Shown here: positions 1-53,881 of the stretch, piece by piece
How the letters are laid out: each line of letters starts with the position of its first letter
How positions within the stretch are numbered: position 1 is the stretch's first letter
Assembly (NCBI GenBank): GCA_039801225.1
Contig: JBDRUH010000004.1
Location: forward strand, 1-53,881
DNA length: 53,881 bases
Reading direction: 5' to 3'
DNA from: a candidate division WOR-3 bacterium
Lineage (GTDB): Bacteria > Hydrothermota > Tepidihabitantia > Tepidihabitantales > Tepidihabitantaceae
Position numbers and translations under genes: made by a program
The notes under the pieces: generated by a model
Told to the model about the DNA's origin: nothing
The model's database searches: none
What the model saw: only the letters and a program-made list of their open reading frames with translations

Positions 1-909
1 TTCGGCAAAAGATGCGCTGGAAGAAGTATGCATCAGCGAGGCGAGGAGTTTATTGTCTGCATTCTGGGTATAGTCAACCAAAACCACATCTGAGGCGGAC
101 ATCGCAATCAGGTTTCTCGGTCGCCGGGGAAACGGTCGCACCATAAATGTCGCAGCGAACTCCCGCAAACGGGGATAGGTATTTTTCTCGTAATCGGTAG
201 GTCCGGTAAAAACCAAAAGCGAGGGCGCAACCGCCTCTGCCTGATGGTATAACTCTTCGCTCAATGCCCGCACCTCGGCAAGCGGATTTGCTGCCAGCAT
301 CCGCAACATCAACTCTAAAGTTCGGGCGTTAACCGTCATTCCCAACTGGGTTAATGTTGCCAAACTGGTTATATAGCGCGCATCCTCTTTAGCCAGGTTT
401 TCAATCTTCCCAGGTTGTTCCTTCAAATCAGGACGGGTGGCAGCGAAATGCTCTTTCAACTTTTCAAAAATGCGATGATAGGCTTCATTCTGGAGCCGGA
501 TAATATTTAAATAATCGGCCAAATAATCTGAATTCTGAATTTCGGGCGGAACGATAAAATTATCGCTCAGTCGGACATAGCGCTGTGAGCGTTCGGTATA
601 AGAGGCGAGCCGGTGATGCTCAATCGCCTCCACCGCCAGCCGGGATATGTCTGTGATATCAAAATTAAACACCGCATGCTCAGCGATGGAGTGATGCCCC
701 ATTTCAAACACAATCGTCCTATTGGACTCCCGCGCCTTTTTCAACTCCCGGCGTGCCTCGGTGCGTAACTCTTCAATCGTCTTGCTACTCCGGCTGATTC
801 GGGCATAAGCAGCAGCAATCGTCTCTGGTGTCGGAGTAACCCGGCGATTCTTGACGAATTTGGCGAGCAAATCCCACTCAATATTGCAGCCAGCCAGTTT
901 GACATTCAT
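1..909 (-). CDS. thyX: FAD-dependent thymidylate synthase ThyX (long/tandem-domain type), 3' end runs off the window
   Basis: Not in the ORF track; translated by hand from ATG at 909: MNVKLAGCNIEW...PETIAAAYARISRS...VFEMGHHSIAEHAVFNFDI..ISRLAVEAIEHHRLASYTERSQRYV, which matches ThyX motifs (GHxSxxEH, SQRYV). Confidence 0.9.
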   Translation of the reverse strand, partial: MNVKLAGCNIEWDLLAKFVKNRRVTPTPETIAAAYARISRSSKTIEELRTEARRELKKARESNRTIVFEMGHHSIAEHAVFNFDITDISRLAVEAIEHHRLASYTERSQRYVRLSDNFIVPPEIQNSDYLADYLNIIRLQNEAYHRIFEKLKEHFAATRPDLKEQPGKIENLAKEDARYITSLATLTQLGMTVNARTLELMLRMLAANPLAEVRALSEELYHQAEAVAPSLLVFTGPTDYEKNTYPRLREFAATFMVRPFPRRPRNLIAMSASDVVLVDYTQNADNKLLASLMHTSSSASFAE

Positions 910-918
910 ACTTAGGAG

Positions 919-947
919 AGGATATTTAAAACCCTTTCAAAAGTCAA
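919..947 (-). promoter_or_regulatory. sigma70-type promoter of thyX (TTGACT-N17-TATCCT, 9 nt before ATG)
   Basis: Motif read on the minus strand; no Shine-Dalgarno between the -10 box and the ATG. Confidence 0.55.
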
Positions 948-1000
948 ATCGCTCCCTGAAGAAGGAAGGCAGACGGGGTTTTAGTTGACAAAATTTCTTA

Positions 1001-2398
1001 ATGAGTAAAATGTTTAAAATGGTTGAGCGTTTTTATCTGCAAGTCTACGGCTGTCAGATGAACCAATACGACGCCGGAGTAGTCCGCAATATTCTGACAA
1101 ACGTCGGGTATGAGGAGACAAAGAAGGAAGAAGAAGCCGACCTTATTTTTTTAATTACCTGCGCGGTACGCGAGCATGCGGAAAGACGCGCCTTGGGTCG
1201 GCTTCAAGGGCTTTGTGCCTTAAAAAAGAAAAACTCTCATAAGTTAATCGGGGTTTTGGGATGTATGGCGCAAAGAATGAAAGAGTCGCTCATCAATGAT
1301 TACCGGGTTGACCTGGTAATAGGACCCGATGAATACCGCCGACTTCCCGAGTTGATCCGCCAAAGTAGAATGGAAAAAGCACCCAAGATGGCAACCAATA
1401 TTGGACAGGAGTGCTATTCCGACCTTCAACCTCTACCGGAAAGCCAAGTTTCCGCCTTTGTCACAATAATGCGGGGTTGCAGTAATTTTTGCTCCTATTG
1501 TATTGTCCCCTATATCAGGGGACCGGAACGTTCCCGACCGGTGGAAAGTATCATAACTGAAGTAAAACAGTTAGCCAAAAGCGGGGTTAAAGAGGTGACT
1601 CTTTTAGGCCAGAATGTATTGGCATATAAAAGTCTTGATGAAATGGGAATGGCGGTGGATTTTGCTGACCTCCTAACCCGAGTGGCGGAAATGCCCGAAA
1701 TAGAACGGGTCCGGTTTCTCACCTCCCATCCCCGCGATTTGAACGAAAGAGTCGTTGAAAGTATAAAGGATTTGCCCAAAGTATGTCACGAGTTTCATCT
1801 ACCCCTCCAGTCTGGCTCAAACCGAATACTTCAGTTGATGAATCGCGGCTACACCCAGGAGGAGTACCTAAAAAAAGTGGCGATGGTGAGGGAAAAGATT
1901 CCCGACGCCTGTTTGACCACCGACATTATCGTAGGTTTTCCCACCGAAACCAAGGAGGATTTTGCTGAGACACTAAGGATAGTCAAGTCGGTTCGGTTTG
2001 ATTTTGCCTATATGTATCGGTTTTCCCTTCGTCTTGGCACAAAAGCAACCGCACTAAAACCTCAGGTGCCCGCCGAGGAGGCGAAGGAACGGCTTGAGAG
2101 GTTGATTGAGGTGCAAAATCAAATTACAAAGGAGGAGAATGAGAAGATGGTCGGGAGGGTTTACGAGGTGATGGTTGAGAAAGAAAAACCCTGCTTAGGT
2201 CGAACCCGGCAAGGTAAAATGGTGGTGGTGGAGGAAAGTTTGCCTCTCGGCAGCATTGTCCCGGTGAGAATAATCAGTATCAGAGGCTGGACACCGATTG
2301 GCAAAGTATCGCCCGAATCTGGCGAATACCGTCCGTCGGCCGTCAGCCGATTGAAGGAGGGGGAAAAAGAAAGGAGGTTAATCTATGGTAACTTTTAG
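1001..2398 (+). CDS. miaB: tRNA-2-methylthio-N6-dimethylallyladenosine synthase MiaB (start possibly 1019)
   Basis: GCQMN N-terminal motif, radical SAM CxxxCxxC (GCSNFCSYC), HLPLQSGS, TDIIVGFP, C-terminal TRAM-like region. Confidence 0.93.
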   Translation: MSKMFKMVERFYLQVYGCQMNQYDAGVVRNILTNVGYEETKKEEEADLIFLITCAVREHAERRALGRLQGLCALKKKNSHKLIGVLGCMAQRMKESLINDYRVDLVIGPDEYRRLPELIRQSRMEKAPKMATNIGQECYSDLQPLPESQVSAFVTIMRGCSNFCSYCIVPYIRGPERSRPVESIITEVKQLAKSGVKEVTLLGQNVLAYKSLDEMGMAVDFADLLTRVAEMPEIERVRFLTSHPRDLNERVVESIKDLPKVCHEFHLPLQSGSNRILQLMNRGYTQEEYLKKVAMVREKIPDACLTTDIIVGFPTETKEDFAETLRIVKSVRFDFAYMYRFSLRLGTKATALKPQVPAEEAKERLERLIEVQNQITKEENEKMVGRVYEVMVEKEKPCLGRTRQGKMVVVEESLPLGSIVPVRIISIRGWTPIGKVSPESGEYRPSAVSRLKEGEKERRLIYGNF

Positions 2399-2708
2399 AA
2401 TAATTCTCATACTAATTGCGTTCGTAATTCTTTTCATCCTGGGATGGCAAAATCAGACGACCACCACAGTTAATGTGTTCTTTCGGACATTTTATGATGT
2501 GCCCATCGCTTTTGTAATGCTTTATTCATTCGCCTTTGGCGCTTTATGCGTAGGAATTTTTACAATCATTTCTGAAATCCGGTTAAGAAGCCGCCTCCGA
2601 ACCCAACGCAAGGAAATTGAGGCGCTGACCGAAGAGTTACGTGCTTTACGCAATCTTCCCTTAGAGGTGATTCCCACCGAACCGAAACAAGAAAAAGGAA
2701 AAGAATGA
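2385..2708 (+). CDS. lapA: LapA family lipopolysaccharide assembly membrane protein
   Basis: Two TM segments with a QN motif and a C-terminal coiled coil; directly upstream of a LapB-like gene. Confidence 0.75.
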   Translation: MVTFRIILILIAFVILFILGWQNQTTTTVNVFFRTFYDVPIAFVMLYSFAFGALCVGIFTIISEIRLRSRLRTQRKEIEALTEELRALRNLPLEVIPTEPKQEKGKE

Positions 2709-2742
2709 TTCCATTGACTTTTACTATCTTTGGGAGGCAAGT

Positions 2743-3846
2743 ATGTATCCTTTAATTTTTGTAATAATCGCCCTCTTGGTGGTGGCGCTTTATCCAATCG
2801 TCCGAGATTTCATTCGTCAACGCCGGACAACAACACCTGTCTATGTTGAAGGGTTGCAGTTGCTTCTTGATGGTAAACTGAAGGAGGCAGCGGTAAAACT
2901 CAAGAGAGCGGTGGAGGATGAAACTGGGAATGTTGATGCCTATATTCGGCTGGGTAATATTTTCTTTGCCGAAGGAGATGTTGAACGAGCATTACGGATT
3001 CATGAAAGCCTTGCCCTTCGGCGGAACTTGAAACCTGATGAAGAACGAAGAGTCTATCAGGCTCTGGTGCAAGATTATCTCAAAACTAACCGCCCAGTTA
3101 AAGCGATTCCCCTTCTCGAGGAGTTGATTCGTCTTGACAGAAATGACATTCAGAGTCAGGAGACACTTTTGGATTTATTAATAGAAAATGGCTCCTGGGA
3201 TAAAGGGGAAGAACTTTTAAAGGAAATGGGACACAAGCCTCCTGACCGGATAAGCCGGCTGTATGCCAGTTTCGGCTATGCTTATGGAAAAATAAATCCC
3301 CAAAAAGGTATCCGCTGGCTGGAGGAGGCGTTGCGATTAAAACCGGAATCACCTGTTGCCCTCCTCCTCTTAGGTGACCTTTTTTTATCACAAGGAGAAG
3401 GGGAGAACGCAATAAAAATGTGGCACCGCCTCTTAGAAACTCAACCGGAAAAGAACTACCTAATCCGGGAACGACTGGAACGGGCTTATTACGAATTGGG
3501 ACGATATGAGGAGGTAATACCGATTTATCGCCGAGTGCTTCAGAAAGTCCCTCAAGATAGTGGACTTGCCATAGCCTTAGCGAAAATATACGCCAAAAAG
3601 GAAGACTGGGAGGAGGCGATTGGTCTTTTGACATCTTTTGCCAAAGGAGGTGAACCTCTCGTCTTGCTGACTCTTGCCAGTTTTCTTTTAAAGAAAGGAG
3701 AAACCGCTCAGGTCCAGATGCTCCTTGACAAGGTAATTGCGAAATTGGTTGAGAAATCCCGCACCTGTCCCAAGTGTGGAAAGCCTCTTCCCGAAACAGA
3801 AATCCGGTGTTCTGAATGTCGTGCCTGGGTGGAGGATGTTAAATAA
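2743..3846 (+). CDS. lapB: LapB-like TPR protein with C-terminal rubredoxin-like CxxC...CxxC
   Basis: N-terminal TM, LGNIFFAEGDVERALRIHESL, TPR repeats, CPKC...CSEC..W at the C-terminus. Confidence 0.8.
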   Translation: MYPLIFVIIALLVVALYPIVRDFIRQRRTTTPVYVEGLQLLLDGKLKEAAVKLKRAVEDETGNVDAYIRLGNIFFAEGDVERALRIHESLALRRNLKPDEERRVYQALVQDYLKTNRPVKAIPLLEELIRLDRNDIQSQETLLDLLIENGSWDKGEELLKEMGHKPPDRISRLYASFGYAYGKINPQKGIRWLEEALRLKPESPVALLLLGDLFLSQGEGENAIKMWHRLLETQPEKNYLIRERLERAYYELGRYEEVIPIYRRVLQKVPQDSGLAIALAKIYAKKEDWEEAIGLLTSFAKGGEPLVLLTLASFLLKKGETAQVQMLLDKVIAKLVEKSRTCPKCGKPLPETEIRCSECRAWVEDVK

Positions 3847-3867
3847 ATAGCCATTTCCCGACAAGAG

Positions 3868-6492
3868 ATGGAGAGGCTCACCCCGCTCCTCGCCCAGTAT
3901 CACCGAATTAAGGAACGTTACCCGGGAACCCTTTTACTCTTTCGGGTGGGCGATTTTTACGAGATGTTTTATGAGGATGCCGAGATTGGTGCCCGGGCAC
4001 TTAACCTCACTTTAACCTCAAGACCACATGGACCAAACCACCGTGTCCCGCTGGCAGGAGTTCCGGCAAAGTCTCTTGAGGCATATGTTGCCCGGCTGGT
4101 CGCCCAAGGTTTAAAAGTAGCGGTGTGCGAACAGTTAGAAGCGCCAAGTAGAAATAAACCGGTAGTAGCCCGGGATGTAATTGAAGTGATAACACCAGGG
4201 ACAGTTACCCGTAGTGGACTTTTGGATGAGCGGCGCAATAACTATATTATGGCGCTTTCACCGGCTGGTGAAAACTGGGGTATGGCCTTCGCTGACCTTT
4301 CTACCGGAGAGTTTACGGTAACGGAGATTGATTTTAAAAACCTTACTGAGGAGATAGTAAGAGTCTCGCCGGCAGAAATACTTCTGCCAGAAAACTGGCC
4401 GGGCGAACCGCCCAACCGAAAATTGGGAATTGAGTTAGCGCTCACCCGGCTGGACGACTATTATTTCACTCCGGAGTTTGCCTTTGAAAAACTCACCAGC
4501 CATTTCGGCGTAGTTAGTCTTGCTGGATTTGGAATAGAGCATTTAAATGAAGGGATATGTGCGGCTGGCGCCCTCTTAGAGTATTTAGAACAGACCCAGT
4601 GTAGTGCCCTTCCCCACATCCTAAGGTTGACCCCCTATTGTCCGACTGAATACCTACTGATTGACCGGGTCTCCCGCCGAAACTTAGAGTTGATTGAAAA
4701 CCTTCACCCTCCGGATAACCGGTCAAAGGAAATCGGCACCCTCTTCTGGGTTTTGAATCGCACCCAAACACCTCAAGGAACCAGACTCCTCCGGCGCTGG
4801 CTTTTAAACCCTTTGCTCTCGGTAGAGGAGATCAACCGGCGCCAGGAGGCGATAGCCGAATTAACCAACCAGGGTTCACCTCTCAAGGAAATTGCCGAGT
4901 GCCTCCGGGAAATTGGTGATATAGAAAGAATAACTGCTAAGGTCGCCTTAGGTAGGGCTAACCCCCGAGAGGTAATCGCCCTTAGGAACTGGCTGAGCGG
5001 AGCACCAAAATTAAAGAATTTGACCAACCAGTTCTCCGCTGACTATTTTTGCCAGATAAGAGAAAAACTCTTTGATTTTACACCCCTTGTGGAAGAAATC
5101 TCTCAGGTGTTGGTTGATGACCCTCCGATAACGATTACTGAAGGCGGGTTGATTCGCTCCGGCTACAATAAAGAACTGGACGAACTCCGGCAGATTGCCG
5201 CTAATGCCAAGGAGTTTATCGCCCGACTCCAGGAAGAGGAGAGACGGCGAACCGGGATTCCCAACTTGCGGATTGGTTACAACTCGGTATTTGGCTATTA
5301 TATTGAAATCACCAAATCCTATCTCGGAGTTGTGCCGCGCCATTATATTCGCAAACAAACAGTAGCCCAGGGAGAACGGTTTATTACCCCGGAATTAAAG
5401 GAGTATGAAGCAAAGATTTTAAACGCCGAAGAGCGAATCAAGTCGTTGGAATATGACCTCTTCCTCCAGTTGCGGAGTAAAATTGCCAGTTACACCACCC
5501 AAATCCTTGACTTTGGTCAAGCGGTGGCTCAACTGGATGTGCTTGCCAGTCTCGCTGAGGTGGCACGGGACAAAAATTATACTCGCCCGATAGTAGACAA
5601 TTCCTATATCATTGAAATCAAAAAAGGAAAACACCCGGTAGTTGAGGCGATGGTTGAAGAACCTTTTATTCCTAACGACACATTAATTCTCCCGGACAAA
5701 GAACAAATCCTTATCGTCACCGGACCAAATATGGCGGGAAAGTCCACCTATCTCCGCCAGGTTGCCTTGATTGTCATTATGGCCCAGATGGGCTCTTTCG
5801 TTCCTGCTGAGCACGCCCGGATTGGTATCGTTGACAAAATCTTCACTCGGATTGGCGCCTCAGACGATGTTGCTCGGGGCGTTTCCACCTTCCTTGCCGA
5901 GATGATTGAGACGGCAAATATTTTAAACAACGCCACCTCCCGCAGTCTGGTGATTCTGGATGAGGTCGGCAGAGGGACATCAACTAATGACGGTCTGGCA
6001 ATCGCCTGGGCAACAGTTGAGTATCTCCACGGCGAGGAGGAGTTCCGTCCGAGGACACTATTTGCCACCCATTATCATGAACTTGCCGACATCGCCACCT
6101 ATCTCACCCGGGTAAAAAACTACTCTTTTGTCGTCCGGGAGAGTGGCGACCAGGTCCTTTTTCTCAGGAAACTCCGCCCCGGACCGGCGGATAAAAGTTA
6201 TGGTATCGCGGTGGCAAAACTTGCCGGATTGCCACCGGTAGTAATCAACCGGGCAAAAGAACTGCTCAAGCGTTTTACAAAAGGTGAGGAAATAAACCTC
6301 ACCCAATTGATAACGGAAATTGATCTGCCGATAGCTTCAGACCGAATCGCTCAACCCGACCGCAAGGAAAAAAGCGCCCCTCATCCGGTGCTTCTCCGTC
6401 TCCAAAACTTAAATATCAACGAACTTTCTCCATTAGAAGCACTCAATCTCCTTGCCGAACTGCAGAAACTTGCTAGTGAACCAGATGGATAA
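3868..6492 (+). CDS. mutS: DNA mismatch repair protein MutS
   Basis: FRVGDFYEMF, TGPNMAGKSTYLRQ, STFLAEM, DEVGRGTST, FATHYHEL, SYGIAVAKLAGLP. Confidence 0.97.
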   Translation: MERLTPLLAQYHRIKERYPGTLLLFRVGDFYEMFYEDAEIGARALNLTLTSRPHGPNHRVPLAGVPAKSLEAYVARLVAQGLKVAVCEQLEAPSRNKPVVARDVIEVITPGTVTRSGLLDERRNNYIMALSPAGENWGMAFADLSTGEFTVTEIDFKNLTEEIVRVSPAEILLPENWPGEPPNRKLGIELALTRLDDYYFTPEFAFEKLTSHFGVVSLAGFGIEHLNEGICAAGALLEYLEQTQCSALPHILRLTPYCPTEYLLIDRVSRRNLELIENLHPPDNRSKEIGTLFWVLNRTQTPQGTRLLRRWLLNPLLSVEEINRRQEAIAELTNQGSPLKEIAECLREIGDIERITAKVALGRANPREVIALRNWLSGAPKLKNLTNQFSADYFCQIREKLFDFTPLVEEISQVLVDDPPITITEGGLIRSGYNKELDELRQIAANAKEFIARLQEEERRRTGIPNLRIGYNSVFGYYIEITKSYLGVVPRHYIRKQTVAQGERFITPELKEYEAKILNAEERIKSLEYDLFLQLRSKIASYTTQILDFGQAVAQLDVLASLAEVARDKNYTRPIVDNSYIIEIKKGKHPVVEAMVEEPFIPNDTLILPDKEQILIVTGPNMAGKSTYLRQVALIVIMAQMGSFVPAEHARIGIVDKIFTRIGASDDVARGVSTFLAEMIETANILNNATSRSLVILDEVGRGTSTNDGLAIAWATVEYLHGEEEFRPRTLFATHYHELADIATYLTRVKNYSFVVRESGDQVLFLRKLRPGPADKSYGIAVAKLAGLPPVVINRAKELLKRFTKGEEINLTQLITEIDLPIASDRIAQPDRKEKSAPHPVLLRLQNLNINELSPLEALNLLAELQKLASEPDG

Positions 6493-6538
6493 CCTACCAC
6501 TTTTTTATTCAGAGCCGGGTAAATAAAGGGGAAAACTG

Positions 6539-7912
6539 TTACTTTGTAATTACAACCTTTCGGCTTCGCTCCCCGAATCGGGTCTTTTCTATTCCTGAAC
6601 CACCCCTTATGAAATAGACACCAGGGGAAAGATGGCGAATGTCATTAGCACCGGGCTTAAGGTCAAGCACCTTCTTACCAGTAATGTCAAGGAGCAGGCT
6701 TGATGCTGGATGCTCTCCACCTGACGCTGGAAGGAATAGAATCCCGCGCACAACTGTTGCGATTGGTGTTAAGTGGAAAGTGGGAAGTGCCTCGCGTTCC
6801 TCCACACCTGGTATAACCTCCCTTAGGACATATAAAGTGCTATCTCTACCAATAGCAAAGACGCGGTGGTGAATCGGGTCAAGTTGAAGGTCAGGTGGAC
6901 CATATATACCATATTCTTCCAGTCGCACCCGGGCGATGACCGAATCGGTCCGGCAGTCCAGAACCTTCAGTGTTTCTCCTTTAGGTCCGCCAGTAAAATA
7001 TACCCGGTTGCTCCAAGGCGCCCAGCGCACCGCTAAAGGTCCCCAACCACCCTCAACCAACCTCTTGATGATAGAGTCGGTTAAACAGTCAATTACATAA
7101 ATTGTGTCTGGATATATGGGGCGCGCCATCCCGCAGTAGACTTTGTTATCTATTGTATCAAGGGCAAGCGGGTTTAAACCGCCATACTCAACCCCAAAGG
7201 GAAAAACCTTCAGAAAGCAATCATTTTTGATGTCAATTACACCGGGATAATCAAAAAGATAATTAACATAGTAGCCTTTGCCTAAGTCGTAGTGAAACTG
7301 CATCCAGACTGGATTACGACTTGGAATCATAAAGCACGCCAATAGTGAATCGTCGGAACAATCATATACCGCCATCCAGAATGGTGGATTAAACCTCTCC
7401 ATTCCCACATATAACTTATTGTGAACCGAATCCCAGAAAGGGTGGCAAAAGGTGTAGCCTGCTATCGGCGGTTCCTTTTCTCCTATTATCGTATCGGCAG
7501 CACAATCCAATATTTTTAAAGTTTCTGCCCCAATATACAAACGGTCATTCGCCGATACATAGCAATGGCCCCGAATACCCCTCTCAGGAATCCAACGGAG
7601 GATTGTATCCACATCAACATCAATAACAACCACACCATTCATATACGACTCATTAGAGATATAAAGTTTCCTTTGGCGCCAGTTGTAGGAACTAAAAAAC
7701 CCTCCCCCGGACCAGCCAAACGGGATTGTTTCTACCTGATAAAGGGAGCAGTCAACAACAAAGATTCTATACTCCGCTGAAATGTAAAGTTTATTAAGTT
7801 CCGGGATGAAGAAACCGTTATACAATCTTGACAATAGAGGAATTACGGTATCAATCTCAACCCCCTGGGCAAAAAGCGCCATTGGGACAAGTAAAAACAT
7901 TAACTTTCGCAT
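6539..7912 (-). CDS. Secreted YncE/YVTN-like beta-propeller protein with T9SS-like C-terminal sorting domain
   Basis: Signal peptide; repeated (N)KLY...V.DC..DSII blades; CTD ending LLDITGKKVLDLKPGANDIRHLSPGVYFI...RKVVITK. Confidence 0.75.
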   Translation of the reverse strand: MRKLMFLLVPMALFAQGVEIDTVIPLLSRLYNGFFIPELNKLYISAEYRIFVVDCSLYQVETIPFGWSGGGFFSSYNWRQRKLYISNESYMNGVVVIDVDVDTILRWIPERGIRGHCYVSANDRLYIGAETLKILDCAADTIIGEKEPPIAGYTFCHPFWDSVHNKLYVGMERFNPPFWMAVYDCSDDSLLACFMIPSRNPVWMQFHYDLGKGYYVNYLFDYPGVIDIKNDCFLKVFPFGVEYGGLNPLALDTIDNKVYCGMARPIYPDTIYVIDCLTDSIIKRLVEGGWGPLAVRWAPWSNRVYFTGGPKGETLKVLDCRTDSVIARVRLEEYGIYGPPDLQLDPIHHRVFAIGRDSTLYVLREVIPGVEEREALPTFHLTPIATVVRGILFLPASGGEHPASSLLLDITGKKVLDLKPGANDIRHLSPGVYFIRGGSGIEKTRFGERSRKVVITK

Positions 7913-7924
7913 AATCGCTCCTTT

Positions 7925-7953
7925 TGCGGAGGGGGCGATTTACCCCCTCCGCA
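7925..7953. terminator. Strong intergenic hairpin (11-bp stem TGCGGAGGGGG/CCCCCTCCGCA)
   Basis: Perfect inverted repeat between two co-oriented minus-strand genes. The U-rich tract follows on the + strand; on the - strand the hairpin abuts the RBS (AAAGGAG) of the downstream gene. Confidence 0.6.
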
Positions 7954-7959
7954 TTGTTT

Positions 7960-9555
7960 TTATCTTACAACCACCTTGAGTTTAGCCTGTTCCTTGCCCG
8001 TGTCAAACAGAATGAAATAGGCACCAGATGTTTGGGGAGTCCATTTCAGCCTATGGACACCAGCGGTTTGATTACCTGAGTAAAGTATTGCAACCTGCCT
8101 GCCAAGCGCATCGTAAACCGCCACCTTCACATTTGCCGGGACTTCAAGTAAATACTCAACCACACCATCAGCACCAAAGCGAAGATGAGTTCGGGCTGAA
8201 CTACTGCCTTTGGCCTGGGAACCAGATACTTGATTGTGCTCCTGTTTTTCATCTATTGCGGACACTGCTAGCCTCCAGAAGTGATTTCTTGGTGTTCCAT
8301 TTTGCGGTTCCTCACCCACAATTAAATAGATATAGTGGTAGAAAGGCTTGGAGAAATATTTTCCCGATGCGATTGAAGCACCTGGACCTAATGGTTCAGG
8401 AGGGTCGTCACCCCATGGTAGCCAGGAGCCCCACTCGTAACAGGAGACAACGTTTGAATTCTCGCCAAAGATTGCCCAAGGCGTTCCATGGTCAAAGGCA
8501 AAGAACCTATGGGCTGCAAGTCCGCTCCCGATATTCTGGGGGTTAGGTGTGGCTGGGCCAAAACGATCCAGCCACCTATCTTCTTGGATAGAATAGACAT
8601 ACCAGTCGGTATCTCCGCCACCAACAAAGGCAATAAGACAGTCCCCAATGCCGAAGGAGTTTCCCGGATACGCCAGTGCTGCGCCTTCACCAACAGCCTC
8701 AGGGATATCCTCCAATTTCTCCCAGCTGCCCTGAAGGGTGAAACTGTGAACTGGGCTCCAGGTCCAGTCGCCATGGGATGGCCGATAAGCGGTTTTCCAG
8801 TAGTACTCCCCGTTTGCCATTTTTGTCTCAACCTGATAGCGTGGAGTTGTGGTGATAACCTCTATAACTATAGTGCCGAAGCCTGAGTCGGTTGCCACAT
8901 TTAGCCGATATTCTGTGGCGTCAGGTTCTTCCTGCCAGATGAAGAGGGGCGTCTGGTCAGCGATAAGCGCACCATTTCCAGGATAAATCCCATCAACCGC
9001 AACCGGCTCTAAGGAAGTTGGAATCCAGTACCGCCAGAACTGTTTGGACCCTCCGGCAAGGCAGTAAAGCCAGCCCGGAATTGGCTGCATCTCTCTGTTG
9101 TAAGTCGGATTTGCCCGAAATGCCAGACCTGGTCTTGGTCCAAGGGAGAAATCGATTATAGGCTCATCATCCCATAATTCCTCTTTCAGGTCATACCAGT
9201 AAAGCATATCCTTGTGCTGACCACAGTCATAGCCAATAACATACAATACTCCACCCTCCATCCACTGGAATGTGATTGCGGTATTCACAAGATAGTTCAC
9301 TGCTGGCTCATTAGGTAAATGCCATGCGCCTTCTACGCAGTCGTAGTAAAGAAAGTAGGTTATCTCCAGTTGGGGATCCGGAAAGATGCCCCAGACCGTG
9401 TCATAGGGTCTCTCTCCCCACTGGTCATAGGAGTAGGTGATGGCAGCTCCGGCACCAACTGGAACTCCATACGGCACGTTTGGCAGTTGCTCCCAATCTG
9501 CATAGGCTGCGACCGCCATAATCGCTGCGCAGATGATGACAGAACGACGCTTCAT
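7960..9555 (-). CDS. Secreted Kelch-like/beta-propeller protein with a fibronectin-like middle domain and T9SS-like CTD
   Basis: True start is probably ATG 9555 (MKRRSVIICAAIMAVAAYA, RBS AAGGAGG), not 9738; repeated W..L...P..VG.GAAL motifs; CTD VYDALGRQVAIL...GAYFI...KLKVVVR. Confidence 0.72.
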   Translation of the reverse strand: MKRRSVIICAAIMAVAAYADWEQLPNVPYGVPVGAGAAITYSYDQWGERPYDTVWGIFPDPQLEITYFLYYDCVEGAWHLPNEPAVNYLVNTAITFQWMEGGVLYVIGYDCGQHKDMLYWYDLKEELWDDEPIIDFSLGPRPGLAFRANPTYNREMQPIPGWLYCLAGGSKQFWRYWIPTSLEPVAVDGIYPGNGALIADQTPLFIWQEEPDATEYRLNVATDSGFGTIVIEVITTTPRYQVETKMANGEYYWKTAYRPSHGDWTWSPVHSFTLQGSWEKLEDIPEAVGEGAALAYPGNSFGIGDCLIAFVGGGDTDWYVYSIQEDRWLDRFGPATPNPQNIGSGLAAHRFFAFDHGTPWAIFGENSNVVSCYEWGSWLPWGDDPPEPLGPGASIASGKYFSKPFYHYIYLIVGEEPQNGTPRNHFWRLAVSAIDEKQEHNQVSGSQAKGSSSARTHLRFGADGVVEYLLEVPANVKVAVYDALGRQVAILYSGNQTAGVHRLKWTPQTSGAYFILFDTGKEQAKLKVVVR

Positions 9556-9704
9556 AACGCCTCCTTGTTGTTTTTTGCATTTCTGCACCCAAAATGCCGA
9601 TTTCTCGTTTCGGCTCGGTGCCGCCGTTGCAGGGTAAAGTCTTAACTTGGCTTCTTCCGGCACCCTGCTTGCCAGAATAAAGCCTGCCCCGAGCCCACTC
9701 CAAT

Positions 9705-9832
9705 AAATCCTAATTTCAAAGCACCAAATCTTAAACAATTTCTAATACCAAAATCCAAATTACCAAAACATTTTGGATTTAGCATATTGGTGCTTTGAAT
9801 TTGTTTAGAATTTAGGGTTTCGGATTTAGGGG
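9705..9832. repeat. Imperfect inverted element built of degenerate heptamers (AAATCC-type / GGATTT-type)
   Basis: aaatcctaatttcaaagcaccaaatcttaaacaa... pairs imperfectly with ...ttggtgctttgaatttgtttagaatttagggtttcggattt; 7-nt periodicity. Confidence 0.7.
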
Positions 9833-9850
9833 TTCTTATAAGGTGTGGAG

Positions 9851-9878
9851 TTGACTTTGTTATTATTCTCAATATATT
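9851..9878 (+). promoter_or_regulatory. sigma70-type promoter TTGACT-N16-TATATT, 7 nt before the ugd ATG (leaderless)
   Basis: Read directly from the sequence; no SD. Confidence 0.65.
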
Positions 9879-9885
9879 AACCCCT

Positions 9886-11178
9886 ATGAAAATAGCAATG
9901 ATTGGCACCGGTTATGTTGGGTTGACATCGGGCGCCTGTCTGGCAAAAATTGGTCATCAGGTCATCTGCGTTGACAATGATAGGGAAAAAATTGAACTTC
10001 TAAACAAAGGCAGGGTACCAATTTATGAACCAGGGTTAAATGAGATTATTGATGAATGTGTAAATGCCCGGCGGTTAAGTTTTACTACCGACATAAAAAC
10101 CGCTGTCCGGGAAAGTGAAGTCTGCTTTATCGCCGTAGGAACTCCCCCCTTGGAAACTGGCGAACCGGACTTGACTTATGTTGAAAATGTCGCCCGGGAA
10201 ATTGCTGAGAGTATGGACGGCTACCGGTTAATTGTGGAAAAATCAACCGTTCCGGTCCAAACCGGCAAGTGGATAAGAAAGACAATTGAAAGGTATCAAG
10301 GGAAAAGTGTGCCGTTTGATGTTGCCAGTAATCCGGAGTTTCTGCGCGAGGGTTCGGCGGTGACAGACTTTCTTTCACCCGACCGTATTGTAATTGGCGT
10401 GGAGAACGAACGGGCGGCCGAGATAATGTTAAAAGTTTATCAAGGGATAAAGGCACCGGTTATTGTTACCGATTTGGCTTCCGCCGAGTTGATCAAGCAT
10501 GCCTCAAACGCCTTTCTGGCGATGAAAATCTCTTTTATCAATGCCATCAGTTTTATCTGCGAGGCGGCTGGGGCAGATGTCAGTCAAGTTGCCGAAGGAA
10601 TGGGTCTGGACAAAAGAATCGGTCGGAGTTTTCTTGATGCCGGCGTGGGCTACGGTGGTTTCTGTTTTCCCAAAGACCTGCGGGCGTTTATTCGCATCGC
10701 CGAAGAACTGGGGTATGATTTCCGACTGCTAATTGAGGTAGAAAGGATCAACGAAGAGGCAAAACAGCGGTTTGTAAAAAAAATCCGGCAGGCGCTCTGG
10801 AATCTCCGCGATAAAAACATCGGCGTATTAGGACTCTCCTTCAAACCCAACACCGACGATATAAGATTTGCCCCGGCAATTGATATAATAAGAATGCTCC
10901 TTGCCGATGGCGCCCGTATTCGTGCCTACGACCCTAAAGCGATGCCTAAGGCACGGCGGGTTCTGCCCGAAGAGGTTGTATTCTGCAATAACGCCGAGGA
11001 GGTGGCTACCGACGCCGACCTATTGGCAATAATAACTGAATGGGATGAGTTCAAGAGACTTGACTTTGCCCGCATCAAAGAAAAAATGCGTGTGCCGATT
11101 GTCTGTGATGGCAGAAATATCTACGACCGAAAAGAACTGGAAAAGTTAGGGTTTACTTATATCGGTGTAGGTCGGTGA
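9886..11178 (+). CDS. ugd: UDP-glucose 6-dehydrogenase
   Basis: GTGYVG Rossmann motif, EKSTVP, SNPEFLREG, GYGGFCFPKD, FKPNTDD. Confidence 0.95.
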   Translation: MKIAMIGTGYVGLTSGACLAKIGHQVICVDNDREKIELLNKGRVPIYEPGLNEIIDECVNARRLSFTTDIKTAVRESEVCFIAVGTPPLETGEPDLTYVENVAREIAESMDGYRLIVEKSTVPVQTGKWIRKTIERYQGKSVPFDVASNPEFLREGSAVTDFLSPDRIVIGVENERAAEIMLKVYQGIKAPVIVTDLASAELIKHASNAFLAMKISFINAISFICEAAGADVSQVAEGMGLDKRIGRSFLDAGVGYGGFCFPKDLRAFIRIAEELGYDFRLLIEVERINEEAKQRFVKKIRQALWNLRDKNIGVLGLSFKPNTDDIRFAPAIDIIRMLLADGARIRAYDPKAMPKARRVLPEEVVFCNNAEEVATDADLLAIITEWDEFKRLDFARIKEKMRVPIVCDGRNIYDRKELEKLGFTYIGVGR

Positions 11179-12188
11179 GGAAAAGGCGAAAGGCGGAAGG
11201 CGGAATAGGAGTAGCGGTCGTCGCTGGGGGCGCCGGGTTTATTGGGTCCCATTTGTGTGAGTTCCTTCTTCAAAGGGGCTATCGGGTTGTCTGCCTGGAC
11301 AATCTTCTTACCGGTCGGCTTGAGAATATTGCCCATTTAACCACGGATAACGGAAGGCGGAAGGCGGGAAACGGAGGGCGGTTTGAGTTCAGAAGGGTTG
11401 ATATTACCAATCCCCGGGCGGTTAAGAATGCCCTTAAGCACCTGAAGAAATTGGATGTAATTTTTAATCTTGCCTCACCCGCCTCACCGAAAGATTATCA
11501 GGCATTCCCCTTAGAAACGATGCGGGTGGGTTCTGAAGGAACAAGGAATCTCTTAGAACTGGCAAGGGAACAGGGGGTGATTTTTATCCATACCTCCACC
11601 TCTGAGGTGTATGGCGACCCAAAGGTGCATCCTCAAACTGAAGATTACTGGGGTAATGTGAATCCAGTGGGTGTGCGCTCGGTTTATGATGAAGCAAAAA
11701 GGTTCGCTGAGGCTTTAGTGATGACCTATCATCGGCTTTACAAAATTCCGGTCCGGATTGCCCGAATTTTCAATACTTACGGTCCGCGGATGAAATTTGA
11801 CGATGGCAGACTCATACCCAACTTAATATATCAGGCGCTCAATAACCAGCCGATGACCATTTATGGCACCGGACGACAGACCCGGAGTTTCTGCTATGTT
11901 TCGGATATGGTTTTAGGTTTGTATAAATTGATTGACTGTTCCGACCCCTATCCGATCAATCTCGGTAATCCAAAGGAATACAGTGTATTAGTATGTGCCC
12001 GACTGATAAAAAAACTCACCCATTCCCAGAGCCGTTTCTTATTTCAGCCACTCCCTTCTGATGACCCAAAGCGCCGCCAGCCGGACATCGGGCGGGCAAA
12101 AAGGTTACTTAACTGGGAACCTAAGGTGAGTCTAAAAGAGGGGTTAATAGCCACAATTAACTGGTTTCGTGGCGAGTTCTCTAAATGA
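11175..12188 (+). CDS. UDP-glucuronate decarboxylase (UDP-xylose synthase)-like SDR
   Basis: GGAGFIGSHL, STSEVYGDP, YWGNVNPVG.RS.YDEAKR, RIFNTYGP, QTRSFCYV, DDPKRRQPDI. Confidence 0.9.
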   Translation: MRKRRKAEGGIGVAVVAGGAGFIGSHLCEFLLQRGYRVVCLDNLLTGRLENIAHLTTDNGRRKAGNGGRFEFRRVDITNPRAVKNALKHLKKLDVIFNLASPASPKDYQAFPLETMRVGSEGTRNLLELAREQGVIFIHTSTSEVYGDPKVHPQTEDYWGNVNPVGVRSVYDEAKRFAEALVMTYHRLYKIPVRIARIFNTYGPRMKFDDGRLIPNLIYQALNNQPMTIYGTGRQTRSFCYVSDMVLGLYKLIDCSDPYPINLGNPKEYSVLVCARLIKKLTHSQSRFLFQPLPSDDPKRRQPDIGRAKRLLNWEPKVSLKEGLIATINWFRGEFSK

Positions 12189-13081
12189 CCCCCTTAGGAA
12201 TTGGCATTGTTGGATTGGGTTATTGGGGGAAAAAGTATCTCATAACACTCCAGATGCTAAATAGGGATTATTCGCTAACAGTTTTTGCCGCTGACCGCAA
12301 CGACCTTCTCCTGAGTGACTGGGACCAGCCAACAGTTTATATGTCCTACAATGAAATGCTAATGAGACCGGAGATAAAAGCGATAATTGTCGCCACCCCG
12401 GATGAAACCCATTACCAAATTGCCTGCCAAGCCTTAAAAAGTTCAAAGGATGTATTGGTGGAAAAGCCGATGGCGTTAGGGGTGAGTGAAGCCGAGGAGA
12501 TGGTCCATTTGGCGGAAAGCACCGGTCGTATCCTCGCCACCGGACATACCGCAATATATACCGAGGGGTTCCTCTCTCTATGCGCAAGACTCTCTGCCTT
12601 AAGCCCGACACTCGGTAAAATCGTCCGGGTTAAAGCCTTCAGAACCTCCCGGGGTAGAAAAAGTGGCAATTGCCTCTGGGATTTAGCACCTCACGACATC
12701 GCTATGGCCATTACCCTTTTTGGTGAACCGGTTGATGGAGAATGCCGGCTTCTCACGCCGTCAAAAGCGGTATATGAACTTGTATTTTCTAATGGAGAAC
12801 TCTTTAGCGGAAATGTAGAATGGAACTCGCCGCCATTTCGTCGGGAGTTTAAGATTATCGGAGAAAATGGGGAGTTGTCCATTGACAACACCGCACCAAG
12901 CCGGGAATTCCGCTCTTCACCCCTTGCCCGACAGTGTGAAGATTTTATTTTTTGTTGTCGGACAAGAAGACGGCCGCAGAGTGACGGGGTTATGGGGTTA
13001 AAGGTGGTCCGCTGTCTGGAAATGCTTACCAGAAAAATCCCCAGTCCAAGAGGCTTTAGAACGGTATGCTCCTTTCAGTGA
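12185..13081 (+). CDS. Gfo/Idh/MocA family oxidoreductase
   Basis: GLGYWG, IVATP..TH, VLVEKPMA, WDLAPHDI. Confidence 0.85.
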   Translation: MTPLGIGIVGLGYWGKKYLITLQMLNRDYSLTVFAADRNDLLLSDWDQPTVYMSYNEMLMRPEIKAIIVATPDETHYQIACQALKSSKDVLVEKPMALGVSEAEEMVHLAESTGRILATGHTAIYTEGFLSLCARLSALSPTLGKIVRVKAFRTSRGRKSGNCLWDLAPHDIAMAITLFGEPVDGECRLLTPSKAVYELVFSNGELFSGNVEWNSPPFRREFKIIGENGELSIDNTAPSREFRSSPLARQCEDFIFCCRTRRRPQSDGVMGLKVVRCLEMLTRKIPSPRGFRTVCSFQ

Positions 13082-13728
13082 TTGTTCCGGTTTATAATGA
13101 GGAAAATTCTGTGGTCAATTTGCTAAAGCGGGTTCAGCAAGTGCCGGTTTTAAAGGAAATTATTGTTGTTGATGATGGTTCTACCGACCGGACACCTGAT
13201 TTGCTTAGTTCAATTCCCGGCATCAAGGTGATTACCCATCCCCACAACTGCGGCAAGGGAACGGCAATCCGGAGCGGATTGGCGAATGCCCAAGGTGATT
13301 TGGTAATAATTCAGGATGCCGATTTGGAGTATGAGCCGGAAGATTATCCCCGTTTACTTGCGCCTTTTTTAAAGGATAACCGGGTGGCGGCGGTATTCGG
13401 CTCAAGATTTAAGGGAAAAGGGAAGTTCCTTTTGCGCAGTCGACTGGCGAACATCTTTCTTACCTTCTTTACTAATGCGCTGTTCGGGGGTAAAATTACC
13501 GATATGGAGACCTGTTATAAAGTTGTTCGCCGTAATCTGTTTACCGGTCTTAACCTCTCTGCCCAGCGGTTTGATATTGAACCGGAGATAACCGCCAAAC
13601 TCCTCCGCTCCCACCGGCGGATTATTGAGGTGCCGATCAATTATCACGCCCGGCAGGAGGGGAAGAAAATCGGCTTTAAGGATGGAATAAGTGCCTGCTG
13701 GACACTTTTAAAGTGGTATGTCAAGTAA
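13066..13728 (+). CDS. Glycosyltransferase family 2 (DPM/DPG synthase-like)
   Basis: LSVIVPVYNE, VDDGSTD, GKG.A, IQDADLEY.PED, TDMETCYK, FDIEPEIT. Confidence 0.9.
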   Translation: MLLSVIVPVYNEENSVVNLLKRVQQVPVLKEIIVVDDGSTDRTPDLLSSIPGIKVITHPHNCGKGTAIRSGLANAQGDLVIIQDADLEYEPEDYPRLLAPFLKDNRVAAVFGSRFKGKGKFLLRSRLANIFLTFFTNALFGGKITDMETCYKVVRRNLFTGLNLSAQRFDIEPEITAKLLRSHRRIIEVPINYHARQEGKKIGFKDGISACWTLLKWYVK

Positions 13729-14413
13729 CATAACATCCTCAATAACTCCGATCGTGGAACTCACCGGGGTGTTTAAATACTATCAGGGTGATTGGCCAGC
13801 GCTCACCGATATTAACCTCACGGTCTATCAAGGAGATTTTCTCTTTCTCTTAGGCGCTACCGGCGCAGGAAAAACCACCTTACTGAGACTTTTGTATCGC
13901 CAGGAATTACCCGACCTCGGCGAAATAAAGGTTTTAGGTTATGACTTAACAATGATGAAGGAAAAGGAGATTCCTCTCCTCCGCCGCCGGGTAGGAATCA
14001 TCTTTCAGGACTTCCGGCTCCTGCCCGAACGGACTGTTTACGAAAACCTGGAGTTTGTCCTACAGATGGTCAGGGTGCAAAAAGACACTATTCCGGCAAG
14101 AATTCAGGAGACACTAAATCAGTTAGGGCTGGTGCATAAGAAGAATGCCTTTCCTTATGAGTTGTCAGGCGGCGAACAGCAAAAGGTCTCTATCGCCCGG
14201 GCGCTGGTCAAATCGCCGGATATTATCCTGGCTGATGAACCGACCGGCAACATTGACCCAAAGGCGTCAGAGGACATTTTGAATATATTGAAGGATATCA
14301 ATTATCAGGGAACAACCGTAATAATGGCCACCCATGATGCTCTCCTCGCAGAACGGACGCGGCGCCGCCGCGTAACCTTAGATGCCGGAAGGATTATCCG
14401 GGATGAAGGATGA
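13718..14413 (+). CDS. ftsE: Cell division ATP-binding protein FtsE
   Basis: GATGAGKTT, LRRRVGIIFQDFRLL, LSGGEQQ, ADEPTGN; followed by ftsX and envC. Confidence 0.92.
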   Translation: MSSNITSSITPIVELTGVFKYYQGDWPALTDINLTVYQGDFLFLLGATGAGKTTLLRLLYRQELPDLGEIKVLGYDLTMMKEKEIPLLRRRVGIIFQDFRLLPERTVYENLEFVLQMVRVQKDTIPARIQETLNQLGLVHKKNAFPYELSGGEQQKVSIARALVKSPDIILADEPTGNIDPKASEDILNILKDINYQGTTVIMATHDALLAERTRRRRVTLDAGRIIRDEG

Positions 14414-14456
14414 AACAGAACCAAAAAATCCTAACTAACAACTATAAACTATATCT

Positions 14457-15365
14457 ATGGGTTACTTAATTAAAGAGACATTTCGGACGATAAGCCGAAG
14501 TCGTAGTGAGTTTTTCCTTTCCACCGCGGTGCAGGGTGTATGCCTCCTGGTTCTGGCGCTGTTCGGCGTCCTGACATTGAATGTTTTGATTGTCCTTCGC
14601 ACCGCTGTGCAAAGGGCACAGGTTTTTGCCTTTGTAACCGATGAAGTGGCGCTATCGCCACTACCTCTTCAGGAGAAGGTGGCAAATATCGCCGGGGTAA
14701 TGGAGGTGAGATTTGTCTCAAAGGAAGAGGCGTTTGAGGAACTCCGTGCCGATTTGGGAACAGACACCAGCCTCTTAAACGCCTTGGGCGAGAATCCTCT
14801 TCCCGCATCGCTAAGAATCTCTCTCCAGCCGTCATATACAACCCCGGAGCAGGTCCAAGCCCTGGAGCAAAAACTCCTACTTTTACCTGGGGTTACCGAA
14901 GTTTGGTCAGGAAAGGAGTTATTATCCCAGTTAAACCGGGCGCTGCGAACTGTTCTACTCCTTGATGTCATTGTCCTGATTATCGTGGCAATATCCGTTC
15001 TGTTTATTGTTTTCCAGACCACTGAAAATTCAATCACCAGCCGCGCCCAGGAGATAGAAATAATGGAACTGGTTGGAGCAAGCCGTGCCACGGTCCGAAC
15101 ACCATTTCTCCTAGAGGGAACGCTGCAAGGCGCATTGGGTGGCATAATGGCATTTCTCCTCCTTTTTGTTATCTATCGGGTCGTTGTCTCTTTTATCCCT
15201 CCTCCCCTTTTCCCAACTCTATTGCTTTTCGGAATTATCTTCTCTTTAGGCGCGCTCTTAGGGCTGAGTGGCGCACTCTTAGCATTGGAACGGCTTCCTT
15301 CTACCCTCCGAGTCGTCCCTGTCCGGGTTTCTAAGAAAAGCCGGGTGGGCACCGGAATTGGATAA
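14457..15365 (+). CDS. ftsX: Cell division permease FtsX
   Basis: FVSKEEA, NPLPAS, EIEIMELVGAS...VRTPFLLEG, four TM segments. Confidence 0.9.
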   Translation: MGYLIKETFRTISRSRSEFFLSTAVQGVCLLVLALFGVLTLNVLIVLRTAVQRAQVFAFVTDEVALSPLPLQEKVANIAGVMEVRFVSKEEAFEELRADLGTDTSLLNALGENPLPASLRISLQPSYTTPEQVQALEQKLLLLPGVTEVWSGKELLSQLNRALRTVLLLDVIVLIIVAISVLFIVFQTTENSITSRAQEIEIMELVGASRATVRTPFLLEGTLQGALGGIMAFLLLFVIYRVVVSFIPPPLFPTLLLFGIIFSLGALLGLSGALLALERLPSTLRVVPVRVSKKSRVGTGIG

Positions 15366-16510
15366 TGGTAAAATATACCCTATTGCCGGCTGTAATAATA
15401 TCACTCTGTTTGACAGGTGCTATCGGATATGCTCAGTCTCTCAAAGATTCAATAGAATTGTGCCAAAAGGAACTGGATTCAACCGAAAGAAAGATTGAAG
15501 AGTTAACTCAAATTGGTGAAGAACTGGCTAAAAAAGAGCAACTCAGCCTTGCCCGACTTGAAGCCATCAAGGAAAAAATTTATCTTACCGAACGGCTGAT
15601 TGCTCAACTACGGGCACAGATCAACCGAAGGAATCGGGAAATAAACGAAATAACCGCCGAACTGGCACAGATTAACAAAAGAATCCAACAAAAACGTGAG
15701 GAACTTTCAAATCGGCTGGTGAGTATCTATAAATACTCCCGGCTCTATCCACTTCAGGCAATGCTTACCAGCGAGAATCTCCCGGAATTATATCGCCGGA
15801 CAATAAATTTGCGTTTAGTCAGCCGAACCGACCGGAAACTGCTCGCCGAACTGCAGGAACTCAACCAAGCGGCAACCGCCCAGCGGGAATCACTGCTCAC
15901 CGCCCGGAAAAATCTTGACCTGTTGTTTGAAGAAACAAAAAAGAAGCAGGAGGCACTTTCTCTTGACCGAGAAGAGGAGGCACGTCTCCTTGCCAAAATC
16001 CAGCGGGAAAAAGAGGTCAACAAAAAGGCTCAACAAGAGTTGGAAAATGCCAAGGAGCGGCTGCGAAGCCTTATTGCTCAACTGGAAAAAAGGGAGAAAG
16101 AGACGGAAGGTTCTTTAACCTTCTTTGAAGAGCAGAAGGGGAAACTTCCCTGGCCGATTCCGGGTTCGGTAATAGCGACATTCGGGGCAAAAACTCACCC
16201 GCGCTATCGCACCAAAACCGCCAATCTCGGCATTGACATTAAGCCCCAAAACCCGGGCTCGGTCCTGGCTATCGCCGCAGGAAAAGTGGTTTACGCCGAC
16301 CGTTTCATCGGCTATGGCAACCTGATAATCGTTGACCACCAGGGTGGATTTTATACCCTTTATGCCAATCTCAGCACAATCCAAACGGTTGTCGGTGCCC
16401 AGGTTTCAACCGGAACCGTTTTAGGCTGGGTAGAAGACTATCTCCATTTTGAGATTAGAAAAAATGGTCAACCAATCAACCCCTTAGAATGGCTCCAAAA
16501 AGAAAGGTAA
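15365..16510 (+). CDS. envC: EnvC-like murein hydrolase activator (coiled coil plus degenerate M23 domain)
   Basis: Signal peptide, long coiled coil, KGKLPWP..G, NLGIDI (not HxxxD), GYGNLIIVDH, LHFEIR..NPLEWL; follows ftsEX. Confidence 0.85.
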   Translation: MVKYTLLPAVIISLCLTGAIGYAQSLKDSIELCQKELDSTERKIEELTQIGEELAKKEQLSLARLEAIKEKIYLTERLIAQLRAQINRRNREINEITAELAQINKRIQQKREELSNRLVSIYKYSRLYPLQAMLTSENLPELYRRTINLRLVSRTDRKLLAELQELNQAATAQRESLLTARKNLDLLFEETKKKQEALSLDREEEARLLAKIQREKEVNKKAQQELENAKERLRSLIAQLEKREKETEGSLTFFEEQKGKLPWPIPGSVIATFGAKTHPRYRTKTANLGIDIKPQNPGSVLAIAAGKVVYADRFIGYGNLIIVDHQGGFYTLYANLSTIQTVVGAQVSTGTVLGWVEDYLHFEIRKNGQPINPLEWLQKER

Positions 16511-16553
16511 ATGCCAAGGTTGAGAGTTCTCTAACTCTACCTGTACCTGGGCA

Positions 16554-17633
16554 ATGATTCCAGGAATAATCGGACAGGAACGGGTCTGTAGAACCATTGA
16601 AAGACTCATCGCCAAGGGTAGATACGCACCTCTGCTCTTTGTCGGTCCACCCGGGGTAGGTAAGCGCACTATCGCCTTTAAGTTTGCCCAGGCATTAAAC
16701 TGCGAAAAACCGGTAAAACCCTCTTCAGAATCAAGCACCCAATTTGGCTGTGGTATTTGTCCATCTTGCCGGGCAATTGCCCGATTAAACCATCCCGACT
16801 TCCGACTCCTATTCCCAATTAGAAAACCCCGGTCCGATATGTCTCCGGAAGATGTTATCATTGCCACCGCCGAATTATCAGCAGACTATATCCTCGGTGC
16901 AACTCAACCCATTCCTGACCCAACTCACCAGATAAGTATTCAGGCGGTGCGCTGGCTCAGAATGGAAATGGCAAAACCGCCATCCACCGCCCGAGTGCGG
17001 TTTTTTGTTTTACTCAACGCCCATCAGATGAAAGATGAGGCACAAAACGCCTTACTCAAAATTCTTGAAGAACCCCAGATTAACACCATTCTTATCCTCA
17101 CCACCTCAGTTCCCAACGCCCTCCTTGATACAATTCGCTCCCGATGCCAAATCATCCGCTTTGCCGAAATACCAGAGTCTCAAATATTAAACTGGCTCAG
17201 AATGGGAATAAAGGAAAACAGAAGACAAGAGACAGAATTAATTTCCTTTGCCGCTGCCCTTGCCCAGGGCTCTTTGGGCAGGGCATTAATGATTCTCAAC
17301 AACCCCGAACCGGAAGAGTTCATAATTCGTTCTGTATTGGAAAAACTTACAACCACTAAAAGCAAATTAACCATTACGCAGGCGGTTGAGCAACTTAAAA
17401 ACATCCCCTTAACCACCATTGTCAATACCTTAATTTTTCTCTACCGCTCCGCTTTCCGCTCAACCTTAACCTCAACCTCCACCTCTACTTGGACACCTCC
17501 CTCGCTCTTAAAAATCCCCCCCGCTCTAATCCTCAAAAGAATCCGCCAACTTTACACCTACCAAGAAAATGCCTCTCTCAACACCAACCCCCTCCTAACC
17601 CTGCACACGCTGATTTTTAGCATCTGTCCATAA
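16554..17633 (+). CDS. holB: DNA polymerase III delta-prime subunit
   Basis: GPPGVGKRT, C..GCG.C.SC zinc motif, HPD, AQNALLKILEEP, LLDTIRSRCQ. Confidence 0.85.
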   Translation: MIPGIIGQERVCRTIERLIAKGRYAPLLFVGPPGVGKRTIAFKFAQALNCEKPVKPSSESSTQFGCGICPSCRAIARLNHPDFRLLFPIRKPRSDMSPEDVIIATAELSADYILGATQPIPDPTHQISIQAVRWLRMEMAKPPSTARVRFFVLLNAHQMKDEAQNALLKILEEPQINTILILTTSVPNALLDTIRSRCQIIRFAEIPESQILNWLRMGIKENRRQETELISFAAALAQGSLGRALMILNNPEPEEFIIRSVLEKLTTTKSKLTITQAVEQLKNIPLTTIVNTLIFLYRSAFRSTLTSTSTSTWTPPSLLKIPPALILKRIRQLYTYQENASLNTNPLLTLHTLIFSICP

Positions 17634-17644
17634 TCTCCCACCCC

Positions 17645-18215
17645 CGTCATTGCGAGGGGAAGCAATCTCATTACCAAAGATTCCTTTGCTCTTCAGGTCT
17701 GCCCCGAGCCAAAAAAGGGGGCCTCCACTCGCTATAGGCTCGGTTGGAATGACGGAGCCGAGGGGCGCGCAATGACAGAGATGAGGGGCGCGTAAGGAAG
17801 AGAAGGGTAAGGGCTAAGTGTATTTATATATACACAAAATTCTGATGGTTAAAATTTAGTTAAGTATCGCAATTTAATAACTTAATTTGAAGACCGGTTT
17901 ACTTGGGGGGCTGTCCACTCCAGCACTAGGGTGGTAAAACCCTTTGTTGAAAAGGTTTTAGGCTTGTTGCTAAGTTTGATGTTAAAATCTTGTTTAAGTT
18001 CAAAGGGAAAATCGAATGGCGGGATGGTTGTAAGAAATGGTCTAAAAAGGTTGGATGGAGCGGTTTTTCATTCAATGCTAAGTTCAGAACTTAAAAGAAG
18101 GCTAAGAGGCGGTTGAGAATCTGATTTTAAAAGGAAGTCAAAAAACTAACTTCAGCCGATTTTAAAAAGCAAAATAAGATTAAAGGTAATAACAGAGTTA
18201 AAAATTGTGGGGGAA
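17645..18215. repeat. Dispersed non-coding element, copy A (REP-like hairpins, 149-bp core, degenerate 12-bp-period array)
   Basis: 17746-17894 is the reverse complement of 40855-41003 with 4 mismatches by manual alignment; homology continues with decay to about 18215. Confidence 0.9.
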
Positions 18216-18224
18216 AATTTTCTT

Positions 18225-18632
18225 TTACCTTTGAGTTGATTCGGGCGCCGGAGCGGTTGCCGCGCTTTTACTGCGAGGTAAAGGTTTACTGACAGTGATA
18301 AAATCTTTTATCGCTGACAGCCGTTTCGGACCGATTCCGGAAACTTTGCGGAGTTGAGAGATACTCTTAAAACCACCGCTCTTTTCCCGGTAGGTAATAA
18401 TTCGCTGCGCCAGGACCGGACCAATTCCTGGTAACGCTTCAAGTTGCTCCTTTGTTGCTTGGTTAATGTCAAGGAGTGGCGGACTCTCGGTGCTATCTTT
18501 GGCAGTTTTAACCACCACCGGTGATGAGCGAGCCCTCTTGGCTCGGGCAATTTTTTTGAAAGTATTTACCCCGGCGCCAATTAAAAACGCCATACTTAAA
18601 ATCAATAGCACCACCTTTTCCTGACGACTCAT
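18225..18632 (-). CDS. comEA: ComEA-like helix-hairpin-helix DNA-binding membrane protein
   Basis: N-terminal TM; LDINQAT.EQLEALPGIGPVLAQRII.YR...GGF.S..QL.KVSGIG. Confidence 0.85.
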   Translation of the reverse strand: MSRQEKVVLLILSMAFLIGAGVNTFKKIARAKRARSSPVVVKTAKDSTESPPLLDINQATKEQLEALPGIGPVLAQRIITYREKSGGFKSISQLRKVSGIGPKRLSAIKDFITVSKPLPRSKSAATAPAPESTQR

Positions 18633-18634
18633 CC

Positions 18635-21600
18635 CTAAAAACGGAAGAGGAGCCAGATATTTATGTCAAGCCTTTGGGTGGTGAAACCGGTAATACCCTT
18701 GTTGTAACTGTAGCCGGTATTAAGTCCTGCCTCAATGCTGCGCGAGAAACGGTAGGAGGCACCAAGAGAGGTGGCGGTTGCCTGGTCCCGTTGCTGAGGA
18801 ATGGTGGTCGGCTCTTTACCCTCAGACCAAAGCGTCTGTTCTCGTAAAGTCTGAGAGTAGCGAATCTGGCAGGACAGGTTAAGGTCAGAAGAAAATCGCA
18901 CCTGCCGTAAAAAGGGAAATCTTAATCCCTGAGGGGCAGAAAAGGCGTAAGAAAGGGAAAGATTTGCCCCTGGGTTTCGGGATCTGGTTTCACTGCGGGT
19001 TGTCCCGGTTTCATTTAGGTAGTTTAAAGAACGGGATTGGGTATAATCAATAGAGAGGGTTGTGGATATCCGTTTTTTCCAGTTGGTCTGCCAGGAGAGG
19101 AGCGGGCTGAGGCTGGTGGTATAAGTGGCTGTTCTGCCAAAGTAAGCCAGAGTCTCGCCACCGTTTTCCATTGGCAGAAGTTCTCCGCGGACATCCCAGG
19201 TGCGTTGATAGTTAGTGGAAAGACGAGAGTCAATAGCCAGTTTCGGGAAGAGGTTGTGAACCCGATTTAGGTTTAATGTGATACTGGGCCAGGTGAGAGA
19301 CCGGTCGGCGCTGGCACCAAGAATAGCCTGGTTTTTTCCCCAGGAGAGATTGTAATTTAACCGGGCGGTAAGGTCCTTAAACCCGGCGCCGGTCCCGAGC
19401 CGAAGGTTATTTTCTCTATCTCGGGTGCGGCTCAAATTTCCTTGGAGGGTGTCGTCGGGAAGCGTGTCGGTAAGTCCCAAGCGGTAATTCCAGGGCGCGG
19501 TTCCTTTGAAACCAAGGTAGTCACTGGAGCGGGAAATGGTGTAGTTTATCTCAATCGGTTCAATTTTCTCCTTTAACTCGGAAAACACCCCCTTGGGAAA
19601 TGCTGACCCCGGTTTTGTCCTTGGAGGTCTTCGGACCGGAGGGAGCGACTCTGGCTGTTGATTAAGTGAATCAGTCTCCTCATCCTCTTTCTCCGACTCT
19701 GATGGTCGTTTTTCTATTCTGAGCCGCTCCAGGAGTTCGGCAAGTTCCAACGAAGTGTTGAAACTGATTTCTCCGGAGTTATTAATATTCCGGGAGTCGG
19801 TATAAAAGGTGCCGATTTTCGGGCGCTCGTGGCTGTAGTCACCATCAAATTCAATTGAACCATTGACAAAATCACCGAAATCAAAATCGTAACCGACACT
19901 AAAGTTTTCGTTCCGACCGGCTTCAACACCACTTGAGAATATAAATATCGTTTCCGGCTCGGCAACCAACAGGTCCCGTTCCGACTCCCAGCGGTAATCT
20001 ACCGTTAAATCCTCTATCGGTGAAAAACTGACACTGAAATCTCCGCTCACACCGCTCCCTTTTAAAGTATCAACCCGAATCGTATCGCCTCGGATATCGG
20101 TCTTTTTCCCACCGCTCAAACCGAGGCGGATATCGCGGGGTAAAAGGGCAAGTTCACCCTTTTCGCCTAAACGAATTTTCACATCCGGAGATATTCCATA
20201 GCGCCATTGCCAGTTAACCGATTGGCTGGAGTCATAATTGGGAAAGGTTCGACTCCCCGCCCACCTCTGCCAATAGGAGAACCCCATCGCCTCAAGGGTA
20301 TAGTTTAAAATTTTGTTTCCCGAACGCTGTTTGGTAATGTTGGCGAAGGCAATTTCCCGACTATGTCCAATCCCTGTTTGACCCTTTGCCCGCTCCGGAG
20401 TAAGTCGCAAATCCGAATACCGGGACGAATATTTGGGAACGGTCGTTTGCCGGGCAAAGGAGTAACTAAAGGGCAGGGAAATCTTCCAACTGCGAGGAAG
20501 AAATCGGTCCAAGTTCATCTGGATGTTACCGGAAAGATTCTGACCGAAACCACCGGTTTTCACCCCGCGCCCTTCAGAAAAACGGCGAAAGTTCGGGTCA
20601 GTATATGAGTAGTTAAACCCTAAGGCAATAAAATCGGCCAGACGCAGATTGGTCTGGGCGGTGAATGCATAGCCCGGCTCTTTCCGCGGGGCAGAAAGTC
20701 GGATGTCGTTGAACCAAACTCCACCAGTTGCTTTGTCAAGCGCCCGGTTTTCTATCCCTATTGCCATCCAGCGCACACTGGCAAGCGAGGGCAACCCCTT
20801 AACCCGAAAGGAAAGTTCGCCCTGATTGACTGTGTAGGAAGAGTCCGATTTTATCCCTAAGGAGTCACGCTGCGCCTTGAGGAAAGGAAAGAAATCCAAA
20901 CTGCAGACAAACTCAAACCATTTCCCATCCCGGCCGGATATCTTTTTTCCAGCAGTAATCGGCGCCAAAAACTCGTAAAAATTTGCCGAGTCCGAGCCGA
21001 AACGCAAAAAGGCGCTAAGTCCATTGCCGTCGTCATGAACATAAAATCGCATCTCCTCGTAATCCCGGTAATCCTCAGCCACCGCGGTCGTTTTGGTCAC
21101 CACCGCCTGACGGTTTTTGTCAAGACTCTGGTAGCCCAAGCAGAGTGATGCCTCAGTCTCGGTTTTGCCGGTGGTAATATCCCTTTTTAGGTCAAATGGC
21201 GAGGTGTAGTTGGGGTCGGTCTTATTAGAAACCTGGGTAACCCATACCTTTTCATTGGTATCGGACGGTATTACCGTGTTGCCGTATAAATCGGTAATTT
21301 TCGGGTTGCGCCACTTACTGCCGGTGAACTGAAGGGAATAAATCTCTATTGTGTCTGTCGCCTCAAACCCGTCCAACCAGAGCCGAACCACTCTGATATC
21401 CTCCCATTTGGGGTTGCCTATTTTAGCAAAAAGTGTTGAATCCCGAAGGGTTACCCGGCAAAATCGCCAGGAGTTATATAAAGGAGAGAAAAAACGCTCA
21501 TCATCAAGGGGAATAGAACATTCAAAATAGTGGTTATATCTGGAGAAGCCGTTACCGTCCAGGTCTTCAGAATCAATCCGCAGCCGGCTGTTGCCCTCGG

Positions 21601-24250
21601 TCCCTTGGGGGTTTTTCTTTGGGTCATAGTCATCATTCCCGTCGTCAAGCGCATCCGGCGCCCAGACCGAATCCGCGCCAAAAACCCCATCCAGTCCGGT
21701 GTCCTCGTCCTCGTCAAGGACGCCATTGCCATTGCGGTCTTCGGTGTCTAAGAAGCCGTTATAACCCCGAATTCTTCCACCTTTATCCCGACGCGGGGCA
21801 TCCTCATCTATCGCCATACCCACGGAAATATGCAGGTTCCCTTTTCCCCGCCTGGTCCTTAAGACTATCTCCAGATTCTCAATTTCCGTAAAGTTCATTC
21901 CAATTGCACCAGCGGGAACCTGAGTTATTCCTGCCCAAGACTCTCTATTAGAGTCCGGGGTAAAGACCACCTGAAGAATTTTTTGCGTTTCCCTGCCTTC
22001 CTCACCGATACCGGGACCAAATACGCTGTCTTTGCGCACCGCCGTATCCGGGTTTTTCCAGCAAAGCGGGACACGGGCAAAGGTATTGGTATCCTTTCCT
22101 ACCGGCACTGAGGCAAAAGACCAGACTCCTGCGGTATTAGAGACATCCCGGGTAATTGTCGTCCCCTCAAAATCATCAAGGTAAATTACCCCCCGGGTGT
22201 TTGGGTTCGGCAGGGAAATTGCACCCTCAGTCTTGATATCAAACTGGGTAGGTGTCTGAGCCCACAAAACTGGTAAACGGTCTAAAAAGGCGGTTATTTT
22301 TTCTGAACTGGCGCTGTAAGAGAAATCGCCTTCGGCAACTGTGCGCTGAAAAGGCTCAGAGCCCAGTGTTGGTTTGTCCTCCATAATCGCCTCGGAGCGA
22401 TGGAAAAAACTGCCGCCAATCTTCCCCTGCTGGGCAAACGCCCACTCGGCTCTGGTGCCCACCAGCGACTTCTGACTTAGCGAAAACCAGGGGCGATATT
22501 CAAATGTTACCTTAATATCCGCATCAGGAGGTAGGGGTTTTAAAAAAGTGATGATTCCGGTCTTATAGTCAATTGAGTAATCAGCGCCCCGCGATTTTGT
22601 CACACCGTTCACTATCACCTTTTCTGAATTCTCTAATATGTCGGTCTGACCGAGATAATAGGTCTCAGTTACAGTATAATACGAAACCACCAAGAAATAC
22701 TTTCGCCCTTCGCCGACCGGCAGGTTGAGCGGGTCAACCCGATAGATAATCGGCTCTCTTAGCGAAAGAACCTCGGCGGCAAATGGCTTGGGCAAAGGAA
22801 ACTGAATTACGCCCGTTTTACCATCAAACTCCGGGTATTCAATCTTGTCATCGCCATTCGGGTCCAAACCTAAAAGTTGGACAAACTTCTGTCCGAAGTA
22901 AGGGCTCAAAGAGTCGGTCTCATAATCAAAATGTGTCCCCTGCGAGTTGTAGCGAAAGAGCCGGACCGCTTCCAATTTTATATCGGTGGCACCAACCTGA
23001 TAACAAGAGCGCATCTCCAAGTCCCAGGCAAGGGAAAGGGAGTCGGTTACCTCGGGTTTCAAAAGCGCCAGAACTATTGAGTCTCGCACCATCTCGCCGC
23101 CAATGGTATCCTTATCTTTGTAGGCGATCACACCGACGATGTGATTCCGTTCAATCGGCGTGAGGAACTCCAAGATATTGCCCGGACGCACCAGATAATC
23201 AACGCCCGCGGTCTTGAGATCAAAATCACCACCAACCCGGTCATAACTCCACACCGGGGTTGAATCTGGATGGTCCGGAAAAACGGTTGCAATTGCCTTA
23301 AATGCCGACTGATTGTTACCCGAATTCCGGTCATCAATGTAAACCCTTAAAGATAAGAGACGGTCATTTGAATCCACTCCGGGCAACCGATAAAACCGTC
23401 GCTGAATGAAATCAACATCCCAGATGGTATCGGTCATCACCCGCCGCCTGCCCGTAAAACTCTGGCTCTGGCTCTCTGCCCCCTCCCGGGTAGCAACCGC
23501 ATAAATATTCGCTCCGGCCAGTTTACCCTTAAAAGAAATTCCGAATAGCCCCTGCCGGGTCGGAAGGTCACCGGTATAAATTGTTCCTGGAATGTCCAGC
23601 CGCGTGTCTCCCAACTCTACCGAACGAACCACCTCATCCTCACCGCCAGTATATTCAAGTTTAATCTTATTCTCCTTTTCCTCGCGCTGAGAATCGTGGT
23701 CAATGGTAATTTTTGTCTTATCGCCAACGGTGCCCTGAACCTGCACCGCCAGTTCCTGCTCCATTTTCAACTCCGGGAAAAGATTTTGTCTCTCAGGCGT
23801 CTGGGTTAACCCCTTAAATAAGGTCTGACTACCACCAAAAGTAATTCTGTCCCTGCCCGAAATGTCTATTTTTGACCCCTCACCAAATAATGGTAACTTT
23901 GGCAACTGAATGTCCGGAATCAAACCGCTTGGTTCACTCATTAATTCTTTCTGAATCAGCGTTTGCCGCACCTTTTTCTGCCAGGACTCTATCACCCCTT
24001 CTTTAATTGAATAACTTAGATACTCCTCTATCGGTATGATTCTTTCCAGCCCCAAGTAAACCTGACCTTGCCATTTCTCCAAAAATACCACCCCTAAGGT
24101 ATAATCAGGTCGCGCAACGACCCGGGGCGGCTCAATCAGTGAAAAGCCGAATAAAGGAGAAGCCAAAAGCCAAAAGCCAAAAGCCAAAAGCCAAAATTTT
24201 GAGATTTGAATTTTGAGATTTGAATTTTGAATTTCGGCTTTCGGTATCAT
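18635..24250 (-). CDS. sprA: SprA-like large outer-membrane beta-barrel (type IX secretion translocon homolog)
   Basis: 1871 aa; VQGTVGDK..I.IDHDSQ, IKLEYTGGEDEVVRSVELG, LENSEKV.VNG....RG.DY.IDY.TG, YLDDFEG, TEDRNGNG.LD..ED.GLDG, VWFNDIRL; beta-strand-rich C-terminus ending in F. Confidence 0.82.
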   Translation of the reverse strand: MIPKAEIQNSNLKIQISKFWLLAFGFWLLASPLFGFSLIEPPRVVARPDYTLGVVFLEKWQGQVYLGLERIIPIEEYLSYSIKEGVIESWQKKVRQTLIQKELMSEPSGLIPDIQLPKLPLFGEGSKIDISGRDRITFGGSQTLFKGLTQTPERQNLFPELKMEQELAVQVQGTVGDKTKITIDHDSQREEKENKIKLEYTGGEDEVVRSVELGDTRLDIPGTIYTGDLPTRQGLFGISFKGKLAGANIYAVATREGAESQSQSFTGRRRVMTDTIWDVDFIQRRFYRLPGVDSNDRLLSLRVYIDDRNSGNNQSAFKAIATVFPDHPDSTPVWSYDRVGGDFDLKTAGVDYLVRPGNILEFLTPIERNHIVGVIAYKDKDTIGGEMVRDSIVLALLKPEVTDSLSLAWDLEMRSCYQVGATDIKLEAVRLFRYNSQGTHFDYETDSLSPYFGQKFVQLLGLDPNGDDKIEYPEFDGKTGVIQFPLPKPFAAEVLSLREPIIYRVDPLNLPVGEGRKYFLVVSYYTVTETYYLGQTDILENSEKVIVNGVTKSRGADYSIDYKTGIITFLKPLPPDADIKVTFEYRPWFSLSQKSLVGTRAEWAFAQQGKIGGSFFHRSEAIMEDKPTLGSEPFQRTVAEGDFSYSASSEKITAFLDRLPVLWAQTPTQFDIKTEGAISLPNPNTRGVIYLDDFEGTTITRDVSNTAGVWSFASVPVGKDTNTFARVPLCWKNPDTAVRKDSVFGPGIGEEGRETQKILQVVFTPDSNRESWAGITQVPAGAIGMNFTEIENLEIVLRTRRGKGNLHISVGMAIDEDAPRRDKGGRIRGYNGFLDTEDRNGNGVLDEDEDTGLDGVFGADSVWAPDALDDGNDDYDPKKNPQGTEGNSRLRIDSEDLDGNGFSRYNHYFECSIPLDDERFFSPLYNSWRFCRVTLRDSTLFAKIGNPKWEDIRVVRLWLDGFEATDTIEIYSLQFTGSKWRNPKITDLYGNTVIPSDTNEKVWVTQVSNKTDPNYTSPFDLKRDITTGKTETEASLCLGYQSLDKNRQAVVTKTTAVAEDYRDYEEMRFYVHDDGNGLSAFLRFGSDSANFYEFLAPITAGKKISGRDGKWFEFVCSLDFFPFLKAQRDSLGIKSDSSYTVNQGELSFRVKGLPSLASVRWMAIGIENRALDKATGGVWFNDIRLSAPRKEPGYAFTAQTNLRLADFIALGFNYSYTDPNFRRFSEGRGVKTGGFGQNLSGNIQMNLDRFLPRSWKISLPFSYSFARQTTVPKYSSRYSDLRLTPERAKGQTGIGHSREIAFANITKQRSGNKILNYTLEAMGFSYWQRWAGSRTFPNYDSSQSVNWQWRYGISPDVKIRLGEKGELALLPRDIRLGLSGGKKTDIRGDTIRVDTLKGSGVSGDFSVSFSPIEDLTVDYRWESERDLLVAEPETIFIFSSGVEAGRNENFSVGYDFDFGDFVNGSIEFDGDYSHERPKIGTFYTDSRNINNSGEISFNTSLELAELLERLRIEKRPSESEKEDEETDSLNQQPESLPPVRRPPRTKPGSAFPKGVFSELKEKIEPIEINYTISRSSDYLGFKGTAPWNYRLGLTDTLPDDTLQGNLSRTRDRENNLRLGTGAGFKDLTARLNYNLSWGKNQAILGASADRSLTWPSITLNLNRVHNLFPKLAIDSRLSTNYQRTWDVRGELLPMENGGETLAYFGRTATYTTSLSPLLSWQTNWKKRISTTLSIDYTQSRSLNYLNETGTTRSETRSRNPGANLSLSYAFSAPQGLRFPFLRQVRFSSDLNLSCQIRYSQTLREQTLWSEGKEPTTIPQQRDQATATSLGASYRFSRSIEAGLNTGYSYNKGITGFTTQRLDINIWLLFRF
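24161..24244 (-). repeat. Twelve heptamer units forming the SprA N-terminus/signal peptide, including a perfect (TTTGGCT)5 tract
   Basis: + strand: (AGCCAAA)x5 at 24161-24195, then ATTTTGA/GATTTGA x5, ATTTCGG, CTTTCGG. Confidence 0.9.
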
Positions 24251-26136
24251 CCTGGCTCGGTGAAGAACTTATGCATTATCTCAGCCAGCCATTGGGGGCT
24301 AAGCCGGCATTCCTCAAGCAACCACTCCCTTGGTCCGTGTTCAACAAATCGGTCCTCAATGCCCATCCGCTTCAACTGACAAGAAAGCCCTCTTTTTTCT
24401 ATCACCAGACTGACCAAATTTCCGAATCCGCCCAAGAGAGTATTCTCCTCCACTGTTAAAAGTTTCCGATTAATTCGGGCAAGATTAATAATCAACTCCT
24501 CGTCCACAGGCTTTACAAATCGTCCATCCGCTACAGTAACATTTACACCCTTAGCGGTTAATAACTCGGCTGCTTTCATTGCCCATCCCACCGCTGAACC
24601 TACCGCCAGAACCGCGCCATCCGCGCCTTTTCTCAGCACCTCTCCCTTACCGATTTCAATCACCCTCTTTGGCTCTTCCTCTTGAGTTGCGGCTTTTATC
24701 TCTGCTACCTCGCCGCGGGGATAGCGAATTGCTACCGGACCATTCTGGTATGCCACCGCAAACTCAAGCAGCCTGTTTAACTCATCCCCATCTCGCGGTG
24801 CGGTAACAACCATATTGGGAAACATCGTCAAATAAGAAAGGTCATAAACACCATGATGGGTAGGTCCATCCTCCCCTACTAATCCAGCCCGGTCAATAGC
24901 AAATACTACCGGTAACCCCTGAAGACACACATCCTGCAAAATCTGGTCAAGAGCCCGCAGGAGAAATGTTGAATAGATTGCCACTACCGGCTTTAGACCG
25001 ACCTGTGCCAAACCTGCGGCAAAAGTTACCGCATGCTGCTCGCATATCCCGACATCAAAGAAACGCTCGGGAAACCTCTCCCGAAACTCTTTTAATCCGG
25101 TGCCCAGGCACATCCCGGCAGTTATTGCCACAACCCTTTTGTCAATTTCTGCCAGTTCCACCATCTTAGCGCCAAACCGCTCGGTGAATGTTGGTAGCCT
25201 TCTGCCGGTTGGCGCGCCGGTAGCAACATCAAAAGGACCGATGCCATGAAACTGCTCCGGGTTTTTCCTTGCCGGCTCATACCCCTCGCCTTTACGAGTT
25301 ACAATGTGCACCAGCACCGGACCCCGTAACGCTTTCACCCGCTGGAATGTCTCAATTAACTTGCCCAGATTATGACCGTCAACCGGACCGATATAACGAA
25401 AACCCAACTCTTCAAAAAGAATACTAGGTACTATTAGGTTTTTCAAACCCTCCTGAAGTTTATGTGCTGCTAGCCGGGCTCGCTCACTTAAATCCCGCGG
25501 GAGGTGACCTAACAATTGCCAAGCATCATCGCGCAGCCGATTATATACCCTGCCGGTTATAACCTGATTCAAATAAGTAGCAATCGCACCGGTAGTATGG
25601 GCGATGGACATTTCATTATCATTCAAAACCACAATCAGGTCCTCTTTGAGAGAGCCGGCGTGATTAAGCGCCTCAAGAGCCATACCGGTAACAATAGAAC
25701 CATCACCAATTACCGCAATCACCCGACGCCTTTTCCCTTGCCTCCGAAGACCGGTCACCATTCCCAGCGCTGCAGAGATAGAATCACCCGAATGACCGGT
25801 ATCAAACACATCGTATTCACTTTCAATTCTTTTGGGAAATCCGGCAATCCCTTTCACCAAGCGGAGCGTAGCAAACCGCTCCCGGCGCCCGGTAATAATT
25901 TTGTGAGTATAACACTGATGCCCCACATCCCAGATAATCCAGTCCTCCGGGGTGTCAAATGTCCGGTGCAGAGCAAGCGTCAACTCTACTACCCCCAGGT
26001 TAGGAGCAAGATGCCCGCCGTTTTTGGCCACCGTCTTAACGATTAACTCCCGAATCTCCTGTGCCAGTATCCTCAACTCTGCCAGAGAAAGGCTTCTCAG
26101 TGAAACGGGGGAGTCAATCCGCTCCAACAATCCCAT
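24247..26136 (-). CDS. dxs: 1-deoxy-D-xylulose-5-phosphate synthase
   Basis: GGHLAPNLGVVELT, WDVGHQCY.HK, VIGDGS, LNDNEMSI, YIGPVDGH, DRAGLVGEDGPTHHG, IRYPRG. Confidence 0.97.
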   Translation of the reverse strand: MGLLERIDSPVSLRSLSLAELRILAQEIRELIVKTVAKNGGHLAPNLGVVELTLALHRTFDTPEDWIIWDVGHQCYTHKIITGRRERFATLRLVKGIAGFPKRIESEYDVFDTGHSGDSISAALGMVTGLRRQGKRRRVIAVIGDGSIVTGMALEALNHAGSLKEDLIVVLNDNEMSIAHTTGAIATYLNQVITGRVYNRLRDDAWQLLGHLPRDLSERARLAAHKLQEGLKNLIVPSILFEELGFRYIGPVDGHNLGKLIETFQRVKALRGPVLVHIVTRKGEGYEPARKNPEQFHGIGPFDVATGAPTGRRLPTFTERFGAKMVELAEIDKRVVAITAGMCLGTGLKEFRERFPERFFDVGICEQHAVTFAAGLAQVGLKPVVAIYSTFLLRALDQILQDVCLQGLPVVFAIDRAGLVGEDGPTHHGVYDLSYLTMFPNMVVTAPRDGDELNRLLEFAVAYQNGPVAIRYPRGEVAEIKAATQEEEPKRVIEIGKGEVLRKGADGAVLAVGSAVGWAMKAAELLTAKGVNVTVADGRFVKPVDEELIINLARINRKLLTVEENTLLGGFGNLVSLVIEKRGLSCQLKRMGIEDRFVEHGPREWLLEECRLSPQWLAEIMHKFFTEPG

Positions 26137-26138
26137 TT

Positions 26139-26972
26139 TTACTCTTTTCTATTAAGAACAAAAGGCACCAACTCGGCAAAAAAAACAAATTTTGGTCCAA
26201 GCGCGAGAAAACCATCTCGGGTTTTCTCGGCTAAAATTTCTGCCTTGCGACGCAATTTATTCGCATAGCGCTCCTGGTCTAAAAGGTCGTCGGTCAACTG
26301 AAACAATACCCCCAGTTTCATCCCTAAAAACTCCAACTTTTTCTCAAGTTTTGGGGAAGCATTAGCAATTATTGCTCCGGTGCCAAGTGAGGCGGCAAAA
26401 AACATGCCGGTTTTTAACTCGGCGATTCGCATTAGTTTCGCAAGGCTAAAGCCTTGCCCTATCTGAACCTTTTTATTTGGAGGATTTTGGATTATATCTA
26501 ACATCTGCCCGCCGGCCATACCGCTAATTCCGATAGACCGGGAAATTAAAAGCGTTGCTGCCCCTCTCCGGGCGATGGGCGCCGGCCCGTTCATAAAGAG
26601 TTCATAGGCTAACGCCAAAAGGCCATCTCCGGCAAGGATTGCGGTTGCCTCATCAAACTGCCGGTGAACTGTCGGCTGCCCGCGACGATAATCATCATTG
26701 TCCATACTGGGTAGGTCGTCATGGATTAAAGAAAAGGTGTGGATTAACTCAATCCCGCAGCAAAAAGGTATAACCCAATCCAGCCTCCTCCCGCCGCAAG
26801 CCCGAAATGCCTCCAAGGTCAAAACCGGTCTTAGCCTTTTCCCTTTAGAAAGAACCGCATAGCGCACCGCCTGAGCAAGACGGCAAGGAACTTTTTTGTT
26901 AAAACGGAGCATTTTTTTCAGTTCCCTGTTAATAAGCCGCTGGTCTGCTCTCAGTTGATGGAAAATGTTCAT
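26139..26972 (-). CDS. ispA: Short-chain polyprenyl (farnesyl/geranylgeranyl) diphosphate synthase IspA-like
   Basis: GKRLRP, SLIHDDLPSMDNDDYRRGQPT, AILAGD, GMAGGQ.LD, KTG, FQLTDDLLD; lies in the folD-ispA-dxs synteny. Confidence 0.88.
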   Translation of the reverse strand: MNIFHQLRADQRLINRELKKMLRFNKKVPCRLAQAVRYAVLSKGKRLRPVLTLEAFRACGGRRLDWVIPFCCGIELIHTFSLIHDDLPSMDNDDYRRGQPTVHRQFDEATAILAGDGLLALAYELFMNGPAPIARRGAATLLISRSIGISGMAGGQMLDIIQNPPNKKVQIGQGFSLAKLMRIAELKTGMFFAASLGTGAIIANASPKLEKKLEFLGMKLGVLFQLTDDLLDQERYANKLRRKAEILAEKTRDGFLALGPKFVFFAELVPFVLNRKE

Positions 26973-27829
26973 ACTGAACTCTTTGCTGCTTTGATCACAT
27001 TAGCCAAAAGCATCGCCACCGTCATCGGTCCGACACCCCCGGGCACCGGTGTTATTGCCTGCGCCTTAACCGCCACGCTATCAAACTCCACATCGCCGAC
27101 TATCCCTTTCTCGGTCCGATTAATCCCGGCGTCAACCACTACCACACCGTCTGATACCATATCGCCGGTAATTAGTCCTGGTCTGCCCGCTGCCACAATC
27201 AAAATCTCTGCCTCTTGGCAAATCATACCTAAATCTTCGGTTTTGCTATGGCAAACGGTTACTGTAGCATCTCCTCTCTCCCCGTGCAAGAGAAGCAGAT
27301 TTGCCAGCGGTTTGCCCACCAGTTCACCCCTGCCGACAATTACCACCCGGCGGCGGGCAATTGGAATTGAGTTCCTGACCAAGAGTTCCACAATCCCTCT
27401 CGGTGTCGCCGGGACAAAATTCGGCTTTCCGAGCATTAGTCTGCCTAAATTCACACTGGTCAAACCATCAACATCCTTTTCCGGTTTGATCAGCTCAACA
27501 AGAGAAAATTCGTTCAGGTGAGAAGGTAATGGCAGTTGCAAAATTATCCCGTGAACATTTTTATCTTCATTCGCCTTAACTATTGTGTCAGCAACCTCAT
27601 TCGCCTTTGCGTTTTCAGACAGCCGAACCGTCTCCACCTCAACCCCTATCTTCCGGCACGCCCTTTCCTTATTATTAACATAGATGACCGAGGCCGGATT
27701 ATTTCCGACAAGTATTATGAGCAGTTTCGGAGTTACACCCCTCTCCTTTAAATCTCTCAAATCCCGGGTTAACTCCTCCTGAATAGCCTGAGCGGTTTTC
27801 TTTCCGTCCAAAATGAGTGGTTTATTCAA
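26969..27829 (-). CDS. folD: Methylenetetrahydrofolate dehydrogenase/cyclohydrolase FolD (likely TTG start at 27829)
   Basis: ILDGK, HGIILQLPLP, KDVDG, VGKPLA.LL, VGDV, ITPVPGGVGPMTVAML; AGGAGG just upstream of the TTG. Confidence 0.95.
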   Translation of the reverse strand: MNKPLILDGKKTAQAIQEELTRDLRDLKERGVTPKLLIILVGNNPASVIYVNNKERACRKIGVEVETVRLSENAKANEVADTIVKANEDKNVHGIILQLPLPSHLNEFSLVELIKPEKDVDGLTSVNLGRLMLGKPNFVPATPRGIVELLVRNSIPIARRRVVIVGRGELVGKPLANLLLLHGERGDATVTVCHSKTEDLGMICQEAEILIVAAGRPGLITGDMVSDGVVVVDAGINRTEKGIVGDVEFDSVAVKAQAITPVPGGVGPMTVAMLLANVIKAAKSSV

Positions 27830-27976
27830 AATGCCTCCTAAAATATAAAAATAGCTTTCCGGAAGCAAACCTAAAGGTTTGCCTTTCTTTTGGGGACCGA
27901 ATCGGACTTTCCGGAAGCTGTTTTTTATCAGACACTCAATACATTAAACTCTCGGCGCAAATCCTCCTTTTATAAA

Positions 27977-28005
27977 ATTATGACATAAAATTTACCCGAG
28001 GTCAA
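27977..28005 (-). promoter_or_regulatory. sigma70-type promoter of the folD operon (TTGACC-N17-CATAAT)
   Basis: Read on the minus strand; implies a 5' leader of about 140 nt. Confidence 0.55.
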
Positions 28006-28012
28006 CATTTAA

Positions 28013-29500
28013 TCAGGGCTCAATCGCCACAAACATCGGCTGCCCGGCCCTTTTTATATAACACAACACCGGCTCTTTTGTTTGAGAGAGTTTTTCTATC
28101 ACTTCAATAAAATGGGACTTATTCCTGATCTCCTCCTCACCAATCTTGACAATAACATCGCCTGGTTCTATGCCCGCCTTATCACCCGTGCTACCCGATT
28201 CTACTGAGACCACCTTAACCCCTCCCTTAACATTATTTACTTTCTCTTCCTCAAGTGAAAGATTGCTGACCTTAAGACCTAACCAGTTCCCTTCTGACTT
28301 TTCCTTTTCTATTGAGCCCCTCGCCTGGGTTTCTTCAGGAAACTGCCCGAGTATTATGGCTATTTTCTTCTTTTGACCCTGCCGGATTATGGTCAAGTTT
28401 ACTTTGGTGCCGGGCTTCATTTCAGCAATCTCCTGACGGAACTGTTCCACTCCCTTGGGTGGCACACCATTAACCTCAACAATCACATCACCCACCTGCA
28501 ATCCTGCCTTCTCTGCTGGGGTATTGGGAAGAACTTCACTGATTAGCACCCCGTTCTTATCTTCCAACTTAAGTGCCCGTCTTAAATTATCGGTAACCTC
28601 CTGTGGTCTTATACCAAGATAACCTCGCACCACCTTACCGTGAGCGATTAACTGCTCTACCACTGACTTAACAAACCTAACCGGCACGGCAAAACCAATC
28701 CCGACATTGGCGCCCACCGGTGAGCGTAATGCGGTATTAATCCCGATAAGTTCTCCCCGGATATTCACCAATGCCCCGCCCGAATTGCCGGGGTTGATCG
28801 CAGCATCGGTCTGGATGAAATCCTGCCGGGTCGGTCCCTCAGGTAATGGAATTCCCGACCTCCCGGTCGCAGAAATTACCCCTACGGTCACGGTACTTTG
28901 CAAACCAAACGGGTTACCAATTGCGATTGCCCAGTCGCCAACCTTAATGCTTGCTGGGTCCGCATACTTAATCGCTGGCAAAGGGCTCTTGGCATTTATC
29001 TTTATCACCGCCAGATCGGTCTCTTGGTCTCGCCCAACAATCTTAACATTTTTCCCCTTAAACTCAGTCCCATCAGAAAGCTTCACCACAATATTATCAT
29101 ATCCGGCAACCACATGGTTATTGGTGACAATATATCCATCCTCACTGATTATTACCCCGGAACCTAAAGAATTGATATGCTGTTCTGGAACAGGCATCCC
29201 CCGGAAAAACTCCTTAAAAAACTCCTCAAAAGGACCTTCTATATTGGGAAAAATTGATTCTTCAGAACTCTTAACCACCTTCTCTGCAGAAATGTTGACA
29301 ACCGTGGGAATCACCTTCTCAGCGACCGCAACAAAAGGACTCTCCTGACCGGTTATCGGCTGGGTGCTTGAAACCTGCGCCTCTGCTACTCGGGGAGTTA
29401 AATTAAAAACACTAGCAAAAACAAGACCGAGAACAAACGCGACAATTGTGCATGGTGCTACGATCAGTCCAATCAGTTTTAATGACACTCTTTTCTCCAT
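28013..29500 (-). CDS. degP: DegP/HtrA (Do family) serine endoprotease with two PDZ domains
   Basis: SLGSGVII, TNNHVV, TDLAVIK, AIGNPFGL, IQTDAAINPGNSGG, two PDZ domains. Confidence 0.93.
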   Translation of the reverse strand: MEKRVSLKLIGLIVAPCTIVAFVLGLVFASVFNLTPRVAEAQVSSTQPITGQESPFVAVAEKVIPTVVNISAEKVVKSSEESIFPNIEGPFEEFFKEFFRGMPVPEQHINSLGSGVIISEDGYIVTNNHVVAGYDNIVVKLSDGTEFKGKNVKIVGRDQETDLAVIKINAKSPLPAIKYADPASIKVGDWAIAIGNPFGLQSTVTVGVISATGRSGIPLPEGPTRQDFIQTDAAINPGNSGGALVNIRGELIGINTALRSPVGANVGIGFAVPVRFVKSVVEQLIAHGKVVRGYLGIRPQEVTDNLRRALKLEDKNGVLISEVLPNTPAEKAGLQVGDVIVEVNGVPPKGVEQFRQEIAEMKPGTKVNLTIIRQGQKKKIAIILGQFPEETQARGSIEKEKSEGNWLGLKVSNLSLEEEKVNNVKGGVKVVSVESGSTGDKAGIEPGDVIVKIGEEEIRNKSHFIEVIEKLSQTKEPVLCYIKRAGQPMFVAIEP

Positions 29501-29520
29501 ACCGAACTCCTTTTTATAAA

Positions 29521-29549
29521 TTAGACCCCATTTACTATTCTTAAGTTTC
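29521..29549 (-). promoter_or_regulatory. ECF/sigmaE-type promoter of degP (GAAACTT-N16-GTCTAA)
   Basis: Minus strand reads gaaactt aagaatagtaaatggg gtctaa, then RBS AAAGGAG; resembles the RpoE consensus GGAACTT-N16-GTCTAA. Confidence 0.6.
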
Positions 29550-29565
29550 AGTTCTCGCCATTAAC

Positions 29566-30141
29566 TCAAGACCCGAGCAACTTCCCACCGACACTATTTG
29601 CCCATAACTCCAAAAATTTAACCCCCTTCTCCTTCGCAACCTGACCCTGCCTCTGAAGATATTCCAGACAGGTAGTAATCTCTTCCGGCTCAAGCCGCCT
29701 CAGCCCCTTTTCACCATCTTTATGCCACCGGACCACCAGCATCAACCCTTCCATCACCATCTGGGTATTAACATTTGGCGAACGAAACTCATATATCACC
29801 CCCCGGGAGAGCGCCCGCTGCGTTCTTAACACATTATCAATCGCTTCCAAAACCTCATCTTCAGACAGATTAAAATTAGCTCTCGCCCGTATTTTCACTA
29901 CTGTCATCCGAAGATTATGCAGCACCTCAAAAAATTTAACTTCAAACCTGTTATCACCGGCTAAATTTACCAGACGCTTCAGCGCCTGAGTCCGTGCCTC
30001 CGCGAGATGCTGGCATTCTTCAACACAACGGATTGTCTTATTCCGACTCTTACCGCAACATTTTGAGCAAATTGGCTCGCGCAGTACCGGGCAAAACCGA
30101 CGCGGCGACCGGCCACCACACCGAACGCAAATCTCTTCCAT
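29566..30141 (-). CDS. Hypothetical protein with N-terminal Cys-rich zinc-binding domain (likely start MEEICVRC at 30141)
   Basis: CxxC..RRFCP....IC.KCCG..R...I.C..EC.HL motif followed by a helical domain. Confidence 0.65.
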   Translation of the reverse strand: MEEICVRCGGRSPRRFCPVLREPICSKCCGKSRNKTIRCVEECQHLAEARTQALKRLVNLAGDNRFEVKFFEVLHNLRMTVVKIRARANFNLSEDEVLEAIDNVLRTQRALSRGVIYEFRSPNVNTQMVMEGLMLVVRWHKDGEKGLRRLEPEEITTCLEYLQRQGQVAKEKGVKFLELWANSVGGKLLGS

Positions 30142-30237
30142 TTTTGACACAAATATTACCAAGGAACAACGATAAAGCAAGAAACGGTCACGACCCACGG
30201 ACACGGTTCACGGACTTCCGCGTTTCTTCACAAAAAC

Positions 30238-30265
30238 TTGACTCTATAAGAAATTCGCCTATTAT
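30238..30265 (+). promoter_or_regulatory. sigma70-type promoter TTGACT-N16-TATTAT directly before rpsR
   Basis: ATG at 30271/30274; no SD. Confidence 0.6.
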
Positions 30266-30270
30266 ATTTT

Positions 30271-30483
30271 ATGATGAGAGAAAAACTAAGTAATAGTTCC
30301 CAGAAATGCCCTTTTTGTGAAGAGGGCGTTCGTTATATTGACTATAAAGACCCCCGGCTCAAAGATTATCTCACCGAACGCGGCAGAATAGTCTCCTCTC
30401 GGGTCTCTGGCCTATGTGCCCTCCACCAGCGTCGGCTGGCAAAGGCAATAAAACGGGCACGCAATTTAGCCATTTTACCCTAA
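30271..30483 (+). CDS. rpsR: 30S ribosomal protein S18 (zinc-binding type)
   Basis: KCPFC...[14 protein letters not shown]...RVSG.CA.HQR.LA.AIKRAR.LA.LP. Confidence 0.95.
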
Positions 30484-30489
30484 GGCTTT

Positions 30490-30939
30490 ATGAAAGTTAT
30501 CCTTCTTTCCGACATTAAAGAACTCGGCAAACAAGGAGAAGTTGTGGAGGTCCGGGACGGATTTGCCCGTAACTACCTTTTGCCCCGCAAAATGGCGATA
30601 GTGGCGAATGAAAGAAATCTTCGGCAACTGGAAAGTATTAAAAAAACGCTGGCGAGCCGTGAGGCAAAGCGCACCAAGCGACTTAGTGAATTGGCCGAGC
30701 GACTCGGACTATTAACTCTCAAAACCACCCTCAAAATGGGCGCTGAGGGCGCTTTTGGCGCAATCACCAACGCCGACATCGCCGAATTATTAAAAAAAGC
30801 CGGACAGGAGGTTGATAAGCACGCGATTGTTTTAGAAGAGCCGATCAAAGCGCCCGGGGTGTATGATATTTTAATAAAATTAGGTCAAGAAATTACCGCT
30901 ACGGTGAAGTTATGGGTGGTTGAAGAAGTAGTAAGTTAA
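30490..30939 (+). CDS. rplI: 50S ribosomal protein L9
   Basis: MKVILL.D...LGK.GEVVEVRDGFARNYLLP, FGAIT..DI, PIK..G.Y. Confidence 0.96.
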   Translation: MKVILLSDIKELGKQGEVVEVRDGFARNYLLPRKMAIVANERNLRQLESIKKTLASREAKRTKRLSELAERLGLLTLKTTLKMGAEGAFGAITNADIAELLKKAGQEVDKHAIVLEEPIKAPGVYDILIKLGQEITATVKLWVVEEVVS

Positions 30940-30950
30940 AAACCTGTTTT

Positions 30951-31433
30951 ATGATTGAAGTCAAAGTTGATGCGGTTCTGTTTAATAACTCCGCCAATGC
31001 ACCGGTGATGCTTTTACGGGAGGTCGGTGGCAAGAGGGTGTTACCAGTATCTATCGGTATCGCAGAAGCATCAACTATCTCTTATGCCCTTCAAGGTGTT
31101 CAATATGTCCGTCCGCTAACCGTAGATTTGATGCGGAATATAATCCACGGACTCAATGGTTCGCTGAGCCGGGTTATCATCACAAAATTGGAGGACAACA
31201 CCTTCTATGCCGAACTGATAATTGAAACTCGCGAAGGAATCCTTGCCTTAGATGCCCGACCTTCGGACTCAGTCGGACTGGCATTGCGAATGGGTGCACC
31301 AATATTTGTTGAGGATGATGTAATGGACAACGCGGGACAGTGGCTCTCTGATGAAGATGAGGTGCACCTTGAGGAATTACGGACAAAACTGCGGCACATC
31401 AACCCTGAAGATTTTGGTAGTTCTCAGGTTTAG
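30951..31433 (+). CDS. Bifunctional nuclease family protein (DUF151)
   Basis: LPVSIG.AEA..I, RPLT.DL, TFYA.L, LDARPSDSVGLALR..APIFV. Confidence 0.88.
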   Translation: MIEVKVDAVLFNNSANAPVMLLREVGGKRVLPVSIGIAEASTISYALQGVQYVRPLTVDLMRNIIHGLNGSLSRVIITKLEDNTFYAELIIETREGILALDARPSDSVGLALRMGAPIFVEDDVMDNAGQWLSDEDEVHLEELRTKLRHINPEDFGSSQV

Positions 31434-31439
31434 TTTCGG

Positions 31440-32669
31440 GTGAACGAACCGAAAGGGACGCTCCATAGTAAAAAAATTAGCCATCTGGAATTAATAAAAA
31501 AGGGGGTTGAGCGTTTAGAAACCGAAGCAGAACTTTTAGAACTTCTAAATAGTTCCGCTATCCAAGGTAAACCCCTCCGGGTAAAATTGGGCATTGATGC
31601 TTCGGCACCCGACATCCATCTTGGTTTTGCAGTTGTTCTGCGTAAGCTTCGGCAATTTCAGGATTTAGGTCATACAGCCGTGCTGATTGTTGGTGACTTC
31701 ACCGGCAGAATCGGCGACCCGACCGGCAGAATCAAAACAAGGCGACAACTTACACCAGAAGAAGTTCAGAAAAACATCCTCAACTACCAAAAACAAATCT
31801 TTAAAATCCTCTGTCCGGAACGATGCGAGTTCTATTATAACTCCCAATGGCACGACCGACTCAAAAGTGCCGACATTATAAACATCGCTGCCCATTACAC
31901 CCTTGCCCGGCTAATTGAGCGGGAAGACTTCAAAACCCGGCTACAAGACGGAACACCGGTTTTTGTCCACGAAATTCTTTACCCTTTATTTCAGGGTTAT
32001 GATTCGATAATGGTAAAGGCGGATATAGAATTAGGCGGCGCTGACCAGTACTGGAATCTTCTCGTAGGCAGGGAACTTCAGACCCGGTTTGGACAAAAAC
32101 CTCAGGTGGTCATCACGGTACCTCTGCTTGTTGGTACTGACGGCAAACTAAAGATGTCCAAAACCTATGGTAATTATATTGGCATCACCGAACCACCGGT
32201 AGAGATGTTTGGTAAATTGATGTCCATCCCCGACCAGGTAATATTAGACTATTTCCGTCTGGCAACCGATAAAAGCGATGATGAGATTTTTGAAATTGAA
32301 AAGCGGTTGAAGGCGGGTGAAAATCCGCGCAATATCAAGGCAGAACTGGCAGAAACAATAGTTGCTATGTATCATTCCCCAGGCGCAGCACAGACCGCAA
32401 GAGAGGAGTTTGACCGGGTCTTCAAAGAGAGAAAAACACCCACCGCCATACCAGAGTTCAGCCTGCCCCCAGAAGGAATAAACATAATTGAATTGATTGT
32501 TAGCGGCGGATTGCTGCCTTCTAAGAGCGAAGCACGACGCAAGCTCCAGGAAGGCGCGGTGTATATTGACGGCAACCGGATAACCGATTTAAATCTGGTC
32601 GTCAAACCTGGCATTTGCCCGATGGTGCTAAAAGTGGGTAAACGCCGCTTCCTCCGGCTCAAGGGTTAG
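31440..32669 (+). CDS. tyrS: Tyrosine--tRNA ligase
   Basis: KLGIDASAPDIHLG, GDFTGRIGDPTG, YPLFQGYDS, ELGGADQ, KMSK, C-terminal S4 domain. Confidence 0.95.
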   Translation: MNEPKGTLHSKKISHLELIKKGVERLETEAELLELLNSSAIQGKPLRVKLGIDASAPDIHLGFAVVLRKLRQFQDLGHTAVLIVGDFTGRIGDPTGRIKTRRQLTPEEVQKNILNYQKQIFKILCPERCEFYYNSQWHDRLKSADIINIAAHYTLARLIEREDFKTRLQDGTPVFVHEILYPLFQGYDSIMVKADIELGGADQYWNLLVGRELQTRFGQKPQVVITVPLLVGTDGKLKMSKTYGNYIGITEPPVEMFGKLMSIPDQVILDYFRLATDKSDDEIFEIEKRLKAGENPRNIKAELAETIVAMYHSPGAAQTAREEFDRVFKERKTPTAIPEFSLPPEGINIIELIVSGGLLPSKSEARRKLQEGAVYIDGNRITDLNLVVKPGICPMVLKVGKRRFLRLKG

Positions 32670-32749
32670 CTCATAGTTCACAAGAACCCATAATCATTCT
32701 ATGTTTGACTATTTTCTTTTATAGTTTAAAATTCTTCAAAAGGAGTGAT

Positions 32750-33082
32750 ATGGAAGAAAAACAACCGTCTCAGGTGCCGCCCGTTGTTCCAACACCCGGT
32801 GGGCAACCTCTTCAAGTAGAAATCGGGGAAAAAGAGTCTGAAGGTATCTATTCCAACTTTGTCCTTATTGCCCATTCGGGTTCAGAGTTCATTATTGACT
32901 TTGCCCGGCTCCTACCCGGGCTGCCTAAGGCAAAAGTCTTCTCCCGGATTGTTATGACGCCCCAACACGCCCTTTTGCTTCACGAGGCTCTAACAGAAAA
33001 CATCAAAAAATATGAGGCGCGATTCGGCAAAATAAAAGTCCACGGGCAGAGAGAGGATAGCGCCAAAACTCTTGGCTTTTAA
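32750..33082 (+). CDS. DUF3467 family protein (true start likely ATG 32750)
   Basis: EGIYSNFVLIAHS.SEFIIDF, SRIVMTPQHA, ENIKKYEARFGKI; RBS AAGGAG and an upstream TTGACT-N16-TAAAAT (32705-32732). Confidence 0.8.
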   Translation: MEEKQPSQVPPVVPTPGGQPLQVEIGEKESEGIYSNFVLIAHSGSEFIIDFARLLPGLPKAKVFSRIVMTPQHALLLHEALTENIKKYEARFGKIKVHGQREDSAKTLGF

Positions 33083-33097
33083 TTAGGACAGACATTT

Positions 33098-34387
33098 ATG
33101 TCTGTCAGGTTGAGGTTACCTAAAGAGATAATTACAATAGCCACAGTTGCCCAGAGAATGGGAGGCAGGGTCTTTCTTGTCGGTGGTCCGGTACGGGATA
33201 GCCTTATTGGCTATCTTAGTCCAGACTGGGACCTGGCGGTTGACCTCAGACAGCCGACAGCCAACAGCCGACAGCCGACAGCGAAACTGAAGAAATTTTT
33301 GGCGGAAACAGCTCGGCAACTACCAGCCAGGTTTGTTTTTCATACCCGTTTCCTAACCGCGACGATTGAACTGAAAAACTCCGACCCACCTAAGAGAATA
33401 GACATATCCCATACCCGACAGGAGTTTTATCCTCATCCTGGCTCATTGCCCATAGTAAAACCGGCATCCATTGAAGAGGACCTCTATCGCCGGGATTTTA
33501 CCATTAATGCAATGGCAGTTGAGTTAACACCACCTTCCGCCTTCCGCCTTTCGCCTTCCGCCTTCCGACTTATTGACCCCTACAACGGTCAAGGAGATTT
33601 AAGCCGACGCCTCATTCGGATTATCCACCCGGAAAGTTTCATTCTTGACCCAACAAGAATTTTCCGGGGAATTAGATTTGCCATCCGATTGGGTTATGAA
33701 ATTGAGTCGGGGACGCTATATCTCCTCCGAAAAACGGTAAGGGAAAAATATCCGGCGCTCTTAACGCCCGAGCGGGTTCTCTACGAGTTGCGTTGCATCG
33801 TTAAAGAAAAAGAGGCATTAAAAATACTTGAGGCAATAGTCCACGAAGGGGTTTTAGCGGCCGCATGGAACTGGCAGCCACCGGACAATTTTCTCACCGA
33901 AGTAAAAAAAGTGGTGCAAAGCGGTCTCGGACCTGAGGTACTGTATAACTATCTTTTGAGCGTTCTACCGGTGGCAAACTCTTGGCCCATTACCCGGGAG
34001 GAAAGAGAGAGCCGTGCCGCACTTGAGAATTTCCTCAAAATTGAAAAAAAACTCCAGCAGGCAAATAAGCCCAGTAAAATTTACCAACTCTTGAAGGGAA
34101 CTCCGCTCCCGGCTCTAAAAATTCTTACCGCAATCAAAAACCGTTCCATTATCAAAAAAATTGAATTGTTTCTAAATGAACTTAACTTCGTCCAGCCCGC
34201 GCTCAAAGCCTCCGACTTAATGGCATTAGGCATCACTCCTGGACCGCTAATGGGAAAGATCACCCGAGAGTTATTATATGCAAAACTTGATAAAAGAGTC
34301 TCAACCCCGGCTGAAGAACTAATACTGGTAAAAAGTCTTCTTCAAAAGGTAAAAGGCCGACAGCCGACAGCCGACAGCCGACAGTGA
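33098..34387 (+). CDS. CCA-adding tRNA nucleotidyltransferase / poly(A) polymerase family
   Basis: LVGGPVRD, DWDL, R.EFYPHPGSLP, EDLYRRDFTINAMA, DPTRIFR.IRF; contains three heptamer-repeat insertions. Confidence 0.88.
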   Translation: MSVRLRLPKEIITIATVAQRMGGRVFLVGGPVRDSLIGYLSPDWDLAVDLRQPTANSRQPTAKLKKFLAETARQLPARFVFHTRFLTATIELKNSDPPKRIDISHTRQEFYPHPGSLPIVKPASIEEDLYRRDFTINAMAVELTPPSAFRLSPSAFRLIDPYNGQGDLSRRLIRIIHPESFILDPTRIFRGIRFAIRLGYEIESGTLYLLRKTVREKYPALLTPERVLYELRCIVKEKEALKILEAIVHEGVLAAAWNWQPPDNFLTEVKKVVQSGLGPEVLYNYLLSVLPVANSWPITREERESRAALENFLKIEKKLQQANKPSKIYQLLKGTPLPALKILTAIKNRSIIKKIELFLNELNFVQPALKASDLMALGITPGPLMGKITRELLYAKLDKRVSTPAEELILVKSLLQKVKGRQPTADSRQ

Positions 34388-35007
34388 TGGACCTGGGCGA
34401 ACTTCTAATCTCACTACCGGCGATTCTCTTCGGACTCACGATTCACGAATTCAGCCACGGTTATGTCGCATATCTTTTGGGCGACCCGACCGCTCGCTAC
34501 GAGGGAAGACTCACGCTCAATCCGCTCAAACACCTTGACCCGATTGGCACCATCTTGCTTATCTTACCCTGGACGAGATTCGGCTGGGCACGACCGGTGC
34601 CCATTAACCCGAATAACTTCCGGCGTCCCTTGCGCGATATGGCAATTACCGCCGTCGCCGGACCATTAGCCAATTTCCTATTGGCAATAATTGCCGGTTT
34701 AACTGCACGGCTCTTACTTCTCTTCGGTATCACCGGTTTTCCCTGGCATCTCGCCAGTAGTTTTGTCATCTTCAACTTAATCCTTGGCTTTTTTAACCTC
34801 CTGCCCATTCCACCGCTTGACGGCTCAAGATTGGTTTATTATCTTTTACCGCGAGCGGCGATGGCATCTTTCAGCAAACTGGAGCGACAAGGTTTTTTAG
34901 GCATCCTGGTCTTATTTCTCTTTGGCGCCCCCTTATTTAGGTTTTTTCTCTATCCGGTGGTATTAATTGTCGCCCGGTTCCTTTTAGGACAAGGGGTCTG
35001 GATTTAA
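34384..35007 (+). CDS. Site-2 protease (M50) family membrane metalloprotease
   Basis: HEFSH, GDPTA..GRLTLNPL.HLD, AGPLAN, FNLLPIPPLDG. Confidence 0.9.
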   Translation: MMDLGELLISLPAILFGLTIHEFSHGYVAYLLGDPTARYEGRLTLNPLKHLDPIGTILLILPWTRFGWARPVPINPNNFRRPLRDMAITAVAGPLANFLLAIIAGLTARLLLLFGITGFPWHLASSFVIFNLILGFFNLLPIPPLDGSRLVYYLLPRAAMASFSKLERQGFLGILVLFLFGAPLFRFFLYPVVLIVARFLLGQGVWI

Positions 35008-35013
35008 TTAATT

Positions 35014-37578
35014 ATGGCAACCAAAAGGAAAAGGCACCCCAAAGGGTTGTTGGGCTTTCTCTGGACTATCGCCATCGCCTTGGTTCTTTTTACCTCGCTC
35101 AGTCTATTCTCTTTTCTTTTTAAAGAAACTAACACCAACTATGCTGGACGGTTGGGCTATTACCTTGCCTCTGCCCTCTACTACCTTTTCGGAAAAATGA
35201 GCCTCTTTGTGCCCCTCCTCAGCGCCACCGCAATAATCCTTGGTCTGGTAAGAACCAAAAACTGGCGCCGATATAATGCCTTTTTAATTATTACCTTTAC
35301 CATATTTTTCGGGGCAAGCCTCCTCTCCTATTACTCTGGTCTCTCCGGCCCTCAAGAAAACTTCGGTGGTTGGATTGGTACCATATCAACTAAACTTCTT
35401 ACTCAGATTTTGGGACTGGGCACAGTGGCGCTTTGGGCATTAGGATTCTACTGGGGTTTTGTCCTCTGGTTCCGAAAGGCAAAACCTAAAGATATTACCC
35501 CATCATTATTTATCCTCCTCATAGGATTGTTTCTCATTTTATTCTTAGCCCATTTCCACGCCCCAGAAAAGGTCAGTGGATTATGCGGCAGGTTTATAGT
35601 AAACTCGCTAAAAGGACTTATTGGCAGCGCGGGAACCATCATCTTTCTTTTAGCAAGTTTAGTCATTATCATCCTCCTACTTGGCTCCAAAATTTCGGCG
35701 CTTTCCGGCTTAATTTTCTTCCTCAACAGGACAACCCACTGGATAAAAAACTCCTTTATTCGTGGTAAGGCGCTCTTATCTCCGAAAAAGAAACCCCTGC
35801 TCCAGATTGAAGTTCCCGCGGCCAAAGAAAAACAACCCGTCATAACAGAAACCCAAGGGGAAAAAGAGCCTTTGGAAACCATTCAAACCACAAGTGAAAA
35901 AATCCCCCCTTCAATTACCCCGCGACAGTTAATAAAATTTGACACTGCTGAATTCCAGCGCGATTTTTTGAACGCCCTTGACCAGCCTACTGACCAGAAT
36001 AAACTCTTTAAAGACCCCGCAGAGGCGGAAGCAGAAGGTAGACTATTACTAAACAAACTGAAGGAGTTTGGCATAGAAGGTAAACTCACCGCCATCCTCT
36101 CCGGTCCAATGATTACCAGATTTGAACTTGAGCCCGCCCCGGGTGTTCGCTGCAGCGGCATTGAAAGCCTTGCCGATGACATCGCCCTCGCCCTTTCCGC
36201 CGAGCGTGTGAGGATTCTTGCACCCATTCCCGGCAAGAGTGCGGTAGGTGTTGAAATTCCCAACAAAACCCGGCGGACGGTTTATCTCAAAGAGGTCATC
36301 ACCAGCGATGAATTTTCTCACCTTAACTCGCCCTTAGGTTTCGCCTTAGGAACAACCATCACCGGTGAACCTTACTGCGCTGACCTGAGGCAGATGCCCC
36401 ATATCCTTATCGCCGGCACCACCGGCTCTGGCAAATCGGTCTGCATCAACTCAATTATCATCTCCATCATCTACCGTTCCACTCCAGAGGAGGTGCGGTT
36501 TCTCACCATTGACCCAAAGCAATTAGAGTTGCCGGTATACAACTCCATCCCCCACCTTCTCTCCCAGACCACCATTAACCCGGAAAGGGTTGTCCACGAA
36601 CTTTCCCGAATTGTCAACATTATGGAGGCACGCTATAGCGAATTTGCCGAATTGGGCGTTCGGGACATCGCCTCATTCAACGCCCGCTGTGAGGAAATGG
36701 GCAAGCGGAAAAAGCCCTACATCGTTGTGGTGGTTGACGAACTTGCCGACCTGATGCAGCGTGCCCCGGCGGAAATTGAGGCACGGATTATTCGGCTCGC
36801 CCAGATGTCCCGGGCAGTTGGTATTCATCTCATTCTGGCAACCCAGCGACCATCGGTTGATGTGATAACCGGACTGATAAAGGCAAACTTCCCCTGCCGT
36901 ATCGCCTTCCAGGTAGCAACCAAGGTTGACTCACGAACAATTCTGGATGCCAATGGTGCCGAGTCGCTACTCGGTCGGGGCGATATGCTTTTTCTACCCC
37001 CGGGTAAAGGTGAGCCAATCCGACTCCACGGCTGCTTTGTCTCAGAAAGGGCGGCAAAGCGGGTGGTGGACCTCTGGGCAATCCGTTATCTCACCGAACT
37101 ACTTACCGGAATGGTTGATGCGCCACAAACCAAGGCAGAAGAGATTGTTGCCCAAGAATTGGTGGAACTCCTGTATGACCCGAAACGCTCGGCAAGAGGC
37201 AGAAAATTAGAACAGATTTATGAAATTCTTCCCGCTGAAGTCGTTGACAAACTTCTTTCCCGCCGGTATTATGAACCACTGAGCGAAGAAGGCGAGTGGG
37301 AAGAAAAGAGGGAGTTAGAGAGCGAAAGTGGTGAGGAAGAATACGATGAATTCTTTTTTGAGGCAGCCCGGCTGGTGGTTCGTCATCGTGAGGCATCGGT
37401 GTCTATGCTCCAGCGACGGTTAGATGTCGGCTGGGCAAGAGCGGGCAGAATCATTGACCAGTTGGAGCGTGCGGGAGTGGTAGGTCCTTATGCGGGAAGC
37501 AAACCGCGCAAGGTCTTGATTGAAAATGAAACCGATTTAGAGAAAAAGTTGAAGGAGTTAAGCGAGAAAAATGGTTAG
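35014..37578 (+). CDS. ftsK: DNA translocase FtsK
   Basis: N-terminal TMs, RILAPIPGK..VGVEIPN, PHILIAGTTGSGKS, VDELADLM, ATQRPSVDVITGLIKAN, gamma domain SVSMLQRRL..G..RAGRIID. Confidence 0.95.
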   Translation: MATKRKRHPKGLLGFLWTIAIALVLFTSLSLFSFLFKETNTNYAGRLGYYLASALYYLFGKMSLFVPLLSATAIILGLVRTKNWRRYNAFLIITFTIFFGASLLSYYSGLSGPQENFGGWIGTISTKLLTQILGLGTVALWALGFYWGFVLWFRKAKPKDITPSLFILLIGLFLILFLAHFHAPEKVSGLCGRFIVNSLKGLIGSAGTIIFLLASLVIIILLLGSKISALSGLIFFLNRTTHWIKNSFIRGKALLSPKKKPLLQIEVPAAKEKQPVITETQGEKEPLETIQTTSEKIPPSITPRQLIKFDTAEFQRDFLNALDQPTDQNKLFKDPAEAEAEGRLLLNKLKEFGIEGKLTAILSGPMITRFELEPAPGVRCSGIESLADDIALALSAERVRILAPIPGKSAVGVEIPNKTRRTVYLKEVITSDEFSHLNSPLGFALGTTITGEPYCADLRQMPHILIAGTTGSGKSVCINSIIISIIYRSTPEEVRFLTIDPKQLELPVYNSIPHLLSQTTINPERVVHELSRIVNIMEARYSEFAELGVRDIASFNARCEEMGKRKKPYIVVVVDELADLMQRAPAEIEARIIRLAQMSRAVGIHLILATQRPSVDVITGLIKANFPCRIAFQVATKVDSRTILDANGAESLLGRGDMLFLPPGKGEPIRLHGCFVSERAAKRVVDLWAIRYLTELLTGMVDAPQTKAEEIVAQELVELLYDPKRSARGRKLEQIYEILPAEVVDKLLSRRYYEPLSEEGEWEEKRELESESGEEEYDEFFFEAARLVVRHREASVSMLQRRLDVGWARAGRIIDQLERAGVVGPYAGSKPRKVLIENETDLEKKLKELSEKNG

Positions 37579-38236
37579 CGCAAAAGAGTATAAAAACTGG
37601 ATTAAGGCAATTGTTGACCAGATCCCCTGTGAGACTTATGAAAGGGTAAAGGATTTCATCCTTGCCTCTCCCGAGGCGAAAAATTCGCCGCCGAAACCAG
37701 AAATAACTGTTGAGAACCACTGGTTTTGCATAAGGCGCTATCACGACCCGGTTGCGGTTGAAGACCTCCTGGAGATTTATATCGGTGCCAGAGAATACGG
37801 TCCTGAAGAGTGGATGGGTTATACGAGAATTGACCCCCGCTGGCTTGATTCTGAAGGCAGAGATATGCACCGCTGGGAGTTAACCCGCGCCTATCTAAGA
37901 CCCCAATTCCGGGGCAGAAATTATTCGCCCTATATGGTTGACCTGACATTGGCGCTCTGCAAAAAGAACCGCGGCTATTCGGTAGTCGCTTATCCCCGCC
38001 ATGTAGCGATGCTTGTCACCCTTTTGCGGATGGGCTTCAAAACTCTGGAAGGTTCCTATGATGCCACCTTGAGAAGAATTCTCAACCAGGGTATGCTGCT
38101 CTATAAACAGGATACAAACCAGCGCCGGCTCTACTATGCCCAGGAGTTCCGTCCTTTTATCCAGGACGGCAGTTTTATTATGGAGAAAAGGGTCGCACCG
38201 CCAACATTCTGGGAGTTTATCTGGGGAAAAGTCTAA
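37571..38236 (+). CDS. Putative GNAT-fold acetyltransferase
   Basis: ELTRAYLRPQFRGRNY (GNAT motif A-like) and LLRMGFK; overlaps the ftsK stop by 8 nt. Confidence 0.55.
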   Translation: MVSAKEYKNWIKAIVDQIPCETYERVKDFILASPEAKNSPPKPEITVENHWFCIRRYHDPVAVEDLLEIYIGAREYGPEEWMGYTRIDPRWLDSEGRDMHRWELTRAYLRPQFRGRNYSPYMVDLTLALCKKNRGYSVVAYPRHVAMLVTLLRMGFKTLEGSYDATLRRILNQGMLLYKQDTNQRRLYYAQEFRPFIQDGSFIMEKRVAPPTFWEFIWGKV

Positions 38237-38241
38237 ATTTC

Positions 38242-39249
38242 TTAAAAAAATTGCCCCAGCCACCGGCTGAGTTGACTGGCACCTAAGATACCGGCATCAC
38301 CACCCAATTCCGAAAGGACAAACTTTAACCTTCGGTCAGACCCATAAAGCCGGCGGAAAACGCTCTCCTTTACCGCCTTCAACAGCATCCGCCCCCAGCC
38401 GCTTATTCCACCCCCTAAGACAACAACCTCCGGGTCAAGAATCATAATTGCGTTATATATCCCCTTACCCAGAAACTCCCCGGTCTCCATAACCACCTTC
38501 ATCGCCAACTTATCGCCCTTCCTTGCCGCCCGCCCTATCTCCTTGGGTGTCAGCCAGTTCAGGTCGTAACCAACAAGTTCAAAAATCCTACTCACACTTT
38601 TACTGGTAATACCAAAAAGGCAAAGTTGATTTTTAGTAACTGAAAGCCTTTTTTGCTCTTTCCTTAAAAGCCGGCGGGCACGGTTAACTATCGCCTGAGC
38701 ACCCACATATCGCTCCAAGCAACCCCGATTTCCGCAGAGACAATTAGGACCTCCGAACGAAATTGTGCTGTGTCCTAACTCCCCGGCAAAATCATTACCA
38801 CCGAGTAAAAGCCGATTATGCACAATTATTCCTGTGCCTACCCCTGTTCCCAAAGTAACACAAAGGACATTTTTATAACCCCGGGCTGCGCCATAAAGCC
38901 ATTCACCTAAAACAAAAGCATTGGCATCATTTGCGCAGAAAACATCCAAACCGGTGAGCCGGCAAAGCACCTCTTTTACTCTAACCCTCTGCCATAGTGG
39001 TAAATTGGGTGAAAAAACCAGAACTCCATTCCTATGGTCAACCAACCCGGCAACACCAATCCCGAGCGAATTTATCTCCTGCCGCGGCTTCAAACCTTGA
39101 ACCACCCGACTGATTCGGTCCAGTGTCACCTCTGGCAACTCATTCAAATTTGTCCTCAACCGGCGCCGGGCAACAACCGAACCTTTCCCATCAACCAACC
39201 CAATTTTTATATTTGTGCCACCAACATCAACACCGATTGAAAAACTCAC
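38242..39249 (-). CDS. ROK family sugar kinase (glucokinase-like)
   Basis: GVDVGGT, NDANA, TLGTGVG, AGELGH, CLCGNRGCLE, VVLGGG, DAGILGA. Confidence 0.92.
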   Translation of the reverse strand: MSFSIGVDVGGTNIKIGLVDGKGSVVARRRLRTNLNELPEVTLDRISRVVQGLKPRQEINSLGIGVAGLVDHRNGVLVFSPNLPLWQRVRVKEVLCRLTGLDVFCANDANAFVLGEWLYGAARGYKNVLCVTLGTGVGTGIIVHNRLLLGGNDFAGELGHSTISFGGPNCLCGNRGCLERYVGAQAIVNRARRLLRKEQKRLSVTKNQLCLFGITSKSVSRIFELVGYDLNWLTPKEIGRAARKGDKLAMKVVMETGEFLGKGIYNAIMILDPEVVVLGGGISGWGRMLLKAVKESVFRRLYGSDRRLKFVLSELGGDAGILGASQLSRWLGQFF

Positions 39250-40391
39250 CGTCCGGGTTTAGCCTCTCCTACAACATTCTGATATAGCCTTAAAAGTAAC
39301 CGCTCATAATCCTGACTCATCTCCACACCCCGGCGTCTCATCATCCGCCGGGCACATTCCACCATCTCCCCCTGGCGCCATTTTTCTTCTCTGCCCCAGG
39401 AAAAGGGTGCTAACTCCTTGGGAGCAAATCCGCCCTCAAACCAGTTGGCAAATGTCCCGATAACCGCGCCGGTGGGCAAAAGCGTTCCAATTCCCATCTT
39501 CGCATGGTCACCGATAAAACATCCTAAATGTAACATCCCGGTATCAAATTTCTTACCGCCAATGGTAACCTTCACCGTCTTATAGTTATTTTTCAAATCG
39601 GATGATGTGGTCAATGCGCCAAGGTTCACCCATTCGCCGACAAAACTGTGACCGATAAACCCCTCGTGATGCTTATTAGAATAGCCCTGAAAAATGCTTT
39701 TTTGAACCTCGCCACCAATCCGGCAGTGTGGTCCGAAACTGCAGCCCGGTCGGACCAGTGCGCCATCAACTATTGTGTGCGGACCAATATAGCAGGGACC
39801 TTCTACAAAACTACCCGGACGCACTTCGCTTTTCTGGTCTATAAAGACCGGTCCGGATTCAGTGGAAATAAATGCCCCTTTCCAAACTTTTGCTCCCCGG
39901 GTGAGTATTTGCCCCTTTTTGCTTTCCCCAATCTCCCTTTTTAGTTCCTCGGGGTTGTATTCAATCAACTCCCAGGGAAACTGGACTACCTTTGCCTTAA
40001 CCTCTTTTTCTAACAGACCTTTGAACGCCGAGTTTATCATCGGAAATTCCGAATACTCTATAGGACTCTTCAATCGGGCGCCAGCAATCCGCCCACCACT
40101 AACAAAGAGGCACTCCTCCCCCCTCAATGCTAACCGCTCCAAAAGAATCGCCCGAGCAGAAATAAAAAGCGTCTGCCCTTCAACCGGCACATTAACCTTT
40201 AGATTGGGATAACGCTCGGCGACAACTTCGGCAATCTCCTTTCTCACCCACAAAACCATCCGCTCCTTCGGGTATAACCGCCTTATTTTTTCTATAAGAG
40301 TTCTCATCCCACAGCGTAACTCAAAAACCGCTCTTAAATCAACCAGCGGTCCAAAATTGCTTACTTTTTCATCCTCGTACAGGCATATCAT
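39246..40391 (-). CDS. GlmU-like putative sugar nucleotidyltransferase / hexapeptide acetyltransferase
   Basis: PL...RAVFELRCG..T..EK, GPVFI, CRIGGEV..SIF.GYSNKHHEGFIGHS.VGEWVNLGA..T.SDLKNNY. Confidence 0.85.
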   Translation of the reverse strand: MICLYEDEKVSNFGPLVDLRAVFELRCGMRTLIEKIRRLYPKERMVLWVRKEIAEVVAERYPNLKVNVPVEGQTLFISARAILLERLALRGEECLFVSGGRIAGARLKSPIEYSEFPMINSAFKGLLEKEVKAKVVQFPWELIEYNPEELKREIGESKKGQILTRGAKVWKGAFISTESGPVFIDQKSEVRPGSFVEGPCYIGPHTIVDGALVRPGCSFGPHCRIGGEVQKSIFQGYSNKHHEGFIGHSFVGEWVNLGALTTSSDLKNNYKTVKVTIGGKKFDTGMLHLGCFIGDHAKMGIGTLLPTGAVIGTFANWFEGGFAPKELAPFSWGREEKWRQGEMVECARRMMRRRGVEMSQDYERLLLRLYQNVVGEAKPGR

Positions 40392-40402
40392 CTTGAAAAA
40401 GC

Positions 40403-40430
40403 ATTTTAAACCACCTGATTATGATGTCAA
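40403..40430 (-). promoter_or_regulatory. sigma70-type promoter TTGACA-N16-TAAAAT, 11 nt before ATG 40391
   Basis: Read on the minus strand; no SD. Confidence 0.65.
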
Positions 40431-40544
40431 ATTCCAACCGCAGAACTTATCTGCATCACCAACTACTCAGAAGAAACGATGCTGAACGCAACTTTATCCT
40501 TACGGATATCAAAAACTTAATTCCAGAAGGGAAATTCTGAATTC

Positions 40545-41100
40545 CATTCTACCACAAATCTTTCTCTTGTACTAACATTAAAACTTCATCTAATTTTTAA
40601 GTTGGATGGAACATATCTTTTTACCATTTTCCTTAAATCAGACCTGCAACCGCTTTTAAAATTTGCGGTAGGAATTAAAGGAAAAACCAGCCCCGAACCC
40701 ATTTTAAAGCATTATTTTACATCCAGTTCTTCAGTTGATTTCCCTTTTAAACTTGACTGAGATTCTACCATTAAAATTAACACCAAGCCTAAAACCTATG
40801 CAACAAAGTATTTTACCACCTAAGCGATAGGGGGAGCAGCCCCAAGAAAAATCTGTCTTCAAATTAAGTTATTTAATTACGATACTTAACTAAATTTTAA
40901 CCATCAGAATTTTGTGTATATATAAATACACTTAGCCCTTACCCTCCTCTCCCTTACGCGCCCCTCATCTCTGTCATTGCGCGCCCCTCGGCTCCGTCAT
41001 TCCGAGTTTACCGAGGAATCCCTTTCTTTTCGCTCGGGGCAGGCTCCGCGAAGCAATCTTTTCGCATTGGGCTCGGAGGCAGACCCTGCCTAAGAATCTC
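40545..41100. repeat. Dispersed non-coding element, copy B (inverted relative to copy A)
   Basis: 40855-41003 matches 17746-17894; the degenerate array runs toward about 40545; REP-like GTCATTGCG/GTCATTCCGAG..GGAATC and GCTCGGGGCAG motifs at 40973-41090. Confidence 0.9.
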
Positions 41101-41261
41101 CTTTTAACTTTGCCTAATATACCCTTTGGTCATTAATGATTGTGGCTCTGGGTCCGGAAAATGAAAGCAAGAAAAGCAAGGCTGTAGCCTCGCCCGACGC
41201 ACTAATAATATTTAACCGCCCCTACTTGGAGAATTTAACGATAACAACCCAGGAAATTGGT

Positions 41262-42917
41262 CTATCTCAAGAGAAGCACCTTTCTTAGAATCGCCTGATT
41301 ATCCACCCTTAGAGTGCAGAAATATGCGCCCCGAGCAACCTTTCTGCCTCTTTCATCTTTACCATCCCAGTTGGCGGTATACTCTCCTGGTCTCTTATAT
41401 TCATCTATTAGTGTCCGGATTAACCTTCCTGAGGCATCAAAAACCTCAAGCAAAACCCTGCCATCTTTTGGTATTGAGTATTGGAGTTTAGTATTAGCAA
41501 CGGCAAATGTCGGGTAAAGCACTATGTTTTCTCTTGATGGTGTTTGGACATACTCTTCTTCCTCTTCAATACCGGTTGGCGGGGTATACTTAATCGTGAG
41601 ATAGTCATAGTTGCCACTTCCTGGTGCACTCTCACTATAACCGGTAACATACACCGCTCCGGAGTAATAGGCTATCGCCACCGCACGGTCCCGAGTGGTA
41701 TCATAATTATTATATCTCTCCGCCCACATTGAATCGCCCAATCTACTATACTTGACTGTCGCACAGTCATAAGAAGTGCCGGAACCATAACTAAAACCGG
41801 TAACATAAACATTCGCATAAGGGTCATCGCTGACCGCTATCGCCCTTGCCGAATCATTCCCATTTCCCGGTCCGTTGTATCTCTTAACCCACTGCTCAAC
41901 CCCGGATGAGTTGTACTTAATTGTTGCATAGTCAAAAGAAGTGCCTGAGCCTTGACTAAAGCCGGTAACAAACACACTGCCATACTGATGAACCGCTATC
42001 GCAGTCGCTCTATCATTCCCATTTCCCGGTCCGTTGTATCTCTTAACCCACTGCTCCTCCCCGGATGAGTTATACTTGATTGTGGCATAGTCATAACCAG
42101 TGGTGAAACCGCCATAACTATAGCCGGTAACATAAACATTTCCTGAGCCATCCACCGCTATCGCATATGGACTATCTGAAAAATTTCCCGGTCCATTGTA
42201 TCTCTTAACCCACTGCTCCTCTCCGGATGAGTTATATTTAATCGTCAAATAGTCATAGTTAAAACTATTTGCGGTACTCTCACTATACCCGGTAACATAA
42301 ACATTACCTGAGCCATCAACCGCTATCGCATTTGCCGCATCACCTCCATTTCCCGGTCCATTGTATGTTCTCACCCATAATGTGTCTCCGTTACTTGGGT
42401 TATACTTAATCGTCGCAAAGTCAGCATTGGTGCTTGAACCAACCCTTAAATAGCCGGTGACATAAACATTTCCCGAACCATCAACCGCTATCGCATATGG
42501 CATATCCGAACCATTTCCCGGTCCATTGTATATTTTAGCCCACTGTTGAACTCCTGATGAGTTATATTTAACTGTCACCCAATCACCATTACTGACATAA
42601 GTAGCGCCCGTAACATAAACATTACCTGAGCCATCCACCGCTATCGCTTGCGCACGTTCAGTCGTATTATTGTATCTTCTCACCCATAATGTCTCTCCGT
42701 TACTTGGGTTATACTTGATCGTCACAATGTCAGTTGATGGAACTGAACCACCATAACTCTCCCCGGTAACATAAACATACCCGGAATTATCAACCACTAT
42801 CGCTTTTGCTGAATCAGCACCATTTCCTGTGCCGTTGTATCTTGCTACCCAATCTGCGGCGAAAAAGGGCAGCGGATGAAGGAAAAGAAAAAGACTCACA
42901 AGCAAAAACTTTTTCAT
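41262..42917 (-). CDS. Secreted SBBP (seven-bladed beta-propeller)-repeat protein with FlgD/T9SS-like CTD
   Basis: Signal peptide; about 7 repeats of WV.RYNGPGNG.D...AIAVDGSGNVYVTG.S....DY.TIKY; CTD FDASGRLIRTL...WDGKD..GRKVARGAYF...RKVLLLR. Confidence 0.88.
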   Translation of the reverse strand: MKKFLLVSLFLFLHPLPFFAADWVARYNGTGNGADSAKAIVVDNSGYVYVTGESYGGSVPSTDIVTIKYNPSNGETLWVRRYNNTTERAQAIAVDGSGNVYVTGATYVSNGDWVTVKYNSSGVQQWAKIYNGPGNGSDMPYAIAVDGSGNVYVTGYLRVGSSTNADFATIKYNPSNGDTLWVRTYNGPGNGGDAANAIAVDGSGNVYVTGYSESTANSFNYDYLTIKYNSSGEEQWVKRYNGPGNFSDSPYAIAVDGSGNVYVTGYSYGGFTTGYDYATIKYNSSGEEQWVKRYNGPGNGNDRATAIAVHQYGSVFVTGFSQGSGTSFDYATIKYNSSGVEQWVKRYNGPGNGNDSARAIAVSDDPYANVYVTGFSYGSGTSYDCATVKYSRLGDSMWAERYNNYDTTRDRAVAIAYYSGAVYVTGYSESAPGSGNYDYLTIKYTPPTGIEEEEEYVQTPSRENIVLYPTFAVANTKLQYSIPKDGRVLLEVFDASGRLIRTLIDEYKRPGEYTANWDGKDERGRKVARGAYFCTLRVDNQAILRKVLLLR

Positions 42918-43138
42918 TTTGCCTCCTTTGTCTTAAAAGTAGTTTTTAAACTATCAATATCTCAAAAGCATAAAAGTATAAGAGTATAAAATTGATAAAT
43001 TCCTTAAGTCAAGTTTTGCATTTTGCCGCGGACGGTTGACAGCCATTTAATTGTGGTGACTAAGCGTGTTTTCTTGACAATAGCGAAGAAGGCAGGATAA
43101 TCAAAGCAGGTTTTATGAAAATGCACAACCCTGGGCGA

Positions 43139-43191
43139 CGTCATTCCGAGTTTACCGGGAATCCCTTTCTCTTCGCTCGGGGCAGACCTCA
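43139..43191. repeat. REP-like element in the 5' region of rmlC
   Basis: cgtcattccgagtttaccgggaatccctttctcttcgctcggggcagacc, nearly identical to 40995-41045. Confidence 0.8.
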
Positions 43192-43214
43192 GTTTTAGTA
43201 CCTGATGCGGAACT

Positions 43215-43709
43215 ATGAGTTTTCCATTTACTGAATTGGCGATTAAAGGGGTATTCATTCTCCGGGCGTCGGCTTATACTGACCACCGGGGCTGGCTGAT
43301 TGAAACCTTTCGTCAGGATTGGCTTTTTGCCCTTGGGTTAACCCAACTACAGCCGGCAATGAGTTATATCTCAATGACCTATCCCAATACTGCCCGTGGT
43401 CCTCATGAGCACCGATTGCAAACCGACTGGCTTGCCTTTTTAGGACCTTCCGATTTCCAGGTGTTTCTCTGGGACAACCGTTCAGCATCACCTACCTTTA
43501 AGAATCATCTCCAACTTACCTTGGGTGAGAACAACCCTTCGGTTTTAATCGTCCCGAATGGAGTGGTTCACGGCTATAAGAATATCGGAGAAAAGCCCGG
43601 TCTGGTCTTGAACTATCCCAACCGACTTTACCGCGGCTGGAACCGTTCTGAGCCGGTGGATGAAATCAGGTATGAAGATGACCCCAACAGCCCTTTTAGA
43701 ATTGATTAA
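43215..43709 (+). CDS. rmlC: dTDP-4-dehydrorhamnose 3,5-epimerase family (RmlC-like cupin)
   Basis: D.RGWL.ETFR, RGPHEH..QTD, LWDNR..SPTF, VP.GV.HGYKN. Confidence 0.82.
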   Translation: MSFPFTELAIKGVFILRASAYTDHRGWLIETFRQDWLFALGLTQLQPAMSYISMTYPNTARGPHEHRLQTDWLAFLGPSDFQVFLWDNRSASPTFKNHLQLTLGENNPSVLIVPNGVVHGYKNIGEKPGLVLNYPNRLYRGWNRSEPVDEIRYEDDPNSPFRID

Positions 43710-43751
43710 TAGCTCCTTTCTAAAATTTAGGATTTGAAAAATGTTGACTCC

Positions 43752-43779
43752 TTGACTCGTTAGCCAATTCGGCTATTCT
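43752..43779 (+). promoter_or_regulatory. sigma70-type promoter TTGACT-N16-TATTCT, 8 nt before ATG 43788 (leaderless)
   Basis: Read directly from the sequence; no SD. Confidence 0.65.
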
Positions 43780-43787
43780 AATTTTAA

Positions 43788-45059
43788 ATGTCGGTAACTA
43801 TAGAAACAGACTTTTCCGCCCGGCTGCTAAATTTGGGCATTGAGGCTGTTGACCCGATTGAAACCGAAAGGCTCAAAAGGATTATCGCGGCAAAAGAACC
43901 GGCATCACCGCTCCTTGGGCTCTCCATAGAAGAACTGCTCACCGCTTTAGGTATTCTCAATTCCCAAGGTCAACTGACCATTGCCGGAATGCTACTTGTC
44001 GGCAAGGAGGAAATAATCCCGCAAGTGGTTCCCGGACACAGCGCCATCTATCTTCATATGAAAAATGATGTTGAGTATGACCGCCGGCTCAATTCCACGA
44101 AACCGCTTTTAGCCCTTCTGGAAGACTTCACCGCTTCAGTTGAACCGCACAACCGCATTTTCACCTTAAAATTCGGGCTCTTTCACTTTGAAATCTCCGA
44201 CTTTCCCCAGGAGGTTTATCGGGAGGCGCTCTTAAATGCATTTACTCACCGGGACTACTCCATCGTCAGTCCGGTTTATCTCCGTCACTTCCCCACCCGG
44301 CTGGAAGTCTCCTCCCCTGGCGGTTTTCTGAGTGATGTTACACCAGAAAACATTATTGGTCATGAACCCATCAGCCGCAATCCCCTCCTTGCCGCAATCC
44401 TGGAACGGATCCGACTGGTGGAAAGGGCAGGAATGGGTGTCAAGCGGATGTTCCAAATTCTTTTATCCTATGGAAAGGAACCGCCAGTTTATGAAGCGGG
44501 CGCCGACTATGTCCGGGTAACAATCCGCTCGGGTAGGGCAGACGGCAAAATTGATGAACAATTCGCCCGATTTGTTGTTTTTTGCCAGCAGGAAGGAAGG
44601 GAACTTGGTTTAGCCGACCTATTGCTCCTCAACTGGCTTAAACGCAACCGCGAGATTGACCTCAGCGAAGCAAAGACCCTTCTTGGGCGCTCGGAAAAGG
44701 AGGCGCATGAAGTTTTAACCTCAATGGTCAACCGTGGGCTTTTGGAGCAATTCGGGGAAAAGAAAGGCCGAGTCTATCGGCTTTCCAAACGAGTTTACGC
44801 CCGACTGCGTCGGTCAATTACTTATTCACCATTTCGCCGCGCCGAATCGGCATATGCCGAAAGCGCAATTATGGGCTATCTTGAGGAGATGCCCGTTTCA
44901 CCAGAAGACCGCTTTATCACCAACGAAATTGTCCGGACCCTTTTAAGAGTATCACCCCATCAGGCGAGTTATATACTTTCCCAACTGGTGAAAAAAGGCA
45001 AGTTAACCCTCGTAGGTAAAGGGCGCTCAGCCCGCTATTACCTACCACCAGAAAGGTAA
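43788..45059 (+). CDS. HATPase_c_4 (RecG-C-terminal-like) ATP-binding protein with C-terminal winged-HTH domains, lacking an N-terminal AlbA/Schlafen domain
   Basis: LTIAG.LL.G, P.EV.REALLNAF.HRDYS, LEVSSPGGF, SRNPLLA.IL..I.LVE..GMGV; C-terminal wHTH ITN..VR.LL.VS...A..IL..LV..G.L...GKGR..RY. Confidence 0.78.
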   Translation: MSVTIETDFSARLLNLGIEAVDPIETERLKRIIAAKEPASPLLGLSIEELLTALGILNSQGQLTIAGMLLVGKEEIIPQVVPGHSAIYLHMKNDVEYDRRLNSTKPLLALLEDFTASVEPHNRIFTLKFGLFHFEISDFPQEVYREALLNAFTHRDYSIVSPVYLRHFPTRLEVSSPGGFLSDVTPENIIGHEPISRNPLLAAILERIRLVERAGMGVKRMFQILLSYGKEPPVYEAGADYVRVTIRSGRADGKIDEQFARFVVFCQQEGRELGLADLLLLNWLKRNREIDLSEAKTLLGRSEKEAHEVLTSMVNRGLLEQFGEKKGRVYRLSKRVYARLRRSITYSPFRRAESAYAESAIMGYLEEMPVSPEDRFITNEIVRTLLRVSPHQASYILSQLVKKGKLTLVGKGRSARYYLPPER

Positions 45060-45079
45060 AAAATAGAAATGGAGGTCAG

Positions 45080-47797
45080 ATGAAAAGAATTTTTATTATT
45101 GCTGGTGTTGTGCTGGCGCTTGGTTTATCGGTTGTCTTTGCCATTCCTGACAATCATTACCGGATGGCTGAGGTTCACAGGTTCACCCCGGTTGCTGGTG
45201 AAGAGTTAAATTATATCACCTTCAGCAACGGCTATTTTATTGACACCCGTTACGGTGAACCTTCCTTACCATCCGTTTTGCAACTTGAACCTGACAGGGT
45301 GGAAAGTTGCCACTATATCATTCAATTCACCGGTCCGATTCAGCGAATCTGGTTTAATGAACTGGCGCGTATCGGTATCAAAACCTTCGGTTACCTCCCC
45401 AACTATGCGACCATTGCCCGGCTCACGCCAACGCAAAAAGAACAACTCCAAAGTTTGCCTTTCATCCACTGGGTTGGCGTATTCCAGCCGGCTTATAAAA
45501 TTCAAAAGGAACTGTTTGATAGCGGTGGACCCCGTGACATTGCGGTATTGGTAACGCCCGATGAGAACCCAGCCATTCTTGAGGAACTAATTAGCAGTAA
45601 TAACGGCAAAGTTTTCCAGGTGACCACCAGCCCGTTCGGCACGGTCATTCACGCCACCGTACCCGGTGAGTTGATTTTTAAAATCGCCCGCCAGCCTGAG
45701 GCATTCTGGATTCAGGAGTGGACCGAGCCCGCCCTGGCGAACAATAACTGCCAGTGGGTAACCCAGTCTGGCTGGCGCTCCGTTGCACCACCTGATACCT
45801 CTCTGCAAGCCCGACCTATCTGGCAGAAAGGGGTTCGCGGTCAGAGGGTAATAATGTCCACCACCGACACCGGTCTTAATCTCGGTCACGATATGTTTCG
45901 TGACCCGGCTTTATCAGTAACTCCGCCTGGCATCTGGCCCGAACACCGCAAGGTAGTCGCTTATAAAAACTATGCCGGCGCTGACGCCTATGAGGCATTC
46001 TATCACGGCTCCCATGTAAACGGCACGGTTGCCGGAGACGACTCAGTTACTAATGGCACCAGTTTCTATGACGGGATGGCAATAAAATCCCGGCTCTATT
46101 TCGTTGACATAACCAATGGTAACACTTTCCTCCTTCCTACTGACCTTTGGTCCCTCTGGGACACAGTATATTTTGGTCGTGGTTTGCCCGACTCACTTCG
46201 CCCGATAAAGCAGCACTCCGGCTCCTGGGGCTGGTATAACTTTAATGGTACCTATCTAATTCAGGACGCATCAACCGATGCCTTCTCTTGGAAATACAAG
46301 GACTTCCTTAACATCATCGCTGCGGGCAACGAATACTCTGCCCGAACCATCCGCAACCCAGGCATCGCCAAAAATGTCCTTACTGTCGGTGCCACCCAGA
46401 ACGGCACTTCCGCCAATACCATTGCCGACTTCTCCAGTCGGGGACCGACTCAGGATGGCAGATTGAAACCCACGGTTATGGCACCGGGACAGGCGCTTTA
46501 TTCTGCCACCGCTTCGGGCACTAACACCTATGAATCTATGGATGGCACCTCTATGGCAACACCGGCGGTCAATGGCACAGTTGGGCTTCTCCGCTGTTAC
46601 CTTCAGGAAGGCTATTATCCCACCGGCGCACCGGTGGTTAAAAATCGGCTCACCTACATCTCCTCTGCCCTGCTCCGCTCAATGGCGGTCAACTCTTGCG
46701 ACCCCAATATCGGCTCCTATACCCCACCCAACAACAACATCGGCTGGGGCAGGATTGATGCCGATTCGGTGCTCTACTTCTCCGGTGATACCCGTCGGCT
46801 TATCCTAAAAGATGACACTTTTGGCGTTGCCACCGGCGAATACAAACAGGAGCAGTTTCAGGTTAACTCCTCAATCCCCTTACGCGTGACGCTTGCCTGG
46901 ACCGACACGGCAGCCGCACCTAACGCCAGCCCGACTTTAGTAAATAACCTTGACTTGGAACTCATATCGCCCTCAGGCGTCTCCTATCATGGCAACAAAT
47001 ACTCTGGTGGACAATCCGTCCCCAATCCCAACGGCTGGGATTCGCTCAATACTGAAGAGTGCTGTAGAATAAACTCACCCGAAACCGGACTGTGGACAAT
47101 AAAGGTCTGGGGGCGGAATGTGGTAACCAGTAAACCCCAGCCATTTGCCTGGACAATCACCGGTAGTGTTGGGCACCGTGATGTTGGACCAATCGGGATT
47201 TTAGCCCCGGCTGGTATCGTTGACTCCGGCTCGGTTGTTACCCCGAAGACCCTGATTAAAAACTTTAGCGATAAAACCGAAACTTTGAAGGTGGTGTTGA
47301 AAATTGGAACGGCTTATGTGGACACCCAGCCAATTGTTCTATCTGGGGGAGTTGCCGAGACGCTGGCCTTTTCTTCCTGGAGCGCTAATGTTGTCGGCAC
47401 CTATGTCAGCCGGTGCACCACCCTCCTTAATGGCGACAATAATCCAGCAAATGATATCCTGATAGACACTTTTGAGGTTGGCTACGGAAGCGGCGTAACT
47501 GAGGAAATAACCATCCCTAAAACCACTTTCCTCGCCCCAGCAATGCCCAACCCTTTCCGCAGAATAGCGATAGTTAAGTTCGGCTTACCCGAACCCTCGT
47601 TTGTCCAAATCCAGATATTCTCGGTTACCGGTGAACTGCTCAAGACGCTCTTTGCGGGCGAAAAGTCCGCTGGTTTTCACTCAATTAGTTGGAACGGCAC
47701 TGACCAAAACAACCGACCGGTTGGTTATGGGGTTTTTTACTGCCAGATGAAAAGCAAAGGCAAGACGCTCGTGAGAAAGATGGTTAAAACAAAATAA
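45080..47797 (+). CDS. Secreted S8 (subtilisin, KP-43-like) serine peptidase with Ig-like domain and FlgD/T9SS-like CTD
   Basis: Signal peptide; triad TDTG / YHGSHVNGT / GTSMATP; AAGNE, FSSRGPT.DGR.KP, LAWTD...LVNNLDL; CTD PNPF...WNGTD..NRPVG.GVFY...RKMVK. Confidence 0.92.
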   Translation: MKRIFIIAGVVLALGLSVVFAIPDNHYRMAEVHRFTPVAGEELNYITFSNGYFIDTRYGEPSLPSVLQLEPDRVESCHYIIQFTGPIQRIWFNELARIGIKTFGYLPNYATIARLTPTQKEQLQSLPFIHWVGVFQPAYKIQKELFDSGGPRDIAVLVTPDENPAILEELISSNNGKVFQVTTSPFGTVIHATVPGELIFKIARQPEAFWIQEWTEPALANNNCQWVTQSGWRSVAPPDTSLQARPIWQKGVRGQRVIMSTTDTGLNLGHDMFRDPALSVTPPGIWPEHRKVVAYKNYAGADAYEAFYHGSHVNGTVAGDDSVTNGTSFYDGMAIKSRLYFVDITNGNTFLLPTDLWSLWDTVYFGRGLPDSLRPIKQHSGSWGWYNFNGTYLIQDASTDAFSWKYKDFLNIIAAGNEYSARTIRNPGIAKNVLTVGATQNGTSANTIADFSSRGPTQDGRLKPTVMAPGQALYSATASGTNTYESMDGTSMATPAVNGTVGLLRCYLQEGYYPTGAPVVKNRLTYISSALLRSMAVNSCDPNIGSYTPPNNNIGWGRIDADSVLYFSGDTRRLILKDDTFGVATGEYKQEQFQVNSSIPLRVTLAWTDTAAAPNASPTLVNNLDLELISPSGVSYHGNKYSGGQSVPNPNGWDSLNTEECCRINSPETGLWTIKVWGRNVVTSKPQPFAWTITGSVGHRDVGPIGILAPAGIVDSGSVVTPKTLIKNFSDKTETLKVVLKIGTAYVDTQPIVLSGGVAETLAFSSWSANVVGTYVSRCTTLLNGDNNPANDILIDTFEVGYGSGVTEEITIPKTTFLAPAMPNPFRRIAIVKFGLPEPSFVQIQIFSVTGELLKTLFAGEKSAGFHSISWNGTDQNNRPVGYGVFYCQMKSKGKTLVRKMVKTK

Positions 47798-47814
47798 AAT
47801 AGATGCTCTCACTC

Positions 47815-47846
47815 AGGGCGGTGGTCTAAAACCCACCGCCCTTTTT
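47815..47846 (+). terminator. Rho-independent terminator after the S8 peptidase
   Basis: AGGGCGGTGG-N8-CCACCGCCCT followed by TTTT. Confidence 0.85.
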
Positions 47847-47920
47847 ATAAAATCACCTTTAAAACCAATCCTGAACCGCCCTTCTTAATTAAGATTTGAT
47901 TTTCCAGCATGATAGAAAAA

Positions 47921-47998
47921 TGTCGCACCAATTGAATTTGTCGCACCGGAAAAACTTGACTAATGGACATTTTTATGTAAAATACAGTTTATGTCGCA
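47921..47998 (+). promoter_or_regulatory. Promoter of the kinase-bEBP gene: TTGACT-N16-TAAAAT (47956-47983) with three TGTCGCA boxes (47921, 47939, 47992)
   Basis: Read directly; the same heptamer forms the palindromic enhancer at 53356-53374. Confidence 0.7.
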
Positions 47999-50900
47999 TA
48001 TCGCTCAAGGGCTATTTCAACCATCTCAATTATTGTGTGAGCGATATCGGGTCGTTGAACTGTTGGGCGGAGGTGAAAAAACTGAGGTCTATAAGGTTCA
48101 CGACACTCTCAGAAATAAACTTCTCGCGCTTAAGGTTTTACGAGAGGTAAAAGGGAAAAACGATGAGTTAACCCTCAGGAGAGAGTTTTACTATCTTTCT
48201 AAACTTTATCATCCAAGAGTTGTTACCGTTTATGATTTCGGAATAACACCGGAACGCAAACCTTACTTTACAATGGAATATGTCCCCGGTATGCCAATAA
48301 CCAGATATTTTTCCGGGAAATTTAACCCGGACTTGATTGAAGTAATCACCCAACTCCTTAGAGCGCTTGATTATATCCACTCTCAAGGACTTTTGCACTG
48401 TGACCTTAAACCTCAACATATTCTCGTCTTTGAAGATAATGGCAAACCGCAGACAAAACTTTTAGATTTTGGTTTTGCCGAGCGTCGGGAGTTTTCTAAA
48501 AATGTCAGCGCCCGAGGAACCCTTGGCTATATCGCGCCCGAGGTTTTTAAAGGGGTTGACACCGATGTCCGTGCCGACCTTTATTCACTGGGGGTTGTTC
48601 TCTACGAAACTTTAACCGGCATCACTCCGGGCGAAGGTAAAGATATTTATGATTGGCTAAGAAGGCAGTATACTTCCGGTTTTTTGCCGCCCCGAAAATT
48701 CAATCCCGAAATCCCTGAAGAACTGGAAAGCCTAATTATGCAACTTCTTAGCATTGAACCGGAACGCCGACCGGCTTCGGCACGAGCGGCTTTCCAACTC
48801 CTCACCAAGAGTCTGCCAGAGGAAATTACTCCAGTTGATTTACGAGGGGATTTAATGTCCGCCGGATTTGTTGGTCGCCAGGGATGTCTCAACCGGTTGA
48901 AGGAATGGCTACGGCATTCAAAAGAAGGCAGACCAGGGGTGGTATGCATTTCCGGGGAAAGAGGCGCTGGTAAAAGTCGTCTCCTAACCGAGTTCAAGTT
49001 TTTTGCCCAGTTGGAAGGTGCGACTGTTCTGGCATTTGAGCCAGTTTCCCTAGGTGCCCGTTCCCAGTCACTGATTGAGGCGATGCTCAACCTCTTACGG
49101 CTCTATGGCGTAAGTATTGAACTAAATTTAGACACCGCAGTGGAAACCAAATTCCGCTTGTTTGAGACGGTGACTCAGCGACTCAAGAGCCTTGCCGACT
49201 CCCATAGAATACCGCATAGCCTGGTAATTATTGTGGACGACTTTGAAATGTTTGACCCGACCAGCCTGGAGTTTCTTCGTTATCTCGCCTTCGGACTGGA
49301 CAAGGAACGCCTCCTGCTGGTCGTTACCGGTTTGAATGAAAAGCGTTTTTTAGACCTGATTGACGCTCTAGTAGAAAAACGCTATTGTGAACACATTCCG
49401 ATTCCACCATTGGAGCAGGAGGAGGTAAAGAACTTATTGAGTTCCCTTTTAGGAGAGGTGATAGAAATTGACACACTCACAAGTTGGCTTTTTCACCTCA
49501 CCGGTGGTAACCCTCTCTGGACGATTGAGACAGTTTATGCCCTTATTGAAAATAAAATCCTTGTCCGGGATGGCTTAAGGTGGCGGTTAGTGTCCGAGAA
49601 ACTTCAGAAATTTCAAGCCCCTCAGGCGGTAACCGAAGTTGTCCGGCGCCGAATTGAGCGATTGACGCCAGATGAAATGGAAGTGCTAAATATCGGCGCA
49701 GTAGCGAGTGGACCTTTTACCGTAGAGTTTCTCCGCGCCGTTGGTAACTTTGACGAACAGGCTCTTTTCACTATTATCAGCCGGCTTAAGGGGTTAGGGT
49801 TTTTGCGGACATTCCGAAGTTTGGTTGATGAGAAAGATGTCTCATTAGACACATATATCCTCTCCAGCAAAATCCTGGAAACCGCAATAACCGAAAGACT
49901 CTCCATTCCCCAGCGCCGAGAACTTCATCGCCGGGTTGCTCTGACACTGGAACTCCTTTATCCGGAGAAAATTCCGGAGATGATTTTTGACCTTGCCCAC
50001 CACTGGGCTCAAACCGAAATTAAGGACCGGGCTTACCGATATTCTCTCCAGGCAGGGGCAAAGGCACAGGAGTGGCTACTTTTTGAACAGGCGCTATCTT
50101 TTTATGAACAGGGGCTTGCTCTCTCAAACGAACTAATTTCGCCCCAGGAAAAACTTCAACTGATGGAAACGGTCGGCAAACTCCGGGAAGCCACCGGCAG
50201 ATTCGCCGAGGCGATTGACCTTTACCGCCAGGGTATGGGGATTCTTGTCGCCCATCCCGAACTGTCCTTTAATAAAAAGATTTTAGCCCGATTTCTCCAA
50301 CTCATCGGTCTGGTGCATCAGAAACAAGGACAAACTACTGAGGCGCTCAATTTCCTAAAACAGGCGCTCCTATTGGAGCCAGACCGAACCGGGCTGGACT
50401 ACGCCCGGCTTCTTGCCGACCTGGGCTGGTCCTATTGTGCTATTGGAAACTTTAATCAGGCAGAAGAAGTTTTGAGCCAGGCGCTAAACTTAGCAGAGAA
50501 TTTAAAGTCAATCAAACCGCTGGAGGCAAACCGGCTTATTGCCCAGACGCTTTATTCTTTCAGCGTTCTTGCCTACTCCCGCTCTGACCTTATCTCAGCC
50601 CGACGACTTGCCGAGCGCAGCCTGGAGGTTTACGAATTGGCGCAAGATGAAATTATGAGCGCCCGGGTGAGGCAGTTTACTGCAACGCTTTACCTCCGTA
50701 TCTCAGAACCACAAAAGGCAAAAGAGTGTTACCTCCAGGCGCTGACAATCCAGCAAAGGTCTGGTGATGTATATTCCCAACTCCGTTCCCTTCACGGATT
50801 GGGTCTAATCAATTTAGAGGAAGGAAACTGGGATGACGCCTACGAACGGTTCTCTGAAGCGCTGCGACTGGCAGAAAAAATTAATGATGTAGCATCCGAG

Positions 50901-53249
50901 GTAAATCTTTGTGGTATGTTAGGAACGGTGTGCACAGAAAAAGGTGAGTGGAGTCTGGCTCAAGATTATTTTCAACGGGCACTGGAAACCGCCAGTCGTG
51001 CCGGTGAGCGAGTAGACCCTTCTGCCTTAGTTAGGTCGCTTATAAGCTTTGCTCAACTAAAGGCAAGAAAAGGAAATTTAGGGGAGGCGGAAGAGAAGAT
51101 CAAATCGGCGGTTGATTTAGCAGATGAAACTCCGGATCCGAATTTGCGCTACTATTTGCTTCTTCTTCAAGCAGAGGTCGCCCTCCGGAGAGAGCGGTTT
51201 GAACAGACAAGGGCTTTTCTGGTCCAAGCGTTCAATCTGGTGCATTCTCAGATAGGATTTGGGAAGGAAAAGGACTGGCGTCTACTAACAACACTCTATC
51301 TTCTCGCCAGCCAGTTCCGGCTAACAACTAAAGATTTTTACCGGGCAGAATTTGCTGCTAATTACGCCCTGAGATTTCTTAATAAATATCCTACTTATCG
51401 GGATTATCCAGTCGCTTTGCGGTTAACTGGGCTGGCAAAATGTTATCTCGGAAGAGCCAAAGAGGGAAAAGAGGCGATAAACCGAAGCATCCAAATTCTT
51501 CGTCACCTCGGGGCAAAATATGAACTGGGACTTTCCCTTTTGGCATCAGCCGAAGCGGTACTAAGAGTTATACCCAAGGAACAAGAAAAAGGGAATGGAG
51601 AAATTAATCCTGAGGCGCTCCAGGAGATAGAGGAAAATTTGAAGGAGGCGTTGAGCATCTTTCAGACACTCGGGGCAAAATTTGAGATCGCTCGTACTGA
51701 GGAACTCTTAAACGACTTAAAAAGAACTTACGGAGTAGCACAACTCAAGGCAAGGGAGCGAACTAAGTATCTGAAGGTGTTTTATCAACTCAGTGAACTG
51801 ATTCACCTTGGTATTGAAAAAGAGGACTTCCTTGACCAGGTCCTTGACCTGCTCATTAGCGTTACTAAAGCAGAACGGGGACTTTTATTTCTCCTTCACA
51901 ACAACCGGCTTCATCCTGTCGCAATCAGAAGTATTGAGCGGGCAACCCTGATGGATGCGGAGATGATTTCTCATTCGGTCCTGGAGAAGGTAAAACAGCG
52001 TGGCGAGCCGGTTATCAGTGTGGATGCGATAACCGATGGTCGGTTCAACATTTTTAATAGCGTCCTTTTAAACAAAATCCGCTCTTTACTCTGTGTCCCG
52101 CTGGTGGTAGAAGAAAGGGTCTTAGGCACAATCTATCTTGATAGCAGGCTTACATCTCATCTCTGGACCGAAGATGACCGCAATCTGCTCACCGCAGTTG
52201 CCAACCTCCTCGCCGCAACCATTGAACGCTCTCCCGCCTTCCAAATGCTCCAAGAGGAAACGGGTTTAAGTGAGGAAGTTATTATTGATGTTGAGGATGA
52301 AGAAATTTTCCTCAGCCGGTCAAAGGCAATGCGGGCGGTTCATCAAGTCATTGACCGAATCGCACCTACCGATTGCACCGTTCTACTTACCGGTGAAACC
52401 GGCACTGGAAAGGGGGTTTTAGCCCGACTGATTCATCAACGAAGTTCCAGGAAGGAAAAGAAGTTTGTCCCGGTCAACTGTGGCACCCTGCCCGAGACAC
52501 TTTTTGAGTCAGAACTGTTTGGACATATCCGGGGCAGTTTTACCGGTGCAATCAAGGATAAGATGGGGATTTTTGAAAGCGCCAATGGCGGCACCGTCTT
52601 TTTAGACGAAATTACCAACACCACCCCGGCAATTCAGGCAAAACTTTTACAAGTCCTTGAGGAAAAAACAATCAGGCGATTGGGCGAGACCGAAACAAGA
52701 AGAGTTGATGTCCGTTTGCTCTGTGCCACGAATAAAAACCTTATTGAGGAGGTGAAAGCCGGGAGGTTCCGGGAAGACCTCTTTTATCGGATTAATGTTG
52801 TTAACATCTATGTGCCTCCATTGCGGGAAAGGGCTGATGACATCCCTGCGCTCGCCAACTACTTCCTCCGCCGACATGCCAACCGCTTCCAAAAGCCCGT
52901 GCTCGGCTTTGATGAAGGTGTAATTGCCGCTTTTACCCAATACCATTGGCCTGGTAATGTCCGGGAACTACAGAATGCGATAGAAAGGGCGGTGATTATA
53001 ACTGATAAGAAAAAACTATCGCTTGAGGATTTCGGTGCTCCATTTGTGGAACTCTCTCCAAATAATGGTTTTGAGCCAGTGGAGAAAAAAAAGAGGCGGC
53101 ACTTGGACAGGGAAAAAGTGGTCCAGGCACTGAAAGAGACAAAAGGCAATATCACCCGAGCCGCAGAACTACTTTCCATCCATCGGCGGCATCTCCAAAG
53201 ATTGATAAAACGGTATCAGATAGACCGCGATGTTTTTGGTCAGGATTAA
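47991..53249 (+). CDS. Multidomain sigma54-dependent activator: Ser/Thr kinase + P-loop (AAA_16/STAND-like) ATPase + TPR + GAF + sigma54 AAA+ + Fis HTH
   Basis: Kinase ALKVL, HCDLKPQH, DFG, GTLGYIAPE, DLYSLG; ATPase GERGAGKS, IIVDD, TGGNP; TPR helices; GAF RSLLCVPL...VLGTIYLDS; bEBP GETGTGKG, ESELFGH.RGSFTGA, FLDEI, FREDLFYR, WPGNVRELQN; HTH GNITRAAELL. Confidence 0.92.
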   Translation: MSHIAQGLFQPSQLLCERYRVVELLGGGEKTEVYKVHDTLRNKLLALKVLREVKGKNDELTLRREFYYLSKLYHPRVVTVYDFGITPERKPYFTMEYVPGMPITRYFSGKFNPDLIEVITQLLRALDYIHSQGLLHCDLKPQHILVFEDNGKPQTKLLDFGFAERREFSKNVSARGTLGYIAPEVFKGVDTDVRADLYSLGVVLYETLTGITPGEGKDIYDWLRRQYTSGFLPPRKFNPEIPEELESLIMQLLSIEPERRPASARAAFQLLTKSLPEEITPVDLRGDLMSAGFVGRQGCLNRLKEWLRHSKEGRPGVVCISGERGAGKSRLLTEFKFFAQLEGATVLAFEPVSLGARSQSLIEAMLNLLRLYGVSIELNLDTAVETKFRLFETVTQRLKSLADSHRIPHSLVIIVDDFEMFDPTSLEFLRYLAFGLDKERLLLVVTGLNEKRFLDLIDALVEKRYCEHIPIPPLEQEEVKNLLSSLLGEVIEIDTLTSWLFHLTGGNPLWTIETVYALIENKILVRDGLRWRLVSEKLQKFQAPQAVTEVVRRRIERLTPDEMEVLNIGAVASGPFTVEFLRAVGNFDEQALFTIISRLKGLGFLRTFRSLVDEKDVSLDTYILSSKILETAITERLSIPQRRELHRRVALTLELLYPEKIPEMIFDLAHHWAQTEIKDRAYRYSLQAGAKAQEWLLFEQALSFYEQGLALSNELISPQEKLQLMETVGKLREATGRFAEAIDLYRQGMGILVAHPELSFNKKILARFLQLIGLVHQKQGQTTEALNFLKQALLLEPDRTGLDYARLLADLGWSYCAIGNFNQAEEVLSQALNLAENLKSIKPLEANRLIAQTLYSFSVLAYSRSDLISARRLAERSLEVYELAQDEIMSARVRQFTATLYLRISEPQKAKECYLQALTIQQRSGDVYSQLRSLHGLGLINLEEGNWDDAYERFSEALRLAEKINDVASEVNLCGMLGTVCTEKGEWSLAQDYFQRALETASRAGERVDPSALVRSLISFAQLKARKGNLGEAEEKIKSAVDLADETPDPNLRYYLLLLQAEVALRRERFEQTRAFLVQAFNLVHSQIGFGKEKDWRLLTTLYLLASQFRLTTKDFYRAEFAANYALRFLNKYPTYRDYPVALRLTGLAKCYLGRAKEGKEAINRSIQILRHLGAKYELGLSLLASAEAVLRVIPKEQEKGNGEINPEALQEIEENLKEALSIFQTLGAKFEIARTEELLNDLKRTYGVAQLKARERTKYLKVFYQLSELIHLGIEKEDFLDQVLDLLISVTKAERGLLFLLHNNRLHPVAIRSIERATLMDAEMISHSVLEKVKQRGEPVISVDAITDGRFNIFNSVLLNKIRSLLCVPLVVEERVLGTIYLDSRLTSHLWTEDDRNLLTAVANLLAATIERSPAFQMLQEETGLSEEVIIDVEDEEIFLSRSKAMRAVHQVIDRIAPTDCTVLLTGETGTGKGVLARLIHQRSSRKEKKFVPVNCGTLPETLFESELFGHIRGSFTGAIKDKMGIFESANGGTVFLDEITNTTPAIQAKLLQVLEEKTIRRLGETETRRVDVRLLCATNKNLIEEVKAGRFREDLFYRINVVNIYVPPLRERADDIPALANYFLRRHANRFQKPVLGFDEGVIAAFTQYHWPGNVRELQNAIERAVIITDKKKLSLEDFGAPFVELSPNNGFEPVEKKKRRHLDREKVVQALKETKGNITRAAELLSIHRRHLQRLIKRYQIDRDVFGQD

Positions 53250-53355
53250 CAGGAACTGTAGTATGCAAAATTACAATCCTGTTCACTGTTATCATCATCG
53301 CTCAATTTGCCAGACTAGACCCACCTCATTAAAATTTGCCCTCTTAAACTATCAG

Positions 53356-53444
53356 TGCGACAATTTTTGTCGCAGATTAGGTCGCACCAACATTAAGTAA
53401 TGATTTTGAAAGGAGTTACAATAATAAAGTCGAATAGTGCGACA
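53356..53444. promoter_or_regulatory. Putative bEBP upstream activator sequences: TGCGACAA-N3-TTGTCGCA (53356-53374) plus half-sites GTCGCA (53381) and TGCGACAA (53438)
   Basis: Perfect inverted repeat about 155-170 bp upstream of a sigma54 box, a typical enhancer distance. Confidence 0.7.
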
Positions 53445-53448
53445 AAAT

Positions 53449-53461
53449 TATCAATTATTTA
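53449..53461 (+). promoter_or_regulatory. IHF-binding consensus site (TATCAA-TTAT-TTA)
   Basis: Exact match to WATCAANNNNTTR, between the enhancer and the sigma54 promoter. Confidence 0.55.
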
Positions 53462-53484
53462 TATTTTGAGGAAAGGGATAATTA

Positions 53485-53514
53485 TTATAAGTAACGCAAT
53501 TGCGTTACTTATAA
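53485..53514. promoter_or_regulatory. Perfect 30-bp palindrome TTATAAGTAACGCAATTGCGTTACTTATAA (putative operator)
   Basis: Checked base by base; ends 13 bp upstream of the -24 element. Confidence 0.75.
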
Positions 53515-53527
53515 ATGTGCTCAAAAG

Positions 53528-53543
53528 TGGCACGATAATTGCA
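53528..53543 (+). promoter_or_regulatory. sigma54 (RpoN) -24/-12 promoter TGGCACG-ATAA-TTGCA
   Basis: Matches TGGCAC-N5-TTGC with correct GG/GC spacing; adjacent to a sigma54 activator gene. Confidence 0.88.
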
Positions 53544-53574
53544 GTTAATCAAAGAAAAAAGAAAGGAGAACAAA

Positions 53575-53634
53575 ATGGACGGACCGATTGTGCCAATTTA
53601 TCCGCCACCAGTTCCGCCCGCACCACCGGCGTAA
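53575..53634 (+). CDS. 19-aa proline-rich micropeptide MDGPIVPIYPPPVPPAPPA
   Basis: Strong SD (AAAGGAG, 6 nt before ATG); first ORF after the sigma54 promoter; 9 of 19 residues are Pro, using mixed codons (CCG/CCA/CCC); below the ORF-track size cutoff. Confidence 0.7.
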   Translation: MDGPIVPIYPPPVPPAPPA

Positions 53635-53648
53635 TTGGTGAAAAGAAT

Positions 53649-53690
53649 ATGATTTAATGCCCTGCCTCCATAAAGGAGGGCATTAATCAT
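53649..53690 (+). terminator. Stem-loop between the micropeptide and the pilin gene (attenuator or stabilizer)
   Basis: ATGATT(T)AATGCCCT...AGGGCATTAATCAT inverted repeat; weak U-tract. Confidence 0.6.
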
Positions 53691-53730
53691 TTAGTTGGTA
53701 GATAAACTTTAAAAAGAAAGGAGAAGTAAA

Positions 53731-53881
53731 GTGATAAAACATAACAATAAAGGTTTTACTTTGATAGAAGTATTGGTAGTCATTCTCATCCTTGGCATCC
53801 TGATGGCGATTGTCATCCCGAACTATATCCGGTATCAGGAGAATGCGCGCCGGGTGGCAGTCAAAGCAAATATGCGGGTTA
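53731..53881 (+). CDS. Type IV pilin / pseudopilin-like protein (class III signal peptide), truncated by the window end
   Basis: GTG start with SD AAAGGAG; MIKHNNKG|FTLIEVLVVILILGILMAIVIPNY, i.e. prepilin cleavage G|F, E at +5, hydrophobic helix, P22. Confidence 0.9.
   Translation, partial: MIKHNNKGFTLIEVLVVILILGILMAIVIPNYIRYQENARRVAVKANMRV

What the first reader, a model, noticed from the sequence alone, without database searches (positions are those of the whole stretch)
47921..53881. Self-contained sigma54 circuit: kinase-ATPase-TPR-GAF activator, enhancer/IHF/-24-12 promoter, Pro-rich micropeptide, type IV pilin
Seen: a 1752-aa activator is immediately followed by every cis element a sigma54 enhancer-binding protein needs. 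These are the palindrome TGCGACAA-N3-TTGTCGCA, an IHF consensus and TGGCACG-N4-TTGCA. After them come an unannotated 19-aa ORF with a strong SD, a hairpin, and a pilin gene with a near-identical RBS region (AAAAGAAAGGAGAA). Known: bEBPs act from enhancers 100-200 bp upstream with IHF looping; PilR controls pilA this way; TPR domains of RRNPP regulators bind short peptides encoded next door. Inference: this may be a one-component substitute for PilS/PilR that integrates phosphorylation, nucleotide and TPR/GAF ligand inputs, with the micropeptide as a feedback ligand or co-product. I know of no described system with this combination.
Basis: partly seen in the sequence, partly recalled or inferred. 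Interest (0 to 1): 0.88.

Follow-up and report, generated by a model that had tools for sequence, protein, structure and literature searches.

The report
Giant sigma-54 regulator with proline-rich micropeptide
A 1752-residue regulator of a hot-spring WOR-3 bacterium is followed by a sigma-54 promoter and a 19-residue proline-rich peptide gene, a pairing kept in every related genome examined, whereas the neighbouring pilin gene is a local accident.

Summary
Comparison with relatives separates the conserved parts from the incidental ones.

**Conserved.**
- The regulator is Ser/Thr kinase, STAND ATPase, TPR, GAF, sigma-54 AAA+ and Fis-type HTH. Its catalytic motifs are intact in 112 homologues.
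- GTCGCA boxes sit against its own sigma-70-like promoter.
- TGCGAC boxes lie at fixed distances upstream of a -24/-12 promoter just downstream of the gene.
- A strong Shine-Dalgarno site, a proline-rich small ORF and a hairpin follow.
- A proline-rich ORF follows the regulator in 39 of 39 loci that could be judged. By stricter criteria the count is 33 of 39, against 1 of 308 control windows.
- 28 loci carry leaderless peptides of 16-21 residues. 11 carry longer forms, mostly with signal-peptide-like N-termini, some repeating the same unit.

**Not conserved.**
- The pilin appears at 1 of 39 loci. The contig ends inside a repeated pilin N-terminus.
- The IHF consensus does not recur at the same place in any other locus.
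- The flanking genes differ from locus to locus.

**Reading.** This is an autoregulated two-gene module whose dedicated sigma-54 target is the peptide. It is not a PilS/PilR substitute. Whether the peptide feeds back on the TPR sensor, as in PlcR-PapR, is untested and I put it at about 0.3. My literature searches found no description of this module.

The parts
47921..47947 (+). Two direct TGTCGCACC boxes (47921-47929 and 47939-47947) directly upstream of the regulator's own promoter. Inferred autoregulatory operator.
   Evidence: Sequence. GTCGCA-N9-16-GTCGCA-N0-14-TTGAC occurs upstream of the regulator in 11 of 21 loci. Half-site density is 6.44/kb in the 340 nt upstream against 0.32/kb elsewhere. 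The flanks are shared with the downstream boxes, giving the consensus GGTGCGACA.
47956..47983 (+). Sigma-70-like promoter of the regulator gene: TTGACT, 16 nt spacer, TAAAAT.
   Evidence: Consensus scan, 10 of 12 matches. A TTGAC follows the boxes in orthologues. The transcription start is not mapped.
47991..53249 (+). Regulator gene, 1752 aa: Hanks-type kinase, STAND NOD (AAA_16), arm, TPR sensor, GAF, sigma-54 AAA+ domain, Fis-type HTH.
   Evidence: Pfam and NCBIfam. Motif conservation in 112 homologues. More than 100 full-length homologues, where named called WOR-3.
53356..53388 (+). Distal enhancer: perfect palindrome TGCGACA-N5-TGTCGCA (53356-53374) plus a further GTCGCA box at 53381-53386.
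   Evidence: Unique in the genome. Boxes of the same sequence are enriched at 9.79/kb between stop codon and promoter in 39 loci, against 0.62/kb distally.
53437..53445 (+). Proximal enhancer box GTGCGACAA, 90 nt upstream of the first base of the -24 element. This is the positionally conserved box.
   Evidence: A half-site lies at -96..-84 from the box start in 22 of 39 loci.
53449..53461 (+). Match to the IHF consensus WATCAANNNNTTR. Probably not functional as such.
   Evidence: Present here. No other locus has a match at this position, and 4 of the other 38 loci have a match elsewhere. The genome has one HU/IHF-family gene.
53486..53513 (+). 28-bp perfect palindrome TATAAGTAACGCAA/TTGCGTTACTTATA between enhancer and promoter. 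Site for an unknown factor, or a bend.
   Evidence: Read. TAAGT at -38..-41 in 14 of 39 loci and ACTTA at -18..-22 in 10 of 39 loci, relative to the -24 box. The 6-mers are enriched, although AT-rich words in general are enriched there too.
53528..53543 (+). Sigma-54 promoter TGGCAC-N5-TTGCA (GG at 53529-30, GC at 53541-42). Expected transcription start about 53554.
   Evidence: One of 5 strict matches in the genome. A -24/-12-like box lies within 250 nt upstream of the Pro-rich ORF in 30 of 39 loci, against 17 of 948 control windows. rpoN is present.
53575..53634 (+). Small ORF for a 19-aa proline-rich peptide (MDGPIVPIYPPPVPPAPPA), with GGAG six bases upstream.
   Evidence: Found in 39 of 39 judged loci. 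Strict criteria give 33 of 39 against 1 of 308. Codon differences are 111 synonymous to 92 nonsynonymous and all four Pro codons are used. It is the only such short ORF in the genome.
53649..53690 (+). Hairpin after the small ORF. A terminator-like element with a weak T tract, so read-through is possible.
   Evidence: GC-rich hairpins follow the ORF in most orthologues, and 23 of 38 also have at least 5 T in 9 nt.
53731..53881 (+). 5' part of a type IV pilin/pseudopilin gene, cut by the contig end. A strain-specific neighbour, not part of the conserved module.
   Evidence: TIGR02532. No prepilin motif in any other locus scanned. 135 of 137 nt are identical to the pilin at C11:28243. Other contigs bridge small ORF, hairpin and pilin.

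Best explanation
The locus is a conserved, autoregulated two-gene module of WOR-3 bacteria.

**Gene 1** encodes a cytoplasmic multi-sensor sigma-54 activator: Hanks-type kinase, STAND ATPase with arm and TPR sensor, GAF, AAA+ and HTH.

**Gene 2**, directly downstream, encodes a small proline-rich peptide. It is transcribed from its own sigma-54 promoter and closed by a hairpin.

**Shown by sequence and comparison**
- The domain set and the intact catalytic motifs.
- rpoN in the genome.
- The -24/-12 box, and the GGTGCGACA boxes at fixed distances from it (about -90 and about -55 from the box start).
- The same boxes as a direct pair against the -35 of the regulator's own sigma-70-like promoter.
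- Selection on the small ORF at the peptide level.
- The absence of any other conserved neighbour.

**Inferred**
- The HTH binds the GGTGCGACA boxes.
- STAND-type, ligand- and ATP-driven oligomerisation through the TPR sensor assembles the AAA+ ring that opens the sigma-54 promoter. GAF and the kinase add further inputs.
- The regulator also controls its own synthesis.
- Binding, the transcription start and translation of the ORF have not been measured. No RNA data were found.

**The peptide's role is not shown.** My preferred reading, at about 0.3, is a feedback signal for the TPR sensor, by analogy with PlcR-PapR. The plain alternative is that it is only the output.

**The pilin** is a local neighbour. 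In this strain it may receive read-through past a weak terminator.
For: **The regulator**
- Domains.
- Motifs in 112 full-length homologues: kinase Lys in 109, H-x-D, DFG and APE invariant; STAND GxxGxGK[ST] and D[DN]; G[AS]FTGA; Walker A and B.
- rpoN is present, with 3 sigma-54 activators in the genome.
- The family is widespread. One search gave 1155 hits among the 8000 candidates scored, and the best 120 are mostly 1600-1900 aa with the same Pfam set. One search found a match at E<=1e-100 in 170 of 272 genomes of the phylum. By my count of its table, about 85 places span nearly the whole protein.

**The small ORF**
- A Pro-rich ORF with a Shine-Dalgarno site lies downstream in 39 of 39 loci that have at least 250 nt of downstream sequence. 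Four further loci were too short to judge.
- Strict criteria give 33 of 39, against 1 of 308 control windows.
- Codon pattern.

**Cis elements**
- -24/-12 box: 30 of 39 against 17 of 948.
- Half-sites at -96..-84 in 22 of 39 loci and at -66..-48 in 16 of 39. Density 9.79/kb against 0.62/kb.
- Boxes at the regulator's own promoter. Shared flanks.
- Hairpins after the ORF.

**Context**
- Flanking genes differ between loci.
- In this genome the perfect palindrome and the short Pro-rich ORF are both unique.
Against: - No binding, transcription start or translation has been measured, and no RNA run holding the region was listed.
- 9 of 39 loci lack a box matching my -24/-12 pattern, and 5 of 39 have no half-site between stop codon and box.
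- In a second set of 20 more distant loci (about 31-35% identity) only 9 have a Pro-rich small protein. By my reading of the frames, about five appear to have a GAF/HD-GYP gene directly behind the promoter. The pairing is therefore not universal in the wider family.
- Related genomes are not independent, so the counts overstate the statistical weight.
- The start codons of the ORFs were chosen by a rule of mine, and at least one (L034) was chosen wrongly.
- Against the feedback reading: no Opp-type binding protein (PF00496) and no SbmA/BacA (PF05992) were found in the 89%-complete genome. The short forms have no signal peptide.
Confidence: 0.78

Rival explanations
1. One reading: a one-component substitute for PilS/PilR. 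Its real target is the type IV pilin, and the micropeptide is a co-product or ligand.
For: - In this window a pilin gene follows 96 nt after the small ORF on the same strand.
- The hairpin between them has a weak T tract.
- The two ribosome-binding regions share a 14-mer found nowhere else in the genome.
- Independent contigs bridge small ORF, hairpin and pilin.
- The genome has pilus/T2SS ATPases.
Against: - No prepilin motif was found in any of the other 42 downstream stretches or the 20 other upstream stretches.
- Downstream genes elsewhere are SmpB, amidase, racemase and RNase PH, or a convergent radical-SAM gene with a C25 peptidase, or CstA, VIT-VWA or HD-GYP.
- The pilin belongs to a family of at least 7 paralogues, and the contig ends in their shared N-terminus.
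- No strict or loose -24/-12 match lies at the other pilin loci.
- The regulator has no receiver domain.
Confidence: 0.1
2. The regulator controls the peptide, but the peptide is only an output: a secreted or surface polyproline effector, for example for adhesion, matrix or antagonism. It has no feedback on the regulator.
For: - Longer forms carry signal-peptide-like N-termini and 2-5 tandem units, as structural or secreted proteins do.
- No importer of the Opp or SbmA type was found.
- TPR sensors of STAND regulators can bind non-peptide inducers. MalT binds maltotriose (PMC4381067, passages seen).
- The GAF domain and the kinase offer other inputs.
Against: - The 28 short forms have no leader at all.
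- The gene order and the boxes before both genes mirror receptor-propeptide pairs. The RRNPP signature was read in passages of PMC10075063.
- The TPR region is the most divergent part of the regulator, at 0.37 mean identity against 0.70 for the AAA+ domain. This is compatible with a co-diverging ligand, but it is weak evidence.
Confidence: 0.4
3. The small ORF is a regulatory leader. Polyproline stalling or proline supply would govern termination at the hairpin and so the expression of downstream genes.
For: - PPP runs are slow to translate without EF-P (general knowledge, not tested here).
- A hairpin follows the ORF.
Against: - Downstream genes differ in kind, and in at least 8 loci they are convergent.
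- The peptide unit is also conserved inside longer, signal-peptide-like proteins.
- The hairpin starts 15-65 nt after the stop, with no alternative pairing examined.
Confidence: 0.04
4. The small ORF is a chance frame in a sigma-54-dependent non-coding RNA.
For: It is unannotated and only 19 codons long. No Rfam or Pfam family matches it.
Against: - The frame, the Shine-Dalgarno site and the Pro positions are kept across 39 loci while codons vary, using all four Pro codons.
- Control windows give 1 of 308.
Confidence: 0.02

Closest known systems
Bacterial enhancer-binding proteins with GAF domains (NifA, NorR, FhlA class)
   Same: GAF, AAA+ with G[AS]FTGA, and Fis-type HTH. Upstream dyad or half-site boxes about 80-150 bp from a -24/-12 promoter. 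The best NCBIfam alignments are to NifA and NorR over residues about 1261-1744.
   Different: No equivalog model reaches its cut-off; NifA scores 369 bits against 528.85. About 1250 extra N-terminal residues carry a kinase and a STAND-TPR module. The dedicated target is a 19-aa peptide gene.
STAND transcription factors and kinases (MalT, AfsR, PknK)
   Same: A NOD with Walker A and B, followed by an arm and a TPR-type sensor, with effector domains at the ends. PF17874 TPR_MalT and PF13191 AAA_16 both hit. The scheme and PknK as a kinase-STAND protein were read in passages of PMC4381067. For AfsR I saw only the abstract of PMC10936776 in the listing.
   Different: The output here is a sigma-54 AAA+ activator rather than a LuxR or SARP DNA-binding domain, so two ATPase modules sit in one chain. 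The inducer is unknown.
RRNPP receptor-propeptide pairs (PlcR-PapR, Rgg-SHP)
   Same: A TPR-bearing cytoplasmic regulator with a small peptide gene as its direct neighbour. Some peptides have leaders and some do not. The five-point signature was read in passages of PMC10075063. That PlcR boxes precede both plcR and papR is my recollection, not a call.
   Different: The receptor is 1752 aa, not 250-500 aa. It lies outside Firmicutes. Its output is sigma-54. The peptides are polyproline. Secretion, processing, import and binding are all untested.
PilS/PilR control of pilA
   Same: A sigma-54 activator, and in this window a pilin gene downstream of a -24/-12 promoter.
   Different: There is no receiver domain and no partner histidine kinase. 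The pilin is absent from all other loci, and a small ORF and a hairpin lie between promoter and pilin.

Membership tests
Bacterial enhancer-binding protein (sigma-54 activator) | AAA+ domain with Walker A and B and the GAFTGA loop | tested here: met
   PF00158 at 9e-69. GETGTGKG, GSFTGA and VFLDEI are present, and the columns are conserved in 112 homologues.
Bacterial enhancer-binding protein (sigma-54 activator) | C-terminal DNA-binding HTH | tested here: met
   PF02954 HTH_8 at residues 1703-1742, 33 bits against a cut-off of 22.
Bacterial enhancer-binding protein (sigma-54 activator) | Sigma-54 in the genome and a -24/-12 target promoter with upstream sites | tested here: met
   rpoN at C5. 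TGGCAC-N5-TTGCA at 53528-53543 with conserved boxes.
Bacterial enhancer-binding protein (sigma-54 activator) | ATP-dependent open-complex formation | not testable with these tools
   Needs biochemistry or a reporter.
STAND NTPase regulators (MalT/AfsR/PknK type) | NOD with Walker A and B, followed by a repeat sensor | tested here: met
   PF13191 at 293-443, PF17874 and TPR families. G-x-x-G-x-G-K-[ST] is invariant and D[DN] conserved.
STAND NTPase regulators (MalT/AfsR/PknK type) | Winged-helix and arm between NOD and sensor; inducer-driven multimerisation | not tested
   No structure was predicted for residues 444-700. Multimerisation needs experiment.
Hanks-type Ser/Thr kinase | Catalytic Lys, H-x-D, DFG and APE | tested here: met
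   PF00069 at 1.2e-44. K48, H136-x-D138, D159-F-G and A-P-E are conserved in 109-112 of 112 homologues. The Asn after the catalytic loop is His here, and in 36 of 112.
RRNPP peptide quorum sensing | Small propeptide (10-100 aa) directly adjacent to the receptor | tested here: met
   A 16-127 aa Pro-rich ORF immediately downstream in 39 of 39 loci. Criteria from PMC10075063.
RRNPP peptide quorum sensing | Receptor of about 250-500 aa with TPRs | tested here: not met
   TPRs are present but the protein is 1752 aa with five further domains.
RRNPP peptide quorum sensing | Propeptide secreted (Sec or PptAB), processed and re-imported | tested here: inconclusive
   Longer forms have signal-peptide-like N-termini by eye; no SignalP was available. 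28 short forms have none. No PF00496 or PF05992 was found, and CstA is present.
RRNPP peptide quorum sensing | Peptide binds the TPR domain | not testable with these tools
   The only co-folding job gave no verdict. Needs binding assays.
PilS/PilR two-component control of pilin | Receiver domain phosphorylated by a histidine kinase | tested here: not met
   There is no receiver domain in the domain map. NtrC-type models align only from about profile position 100-140 onward.
PilS/PilR two-component control of pilin | Pilin gene as the conserved target | tested here: not met
   The prepilin motif follows the regulator only in the window.
Type IV pilin/pseudopilin (the gene at 53731) | Prepilin leader, G-F-T-L-I-E and a hydrophobic helix | tested here: met
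   TIGR02532 at 37.4 bits against 16.3. The rest of the gene is beyond the contig end.

The most novel reading that the evidence does not exclude
This may be a peptide autoinduction circuit outside the Firmicutes.

- The STAND/TPR sensor of the 1752-aa regulator would recognise its own polyproline peptide of about 18 residues and switch on the sigma-54 promoter of the peptide gene. The regulator would also act on its own promoter.
- Ancestrally the peptide would be the C-terminal part of a secreted propeptide. In distant clades these are 62-67 aa forms ending in ...AVA[YF]A / DSDTV..PPPPPPP.., or multi-unit precursors.
- In this lineage the leader is lost, so the mature-length peptide is made directly in the cytoplasm. 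That would turn a communal signal into a private feedback switch, gated further by the kinase and GAF inputs.
Probability: 0.3. Interest if true: 0.9.

Novelty: new variant of a known kind. Interest (0 to 1): 0.72.

Why it matters
- WOR-3 is an uncultured phylum and its regulation is unknown. This module gives a concrete, testable circuit: a defined DNA box, a defined promoter and a defined 19-aa product.
- The regulator joins three signalling engines that are usually separate (Hanks kinase, STAND switch, sigma-54 AAA+ activator) and couples them to a micropeptide that gene callers miss.
- If the peptide is the sensor's ligand, peptide-receptor signalling of the RRNPP kind would extend to a distant phylum, with a different receptor architecture and a sigma-54 output.
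- If the peptide is only an effector, a conserved family of polyproline micropeptides under dedicated control still needs a function.

Tried and rejected
**Tried without a usable result**
- Co-folding of an orthologous pair from genome G176: arm-TPR residues 660-1290 with an alignment of 70 rows, against the natural 73-residue mature part of its repeat protein. The verdict was "no answer", score 0.00, and the controls were not run. This is evidence neither way.
- I did not send the window's own 19-aa peptide, because the tool asks for chains of 30 residues or more. I also chose not to use the 31-aa TTG-started frame, because its extra residues lie upstream of the expected transcription start.
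- RNA evidence: no RNA holder was listed for 53250-53881. The contigs of four DNA runs from one study showed only that small ORF, hairpin and pilin are bridged.
- Rfam found no match at E<=1 in 53200-53881.
- Pfam on ten longer Pro-rich proteins found nothing above cut-off.
- The ESM Atlas gave no usable hit for a 66-aa form.
- A profile of nine 62-67 aa forms found 70 clusters. Where they carry names these are "hypothetical" or "uncharacterized", apart from one automatic JGI label.

**Literature.** I ran six searches. None of the listed papers describes a kinase-STAND-TPR-GAF sigma-54 activator or a Pro-rich peptide target. The library lacks most subscription journals. The myxobacterial kinome paper (PMC2572974) is not held. 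That kinase-activator fusions are mentioned there is only my recollection. Supplements were closed.

**Considered and rejected**
- IHF site as a conserved element.
- The 14-mer ribosome-binding-site identity as evidence of co-regulation.
- The other strict -24/-12 matches as members of the regulon. Three are inside genes and none has TGCGAC boxes.
- The upstream S8 peptidase or the downstream C25 peptidase and radical-SAM gene as conserved partners.

**Not done:** a test of peptide-TPR co-variation, SignalP, and structure prediction of the regulator.


Full report
**What is there.** The window is contig C4 of a 1.5 Mb, 72-contig, 89%-complete assembly. Homologues that carry names are called candidate division WOR-3. 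Near-identical DNA occurs in hot-spring metagenomes.

ORF 47991-53249 encodes 1752 residues. Its domains are Pkinase (19-264), AAA_16 (293-443), TPR including TPR_MalT (about 700-1200), GAF (1278-1411), Sigma54_activat (1442-1606), AAA_lid_14 and HTH_8 (1703-1742). No NCBIfam equivalog reaches its cut-off. The best alignments, to NifA and NorR, cover only the GAF-AAA+-HTH part.

Downstream lie, in order:
- the palindrome at 53356-53374;
- further boxes at 53381 and 53438;
- an IHF-consensus match at 53449-53461;
- a 28-bp perfect palindrome at 53486-53513;
- TGGCACGATAATTGCA at 53528-53543;
- GGAG, then a 19-codon ORF at 53575-53634;
- a hairpin;
- a prepilin N-terminus from 53731 to the contig end.

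**Is the regulator real and active-looking?** One search scored 8000 candidates and found 1155 proteins at E<=0.001. The best 120 are mostly 1600-1900 residues long and carry the same Pfam set. In whole genomes of the phylum, 170 of 272 have a match at E<=1e-100. By my count of that table, about 85 places span nearly the whole query, and the rest match only the C-terminal activator part.

In an alignment of 112 full-length homologues the following are invariant or nearly so: the kinase Lys, H-x-D, DFG and APE, the STAND Walker A and B, and the activator's Walker A and B, G[AS]FTGA and arginines. The Asn after the kinase catalytic loop is His in the window protein and in 36 of the 112. The TPR region is the most divergent part, at 0.37 mean identity to the window protein, against 0.70 for the AAA+ domain. 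The genome has rpoN, three sigma-54 activators and one HU/IHF-family gene.

**The comparative test.** I fetched the DNA downstream of 42 orthologues, with 31-59% protein identity.
- Four stretches hold fewer than 250 nt after the stop and cannot be judged.
- In all 39 others, the window included, the first Pro-rich ORF with a Shine-Dalgarno site lies a few hundred bases after the stop on the same strand.
- 28 are leaderless peptides of 16-21 residues, most starting M-D-G and built on ..P-I-x-P-P-x-P-x-P..P-P-x.
- 11 are longer, 27-127 residues. Most have a signal-peptide-like N-terminus as judged by eye. Several carry 2-5 tandem copies of the same unit (D-G-I-P-x-P-P-x-P-x-P).
- One locus has two tandem small ORFs.
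- With stricter criteria the count is 33 of 39, against 1 of 308 control windows from the same loci.
- Among related peptides of equal length, 111 codon differences are synonymous and 92 are not, and all four Pro codons are used.
- In the window's genome this is the only short ORF of the kind.

**Cis elements**
- A -24/-12-like box lies within 250 nt upstream of the ORF in 30 of 39 loci, against 17 of 948 control windows. GG-N10-GC is present at the best-scoring site in 33 of 39.
- TGCGAC/GTCGCA half-sites occur at 9.79/kb between the stop codon and the box, against 0.62/kb distally.
- They sit at fixed places: -96..-84 from the first base of the box in 22 of 39 loci, and -66..-48 in 16 of 39.
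- In the window the positionally conserved box is the one at 53438. The perfect palindrome is an extra, more distal site and is unique in the genome.
- The same hexamer marks the regulator's own promoter. There is a direct pair about 18 bp apart, abutting a TTGAC. This occurs in 11 of 21 loci under a strict pattern, with density 6.44/kb against 0.32/kb.
- Flanking bases agree between the two sets, giving GGTGCGACA.
- A second element, TAAGT at -38..-41 and ACTTA at -18..-22, recurs in 14 and 10 of 39 loci. In the window it forms the 28-bp palindrome. It occupies the place where IHF sites usually lie. Its factor is unknown, and the 6-mer enrichment is partly confounded by AT-richness.
- The IHF consensus itself is not conserved.
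- GC-rich hairpins follow the ORF in most loci, and 23 of 38 also have a T tract.

**What is not part of the module.**
- A prepilin motif is found after the regulator only in the window.
- Its first 137 nt match a pilin on contig C11 at 135 of 137 positions, and the genome has at least seven prepilin-like N-termini, so the contig ends in a repeat.
- Contigs from other runs of one study do bridge small ORF, hairpin and pilin, so the adjacency is real in this population.
- Downstream and upstream neighbours elsewhere are unrelated to one another. Downstream: SmpB-amidase-racemase-RNase PH, a convergent radical-SAM gene with a C25 peptidase, CstA, VIT-VWA, or HD-GYP. Upstream: CN hydrolase, YitT, transglutaminase, a PLP enzyme, and an S8 peptidase in the window.

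**Limits of the pairing.** In 20 further, more distant loci (about 31-35% identity, some of them paralogues within one genome), 9 have a Pro-rich small protein. These are mostly 62-67 residues: an N-terminal hydrophobic segment, then ..AVA[YF]A-DSDTV.., then a polyproline tail. The part after that motif is about 18 residues, the length of the leaderless peptides. By my reading of the frames, about five others place a GAF/HD-GYP gene directly behind the sigma-54 box. In two loci of the first set the Pro-rich protein is followed by a Pfam-confirmed GAF-HD-GYP gene. The 62-67 aa family has 70 clusters in the protein collection, without Pfam domains or functional names.

**Mechanism**

Shown:
- the parts, their order and their conservation.

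Inferred from established knowledge of the families:
- The HTH binds the boxes, and the AAA+ ring contacts sigma-54 through G[AS]FTGA.
- A STAND NOD-arm-TPR unit multimerises on inducer binding. I read this scheme, and PknK as a kinase-STAND protein, in passages of PMC4381067.
- GAF domains gate such activators.

I therefore read the protein as a ligand- and ATP-gated assembly switch for a sigma-54 promoter whose product is the peptide, with autoregulation at its own promoter.

**What the peptide does is open.** The layout meets three of the five RRNPP signature points that I read in passages of PMC10075063: a small peptide, TPRs and direct adjacency. It fails receptor size, and secretion is inconclusive. 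I put feedback sensing at about 0.3 and a pure output role at about 0.4. Against import, no PF00496 or PF05992 gene was found, although CstA is present and the genome is 89% complete. The co-folding job gave no verdict.

**Verdict.** The conserved thing is regulator plus sigma-54 promoter plus polyproline micropeptide. The pilin and the IHF site are incidental.

Noticed in passing
window 53486-53513; loci L007, L020, L023, L033, L039 and others: A 28-bp perfect palindrome just upstream of the -24 box. Related loci keep TAAGT about 40 nt and ACTTA about 20 nt upstream of the box, so a second, unknown DNA-binding factor or bend site is likely.
   Followed up: partly
window 53745-53881 and G000:C11:28243; C10:24519-30812: The contig ends inside a pilin N-terminus that is 135/137 nt identical to a pilin on C11. 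At least seven prepilin-like N-termini are in the genome: four on C10, two on C11 and this one.
   Followed up: partly
G000:C5:50565: The only other intergenic strict -24/-12 match in the genome precedes a small membrane protein of about 62 aa. It has no TGCGAC boxes, so it probably belongs to another activator.
   Followed up: no
L042, L044, L069, L071, L073, L076, L077: In distant relatives the sigma-54 promoter behind the regulator drives a GAF-HD-GYP protein (Pfam-confirmed in L042 and L044), with or without a Pro-rich small protein. This links the family to c-di-GMP turnover.
   Followed up: partly
L022 (genome G219): Two tandem copies of the small ORF, each with its own Shine-Dalgarno site, differing only in the last residues.
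   Followed up: no
L012, L015, L018, L043, L036, L034 and the window: Several contigs of different assemblies stop within a few hundred bases after the regulator gene. The region behind it seems prone to assembly breaks.
   Followed up: no
window 41262-42917 (-), 45080-47797 (+); L006:1577-4300 (-): An SBBP-repeat protein, an S8 peptidase and, in relatives, a C25 peptidase all end in a FlgD_ig/Por_Secre_tail-type C-terminal domain. This suggests a T9SS-like sorting signal in this phylum.
   Followed up: no
window 47991-47999: The regulator's start codon is embedded in a further TGTCGCA box (ATGTCGCAT). Orthologues begin differently, so this may be chance.
   Followed up: no

Follow-up and report, generated by a model that had tools for sequence, protein, structure and literature searches.

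Downstream of the gene for a giant regulator we found a 19-codon, proline-rich micropeptide gene that lies behind a perfect sigma-54 promoter. Judged from sequence comparison, this gene is real, conserved and under purifying selection. We consider a sigma-54-driven micropeptide that acts as the partner peptide of the adjacent regulator to be the best explanation overall, with a probability of about one half. The two genes would then form a module, and comparison of the related loci indicates that the micropeptide gene is very probably translated and under control of this regulator. The window, i.e., the whole stretch of DNA that was analyzed, corresponds to a complete contig (C4) of 53,881 nt and belongs to a 1.5-Mb assembly of 72 contigs with a completeness of 88.8%. 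The region of interest occupies its last 6 kb and contains the following features:

47991 to 53249, forward strand: gene for a regulator of 1,752 aa (open reading frame and Pfam domains).

53356 to 53444, no strand assigned: presumed activator-binding sites, recognized by heptamer enrichment; palindrome TGCGACA-N5-TGTCGCA at 53356-53374 and a third TGCGACA at 53438-53444.

53485 to 53514, no strand assigned: perfect palindrome of 30 nt, located past the presumed binding sites and ahead of the promoter (identity of 100% to itself on the other strand).

53528 to 53543, forward strand: sigma-54 promoter TGGCAC-N5-TTGCA, TGGCACGATAATTGCA, agreeing with the consensus at 11 of 11 positions.

53562 to 53569, forward strand: Shine-Dalgarno site AAAGGAGA, with AGGAG at 53564-53568, 6 nt 5' of the ATG.

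53575 to 53634, forward strand: 19-codon proline-rich micropeptide gene, stop codon included (open reading frame and cross-genome conservation).

53649 to 53690, forward strand: stem-loop that begins 14 nt past the stop (-20.1 kcal/mol) and occupies the terminator position of the relatives, without a T-run.

53731 to 53881, forward strand: 5' part of a type IV pilin gene with a GTG start, cut by the contig end (Pfam N_methyl, E 1.4e-11).

The micropeptide frame extends from the ATG at 53575-53577 to the TAA at 53632-53634. Nine of its 19 codons encode proline (four CCG, four CCA and one CCC), and these prolines are arranged as one PPP and two PP motifs. The G+C content of the frame is 0.60, whereas the preceding 325 nt reach 0.33 and the following 96 nt 0.32. 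A sequence-only reading of this DNA had pointed out the Shine-Dalgarno site, the nine prolines with their mixed codons and the GC-rich frame within AT-rich flanks, and the sequence check bore out all of these properties. The core motif of the peptide occurs only once in the six-frame translation of the entire 1.5-Mb assembly. With 19 aa the peptide is below the usable length for Pfam and NCBIfam scans. A 31-codon frame that begins with a TTG and shares the stop codon (53539-53634) was rejected as the gene, because its start falls inside the sigma-54 promoter, 5' of the predicted RNA start; it also lacks a Shine-Dalgarno site.

The perfect match to the sigma-54 consensus TGGCAC-N5-TTGCW is unique in the window, where 0.03 such matches are expected, and 3 of 100 shuffled sequences gave a match. 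The ATG follows 31 nt past its 3' end, and the predicted RNA start is at approximately 53554. When sites were scored as GG-N10-GC located 31-59 nt before the ATG, the promoter reached at least 9 of 11 positions in 14 of 21 orthologous loci and at least 8 of 11 in 19 of them, compared to 10 of 1,678 control windows drawn from the regulator genes themselves that reached 9 of 11 (0.6%). The heptamer TGCGACA was counted 28 times in 5,522 nt of spacer between activator gene and micropeptide frame (5.07 per kb) versus 35 times in 111,012 nt of activator gene (0.32 per kb), a 16-fold enrichment that involves 18 of the 21 loci, with the reservation, valid for the promoter counts too, that the genomes are kin and their independence is overstated. 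Within the assembly, 28 sigma-54-like sites were found. Three heptamers within 250 nt upstream are present at the micropeptide promoter only, a single one at another site and none at the remaining 26. The gene for sigma-54 itself, rpoN, is encoded on contig C5. In distant lineages, regulators with another HTH tail are accompanied by other upstream palindromes (by eye), as expected if the regulator binds them. Taken from these sequence patterns, the regulator presumably binds to the TGCGACA heptamers. The 30-nt palindrome might be recognized by a bending protein or by a second regulator. By eye, a TAACTTAT-like box similar to this palindrome precedes the promoter in several relatives.

The regulator combines several domains in one polypeptide. 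A Ser/Thr kinase domain (residues 19-264, Pkinase, E 1.2e-44) is followed by a STAND ATPase (AAA_16, 293-443, E 3.8e-20) and a TPR array of the MalT/STAND kind at approximately 766-1087, which was matched by TPR_12, TPR_1/2 and TPR_MalT. The C-terminal half contains a GAF domain (1278-1411, E 2.3e-15), a sigma-54 activator AAA+ domain (Sigma54_activat, 1442-1606, E 9e-69) and a Fis-type HTH (HTH_8, 1703-1742, E 4.9e-8). Full-length orthologues with 38-59% identity occur across the order, and 104 of 272 phylum genomes contain homologues of the N-terminal part. A search for regulator loci with a single protein as query returned four loci. The regulator stop codon and the micropeptide ATG are separated by 325 nt in the window and by 208-559 nt across the 21 loci. 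A secreted S8 protease encoded upstream of the regulator was considered as processing enzyme and set aside; the gene in that position varies among relatives.

We searched for homologues of the micropeptide gene on several levels. When positions 53300-53740 were compared at the DNA level with 41 genomes, among them that of the window, the one meaningful match was in genome G020 (80% over 54 nt) and the remainder was noise. There, the orthologous regulator gene is followed by a sigma-54 promoter, a Shine-Dalgarno site, a 19-codon frame starting with Met-Asp-Gly-Pro-Ile and a GC-rich hairpin with a T-run; the next gene encodes a radical SAM protein and is convergent. A degenerate pattern with up to two mismatches, applied to 66 genomes of the order, recovered homologues of exactly 19 codons in seven genomes from three genera, compared to two matches of the reversed control pattern. 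The strict pattern returned a single record in all genome contigs and two stretches in metagenome contigs, one of them identical to the G020 type. The second stretch, lacking a Shine-Dalgarno site and a promoter, was dismissed as a chance match. Behind the best 30 full-length regulator orthologues, a co-directional proline-rich frame of 16-25 codons was present at 21 loci and a longer frame at five, and three loci had less than 100 nt of downstream DNA. The one further locus among these 30 had no such frame in the first 800 nt, and here the profile described below matched a 75-aa frame approximately 1 kb downstream.

Alignment of 24 tiny peptides of 16-25 aa revealed that the prolines at positions 7, 10, 12 and 14 are invariant, and that I8 and P18 are kept in at least 90%. 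This results in a core of P-I-x-P-x-P-x-P...PP, and 18 of the 24 peptides start with Met-Asp-Gly or Met-Asp-Ala. Residue 13 is R, L or Q and constitutes the sole internal amino-acid difference among three near-identical genomes. A profile of these 24 sequences matched 29 of 44 family genomes and missed one known member (G046). All 25 matches on contigs with a placed regulator gene are at most about 1.1 kb away from its 3' end. The other eight matches comprise G048, in which contig ends separate the peptide gene from the regulator gene, a second match in G014 on a contig without regulator gene, and matches on unchecked contigs. None of the seven genomes that lack the N-terminal 1,250 aa of the regulator contained a profile match.

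The short RNA ending in a stable hairpin that is predicted for this locus would also fit a sigma-54-dependent small RNA, or the reading frame could be present by chance. The substitution pattern argues strongly against this. In five groups of alignable frames, at least 27, 25 and 65 changes are required at codon positions 1, 2 and 3, respectively, and the dominance of third-position changes indicates that the peptide is under purifying selection. Accordingly, pN/pS was 0.37 for the seven 19-codon genes and 0.24 and 0.29 for the other two gap-free groups with variation; the value of 0.69 for group B is unreliable, as this group is not gap-free, and the fifth group is identical. Reading-frame conservation in related genomes combined with a synonymous-substitution test had been proposed earlier as a check on translation, and its outcome supports a coding gene, with frame and length kept. 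Start, stop, frame and a strong Shine-Dalgarno site are retained across genera whose nucleotide sequences no longer align, and a GGAGG-type site precedes every homologous frame. Furthermore, two genomes (G053 and G057) carry two tandem copies of the tiny frame, each with a Shine-Dalgarno site of its own in G057. An Rfam scan of 53200-53881 gave four matches, all with E >5 and far below the gathering scores, and hence no RNA family. An untranslated RNA is thus an extremely improbable account of the locus.

The transcript has a second conserved element, the hairpin. A stem-loop 14 nt after the stop codon had been described in the sequence-only reading and was located at 53649-53690. The fold of the 186-nt region has a z score of -3.09, and none of 200 shuffled sequences folded equally well. 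A hairpin after the stop is present in seven of seven closest genomes and is the sole structure retained in their consensus fold, in which pairing inside the frame is without real covariation and a conserved alternative (antiterminator) pairing was not found. A GC-rich hairpin with a T-run follows the frame in five of the six closest relatives. At the window locus the hairpin is without a T-run and an intrinsic terminator scan reported no site.

The gene next to the hairpin is of relevance, since the earlier reading had proposed the frame as a cis-acting leader in which ribosomes stall at the proline runs, are relieved by EF-P or Pro-tRNA and thereby gate read-through into the pilin gene. Several features of the window agree with such a leader. 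The PPP and PP motifs are present, the hairpin is devoid of a T-run, the pilin gene is co-directional and starts 96 nt past the micropeptide stop, and efp is encoded in the assembly. Sigma-54 control of pilin genes is also known from elsewhere. The adjacency of hairpin and pilin gene is not an assembly artifact of this genome, as a contig of another assembly spans 53606-53881, and a second metagenome contig spans 53653-53881 and runs on; contigs from four metagenome runs were fragmented and none covered 53453-53590. However, the pilin gene is found downstream of the micropeptide in the window genome only, and a 91% identical pilin paralogue on contig C11 has no peptide gene before it. In all six closest relatives the next gene is convergent, encoding a radical SAM-wHTH protein in five and another protein in G046, and five of the six have the T-run terminator. 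At 20 related loci, the first open frame of at least 80 aa was convergent in ten cases and co-directional in ten, and it differs between genera; a motif in the co-directional frame of four loci suggests that it may be smpB. Conserved alternative pairing is absent from the consensus fold of seven genomes. Given usual ribosome footprints, a hairpin that starts 14 nt past the stop codon should not be contacted by the terminating ribosome, and it lies about 30-50 nt beyond the proline runs. Moreover, the conserved residues are alternating prolines and an isoleucine, not consecutive proline codons, and PPP is absent from most homologues. Related lineages also encode one to six copies of the motif after a signal peptide, as well as tandem units, an arrangement that makes no sense for a stalling leader. 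We conclude that a leader gating the pilin gene is very unlikely, and this part of the earlier proposal is not supported. Its alternative, a stand-alone proline-rich peptide whose transcript is ended or stabilized by the hairpin, is in agreement with the conserved promoter, Shine-Dalgarno site, frame and hairpin and with the purifying selection. The product is, with high likelihood, trans-acting. In the window genome alone, the pilin gene may be co-transcribed from the sigma-54 promoter, and a local cis effect on it is possible there.

The exported-type relatives are informative on what such a peptide might do. At five loci of the order, the frame in the same position encodes 67 to 127 aa or is incomplete at a contig end, and begins with a Sec-like N-terminus followed by two to four tandem motif units. 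Each unit starts with Asp-Gly and contains a P-x-P-x-P core, and short hydrophobic-acidic spacers separate the units. Among 20 more distant loci, eight encode a signal peptide with one proline-rich tail (46-61 aa), one a signal peptide with six units and one a 38-aa frame with two units. Tiny proline-rich frames of 16-19 codons are present at five of these loci, one has too little downstream DNA, and at four of the 19 assessable distant loci a proline-rich frame was not found. Judged by a simple home-made heuristic rather than a trained predictor, 13 of 14 longer forms have Sec-like N-termini with a basic N-terminus, a hydrophobic core and small-residue cleavage sites. Their 12-residue hydropathy reaches at least 2.86 in the same proportion, compared to a maximum of 0.69 in the window peptide, which has neither a signal-peptide-like stretch nor a hydrophobic N-terminus. 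The absence of a signal peptide, stated in the earlier reading, is thereby confirmed. Pfam and NCBIfam gave no hit above cut-off for ten longer relatives, and the ESM Atlas no usable match for two longer forms used as queries. A search of 5.8 billion proteins with an alignment of the longer forms returned seven relatives with differing unit numbers, all annotated as 'hypothetical' and one of them labelled candidate division WOR-3. These sequences suggest that the window peptide is a leaderless single-unit descendant, or a relative, of a small exported proline-rich peptide. The direction of change from exported to leaderless is proposed since signal-peptide forms occur in the most distant lineages, and not from a rooted tree. 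In the exported forms, the one to six units behind the signal peptide would presumably need to be cut out. For the window peptide, which is without an export signal, an extracellular role would require an exporter, or has been lost.

The earlier reading had also mentioned a RiPP-like precursor, i.e., a peptide that a dedicated enzyme modifies into a natural product. A short peptide with a conserved core and, in three genera, an adjoining convergent gene for a radical SAM protein with a winged-helix tail would be compatible with such a system. This gene is convergent to the frame, however, it is missing at the locus in the other genera and G046, and the window contig ends before any radical SAM gene. 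A division into leader and core is not visible in 16-21 residues, and neither another modifying enzyme nor a protease or exporter is conserved at the locus. With no conserved modifying enzyme adjoining the frame, we regard a RiPP precursor as highly improbable.

A more serious alternative is a regulator that responds to a different signal, with the peptide as a plain output acting on another target. Exported forms might act on a surface, a competitor or a matrix, and the window form inside the cell, where the ribosome tunnel or a chaperone are conceivable targets, as for the proline-rich antimicrobial peptides of animals. All evidence for a real, regulated and selected peptide fits an effector equally well, and the forms with signal peptides and multiple units indicate an extracytoplasmic function of the motif in some lineages. 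Some homologues contain P-R-P type repeats, which may resemble those of insect proline-rich peptides. On the other hand, basic residues are absent from the window peptide, and one target shared by exported and leaderless forms is hard to envisage. In addition, the peptide gene is the only recognizable target of the regulator in the assembly, and this fits a regulatory loop better than a plain output. An effector peptide is possible rather than probable, and about as likely as the role of a ligand of the regulator.

The preferred reading, a partner peptide of the regulator, finds its closest parallel in the RRNPP systems of Firmicutes. In these pairs, a small peptide gene adjoins the gene of a cytoplasmic TPR regulator, and the peptides are either Sec-exported or leaderless (PMC10075063, PMC10518010). 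The former account gives as criteria a pro-peptide of 10-100 aa, secretion via Sec, or PptAB for SHP-like peptides, a receptor of about 250-500 aa with peptide-binding TPRs, and receptor and peptide genes that are direct neighbors (PMC10075063). With 19 aa in the window, 16-25 aa in the homologues and 46-127 aa in the signal-peptide forms, the pro-peptide size agrees with this description, as does the position of the frame 325 nt past the regulator stop. The receptor size of 1,752 aa disagrees, and so does the missing Sec export of the window peptide, and the pair is consequently not a member of the RRNPP family. Nevertheless, several traits are shared with PlcR-PapR, Rap-Phr, NprR-NprX and Rgg-SHP and with the leaderless LCP-RopB. 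A tiny gene with a strong Shine-Dalgarno site lies beside a TPR regulator gene, a Sec signal peptide is present on the pro-peptide in some lineages and missing in others, and one residue varies between close relatives in a way that resembles a specificity position. The differences concern the candidate receptor, which is built as kinase-STAND-TPR-GAF-sigma-54 AAA+-HTH instead of a 250-500-aa HTH-TPR protein, the sigma-54 promoter, the proline-rich peptide and its multi-unit precursors, and the host, an uncultivated hot-spring bacterium and not a member of the Firmicutes.

Other known systems share single elements. In MalT/PknK-type STAND regulators and kinases, an AAA_16 NTPase is followed by a MalT-like TPR sensor, as in the present regulator. 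Ligand binding to the sensor drives oligomerization in the STAND class. The present protein joins this arrangement to a GAF domain and an entire sigma-54 activator, HTH included, and its gene is accompanied by that of a micropeptide. In mgtL and mgtP of Salmonella, frames with proline codons belong to the leader of one constant downstream gene and act by means of alternative stem-loops. The micropeptide frame is similarly short with several or consecutive proline codons, and its translation should likewise depend on EF-P and Pro-tRNA. In contrast to mgtL and mgtP, it is equipped with a separate promoter and, in relatives, with a separate terminator, the gene downstream of it varies, selection acts on its amino-acid sequence and there are exported versions. 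Neither a conserved co-directional gene nor conserved, mutually exclusive stem-loops overlapping the frame, the marks of a leader or attenuator, were found. Finally, the sigma-54/PilR promoters of Pseudomonas, Myxococcus and Geobacter also lie upstream of type IV pilin genes, but the promoter described here belongs to the peptide gene in all relatives, where no pilin gene is present, and the activator is not a PilR-type response regulator. A keyword search of titles and abstract openings retrieved no description of a sigma-54-driven proline-rich micropeptide or of such a regulator-peptide pair.

Based on these comparisons, we propose the following mechanism. The regulator would bind the TGCGACA repeats through its Fis-type HTH. 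Upon a trigger at its kinase, STAND, TPR or GAF input modules, the AAA+ domain would open the sigma-54 promoter at 53528-53543. The resulting RNA of about 140 nt would consist of a leader of about 20 nt, the strong Shine-Dalgarno site and the 19 codons, and end or pause at the hairpin at 53649-53690. Its product would act as a peptide in trans and not as a stalling leader, and could serve as the regulator's own signaling or feedback ligand that is sensed by the TPR array, thus creating an autoinduction loop. In the window genome, some transcripts may pass the T-less hairpin and reach the pilin gene, and the pilin could be a lineage-specific passenger of the module. The ligand role is favored because the layout matches that of RRNPP pairs and because STAND oligomerization would suit the assembly of an activator ring. 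By this analogy, the micropeptide may be the ligand of the TPR sensor, an assignment that we make tentatively. A complex prediction with regulator residues 450-1412 and the 19-aa peptide, both supplied as alignments, scored 0.02 and provided no answer. More speculative, and in our estimate rather doubtful, is the general form of this idea, in which the giant regulator would be a cytoplasmic receptor of a self-induced proline-rich peptide beyond the Firmicutes, and the lineage of the window would have turned it into a leaderless, private positive-feedback switch that captured a pilin gene.

Genes as small as this one go unannotated, and only for few of them are promoter and regulator both defined. 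Read in the plainest way, the data still describe a new conserved micropeptide family and correct the interpretation as a leader peptide. If the ligand role is true, receptor-adjacent peptide signaling would extend to a new phylum and to sigma-54/STAND receptors, a widespread orphan class of kinase-sigma-54 fusions would gain a function, and the family would illustrate how an exported signal can be turned into an intracellular switch. The complete and conserved regulatory address allows direct testing with reporters and synthetic peptides without a culture of the host. DNA matching the window was present in seven DNA runs of hot-spring metagenomes from three studies, with no RNA run listed among the matching data. 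The phylum of the window genome is uncultivated and consists mostly of organisms with small genomes.

The regulator, a 1,752-aa sigma-54 activator encoded at 47991..53249 (+), has copies of its presumed binding heptamer (TGCGACA, reverse complement TGTCGCA) in front of its own gene as well. The relevant features of the window are the following.

45080-47797, co-directional with the regulator gene and directly 5' of it: secreted subtilase of 905 aa (Peptidase_S8, E 1.3e-31)
47921 and 47939: heptamer copies, TGTCGCA, just 5' of the sigma-70-like promoter preceding the regulator gene
within 47921-47984: sigma-70-like promoter of the regulator gene (TTGACT, 17 nt, TAAAAT)
53485-53514: perfect 30-nt palindrome, 3' of the presumed activator sites and 5' of the sigma-54 promoter

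Since two heptamers lie directly upstream of this sigma-70-like promoter, the arrangement suggests that the regulator may control its own gene in addition to the promoter of the tiny ORF, the 19-codon proline-rich micropeptide gene. Besides the sigma-54 promoter of the tiny ORF, only one sigma-54-like site in the assembly, near position 1050 of contig C6, has a heptamer (a single one) within 250 nt upstream. The subtilase carries a FlgD_ig-like domain at its C-terminus, and in relatives other genes occupy its position 5' of the regulator gene. Within the kinase catalytic loop (regulator residues 140-146, window about 48408-48428), the protein has His versus the majority Asn of the D-L-K-P-x-N motif in a consensus of 30 regulator orthologues. 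Judged from this substitution, the kinase may be weakened in the lineage of the window.

By eye, several relatives have a TAACTTAT-like box at the position matching the palindrome. The palindrome could be bound by a bending protein or by a second regulator. At four distant orthologous loci of one distant family (L082, L084, L085 and L087), a promoter-like element TGACAC-N5-TTGCT, in which GA replaces GG in the -24 element, precedes signal-peptide pre-peptide genes; the upstream palindromes there are GTGTAA...TTACAC-like and differ from the heptamer of the window.

The tiny ORF is tandemly duplicated in two genomes.

G057:C38:10922-11060: two tandem tiny ORFs, each copy preceded by an SD
G053:C216:8105-8246: two tandem tiny ORFs

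In other lineages the peptide unit is multiplied within a single signal-peptide precursor (2, 3, 4 or 6 units), and the unit count per precursor varies among close relatives.

The contig terminates within the pilin gene, and 53703-53881 is 91% identical to a second pilin gene of the same assembly, at G000:C11:28205-28381 (locus L002). This repeat probably caused the assembly break. Contig C11 encodes two consecutive pilin-like genes.
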